Shown: positions 1-18,988, counted from the first letter of the stretch. The stretch is 18,988 nucleotides of DNA from a candidate division WOR-3 bacterium (GCA_049969615.1 JBMFOM010000031.1:1-18988), one strand, 5' to 3'. The notes: a model not told the origin generated them from the sequence alone. Translations and numbers: made by a program.

Positions 1-2
1 CG

Positions 3-68
3 GCCCTCGCCAGGAAACTGGTTGACCTCGTCTTCACAGTCCTCACTACGGGGGTCTATTATGAATAA
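3..68 (+). mobile_element. 3' end of an IS110-family (IS116/IS110/IS902) transposase CDS, truncated by the window edge
   Basis: Frame 3 reads ALARKLVDLVFTVLTTGVYYE* (TAA 66-68), matching the A-[VL]-A-R-K-L-x-x-h-h-[FY]-x-h-L-x-x-G-x-x-Y C-terminal helix typical of IS110 transposases. Only 21 codons are visible and it is not in the ORF track. Confidence 0.7.
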
Positions 69-100
69 AATATTGGAGGGTTGATAAAGTAGCAATAACT
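69..100 (+). mobile_element. Putative IS110 right end (outward -35 box, CT core)
   Basis: Short AT-rich stretch after the transposase stop with TTGATA at 81-86 and CT at 99-100, the layout known for IS621-like right ends. Clear homology to repeat copy B starts at this CT. The boundary is inferred. Confidence 0.45.
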
Positions 101-261
101 TGCTGGTCTGAACTAGAAGCACCTTGTCCAAGAGAACAGGATTCTAAAAGGGACCCCAGAAGAATCTCACCACGGGAACATTCCCTCAGGGTTCTCTTTT
201 TGTCATGATGAGGTTCCAGGATAGGGACAAAGCACAAACAGGGATTTTTCAGGGGTTTCAT
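76..261 (+). repeat. Dispersed intergenic repeat, copy A
   Basis: The reverse complement of 99-258 aligns to 11645-11807 at about 70% identity by hand, with exact blocks TTGTCCCTATCC, CAAAAAGAGAA and CCTGAGGGAATG. 82-125 aligns to the reverse complement of 16927-16970 (35/44). 235-261 aligns to the reverse complement of 9898-9924. Confidence 0.85.
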
Positions 262-410
262 AGGGTATTCACCAAAGCCTTGCTCTGCCTTGACCGATTG
301 CGAGGGGAACACGTTAAGTTGTTGTGCCCTAAGAACTTACAGGCTATCCTAAATCGGACCTTACCTCTGGGGTGGGAATATGTGAGATCTCAGGGTCTCC
401 AAGTGATAGT

Positions 411-431
411 GCAGGAGGGACCTGCCCCTAC
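411..431. repeat. Degenerate GTAG-type REP-like palindrome
   Basis: GCAGG-AGGGA-CCTGC hairpin followed by CCCTAC (reverse complement GTAGGG), just downstream of the ALDH stop. Similar to 7051-7076. Confidence 0.45.
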
Positions 432-441
432 AATGAATCCG

Positions 442-1851
442 TCAAATAACCAACAGCCTCAGCTCGCACATCTCCGCCACAGCATAGTGCGGCCCTTCCC
501 TTCCCATGCCCGAATCCTTGACCCCGCCGTAGGGCATCCTATCAACCCTGAATGTCGGCACATCGTTCAGGATCACGCCGCCGGCCTCTATGGTCTCAAA
601 GGCCTTCATCGCGAGGTTTATGTCGCTCGTAAAAACGCCTGCCTGCAGGCCGAACCTGCTGTCGTTCACGGCCTCAAGCGCCTTTCCGAAATCCCGGTAC
701 GCGTTTAGGGTTGCGACCGGGCCAAAAGCCTCATCCTTCCAGAGCCTCGCTGTTCTCGGGCAGTTCTCAACCAGCGCGGGTTCGTAGAACGCGCCATCCC
801 TCTTGCCCCCGAAGAGCAAGACCCCGCCCCCAGAGACTGCCTCAGAGACCCATTCTCCGACCCTCCTGGCGTCTGCCTCGGTTATCATAGGGCCGATGTC
901 GGTTTCCTCGGAGAGGGGATCCCCCATCCGTAGGGAGATCGTCTTTTCGCTGAAAACCCTGAGAAACTCATTCCTGATTTCCTGGTGGACGAATATCCTC
1001 TGGACAGAGATGCAGACCTGGCCCGAATACGAATATGCACCTGTGACGCAACGCTCGGCCGCGTGCGCGGGATCCGCGTCCTGGTGCACTATGACACCAG
1101 CGTTCCCGCCGAGCTCAAGCATGACCGTCTTTTTCGGCAGGAGGGATTTCAGCCTCCAGCCTATCTCGTCAGAACCCGTGAACGAGACCACCTTTATCCG
1201 CTCGTCCATGGCCATCTTCTCGGCTAACGCGGCCTTGGTCGGCAGAACGGATATTGCAGGCTCCTGCAGGCCTGCTCCCAGGAGGAGTTCCCCGATCATG
1301 AGGCCGGTTATGGGCGCGGAGGATGCCGGTTTCAGAATGACTGGTGCGCCCACGGCGATCGCTGGCGCTATCTTGTGAACAGCAAGGTTCAAGGGGAAGT
1401 TGAAAGGGGATATCGCGAGCACGGGCCCCTTTGGAAACAACCTTGCCAGGCCCGTTCTGTGCGGGTGGCCCGGGAATGTGTCCAACCGGATTATCTGGCC
1501 CACGCTTTCTTCAAGCGCGCACGCGGCAAGTTCAAATGTCTTCGCGGCCCTCGCAACCTCTCCCCTGGCGAGCTTTATCGGTTTATAGACCTCTGATGTT
1601 ATTATCCTGGCGAAGTCCTCGGCTTTTTCCCTGAGGAGCGCCGCGGCCCTGAAGAGAACGGCCTGGCGCTCTGCCGCTGGAGTCGTTGCGAATTTCCGGA
1701 AATAGTCATGCGCCGCGATTAAAGCGTTCTCTATCTCTGTCTCGCCGGCCATGTGAACCCTGCCGGTTTCCCTGCCCTGCCAGTCTCTTGAAGACAGGAG
1801 GTTCCCAGTCTCCACTCTCTTTCCAGCTACTATGAGTTTGTGCTCGGTCAT
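442..1851 (-). CDS. NAD(P)-dependent aldehyde dehydrogenase (ALDH family 21/GAPN-like branch)
   Basis: Motifs ISPFNFPL, LKPA, FTGS, LELGG (catalytic Glu), SGQVCIS (catalytic Cys), EAFGP and FRVDRMPYGGVKDSG. Start placed at ATG 1851, 6 nt after a -10 box (ATG 1857 is the alternative). The ORF-track extension to 1977 is not ALDH-like. Confidence 0.93.
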   Translation of the reverse strand: MTEHKLIVAGKRVETGNLLSSRDWQGRETGRVHMAGETEIENALIAAHDYFRKFATTPAAERQAVLFRAAALLREKAEDFARIITSEVYKPIKLARGEVARAAKTFELAACALEESVGQIIRLDTFPGHPHRTGLARLFPKGPVLAISPFNFPLNLAVHKIAPAIAVGAPVILKPASSAPITGLMIGELLLGAGLQEPAISVLPTKAALAEKMAMDERIKVVSFTGSDEIGWRLKSLLPKKTVMLELGGNAGVIVHQDADPAHAAERCVTGAYSYSGQVCISVQRIFVHQEIRNEFLRVFSEKTISLRMGDPLSEETDIGPMITEADARRVGEWVSEAVSGGGVLLFGGKRDGAFYEPALVENCPRTARLWKDEAFGPVATLNAYRDFGKALEAVNDSRFGLQAGVFTSDINLAMKAFETIEAGGVILNDVPTFRVDRMPYGGVKDSGMGREGPHYAVAEMCELRLLVI

Positions 1852-1857
1852 TTTCAT

Positions 1858-1887
1858 ATGATAAACCGGGGACCCTCGCGGGTTCAC
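1858..1887 (-). promoter_or_regulatory. sigma70-type promoter for ALDH (leaderless)
   Basis: GTGAAC-18 nt-TATCAT-6 nt-ATG on the minus strand, with no SD. Confidence 0.5.
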
Positions 1888-2028
1888 GATAACCCCTCGT
1901 TGGCCATTAACCCCAAAACCCTCGCGTGATAACAGGACACGGTCATAGCCCCTAGTGTCCGGTGTCTGACCAGCCATGGTTATGGCGATCCGCGACTGCG
2001 CCGTGGCGCTTCCGATAAGGCCTTCAAC

Positions 2029-2058
2029 TTGAAATCCCGCGCTCCCTCGGCTTAAGCT
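2029..2058 (+). promoter_or_regulatory. sigma70-type promoter for the PBP cluster
   Basis: TTGAAA-18 nt-TAAGCT, 8 nt before ATG 2067, with no SD. Confidence 0.55.
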
Positions 2059-2066
2059 ATTCGCTC

Positions 2067-3248
2067 ATGTTATTGGGCTTCCTGTTCCTGATCGGAACCG
2101 ATTACTCTTCCTTCAGGACCCAGCTCTGGCTTTTCAAGAACGCGGGACTCCGGGACTCGGTCTATGTCTATACCCTTCAGAATGGCGATGTGGCCTATTT
2201 TTCGGTGAGGCCCCATTTTCAGTCCAGGGCCTTTGATCTATACGATAACTGGCGCCCGGCATATGCGGTCATCATAGCGATAGAGCCGGCAACCGGAAGG
2301 ATCCTCGGTCTTCAGGCCTACAGCAGGTCGGAGCCGAGTAGCCCCTGGAATAAGAACCTGGCCATCAGAAACACCTTTCCAGCCGCCAGCCTGTTCAAGA
2401 TAGTCACTGCCTTGGCAGTCATAAGAACAAAAGGCTTGTCCCCGGATGATTCCCTGACATACAGGGGAAAATCACATTCAATGAGTCCGCGCGTGTGGCT
2501 CAAGAGCAAGTATGTGACGAAAACGACATTCGCTGAGGCGTTTGGAATATCCTGCAACCCTGTTTTTGGAGTTCTGGCCAGGGATGTTGGCCGGGACGCG
2601 CTCCTTGAATCTGCCAGCCGCCTCGGTTTCAGGGTTGATGGAAAGAAGTTTAATCTGCCTGAGGAGCTGGGCTTTGGTAAGATTGAGAAACCCAAAGGTA
2701 CCGATAGCCTGATGCTCATGGGCGCCGGTTTCGTCAACTCGTCCCTGAGCCCGCTTCACGCGGCCCTCATGGCCTCAGCAATAACCAACGGGGGAGTGAT
2801 GATGAAACCAAACCTGCTGGACAGCGTGGTCAGCAAGGATGGCAATATGGTCTGGGTAGCGAGGCCGGAGACCCTCACAGTGGCAATGACTCCTGAAGAG
2901 GCAGGGATTATCCGAAATCTCATGCTCGCTACTGTGACCTGCGGCACATCTTACAGGGCTTTTTACGCATCCGATGGCAGCCCTGTTCTTCCGGGTGTGA
3001 TCGCTGGCGGCAAGACCGGTTCCCTCTTTGGCAAGGACCCTCAGGGCAAGTGCGACTGGTTCGCTGGGTTCGCTGAGAAGGATAGGAATAAGGTGGCGAT
3101 AAGCTCCCTTGTGGTCAACAGCACGAACAAGAAAACCAGGCTCAAGGGCTCTTATCCAGCCGAGGAGGCGATAAGGGTGCTTTTCGGCATAGAGGGCTCT
3201 TTGCCCATATGCGCTGAGGAGATCAGGGTGAACGAAAAAAGGAGGTGA
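2067..3248 (+). CDS. Penicillin-binding protein, transpeptidase domain
   Basis: SxxK (PAASLFK), SxN (SCN) and KTG (GKTGS) motifs in the correct order, plus IEPATGRIL and DWFAGFA. Short hydrophobic N-terminus. Confidence 0.92.
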   Translation: MLLGFLFLIGTDYSSFRTQLWLFKNAGLRDSVYVYTLQNGDVAYFSVRPHFQSRAFDLYDNWRPAYAVIIAIEPATGRILGLQAYSRSEPSSPWNKNLAIRNTFPAASLFKIVTALAVIRTKGLSPDDSLTYRGKSHSMSPRVWLKSKYVTKTTFAEAFGISCNPVFGVLARDVGRDALLESASRLGFRVDGKKFNLPEELGFGKIEKPKGTDSLMLMGAGFVNSSLSPLHAALMASAITNGGVMMKPNLLDSVVSKDGNMVWVARPETLTVAMTPEEAGIIRNLMLATVTCGTSYRAFYASDGSPVLPGVIAGGKTGSLFGKDPQGKCDWFAGFAEKDRNKVAISSLVVNSTNKKTRLKGSYPAEEAIRVLFGIEGSLPICAEEIRVNEKRR

Positions 3249-3252
3249 AACC

Positions 3253-3798
3253 ATGTTATTATTAACCCTGCTGTCCGCGCCATTCTCATTCCAGAAGGCA
3301 ACGGTTGCTTGGAAAGTAGGGGAGGATAGTGCGGTCGCCTATATCGTGGATTACGGCAAGCGCGTCGGTATGTTCATATACAGGAAAGGGGAGCTCTCGG
3401 AGAGAGGCCTTGTTCTGGACAAAAAGGGTTGGAAGGTTGATATGAACCTCATGGAGTTCTCCGCGCAGGAGGGATACTTCAAGACTCCGGAGGACCTGGT
3501 GAATTTCTGGTGCACGGGAGACCCGGTTTCCCGTGGGGTTGTCCTGGGCCACGGCGGCCTTCAGGCGACCGAGGCCGGGACCGAGAATTACCAGGGCTAC
3601 AATTGTGTCCTTTTCAGGATAACCGGCGAAGACAGCTCCACTGAGGGCAAATTGTTGCGCTGGGGAGGCCTGACCCTTTTCTACCAGTTCAGAGTCGGGA
3701 AGGAGTTATACGAGTGCTCAGTTATGAGACTGGACACGGTCTCGGCTATTCCAGAAGATAAGTTGAAGCTACCAGAAACCATATTCCCCGTAAGGTGA
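3253..3798 (+). CDS. Hypothetical exported protein (weakly DUF4412-like)
   Basis: SD GGAGG at 3241-3245 and hydrophobic N-terminus MLLLTLLSA. The GTENYQGYNC...W.G..L...IP.D..KLP pattern recalls DUF4412-type proteins (weak). Packed directly behind the PBP gene. Confidence 0.75.
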   Translation: MLLLTLLSAPFSFQKATVAWKVGEDSAVAYIVDYGKRVGMFIYRKGELSERGLVLDKKGWKVDMNLMEFSAQEGYFKTPEDLVNFWCTGDPVSRGVVLGHGGLQATEAGTENYQGYNCVLFRITGEDSSTEGKLLRWGGLTLFYQFRVGKELYECSVMRLDTVSAIPEDKLKLPETIFPVR

Positions 3799-3853
3799 GA
3801 ACCGGGAGGAGTAGGCCTGGGTTCTCGCGCCCAAGGCACTTTTGGTTGCGTTT

Positions 3854-4408
3854 ATGAAGGTTTTTGTTGGTATAACTGGCGCTTCTGGTGCTATATACTC
3901 CATGAGGTTCCTTCAGGAACTCATGGGCCTCGGTGTGGAGGCCCATGTGGCAATAACCAGGTGGGGTAAGCATTTGCTTGAGGCCGAGGGTTTTTCCCTG
4001 GACGAAATAAAACCCCTCGCGGCCTCGGTCTCCGACGCGGATGATATCGCTCGTGCCCCAGCCTCCGGGACGGCTGGGTTCGTGGCTTTCGGGATAATCC
4101 CCTGTTCGGCATCAACCCTGGGCAAGATAGCCTCAGGGATAGGGGACAATCTGGTCACCCGCGCGGCGCAGGTCGCGCTGAAGGAGAGAAAACCCCTAGC
4201 CCTTTTGATAAGGGAGACGCCCCTCTCGCCTGTTATGATAGAAGCCATGTTAAGGGTTTCCTTGGCCGGAGCCATCATCATGCCAGCGGCTCCGGCTTTC
4301 TACCACAATCCCCAGACCATCGGTGACCTCGTTGATTTCGTGGTGAAAAAAACCCTTTTTGCTCTTGGTTTTGAGATTGATCTCTCAGACTTTTGGGAAG
4401 GAGAATGA
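3854..4408 (+). CDS. ubiX: Flavin prenyltransferase UbiX
   Basis: VGITGASGAIY, ASGT, IPCSASTLGKIASG, NLVTRAAQVALKERKPL, RETPL and PAFYHNPQTI. Start at ATG 3854. Confidence 0.95.
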   Translation: MKVFVGITGASGAIYSMRFLQELMGLGVEAHVAITRWGKHLLEAEGFSLDEIKPLAASVSDADDIARAPASGTAGFVAFGIIPCSASTLGKIASGIGDNLVTRAAQVALKERKPLALLIRETPLSPVMIEAMLRVSLAGAIIMPAAPAFYHNPQTIGDLVDFVVKKTLFALGFEIDLSDFWEGE

Positions 4409-4409
4409 A

Positions 4410-5756
4410 ATGATCGAGTATCCAACCGAACCCTTCAGGATAAAGAGCGTGGAACCAATAACGCTTCCCTCGCGTGAGGAGCGGGAGGCCTTGCTTCGGG
4501 AGGCCGGTTACAACCTCTTTAAGATACCTGCCGAGAAGGTATTCGTTGATCTCTTGACGGATTCAGGAACCGGGGCAATGAGCCAGGAGCAGTGGTCTGC
4601 CCTAATGCTCGGAGATGAATCCTATGCTTCTGCCAGGTCATGGTTCAGGTTCAAAAAAGCGGTTCAGGAATTCACCGGCATGCCCCATGTCATACCTGTG
4701 CACCAGGGTAGAGGAGGCGAGAGGATAATAGCCTCAGTCCTTCTCAAGCCCGGAGATGTCGTTCTCTCCAACACCCTCTTTGACACCACCCGCGCCAACA
4801 TAGAGGGAGTCGGGGCAGAAGGTATTGACATACCTTGCCATCAGAGCCACGACATATTCAGTGATTACCCCTTCAAGGGGAACATTGACCTGGACAGGCT
4901 AACTGATCTCTTGGCGCAGAAACCCGTGAAGATCCTTATCCTTACCCTTACCAATAACGCCGGCGGGGGTCAGCCCCTCTCCGTTGATAATGTGGCGGAA
5001 GCCGCCAGGTTGGCTAGAGATAAGGGTGTACTCGTGATGCTTGACATCTGCAGGATAGCTGAGAACGCCTATTTGATAAAAGAAAGAGACCAGAGATATA
5101 AAGATAAGCCAGTCTCCGAGATAGTTCGGGAGATCGCTGGTTTCGCTGACATAGTTTCAATGAGCGCGAAGAAAGACGCCATAGCAAACATAGGCGGTTT
5201 TATCGCCACCAGCGACGAGGGATTGGTAGAACGTTTCAGGACCCAGCTTGTCGTGTGGGAGGGTTTCCCGACCTATGGTGGAATGGCAGGCAGGGACATG
5301 GACGCGATTGCACAAGGCCTTTCGGAGGGTGTTGATGAGACCTATCTTCGCTACAGGGTTAGCCAGGTCAGATATGTGGCGGAGAGGCTCAGGGAATTGG
5401 GTTATCCGCTCATATGGCCCCCAGGAGGCCACGCGGTATATGTTGAGGCAGGAGAACTCCTGCCCCATATCCCAAAAAACGAGTTCCCGGGCCAGGCCCT
5501 CGCGGTTGAGCTATACAGGGAGGGAGCTGTGAGGACAGTTGAGATAGGAACCATGATGTTTGGAGATGCCGCTCTCCACGAGTTCGTGCGCCTAGCCATT
5601 CCCCGGAGGGTTTATACCCAGGCCCACCTTGACTGGGTCATAGAGACAGCTAGGAGGGTCATGGAAAGGAAGGACACGATTCCGGGATACAGGATAATCA
5701 AGGAGCCGCCAGCTCTCAGGCATTTCCTGTGCGAGATGGAACCTATTAGATCATGA
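4410..5756 (+). CDS. tnaA: Tryptophanase (tryptophan indole-lyase)
   Basis: EPFRIKSVE, DLLTDSGT, HQGRGGE, PLP-lysine motif MSAKKD, GFPTYGG and RLAIPRRVYT. TnaA-type rather than TPL-type residues: FDTT, RTVEIG, LRHF. SD AAGGAG at 4398-4403 before ATG 4410. Confidence 0.92.
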   Translation: MIEYPTEPFRIKSVEPITLPSREEREALLREAGYNLFKIPAEKVFVDLLTDSGTGAMSQEQWSALMLGDESYASARSWFRFKKAVQEFTGMPHVIPVHQGRGGERIIASVLLKPGDVVLSNTLFDTTRANIEGVGAEGIDIPCHQSHDIFSDYPFKGNIDLDRLTDLLAQKPVKILILTLTNNAGGGQPLSVDNVAEAARLARDKGVLVMLDICRIAENAYLIKERDQRYKDKPVSEIVREIAGFADIVSMSAKKDAIANIGGFIATSDEGLVERFRTQLVVWEGFPTYGGMAGRDMDAIAQGLSEGVDETYLRYRVSQVRYVAERLRELGYPLIWPPGGHAVYVEAGELLPHIPKNEFPGQALAVELYREGAVRTVEIGTMMFGDAALHEFVRLAIPRRVYTQAHLDWVIETARRVMERKDTIPGYRIIKEPPALRHFLCEMEPIRS

Positions 5757-5798
5757 TACCACTTCGGGGTTCTAGGTTTTTGTGGACTTTAGTCAACC

Positions 5799-5828
5799 TT
5801 GTGTGTTCGCGTGCGTTTTCCGGATAAT
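5799..5828 (+). promoter_or_regulatory. sigma70-type promoter for trpS (leaderless)
   Basis: TTGTGT-18 nt-GATAAT-6 nt-GTG (5835), with no SD. Confidence 0.4.
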
Positions 5829-5834
5829 ATGAAT

Positions 5835-7046
5835 GTGAAGAAGCGCGTCCTTTCGGGAACTAGACCAACCGGAAAGGCCCACCTCGGCAACCTCGCGGGT
5901 GCGTTCTTCAACTGGGCGAGGATCCAGGACTCTGGCGAATACGAGACATTCTACTGCGTTGTTGATTGGCACTCCCTTACAACTGATTACGCGAACACCG
6001 GGGTGATAAGGCCCAACACCTTAGAGATGGTCAGGGACTGGCTTGCTGTCGGCCTTTCGCCAGAGAAATCGGTTCTTTTTCTGCAATCCGCTGTCCCGGA
6101 GCACGCGGAGCTGCACCTCCTGTTCTCAATGCTGGTCTCGCTGTCGAAAGCGCTCCGCGTCCCCACATTCAAGGAACACCTTGAGGACACGCGGGCAGAG
6201 ACCATGAGGGATAAACTCCGGACAGAAACGGGCGATGTCTCGGAGATCATGAGAAAAATGAAGACAGAGGCAGTTGATAGCCTAACTGAGTTTATCCTTG
6301 GCGTGCCTGATCCCGACACAGTCAAACAAAAGCTCTCATCTGAGCTGTCAAAGCTAACTGACAGGGCATCCGAGGTGCTGGCCAGGAGCGTTGCTGATGT
6401 TGATTTCTCGGATATTCCAGGTTTTGAGGCAATATCATGTGGTTTTCTTGAGTATCCCATACTGCAGGCCGCGGACATTGCCATATACAGGGCGCACGCT
6501 GTTCCAGTCGGAGAGGACCAGGTCCCGCACATTGAATTCGCCAGGGAGGTTGTCCGCCGTTTCAACTCCACATACGGCCAGGTTTTCCCTGAACCAGAGG
6601 CCCTGCTCACGCCGGTGCCGCGCATTCTCGGCTCAGACCGGAGAAAGATGAGCAAACGCTATGATAATGGGATTTATCTCGCTGACCCGCCGGAGGTCCT
6701 TGAGAAGAAACTCATGGGGTTCTTCACTGATCCCGCGCGGATAAGAAAGAACGATCCTGGCCACCCGGACGATTGCCCGGTATTTCTTCTGATAAAGGCT
6801 TTTTTGCCGGAGAGGGCAGGGGAGGTCAAACCGGCGTGCGAGCGCGGGAAGCTGGGTTGTGTTGATTGCAAGAGGCGCGCCGCGGCCGGACTAAACGAGT
6901 TTCTCGCGCCAATGAGGGAGCGACGCGCTTCCTTCGGAGAGGAATATCTTCTGGATGTTCTCAGGGAGGGGTCCAGGAAGGCACGGAAAGAGGCTCAGGA
7001 AACCATGTCCATTGTGAGAAAGGCCATGAAGATGGACTGGCTGTAA
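5835..7046 (+). CDS. trpS: Tryptophan--tRNA ligase with internal insertion and 4-Cys motif
   Basis: SGTRPTG-x-x-HLGN (HIGH), DWHSLTT, QSAVPEHAEL, YPILQAADI, VPVGEDQVPHIE and KMSKR. Start is GTG 5835 or ATG 5829. Confidence 0.96.
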   Translation: MKKRVLSGTRPTGKAHLGNLAGAFFNWARIQDSGEYETFYCVVDWHSLTTDYANTGVIRPNTLEMVRDWLAVGLSPEKSVLFLQSAVPEHAELHLLFSMLVSLSKALRVPTFKEHLEDTRAETMRDKLRTETGDVSEIMRKMKTEAVDSLTEFILGVPDPDTVKQKLSSELSKLTDRASEVLARSVADVDFSDIPGFEAISCGFLEYPILQAADIAIYRAHAVPVGEDQVPHIEFAREVVRRFNSTYGQVFPEPEALLTPVPRILGSDRRKMSKRYDNGIYLADPPEVLEKKLMGFFTDPARIRKNDPGHPDDCPVFLLIKAFLPERAGEVKPACERGKLGCVDCKRRAAAGLNEFLAPMRERRASFGEEYLLDVLREGSRKARKEAQETMSIVRKAMKMDWL

Positions 7047-7050
7047 AAAT

Positions 7051-7076
7051 GGGCGGGCACGAGGCTCGCCCTCTAC
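7051..7076. repeat. GTAG-type REP-like palindrome / possible bidirectional terminator stem
   Basis: GGGCGGGC-ACGAG-GCTCGCCC forms an 8-bp stem (one G-U) followed by TCTAC, between convergent genes. Confidence 0.55.
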
Positions 7077-7455
7077 CTCACTAGGCCGTTATGTTGAGCG
7101 TTTCCCCCCACATGTTCCAGCCGTCAGCGTTGGGGCCTTTTGGGTCTATGCAATAGACCGAGCCAAGCTCTGTTCCCCAATAGACCTTGCCCTCTGAGAC
7201 AGCTGGCTGGAACCTTATTGGTTCCCCGCGGTCATAGCACCAGAGCTCGCGGCCGTCATTGGTCGTGAATCTCTCTACCCTGAGGGGAAGGCTTTTCTCC
7301 AGGGATTCCTGGCCATCGCTCCCCCCGTATCCGATGGCCTGATGAGCCTCCTGTTCGATGGCGGTCTGTTTCTGGGCCTGGGTGTCCACCGGACCACCAG
7401 CCCTCACAAACGCGGCCACCAGAACCGCCGCAGAGGTCAATGGCTCTTGCCACAC
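7073..7455 (-). pseudogene. Decayed PQQ-repeat (beta-propeller) protein gene
   Basis: DGRELWCYDRGEPIRFQPAVSEGKVYWGTELGSVYCID is a PQQ-like blade. Restoring one G to the G6 run (7104-7109) turns ...WNMWGETLNITA into WNMWGGNAQHNGLVR* (stop 7073-7075), a motif typical of these proteins. Only about one blade survives and there is no credible start. Confidence 0.65.
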
Positions 7456-7714
7456 ACAAAAAGGCCTTCCTCAGGACGAGGACATCAGCCCCCATGGACT
7501 TAAGCCAGCTCATTATCTCGCCGGATACTCTCGGTGAGAAAGTTTCATTTTTTCTTTTTCCTCCGGTTTCTTCTTTGGGCCGGGAGAATATTTTCATCCA
7601 TCTTCGTGTCCCTGGGCCACTACGGCCCAAAGGGTTTCAGAGCTTTTGCTTGGAGGATAAGGGATTCAGGAGAAAAGAAAATGTGAGATATCAGGTCAGA
7701 GAGAGATGTTGAGG

Positions 7715-7744
7715 TTGCATGTCCACGCGAAAATGGTTTATAAT
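7715..7744 (+). promoter_or_regulatory. sigma70-type promoter
   Basis: TTGCAT-18 nt-TATAAT, with SD AGGAGGT at 7764-7770. Confidence 0.7.
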
Positions 7745-7775
7745 CTAGCGCTTAGCTTTTTTGAGGAGGTTTCTT

Positions 7776-8873
7776 ATGATATACTTGATGGCGGCTGGTG
7801 CGCTCTTCGGAGCCAACCCGGCCAGGACAACGGATGCGGAGACGCCCGCGCTGAGAATAGCGAGGGTGGTCTCCCAGAAGAGCGAGGGTAGGATCGTCCA
7901 CAAGGGCGACAAACAGCCCTGGATACTCCTGGTGGACGACGATGGGTCAGCGGGCGGCGGCTATCCTCCTATAGAAGGGTTCTGGACCGCGGCCCTTGAT
8001 GTCAACTATGCGGGCGAGTATGATGTCTATGAGGTGATGACCAATGGCGATGGTCCGCCCCTCTCAACCCTTCAGAACTACGATGTGGTCATCTGGTATA
8101 CTGGTGAGACGTGGAGCTCCACTTATTGGGTGACCCTCTCGGCCACGGACGAGGCCAACCTGGGCCAGTATCTTGATGGTGGCGGCGCGCTTCTCCTGAC
8201 GGGCCAGGACTACTTTTACGACAGGTATCCCTCTGCGGGCGACTTCCCTACTAGCAGCTTCCCCTATGTCTATCTCGGCCTCCAGTCGGTCCAGCAGGAT
8301 GTTATTCCGCCTAATGGCTCTGCTTTCGCTGGTGACTACGACGGCCAGGCTGGGACATGCTTTGATGGGCTTTCCGGCCAGTTCAACGCGGTGGGCGTCT
8401 ATTCCTCTGATGTGCCATGCTGGCTGGACGACATAACCCCCAGGCCCGGGGAGGCGACCCTGAACCTTACCGCTGACAGCGCGGGCATCTATATCTGCGA
8501 TGTGGGCTTTGAGAGGTCCACCGGCACCTACAATGTCATTTATTCCAATCTGGGTTTTGAGGTCATAACGGATGTCAATTCCCGCGCCGCGATCATCAAG
8601 GCCGCTATTGATTGCCTCCAGATCGGCGTTGAAGAGAGTGTTGGTGGAAAATCCACTGCTGTGAAGGTCTGGCCCAACCCGACCTCCAGCAAGCTCAACT
8701 TTGCCCTGCCCTCAGGGACTGTCGGCGATATCAAGCTCTACGATGTCTCCGGGAGGCTCGTTGAGTCTGTCAAAGGCGTGAACAATGCCTCCTTCAACCT
8801 GAACCCCGGCGCCTACATCTATAGGGTTGTGGTTGGCGAGAAGGCCCAGACCGGTACCGTTGCAGTGAGATAA
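7776..8873 (+). CDS. Secreted protein with T9SS type A C-terminal sorting domain
   Basis: Hydrophobic N-terminus; an ILLVDDD...YDVVIWYTG...YLDGGGALLLTGQD domain; C-terminal GVEE linker then VWPNP...IKLYDVSGRLV...LNPGAYIYRV. Start is ATG 7776 (SD) or TTG 7761. Confidence 0.9.
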   Translation: MIYLMAAGALFGANPARTTDAETPALRIARVVSQKSEGRIVHKGDKQPWILLVDDDGSAGGGYPPIEGFWTAALDVNYAGEYDVYEVMTNGDGPPLSTLQNYDVVIWYTGETWSSTYWVTLSATDEANLGQYLDGGGALLLTGQDYFYDRYPSAGDFPTSSFPYVYLGLQSVQQDVIPPNGSAFAGDYDGQAGTCFDGLSGQFNAVGVYSSDVPCWLDDITPRPGEATLNLTADSAGIYICDVGFERSTGTYNVIYSNLGFEVITDVNSRAAIIKAAIDCLQIGVEESVGGKSTAVKVWPNPTSSKLNFALPSGTVGDIKLYDVSGRLVESVKGVNNASFNLNPGAYIYRVVVGEKAQTGTVAVR

Positions 8874-8893
8874 TTCCCAAGTGAACCAAAACC

Positions 8894-8924
8894 AGCCGGG
8901 CCCCCCAGGGCCCGGCTTTTCGTT
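8894..8924 (+). terminator. Rho-independent terminator
   Basis: Perfect 10-bp stem AGCCGGGCCC-ccca-GGGCCCGGCT followed by TTTCGTT, 20 nt after the stop codon. Confidence 0.85.
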
Positions 8925-9023
8925 GCTAGTTCCTCCTTTCTGTCTAAAACCCCAGGGGAATCTGATCAGCCCCTGTTCCATAACAAATCGCAATGACATG
9001 CCTTCCTGCATTAAGCTATATCG

Positions 9024-9881
9024 GTGAAGCTGGTAGGACTCCTCGCCAGAAACGCCGAATCCTCCCTCGCTCCGAGGGTCATGACCGCATTCCTCAGAAA
9101 ATCTAGGTTCTCCTATCACTACCAGCCATTTTCCGTTGACCCGCCACAGTTCAGGGAGGCCTATGAGGGACTGAAACTGCTTTCTGGCGTGGGGTTCAAT
9201 CTCGGCGCGCCATATCGGAGCATTGCCGCGAGATACACCACTGTCCTGTCAGAAGAGGTCAACATAGTTGGTGCGCTTGACACTGTAGTCATATCCTCCG
9301 GAAGGGACACGGGATACAATGTTCAGGTCAGGGCCCTGGCGGATTTTCTCGCCGAGATAGGTTTTGTTTCTCGCGATGCCAGGATCATGGTCATAGGCGC
9401 TGGAGCCGCGGCCTCCGGAGCCATATACACCTTTCTCGCCGGTGGGGCTGAGACGGTCTGGGTAGTGGACAAGACCCCCGAAAAGGCATTTGCCCTCTCA
9501 TCCAGGTATGAGCGCTATGGAATGGGTAGGGTTGTGCCGATCGCACTCTCAGAGTCCGAGACCCGAAACATCCTTCCGGAGTGCCAGCTCATTCTTCACG
9601 CTACTCCCCTGGGGAGTAGCGCTATACCCCGGCTTTTCCCCTCAATTCACTATGGTTCAATCAGACCGGATGCCATTGCCATAGACATGATCTACGATCC
9701 GGTGAACACCCCTTTTCTCGCGCGTTGCGGGCAGTTCACCGCGAGGACTTACTCCGGCATAAGGCTCTTTGCCCTGAGCCTGGCCAGGAGCTGGGAGCTC
9801 TGGACTGGTCGGAACGATTCCGAGGCTATCTGGAATACGGTCAACGATATTCTCGGTGCAAGGCTTCACAGGAACCCATGA
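9024..9881 (+). CDS. Shikimate dehydrogenase-family protein with degenerate active site
   Basis: Colinear with AroE: SSLAP, GFNLGAPYR, GALDT, GYNVQ, IGAGAAA, HATPLG, DMIYDPVNTPFL. GTG start 6 nt after TAAGCT (9012-9017). Confidence 0.85.
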   Translation: MKLVGLLARNAESSLAPRVMTAFLRKSRFSYHYQPFSVDPPQFREAYEGLKLLSGVGFNLGAPYRSIAARYTTVLSEEVNIVGALDTVVISSGRDTGYNVQVRALADFLAEIGFVSRDARIMVIGAGAAASGAIYTFLAGGAETVWVVDKTPEKAFALSSRYERYGMGRVVPIALSESETRNILPECQLILHATPLGSSAIPRLFPSIHYGSIRPDAIAIDMIYDPVNTPFLARCGQFTARTYSGIRLFALSLARSWELWTGRNDSEAIWNTVNDILGARLHRNP

Positions 9882-9897
9882 TTGCATATGAGTTATA

Positions 9898-9924
9898 ATG
9901 AAACCCCTGAAAAACCCGGTTTGT
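9898..9924 (-). repeat. Dispersed intergenic repeat, partial copy D
   Basis: ATGAAACCCCTGAAAAACCCGGTTTGT versus reverse-complemented copy A ATGAAACCCCTGAAAAATCCCTGTTTGT and copy B AAACCCCTGTAAAATTCCGGTTTG. Lies between convergent genes. Confidence 0.7.
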
Positions 9925-9929
9925 CAGTC

Positions 9930-10661
9930 TCATCTAACCACGGGTAATATCGCTATCGCATAGAATTTTCCGTTCTTTCTGAAGAGGGCCATTTCGCTTC
10001 TGGTGTAGATGGTTTTCCCGGCCAGATAATCCCTTACAGCGCTCGCAGTTTCCCCGCTGAGCTCCAGCATAGCGAACGCCTCTGCCAGTGAATCTAGCGG
10101 GAGGTCAGGCCCTTCCCAGTCATATACCCTCCACCCAGTTGTATCTAGTTGCCAGGACATTACCCTGAGCTCTATTTCCCATGGAACCCAGTTTTCATTT
10201 GTTTTCGTGGCCAAGCTAGCAGCCGCCATCAGTGAGTCAATGAATTCGCCGCCCCTTTCCTTTAGACTGCCGACTGGGTAGCCATGGATGCTTATTTGTC
10301 TGACCTGGTTTTCCCTGGACATATTTATGACCAGCGAAGGCATATCTGGCGCTCCACCCACGACCGAGAAAAACCCTTCAAGTCCAGATTCCCACAGACG
10401 GTTGGCAAAACCGATTATCCTCTCCCTGTCCTCCGGGCGAACGCCCGCGTATCTGCAAAAGCCTTCTTCGTTTGTAAGCACGAAGACTCCGCCGTTTTTG
10501 AGTATGATAAGGTGTGGTGGTTGGAACATCAAATGCACAGGGACAAGCCCGCCCTGGTATCCTGCCGTTAGCGTCAAATCCGTGTTGGCCTGGGGTGTTT
10601 TTTCCGTGGTTTTGGGCGCGCACGCCATGAAAGCAATAGGAGCAAACATAAGCTTCCTCAT
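9930..10661 (-). CDS. Hypothetical lipoprotein
   Basis: MRKLMFAPIAFMA-C lipobox signal followed by a K/T/P-rich tether. Start ATG 10661 is 6 nt after TATACT. Confidence 0.82.
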   Translation of the reverse strand: MRKLMFAPIAFMACAPKTTEKTPQANTDLTLTAGYQGGLVPVHLMFQPPHLIILKNGGVFVLTNEEGFCRYAGVRPEDRERIIGFANRLWESGLEGFFSVVGGAPDMPSLVINMSRENQVRQISIHGYPVGSLKERGGEFIDSLMAAASLATKTNENWVPWEIELRVMSWQLDTTGWRVYDWEGPDLPLDSLAEAFAMLELSGETASAVRDYLAGKTIYTRSEMALFRKNGKFYAIAILPVVR

Positions 10662-10667
10662 TTCCAG

Positions 10668-10697
10668 AGTATAAAGCGACCTGCCTTTCGCGATCAC
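10668..10697 (-). promoter_or_regulatory. sigma70-type promoter for the lipoprotein gene (leaderless)
   Basis: GTGATC-18 nt-TATACT-6 nt-ATG. Confidence 0.55.
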
Positions 10698-10746
10698 TTA
10701 GGCCGGATAGCCTCCACTGGTGTCCACGCCCATCAGGAACTCGTAG

Positions 10747-10776
10747 TTGATCCGGCCCAGGATCTGGCCTCAGAAT
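10747..10776 (+). promoter_or_regulatory. Putative promoter for hbd
   Basis: TTGATC-18 nt-CAGAAT, 9 nt before ATG 10786, with no SD. Confidence 0.4.
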
Positions 10777-10785
10777 TATTCCCCT

Positions 10786-11646
10786 ATGAAAGCTGATGAC
10801 ATCAAAAAAGTTGGAGTTGTGGGAGCAGGCACCATGGGGAACGGAATAGCCCATGTTTTCGCGCTTAAGGGTTATGATGTGGTTCTCGTTGATATATCAA
10901 AGGACATCCTGGACAAGGCCATCGCCACCATCACCGGCAACCTGGACAGGCAGGTAAAGAAGGAGATAATAAAGCCCGAGGACCGGGACGCGGCACTCGC
11001 CAGGATAAAGACCTCTACTGACCTCTCCGAGCTCAAGGACTGCCAGCTTGTTGTTGAGGCCATTGTTGAGAAAGAGGACATAAAGACAGACCTCTTCAAG
11101 AAACTGGATTCCATCCTGGGGCCTGAGGCCATCCTTGCCTCAAATACCTCCTCCATATCCATAAACAAGCTGGCCGCGGCAACAGGAAGGCCCGGGAAGG
11201 TCGCGGGGATGCACTTCATGAACCCGGTCCCCATGATGAAGCTGGTAGAGCTTGTCAGGGGCAAGGATACCTCGGACGAGACCATGGCCGTGATAAAAGA
11301 GCTCTCGGAGCGCCTTGAAAAGGTCCCGGCCATAGTCAACGACTCGCCGGGATTCGTCTCAAACAGGGTCCTGATGCCCATGATAAACGAGGCCGCGCAT
11401 GTGCTCATGGAGGGCGTCGCTGAGCCTGAGGCCATAGACACGGTGATGAAGGTCGGGATGAACCACCCCATGGGCCCCTTGACGTTGGCGGACCTCATTG
11501 GCCTTGATGTTGTAGTGGACATCCTGAACTATATCCACAAAGAGAAAGGCGATCCCAAGTTCAAGCCAGCCCAGATACTCGTTGACAAGGTCAAGGCCGG
11601 CGAGCTGGGCAGGAAGACAGGGAAAGGGTTCTACACCTACCAGTAA
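10786..11646 (+). CDS. hbd: 3-hydroxybutyryl-CoA dehydrogenase
   Basis: VVGAGTMGNGIA Rossmann motif, EAIVE, ASNTSS, GMHFMNP (catalytic His), PGFVSNR, NHPMGPL, DLIGLD and GRKTGKGFY. Confidence 0.95.
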   Translation: MKADDIKKVGVVGAGTMGNGIAHVFALKGYDVVLVDISKDILDKAIATITGNLDRQVKKEIIKPEDRDAALARIKTSTDLSELKDCQLVVEAIVEKEDIKTDLFKKLDSILGPEAILASNTSSISINKLAAATGRPGKVAGMHFMNPVPMMKLVELVRGKDTSDETMAVIKELSERLEKVPAIVNDSPGFVSNRVLMPMINEAAHVLMEGVAEPEAIDTVMKVGMNHPMGPLTLADLIGLDVVVDILNYIHKEKGDPKFKPAQILVDKVKAGELGRKTGKGFYTYQ

Positions 11647-11824
11647 ACCCCTGTAAAATTCCGGTTTGCCCCTTGTCCCTATCCGGGAGTCCTGTTATAG
11701 CAAAAAGAGAATATCCTGAGGGAATGCCCTCGTGACGGGATTTTCCAGGGCCCATTCCTTAGAACCCTCTTATCCTGGATGGCGTAGTCCTGGCTCAAAC
11801 CAATAAGGGTTATTCTGGGCCTGG
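11645..11824 (-). repeat. Dispersed intergenic repeat, copy B (fills the convergent intergenic region)
   Basis: About 70% identical to the reverse complement of 99-258. Contains a long imperfect inverted repeat (TCCAGGGCCCA...AACCCTCTTAT / ATAAGGGTT...TGGGCCTGGA, 11744-11824) and a GAGGG-AATG-CCCTC hairpin. Confidence 0.85.
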
Positions 11825-11831
11825 ACGGACC

Positions 11832-12590
11832 TTACTTTCTCCTCAGGGCCTTCGCCAGCTCGTTCACCCTCTTCTGAACGAATTCCTGCATGGCCTCGTA
11901 GCCTGTCTTGCCGCGGGAGGTGTTCAGGAAACCTATGTAATAATCAAGGGCTTCCTCGTAGCGCCCGGCTTTGTCCAGGAGAACCGCGATATCATAGTAA
12001 GTCTGGGGATTATACGGATCCTTTGTCAGAGCCTGTTCCTTGAGGGCTATCTCGTCCGGTGAAGGCTTTGTTTCGTCGGCTTGGGTTCCAGAGGATTTGT
12101 CCTTGCCAGTTTTGCCCTTGTCCGAACTGGAGGATTGCTGTCCGGTCTGGCCAGCCTTGCCCTGTCCAGATTGGCCCTGGTTGACTGCCTGGGCCCTGGC
12201 ATAGGCGGATAACGCGCTGGGATTCTCGGGGTCAAGCTTAAGGACACGATTGTAGTATTTGACAGCCGAATCCCCAAGCCCCATCTCTGCGTAGCATGAT
12301 GCCAGGTTCAAGAACGGGTCTATATACAGCGAATCAATCCTTATGGCATCTCGGAAGGCCTTTATCGCCTTAACAGTATCTCCCAAGAGGGCATAAGCCA
12401 CACCCATGTTGTTGTAGGCCTCCTTGAAGCTGGGGTAGAGCTTTATGGCCTCAAGATAAAGTTCTACTGCTTCATCATATCTCCCCTGTGCGACCATGGT
12501 GTTTGCCTTCTGAAAGAGCTCATAATCCTGACCCCCGCCATAAATGAGCTCCATGGTCTGTGAGAGGAGAACGATTAAAACGCTATGCAC
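11832..12590 (-). CDS. Tetratricopeptide repeat protein, probably exported
   Basis: About three N-terminal TPRs (AYNNMGVAYALLG, FLNLASCYAEMG), a G/Q/S/K-rich linker and a C-terminal TPR. GTG 12590 follows AAGGA and overlaps the gcvPB stop. Short hydrophobic N-terminus. Confidence 0.88.
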   Translation of the reverse strand: MHSVLIVLLSQTMELIYGGGQDYELFQKANTMVAQGRYDEAVELYLEAIKLYPSFKEAYNNMGVAYALLGDTVKAIKAFRDAIRIDSLYIDPFLNLASCYAEMGLGDSAVKYYNRVLKLDPENPSALSAYARAQAVNQGQSGQGKAGQTGQQSSSSDKGKTGKDKSSGTQADETKPSPDEIALKEQALTKDPYNPQTYYDIAVLLDKAGRYEEALDYYIGFLNTSRGKTGYEAMQEFVQKRVNELAKALRRK

Positions 12591-14064
12591 CCTGTTCCTT
12601 CGGTTTTTCCATGGTTGCGGGAACCCACCGGACATTCAGGTCCTTCGCGGCCTTCACCTCGTCCAGCCGGCGCACGGGCGTGCTGGTGGGCGCATTTTTC
12701 AGGAGATCCGGACTCTCCTTTGCTTCCTGGGCTATACGTTTCATGGCCGCGATGAAAGCGTCAAGCGTTTCCTTGCCCTCGTTCTCGGTTGGCTCTATCA
12801 TCAGGGCCTCGTGGACGATGAGAGGGAAATAGACGGTCGGCGCGTGGAATCCCAGGTCAAGTAGCCTTTTGGCCACATCAAGGGTTTTGATGCCGTAGTC
12901 CCTAAGTAGGTTCGTTGCCGCGAAAACGACCTCGTGGGTGCAGACGCCCGGATAATGCAGGTCATAGACCCCTTGCAAACCAACCCTTATGTAGTTGGCG
13001 TTGATGACAGCGTCCTCTGACATGCGCTTCAGTCCTTCCGCGCCAGCCATCCTGATGAAGGCGTATGCCTTGAGAAAGACATTGAAGTTGCCGTAGAAGG
13101 AGTGAACCTTTCCTATGGACTTGGGGAAATCCCAGCTCAGATAGAATCTGTCCCCGTCCTTGATAACCCTGGGTACCGGCAGATATGGCTCAAGCTCCTT
13201 GATCACCCCAACGGGTCCGGAGCCAGGTCCACCGCCGCCGTGAGGCGTTGAGAAGGTCTTGTGGAGGTTGAAGTGCATGACATCAACGCCCATTTCCGCA
13301 GTCTTTATGTAACCGAGAGCCGCGTTCAGGTTCGCGCCATCCATATAGACCAGCGCGCCCGCCCTGTGCGTGAGCTCTGAGACTTCCTTTATGTTCCTTT
13401 CAAAAAGACCCAGGGTGTTTGGATTGGTTATCATTATTGCCGCGACCCGGTCGTTGAGCTTTGACTTCAGGTCCTCCATTGAGATTGTGCCGTCATCCGC
13501 TGACTTGACCGCCAGGGTCTTGTATCCCGCGAGAATACTAGATGCGGGGTTTGTTCCGTGCGCCGAGTCTGGCATCAGGATTATTTCCCTTGGGTCGCCC
13601 CTGTCCTCGTGATAGCGCCTTATTATCATGACGCCGGTGAACTCCCCCTGAGCGCCTGCTGACGGCTGGAGGTGGACCGCGTGCATGCCGCTGAGCTCCC
13701 TGAGATACTCCGCGAGCTCCCACATGAGCCGCAATGCGCCCTGAACAGTATCAACCGGCGCGAGGGGGTGGAGATTAGCGAATCCTGGCAGGCGCGAGAC
13801 CCTCTCGTTGATCTTTGGGTTGTATTTCATTGTGCAGCTGCCCAGGGGATAGAAACCGCGGTCAACATGGTAGTTCATGGCTGAGAGCCTGTGATAGTGG
13901 CGCACTATTTCGTTCTCGGAGACCTCCGGCAGGGGAGCCGGGGTTTTCCTGAGAAGCTTCTCGGGGATCATTTCCGAAAGCGACTTACGGGGCACATCCA
14001 GTCCTCTGAGCGAATAGCCCTTCCTCCCGGGCCTGGAAAGTTCAAAAATGAGTGCTTCAGGCAT
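12583..14064 (-). CDS. gcvPB: Glycine dehydrogenase (decarboxylating) subunit 2
   Basis: LIFELSRPG, FYPLGSCTMKYNPKINE, QPSAGAQGE, SAHGTNPAS, TNPNTLGLFE, HFNLHKTFSTPHGGGGPG (PLP Lys) and EPTE. SD AAGGA. Confidence 0.97.
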   Translation of the reverse strand: MPEALIFELSRPGRKGYSLRGLDVPRKSLSEMIPEKLLRKTPAPLPEVSENEIVRHYHRLSAMNYHVDRGFYPLGSCTMKYNPKINERVSRLPGFANLHPLAPVDTVQGALRLMWELAEYLRELSGMHAVHLQPSAGAQGEFTGVMIIRRYHEDRGDPREIILMPDSAHGTNPASSILAGYKTLAVKSADDGTISMEDLKSKLNDRVAAIMITNPNTLGLFERNIKEVSELTHRAGALVYMDGANLNAALGYIKTAEMGVDVMHFNLHKTFSTPHGGGGPGSGPVGVIKELEPYLPVPRVIKDGDRFYLSWDFPKSIGKVHSFYGNFNVFLKAYAFIRMAGAEGLKRMSEDAVINANYIRVGLQGVYDLHYPGVCTHEVVFAATNLLRDYGIKTLDVAKRLLDLGFHAPTVYFPLIVHEALMIEPTENEGKETLDAFIAAMKRIAQEAKESPDLLKNAPTSTPVRRLDEVKAAKDLNVRWVPATMEKPKEQGA

Positions 14065-14091
14065 GGTGTCCTTCCTTGCTGTTTGGGGAAA

Positions 14092-14121
14092 AGTTTAAGG
14101 CCCGACCTGGGCCTGGTTCAA
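14092..14121 (-). promoter_or_regulatory. sigma70-type promoter for gcvPB
   Basis: TTGAAC-18 nt-TAAACT on the minus strand. Confidence 0.55.
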
Positions 14122-14124
14122 GCC

Positions 14125-14153
14125 TTGAAATTACCCCCATCATGCGGGAAACT
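14125..14153 (+). promoter_or_regulatory. sigma70-type promoter for the TPR gene (leaderless)
   Basis: TTGAAA-17 nt-GAAACT-6 nt-ATG (14160). Confidence 0.45.
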
Positions 14154-14159
14154 TTGTCT

Positions 14160-15401
14160 ATGAGCGATGGAGATTTGAGTCTGTTTCTTAAGATAAGCAG
14201 GCTCACCCAGAAAGGGCTTTTTCTCTTTCATCGGGGCTTCCTAGAGGAAGCCGAGGCCGAGTTCAGGAAGGCCCTTAAGCTGAAACCGGATTCCCACGAG
14301 GTGCGCGTGAACCTCGCTATAGTGTTAGCCGAACAGGAAAAATACCGCGAAGCGGAAATGGAGTTAAGGAGCGTCATGTCCATGGCGCCCCACCTGGCCG
14401 CGGCCCACTCCAACATGGGGTCCCTCCTGGACAGGATGGGCAGATACAAGGAAGCCGCGAGGGAGTTAAGGAAAGCCGTTGAGATGGAGCCGGAGAACGG
14501 AACCTTCCGGATGGAGCTGGGCATAGTGTTAGGGAAGATGGGACGTTATACAGAAGCCGAGAAGGAAGTCCGCGAGGGCATTCGGCTGGGGATAGAAGAC
14601 CCAAACGCCCACCTTGTTCTGGCCATTATTTTGAGGGACCAAGGCAAGCTCCATGAAGCTGAGAAGGAATTCAGGAAGGTTATCAATGACGACCCGCGGA
14701 ACACCAATGCGATGCACAACCTCGCGGGCATATATGCCCTCCAGGAAAAACACCCGGAGGTCATTGAGGTGTGCAAGAAGGCCTTGAAGATAAAACCCGG
14801 CGACCCCCTGATCATGAAGGTTGTAATGGACTCCTTGTTGCAAACAACTCGCTACGCTGATATGGAACAGCTGGCCAGGAAAGCCCTGGAGCGAGACTCC
14901 CAGAACCCTGATTTTCACTTCTATCTCGGCCTAGCGCTTCAATTGCAGGCCAGGGAAAACGAGGCCTACACGGAATTTCAGCGAGTGATAGAGCTGGACC
15001 CCTCCTATGCCTCGGCCTACTTCAAGATGGGTCTCATCATGGTGCACAAAAACAGGATCAATGAGGCAATCGCCTGGTATGAAAAGGCCATAAGTCTGGA
15101 CCCGGATGTGCCTGAGGCCCTTTTCAACCTGGGAATATTGCTTTTTGACGAGGGCCAGACGCAAAAGGGTCTCTCTCTTATAAAAAAGTCTTTGCGGCTT
15201 TTCGCGAAGAGGGGAGACATAGAAATGGCGTTGTCGGTCAAGGAGCTCAGTGAAAAAATGAAAGATTATCCGGGGTTGACAACCACGGAGATCTGGAAGA
15301 TCCTGGAACAATCCAGGAAACAGGAACAGAAAAACCAAGAGGAAATGATCGTGCCTTGCCCGCATAAATTCCGGGTATCTATTCCCCCAATATCCTCTTG
15401 A
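14160..15401 (+). CDS. Cytoplasmic multi-TPR protein (about 10 repeats)
   Basis: 34-aa periodic NL[AG]...G...EA...[FL]R.A...P units throughout, with no signal peptide or catalytic domain seen. The 3' end overlaps thiC by 23 nt. Start is 14160 (or 14142). Confidence 0.9.
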   Translation: MSDGDLSLFLKISRLTQKGLFLFHRGFLEEAEAEFRKALKLKPDSHEVRVNLAIVLAEQEKYREAEMELRSVMSMAPHLAAAHSNMGSLLDRMGRYKEAARELRKAVEMEPENGTFRMELGIVLGKMGRYTEAEKEVREGIRLGIEDPNAHLVLAIILRDQGKLHEAEKEFRKVINDDPRNTNAMHNLAGIYALQEKHPEVIEVCKKALKIKPGDPLIMKVVMDSLLQTTRYADMEQLARKALERDSQNPDFHFYLGLALQLQARENEAYTEFQRVIELDPSYASAYFKMGLIMVHKNRINEAIAWYEKAISLDPDVPEALFNLGILLFDEGQTQKGLSLIKKSLRLFAKRGDIEMALSVKELSEKMKDYPGLTTTEIWKILEQSRKQEQKNQEEMIVPCPHKFRVSIPPISS

Positions 15402-16659
15402 GGGCCTTCACCGCGCAGAACTCCCCGCACATGGTGCAGAAGTCCTCGGATGAGGCCTCGCTTTCGGCCCTGTATCTCCGAGCCTTCTCGGGGTCAATTG
15501 CGAGCCGGAACATGGTCTCCCAGTCAAGCCTTGCCCTGGCCTCTGACATGGCCCTGTCGTGTTCCCACGCGACTGGAAAACCCTTCGCGAGGTCGGCTAT
15601 GTGTGCGGCTATCCTGGTTATTATAACCCCCTCGCGGACATCCTGCGGCGTAGGCAATCTCAGGTGCTCGGCCGGCGTCAGATAACAAAGAAAATCAGCA
15701 CCCGCCGCGCCGGCTATGGCCCCTCCAACCGCCGCGGCTATGTGGTCGTATCCGGGGGCTATATCCGTTGGCAGGGGACCAAGGATGTAGAAGGGAAGCC
15801 CTCTTGTCAGGCTCTTCTGTATCATTATGTTGGTCTCTATCTGGCCGAGGGGAACATGGCCTGGCCCCTCTATCATGACCTGAACCCCTCTTTCAAGGCA
15901 CCTGGCGCCTAGCTCCGCGAGGGTTATGAGCTCCTCAATCTGGGGCCTGTCCCCAGCGTCCGCAATCGCGCCTGGTCTCATGCCATCGCCCAAAGAAAGC
16001 GTGATATCGTATTCCTCTGCTATGTCCAGTATCTCGTCAAACCCCTCGTAGAGGAGGTTTTCCCTCCCGTTCGCCTCCATCCACGCGACCAGCATTGACC
16101 CCCCACGCGAAACGACATTCAAAACCCTCCCACCAGCCTTCATGAGCTCCCATGCCCTCCGGGTCGTGCCAGCGTGAATTGTCATGAAGTCAACCCCCTC
16201 TCTTGCTTGTTTCTCCATGACCCGCAGGAAATCCGAAAGCGTCATGTCCTCCACGCGTTTTTGTTTTCGGGAGAGCTCAAAACCCACCTGATATATGGGG
16301 ACAGTTCCGACAGGAATCCTGGAATGCTTTATTATCTCTTTTCTTATCCGGTTCAGGAACTGGCCCAGGGAGAGGTCCATGACCGTGTCTGCGCCGGCAT
16401 CAACAGCGACGTGGAGTTTCTCTATTTCTTCCTTGACGACCATGTGGTATGGAGAAGAACCTATGTTCGCGTTGACTTTTGTCCGAAGGCCTTCGCCCAC
16501 CCCAATCGGCCTCACATCATGCACGACGTTCTTCAGGATTACCACCCTTCCGGACCTTACCAGCTCAAGGACGCGTTCCGGCGCGAGGCCCTCGTCCGTG
16601 GCCACCTGCCTCATCTCTGGGGTTATGATTCCAGCAAGCGCTTTTTGTCTCTGGGTCAT
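15379..16659 (-). CDS. thiC: Phosphomethylpyrimidine synthase ThiC (short, anaerobe-type)
   Basis: KVNANIG, GADTVMDLS, GTVPIYQ, VDFMTIHAG, VSRGGS, SLGDGMRPG, MIEGPGH, TDIAPGYDHI, TPAEHL and C-terminal Fe-S motif CTMCGEFC. BzaA/B/F paralogy cannot be excluded by eye. Confidence 0.92.
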   Translation of the reverse strand: MTQRQKALAGIITPEMRQVATDEGLAPERVLELVRSGRVVILKNVVHDVRPIGVGEGLRTKVNANIGSSPYHMVVKEEIEKLHVAVDAGADTVMDLSLGQFLNRIRKEIIKHSRIPVGTVPIYQVGFELSRKQKRVEDMTLSDFLRVMEKQAREGVDFMTIHAGTTRRAWELMKAGGRVLNVVSRGGSMLVAWMEANGRENLLYEGFDEILDIAEEYDITLSLGDGMRPGAIADAGDRPQIEELITLAELGARCLERGVQVMIEGPGHVPLGQIETNIMIQKSLTRGLPFYILGPLPTDIAPGYDHIAAAVGGAIAGAAGADFLCYLTPAEHLRLPTPQDVREGVIITRIAAHIADLAKGFPVAWEHDRAMSEARARLDWETMFRLAIDPEKARRYRAESEASSEDFCTMCGEFCAVKALKRILGE

Positions 16660-16886
16660 GCTTTCTCTATAACCGCGAAATATCTGTCGTTTTCGGCTCC
16701 AAGATCAACTAGCCGGTTGCCGGTTTCATGGCACCAGGCTGAAATGTCTATCGCGAAATCCTGGTTTGAAAAAAACACCCTTAGCCGCTCACCAGAGGTT
16801 ATCCCTCTGAGCTTTGACGCTATATCCTCAAGGACAGATGAGCAATCTGACCAGCCCAGAAAGAGAACCTCTTCCTTTGCGGACAC
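16656..16886 (-). CDS. TusA/SirA-family sulfur-carrier-like protein with atypical Cys motif
   Basis: 76 aa with SGERLRVFFSNQDFAIDISAWCHETGNRLV...YFAVIEKA, matching the TusA fold. ATGA overlap with the thiC start. GTG 16886 is 6 nt after TATAAT. Confidence 0.82.
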   Translation of the reverse strand: MSAKEEVLFLGWSDCSSVLEDIASKLRGITSGERLRVFFSNQDFAIDISAWCHETGNRLVDLGAENDRYFAVIEKA

Positions 16887-16892
16887 CTGATA

Positions 16893-16921
16893 ATTATAAC
16901 CCATTTCCTGCGTAGGATCAA
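16893..16921 (-). promoter_or_regulatory. sigma70-type promoter for the tusA-like/thiC operon (leaderless)
   Basis: TTGATC-17 nt-TATAAT-6 nt-GTG. Confidence 0.7.
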
Positions 16922-16926
16922 ACATT

Positions 16927-16984
16927 AAGGTGCCCTTGGTTCAAACCAGTGAGTTATTATTACTTTATCAGAAGTCTCAACCCT
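16927..16984 (-). repeat. Dispersed repeat, partial copy C (spans the putative IS end/flank junction)
   Basis: The reverse complement of 16927-16970 matches 82-125 at 35/44 with no gaps, and all 9 mismatches are transitions. AGGGTTGA is also shared across a 9-nt indel. Confidence 0.8.
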
Positions 16985-17035
16985 TTAAATCATTGATATG
17001 AAAAATTGCCCCATACGCTAGGAGCCACGGTCTTT

Positions 17036-18832
17036 CTAAGAATTCCTCTTTATTCCCTCTTTGGCCCATTTGTTGCCTGGGTCAAGGTTAAGTAGTCGTA
17101 TCCAGCATTCAAGGGCCTTTTCCTTGTCGCCCTTTTCCTCGTAAGCCTTGGCTTTGCGTTCCAGTTCACATAGCCCCAAGTAGTACTTTGCCTCCGTGTT
17201 CTTGGGATTCTCGTTCAGGATCTGTTGGGCTATTCTGTATGCCTTATCAACATTGTGCTCCTCTTCGTAAGCCCTTTTCAGGTCGCCGACCTTGTCCAGC
17301 TTGGTCTCAAGTGATATGGTGGGTTCACCCAGACCCGTAATCTTTGTGCCACCTGATTCCAGGTTTATTTTATCCACCGTTGGCAATTGGGATGAGAGGT
17401 CAACCGAGGGTTTTCCGAGGCCGGAGGAGCTAGTCCCGAGGCCGGTTGTTTTGCCGATGTCTATTGTAGGCTCAGACATCTTTATATCGGGTTTCTTGAC
17501 TCCAAGGTCAGTGTAGGTGGGCACTGATCCAGATGTGGTTTGGCTTTTCTGTGTGATGGTGGCGAGTTTCTCCTGGCGTTTTTCCTTGCTCTCTTTTTTG
17601 GTTGATTTTATGGTCTGTTCCAGGGCTAACAGTTGTGGGTGATCCGGTGCCCTAGCGAGCGCCATTGAGAGCACTGAGAGGGCCTCTTTGTCCCTTCCAT
17701 CCAAGTATAACTGCTTGGCGTCGTTATAGGCGTCTATGATAAACATGTTCCGTATGATGTCGTCGGATAGATAGGAGATATACTTGTCGTCCCTAAACTC
17801 CGGTTCCGCCATCACGGCCTCAAGCATGGATAGTGCCTCGGAGAGGTTGCCCTGCGTGACCAGGGTTTCTGCCCTTGCCACTGATGTCCAACCCCGAAGA
17901 TATTTCTGGCTCCTGGCAAGCCACTCTGTCGCCTCTGGGTCTGCTTTCTTTATGGTGAGGGCCTTTTTGAAGGATTCCTCTGCCCTAGCGTATTCCCTGA
18001 CCTTGCCCTCTGTTTCGGTCACGAATTGTGCTGATGAGAACGCGGATTTGCCGCTGGATATGGCGTTGGTGTAGGTCTGTGACCTCTGCTGGAAAAACAG
18101 AAATACGCCTATGCCAATCAGGATCACGCCAACGGCTCCCAGGGCCGCCCATATGGCCACCGGAACCTTCTTACCACCGCGAGCCGCGAATATCTCGCTC
18201 TCTGGCTTTTCCGCTGGATCAACGAAAAGTAGCCTGGTTTTTCCTATGGCGAGTTCGTCCCCGGATGAGAGCCGTGTCCTTGCTAACAGGGGTTTCCCAT
18301 TAACCAGAACAGGATTCTTTCCACCAATGTCCTCAACCTCAACCTTGTCGTTAATGATGTGTATCTGCAGGTGTTTTCTGGAAATATATGGGTCATCCAG
18401 CCTGTAATCAGTGTCCTCGCCGCGTCCGAGTGTTCCGCTGTCCTTGAGCTCATAAATCGCGCCCATCACCGGGCCGGAAAGTACCTTGAAGTATGGCAGT
18501 TCTTCCATGGGCAAAAACTGGGTCGCCTGTGAGCCTTCCTCAAGTGCAACCGGTATTTCCTTGACCAACAGCCTTCCACCCAGAAAGACTATCTTGTCGC
18601 CCTCAAAGAGGAGGATCTCGCCCATGAGCGGTTTGTCATTGACCTTGATGCCAGGATGTTTTACCTGAAGGAAGTAGCTCTCACCCTTCCTCTCTATGGT
18701 CATGTGCTCCGGGGCCAGAGTTGCAATCACCAGGTCCGAGCTCGGGGCTGAGCCAATTACAAATGGGACTTTCGCAACCGCAACCTCTCTCTCCACACCA
18801 GAATAAGGCAATTGTAATAACAGCTTCATCAT
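17036..18832 (-). CDS. FHA-FHA-transmembrane-TPR protein
   Basis: Degenerate FHA1 (IGSAPSSDLVI...H), near-canonical FHA2 (LGR...ISRKH...NPVLVNG), TM helix VPVAIWAALGAVGVILIGIGVFLFF, helical/TPR region, T/S/K/P-rich linker and C-terminal TPR. SD AGGAGGT favours ATG 18832. Confidence 0.9.
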   Translation of the reverse strand: MMKLLLQLPYSGVEREVAVAKVPFVIGSAPSSDLVIATLAPEHMTIERKGESYFLQVKHPGIKVNDKPLMGEILLFEGDKIVFLGGRLLVKEIPVALEEGSQATQFLPMEELPYFKVLSGPVMGAIYELKDSGTLGRGEDTDYRLDDPYISRKHLQIHIINDKVEVEDIGGKNPVLVNGKPLLARTRLSSGDELAIGKTRLLFVDPAEKPESEIFAARGGKKVPVAIWAALGAVGVILIGIGVFLFFQQRSQTYTNAISSGKSAFSSAQFVTETEGKVREYARAEESFKKALTIKKADPEATEWLARSQKYLRGWTSVARAETLVTQGNLSEALSMLEAVMAEPEFRDDKYISYLSDDIIRNMFIIDAYNDAKQLYLDGRDKEALSVLSMALARAPDHPQLLALEQTIKSTKKESKEKRQEKLATITQKSQTTSGSVPTYTDLGVKKPDIKMSEPTIDIGKTTGLGTSSSGLGKPSVDLSSQLPTVDKINLESGGTKITGLGEPTISLETKLDKVGDLKRAYEEEHNVDKAYRIAQQILNENPKNTEAKYYLGLCELERKAKAYEEKGDKEKALECWIRLLNLDPGNKWAKEGIKRNS

Positions 18833-18868
18833 CTCGTTCACCTCCTAGGATCCTAGGGGTAGGCCTAT

Positions 18869-18897
18869 ATTATAACTGATTTTCCAGGGTCAGGCAA
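18869..18897 (-). promoter_or_regulatory. sigma70-type promoter for the FHA gene
   Basis: TTGCCT-17 nt-TATAAT on the minus strand. Confidence 0.7.
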
Positions 18898-18911
18898 GGC
18901 CTTTAACAGCT

Positions 18912-18973
18912 GTGATCCTTCACCCGGCTGTCCTCTAGCTGGGTGATCCTTCACCCGGCTGGCCTCTAGCTGG
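18912..18973. repeat. Tandem duplication, 2 x 31 bp
   Basis: GTGATCCTTCACCCGGCTG[T/G]CCTCTAGCTGG at 18912-18942 and 18943-18973, with one mismatch and no spacer. Confidence 0.95.
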
Positions 18974-18988
18974 CCCCTGATTGACCAC

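Follow-up and report, generated by a model that had tools for sequence, protein, structure and literature searches.

Where does the mobile element at the start of this locus end, into what has it inserted, and how was that site chosen? The window, by which we mean the whole analysed stretch of 18,988 nucleotides, is contig C31 of a candidate division WOR-3 bacterium assembly (2.06 Mb in 203 contigs, 98% complete). Positions 1-81 are the right end of an IS110-family element that continues past the window start, followed directly by a copy of a MITE-like repeat. We consider it very likely that an IS110-type IS with roughly a dozen copies in the genome sits here at a TG core in the 5' inverted end of the MITE, and that an RNA most likely guides it to its target, as in IS621. 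The junctions of the IS ends, the site specificity, the guide matches, the conserved fold and the natural retargeting of a relative are each demonstrated below. The features of the window on which the argument draws are the following.

3-68, plus strand: tail of the transposase gene, the last 21 codons and the stop (66-68), from translation.
69-81, plus strand: short non-coding right end of the IS, in which 73-81 (TTGGAGGGT) is the left-donor half-site.
82-83, plus strand: TG core dinucleotide common to IS end and target, from comparison of junctions with the empty site.
82-259, plus strand: MITE copy A, profile positions 9-187, whose first 8 nt (GAGACCYC) lie beyond the far side of the IS.
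260-264, plus strand: ATAGG, candidate 5-bp target duplication of copy A, identical to 5 nt at the C146 left junction.
9900-9929, minus strand: MITE 3'-end fragment, profile positions 157-187, nhmmer E 0.00073.
11645-11813, minus strand: MITE copy B, profile positions 22-186, nhmmer E 2.5e-36.
16927-16978, minus strand: MITE copy C, a 5' fragment, profile positions 1-52, nhmmer E 4.2e-10.

Translation of 3-65 gives ALARKLVDLVFTVLTTGVYYE, followed by the stop at 66-68, and 13 nt separate this stop codon from the core. Window 1-81 is found at 10 contig ends including the window's own, nine of them at 100% over the overlap and C102 at 98.5%; the matching left end of the IS is found at 13 contig ends. 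In C63 the match ends at nt 72, where a second small repeat has inserted, and the terminal 13 nt recur beyond it. This insert (C63:78-190) belongs to a second MITE family, is 113 nt long and lies inside the IS right end between the stop codon and TTGGAGGGT; the family has its own inverted ends, and BLASTN matches it 36 times across the genome with identities of 77-96%. The longest copy of the right end, at a C12 contig end, reaches 42 nt further than the window and yields a 35-aa tail. In NCBIfam this tail hits NF033542 'IS110 family RNA-guided transposase' and nothing else, with E 0.0039 over profile positions 311-341 of 343; its 16.4 bits are well below the 140 required of a whole protein, as is natural for so short a piece. 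Pfam gave no match to the same 35 residues. This match at the very end of the profile bears out the first-pass annotation, which had taken the upstream reading frame for an IS110-family transposase tail. A search of 1.8 billion representative sequences returned P0002 as the sole match of the tail; we rejected it as unrelated, as it has odd low-complexity Pfam matches and no BLASTP alignment.

The sequence that follows the IS belongs to a large repeat family. From 59 full-length copies we derived a profile of 187 positions, which hits the genome 219 times (nhmmer, E <= 1e-3), with 82 hits of full length, 130 containing the 5' end and 155 the 3' end, together 26.4 kb. Copies are 75-85% identical to that of the window. 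The consensus starts with 5' GAGACCyCTGATAAAGTAG and finishes with GGGATTTTTCAGGGGTTTC at the 3' end; its inverted ends, GAGACCCCTGATAAA and the reverse complement of the 3' end, GAAACCCCTGAAAAA, agree at 13/15 consensus positions. An exact 5-bp direct repeat flanks 10/59 full-length copies compared with 0.26% of mismatched control pairs, and a match of at least 4/5 flanks 14/59 compared with 2.4%. The flanking duplication is thus enriched yet confined to a minority of the 59 copies, and the copies are old (75-85% identity). Being small, non-coding, present in many copies and bounded by terminal inverted repeats, the features by which MITEs are recognized, the repeat is read from its sequence as an old MITE-like element. 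It is older than the IS insertion and probably travels by another (DDE-type) route. Among copies, the IS ends share 98.5-100% identity and the flanking MITE copies 75-85%. A search of 40 relatives turned up no copy of the repeat, save for one 32-nt match in a same-genus genome. Two same-genus genomes with the neighbouring gene (76-80% identical) show neither the repeat nor similarity to the intergenic region at those loci, and no orthologous empty site was found in them.

Within the window, the profile matches copy A at 81-259 (profile 8-187, E 1.7e-49). Copies A and B align by BLASTN at 74% over 136 nt (E 9e-16) and the MAFFT alignment agrees; the homology of 100-261 with 11645-11807 pointed out in the first-pass annotation is indeed far beyond chance, both by this E-value and by the profile match to copy B. 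Copy C contains a near-cognate, unoccupied site, GAGACTTC-TG-ATAAAG, with its TG at 16970-16969 and one mismatch to the predicted left target guide. Copy C is also marked by inverted-repeat pair I2, and the fragment at 9900-9929 by pair I11 (95% over 20 nt). In the middle of the MITE (consensus ~83-100) the 3' inverted end (169-187) recurs in forward orientation (CCCCTGAAAAATCCC), so that the 3' 105 nt form a shorter nested MITE-like module, which explains the many partial repeat matches. Directly after copy A, at 260-395, lies a second repeat family of ~140 nt with 17 further genomic copies at 83-93% identity, several of them adjoining a MITE 3' end. Beside copy C, at 16890-16926 (minus strand), there is a promoter-like cassette, TTGATCC...GGGTTATAAT; the same motif also flanks many repeat copies and IS junctions elsewhere in the genome.

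Comparison of empty and occupied sites defines the junctions. The empty site, GAGACCYC-TG-ATAAAG, lies in the 5' inverted end of the repeat; the left junction reads GAGACCYC-TG-TATATC and the right junction GGAGGGT-TG-ATAAAG. Because the bases flanking TG differ between IS and target on both sides, the overlap is exactly these 2 nt. The IS has no terminal inverted repeats and no target duplication of its own, starting TG-TATATCAC on the left and finishing TTGGAGGGT-TG on the right. All 12 right junctions (10 full-length and 2 from mini-elements) consist of TTGGAGGGT (TTAGAGGGT in C102) followed by TG-AT, with the ATAAA continuation after the core in 11/12. Beyond TG-AT, the copies at full-length right junctions diverge like any two repeat copies, and 7/10 of these flanks match the MITE profile from position 9. 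The C12-end copy is followed after TGAT by unrelated DNA (TGATCCGG) outside any repeat. In C82 and C63 only the first 9-10 nt of the repeat follow the IS; in C82 a match to the repeat 3' end appears ~25 nt further on, and the insertion there may be in a short deleted repeat copy. The 120 BLAST copies that reach the repeat 5' end align from window 82 (TGATAAAG...), most of them preceded by GAGACCYC; the repeat in the window is therefore 82-259, not 100-261.

On the left side the flank does not continue as the reverse complement of 11808-11830; the junctions show unique DNA, then GAGACCYC-TG-TATATCACTTTACC... GAGACCYC precedes the core in 14/16 left junctions, the exceptions being C93 (AAGACCCC) and the C3 mini-element (TGGCCTCC), and the core is TG in 15/16. 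The one TT core, in C156, belongs to a left junction with the same flank as that of C29, and this shared flank may reflect strain variation or a duplicated locus. Every repeat-associated copy of the IS faces the same way with respect to the repeat. The genome contains the exact site GAGACCYCTGAT 65 times, where ~0.5 would be expected, and as the C48 junction is one of these, ~64 are unoccupied. GAGACCYC-TGTATATC was also considered as the inverted end of a separate DDE-type IS and dropped because the mini-elements join that end to TTGGAGGGT. At C117 ~1213 (minus strand) one repeat copy reads GAGACCTC-TGTAAATC-TGATAAAC, in which the exact insertion point holds 8 extra nt similar to the 8 nt that open the IS left end (TGTATATC); these may be an excision footprint.

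The two sides of individual insertions can in part be paired. ATAGG at 260-264 is also the 5 nt directly before GAGACCCC at the start of C146, the sole match among 15 left flanks (~15/1024 by chance). Its presence in both places suggests, on sequence grounds, that C146 is probably the other side of the window insertion. C59 and C4 pair likewise via GAAGG. In total such 5-bp pairing of left and right junctions was found for 2/6 right flanks with a full repeat, and the other 4 have no partner. Overall, copy A is an occupied site, as previously proposed, with the IS right end joined to the repeat at the TG core.

The body of the IS is absent from the 203-contig assembly, and searches of the bacterium's own genome with PF02371 and PF01548 gave 0 matches. 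Left-end DNA was found in none of 40 relatives searched, and exact 32-nt and 27-nt patterns gave 0 matches in public metagenome and genome contig collections, which may omit this genome's records. Two public hot-springs metagenome runs from different studies contain contigs that carry the left end through TTGGAGGGTTGAT into CCCCATATACAG..., and this stretch is therefore internal in full-length copies. A 282-nt contig of run X1 includes the whole left end and the left flank of contig C60; after ...GGAGGGTTGAT it continues for 44 nt, the first 30 being CCCCATATACAGATGGCAGGCCATGGATCT, and a 119-nt contig of run X2 has the same continuation. A 16-nt motif from this continuation occurs at one place in the genome, the end of contig C48, where we find the following feature.

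C48:14247-14391 (L041:1486-1630): IS copy without left end, GAGACCTC-TG joined at the donor-guide position, with 7 extra nt, CATATAC.

The order in C48 is GAGACCTC-TG-AT, CATATAC, the X1/X2 continuation, a ribosome-binding site and an open frame. The last 26 aa at the contig end share 92% identity with P0003, which is a partial protein of 113 aa and scores 36.5 bits with PF01548 (cut-off 29); the 37-aa N-side fragment from C48 itself had no match in NCBIfam or Pfam. Full-length relatives of P0003, namely P0004, P0005 and P0007, have 382-383 aa and both PF01548 and PF02371, and P0005 and P0004 score 172 and 165 bits with NF033542 (cut-off 140). The 35-aa tail from the C12 contig end aligns 18/34 with residues 349-382 of P0004 (383 aa) and shares its end point. 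Since full-length relatives of the P0003/P0004 group match both, the two assembled fragments, tail and C48 frame, thus appear to belong to one IS110-family protein type; the protein of our element itself is represented by these two fragments. The C48 copy lacks ~84 nt, the first ~28 codons including YGID, a motif present in L042/P0003, so at least this copy is defective. A profile of the relatives' transposases detected distant IS110-family genes in 11/272 genomes of the phylum.

From the core to the ribosome-binding site or start, the left end comprises ~220 nt of non-coding sequence. For folding we used a composite of two loci, the C12 mini-element and the C48 tail with its 7 extra nt. The predicted fold has a closing helix, GUGGUCGGAG with CUCCGACCAC, and two arms, in which CCGGGUGAG pairs with CUCACCCGG and CCAUGGCC with GGCCAUGG. 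Taken alone, the mini-element sequence does not fold exceptionally well (z -1.67). Rfam gave no family for the mini-element locus, with three sub-threshold matches (SNORA69, PART1_3, PK-BYV). Along this RNA we located four predicted guides, whose matches were anchored on the core and compared with those in 20000 first-order random sequences.

RNA position 60: guide 1, GAGACCUCUG, target left half plus core; random 2/20000.
RNA position 89: guide 2, AUCA, complement of TGAT; random 10760/20000.
RNA position 129: guide 3, UUGGAGGGUUG, IS right end plus core; random 2/20000.
RNA position 152: guide 4, AUAUACA, reverse complement of TGTATAT at the left-end start; random 161/20000.

The core-anchored flank matches of guides 1-4 are 8, 2, 9 and 5 nt, and all four together were found in 0/20000 random sequences. 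The right target guide (AUCA) is a 4-nt match and alone not significant; a requirement for TGAT only on the right-hand side agrees with the C12-end insertion outside any repeat (TGATCCGG). Guides 1 and 2 lie in the internal loop of the first arm and guides 3 and 4 in the second arm. The U at guide position 7 could accommodate both variants of GAGACCYC, C or T, by pairing with the base on the bottom strand. According to the available text of Durrant et al. 2024 (PMC11208160), each loop of a bridge RNA forms 8-9 nt of pairing between its 5' side and the bottom strand and 4-7 nt between its 3' side and the top strand; both sides include the core, and the target loop precedes the donor loop. The same loop order is given for the IS110 type in the available part of Siddiquee et al. 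2024 (PMC11187229). The order of guides in the left end, and the bottom strand being matched first, fit the rule as that text of PMC11208160 states it. With a core at the CT, the guides would match around 99-110 of the window; they match around 74-85 instead. Together with the site-specific junctions, these matches support, at the level of sequence, the proposal that the repeat is the programmed target of this recombinase.

A relative provides a natural comparison. The P0005 element lies on L042, a contig of 1797 nt from a Desulfobacca acetoxidans MAG, and its RNA region is 76% identical to that of our element. Among 49 consensus pairs, we found 44 unchanged, 4 compensatory, 1 one-sided and 0 broken; two of the compensatory pairs are in long helices, where C-G replaces U-A in the closing helix and A-U replaces G-C in the first arm. 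Sequence differences cluster in the first loop (AGACCCCUG and UUUUUUCA). L042 has guides other than those of our element, and they agree with the flank of its own element, TGAAAAAT. To the right of that element stands TGAAAAATCCCG (TG-AAAAATCCCG), the inverted end of a MITE-like module; ~150 nt beyond lies CGGGATTTTTCAGGGGTTT, and the repeat profile matches that stretch (nhmmer E 1.2e-7). The flanking module and the changed loop place L042 at the equivalent point of a sister inverted-end variant, with its guides changed to match: the targets are …CYC-TG-ATAAAG here and …CCC-TG-AAAAAT in L042, in hosts of different phyla. The right end TTGGAGGGT and its guide are the same in both elements, except that the second core letter of the guide is A, not G, in L042. 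The left end of L042 is cut by the contig start, and from its loop sequence ACACACA its element is predicted to start TG-TGTGT.

Could the specificity be real and yet be set mainly by the protein or by DNA structure, such as the small hairpin AGTAATAACTTACT beside the site, rather than by an RNA guide? The right guide match is only 4 nt, and for ISPpu10 a target-encoded stem-loop adds specificity, as described in the available text of 10.64898/2026.03.19.712850. We nevertheless consider this explanation unlikely, as the 10-nt target match and the 11-nt donor match each arise in 2/20000 random sequences, the loops of L042 change with the flank while the helices are kept, and the C12-end copy lies outside any repeat yet at TGAT. 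A structural contribution is compatible with RNA guidance and is no replacement for it.

In the preferred reading, an IS110-type element has inserted, with neither inverted ends nor a duplication of its own, at TG inside the 5' terminal inverted repeat of the 187-nt MITE, and window 82-259 is the older MITE that received it. The left end is predicted to encode an RNA of ~185 nt with a closing helix and two arms, which would be made and would bind the recombinase. A circular intermediate would form, and its joined ends would read TTGTAT, 18 nt, TATAAT, a predicted junction promoter, with TAGAAA as a second candidate -10; among the contigs of the public runs no such joint was reported. The right end is short and would supply the TTG of this possible -35 box, in line with the first-pass annotation. 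The loop of the first arm (GAGACCUCUG, AUCA) would pick the target, and the second arm (UUGGAGGGUUG, AUAUACA) would match the IS ends.

Two further readings place the boundary of the IS elsewhere. If 69-261 were the IS's own long non-coding end in the style of IS1111, the genomic repeats would be non-autonomous derivatives, and it would be natural that most IS copies have the repeat directly after them. This is very improbable: identity falls from 100% to 75-85% at the junction (window 81-85), the C12-end copy has no repeat after TGAT, and C82 and C63 share 9-10 nt only. Moreover, the repeat also stands alone genome-wide, with 82 full-length profile hits, and most of the 59 aligned repeats begin 8 nt earlier, with GAGACCYC, have inverted ends and in 10/59 cases carry the exact 5-bp duplication. 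The other reading, that the IS extends to a CT core at 99-100 and that copy B (11645-11807) is its empty target, takes its appeal from the start of A/B homology near 100 and from CT being the core of IS621, and we give it next to no credence because 120 5'-complete copies, IS-free or IS-linked, align from window 82, the C12-end copy diverges right after TGAT, copy B lacks profile positions 1-21, and the guides match 74-85, not 99-110. TTGATA...CT is present at 81-100 as described, yet TTGATAAAGTAGCAATAACT (81-100) is mostly repeat and not IS, recurring from 82 on in IS-free 5'-complete copies including copy C; the core is TG at 82-83 and the CT lies inside the repeat. Likewise, homology with copy B does start near this CT; the point is not an IS boundary, and copy B, missing the first 21 positions that hold the site, has no target site.

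Several copies of the IS are defective in a particular way. Two transposase-less mini-elements of 167 bp are fully assembled (C12:12443-12617 and C3:23285-23452). In both, the left end runs into ...CGTTGGAGGGT-TG-ATAAA and then a MITE copy on the right; on the left the C12 mini-element keeps GAGACCTC, and the flank of the C3 mini-element is non-cognate (TGGCCTCC). They finish ...GCCCGTTGGAGGGT, the left-end context, not ...AAATATTGGAGGGT, the context of the true right end, and are therefore left ends that stop precisely where the donor guide is encoded. C48 shows the reciprocal arrangement, in which the target left half and TG are joined to the sequence following the donor guide. TTGGAGGGT plus TG recurs within the left end as the predicted left donor guide, and the DNA encoding this guide necessarily copies the element's right end and core. 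Judged by sequence, the mini-elements and C48 are what recombination at an internal right-end look-alike would give. Plain deletion between 13-nt direct repeats would also give the mini-elements, but would not yield C48. We tentatively propose, while leaning slightly against it, that the left-donor-guide DNA (13 nt, TTGGAGGGTTGAT) is used as an internal pseudo-right-end, shedding 167-bp elements and leaving copies of the C48 type. The 167-bp form keeps the predicted promoter, the predicted target-binding arm and proper donor ends. Recombination at half-matches and partial circles are reported in the available texts of 10.64898/2026.08.31.748434 and 10.64898/2026.08.14.744561, respectively, and as far as those texts go neither names guide-encoding DNA as a boundary. 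The genome contains what would be expected to arise if a donor-like sequence within the element were used; if this were general, every bridge-RNA element would have a built-in site that makes guide-only hitch-hikers and crippled copies of itself.

The IS also explains many contig breaks in the assembly. Among the contig ends of the whole genome there are at least 10 further groups with common terminal sequences (35, 27, 11, 7, 7... ends), and several multicopy elements account for most of the breaks in the assembly. Some of the other multicopy elements also lie inside the MITE, for example those with ends beginning CCCAACTTTGACACC. At the far end of the window, 18912-18988 contains two tandem 31-nt units (GTGATCCTTCACCCGG...); these last 77 nt are common to contigs C121, C156, C146 and C13 and are the end of another multicopy element, so that the window is bounded by repeats on both sides.

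IS621, ISPa11 and ISPpu9 target REPs, and IS4321 and IS5075 target the inverted ends of Tn21-family transposons. Like IS4321 and IS5075, our element, predicted to encode a DEDD transposase, takes up a single position and orientation within an inverted end that belongs to another mobile element. Those two belong to the IS1111 group, with a downstream non-coding region and subterminal inverted repeats, and occupy 38-bp ends of large transposons, whereas the element here is IS110-type and sits in a 187-nt MITE. As in IS621 and its relatives, so far as the available text of PMC11208160 describes them, a long non-coding stretch on the left precedes the transposase gene, the right end is short, each junction has a 2-nt core, the predicted target loop lies before the predicted donor loop, and a promoter is predicted across the joined ends. 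Compared with IS621, the core is TG rather than CT, a long helix is predicted to close both arms into a three-way junction, and the target is a MITE inverted end rather than a REP; our element is known from sequence, its protein from two short fragments.

ISPpu9/MITEPpu9 and ISPpu10 of Pseudomonas putida are likewise multicopy IS110 members in a genomic repeat, according to the available portions of PMC12288879 and 10.64898/2026.03.19.712850; unlike here, their target in these portions is a REP or a conserved intergenic sequence. MITEPpu9, in the accessible sections of PMC12288879, is, like our mini-elements, a transposase-less small element with IS-type ends, probably moved in trans. There, however, MITEPpu9 has a separate sRNA gene downstream of the transposase gene, while our mini-element consists of the left end, broken off at the donor-guide sequence. 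The pairs ISEc11/ISXne4 and ISEc21/ISMch6 resemble our element and L042 in that RNA stems are kept and target-matching stretches differ in step with the flanks, as given in the available text of PMC11187229; unlike those pairs as described there, both targets here are variants of one MITE-type inverted end, with hosts in different phyla. Our literature search on IS110, MITE and bridge RNA returned ISPpu9 only and found no described IS110-type element with a MITE-end target.

The mechanism is known, and the element of the window is a clear further example of known behaviour. It provides a natural case of one mobile element programmed to the end of another, with ~64 exact sites still free in a 2-Mb genome, and in another phylum a relative has been redirected to a sister form of this type of inverted end. 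It also adds a thermophile-associated member to the IS110 family, with a TG core and a compact RNA predicted to form a three-way junction.
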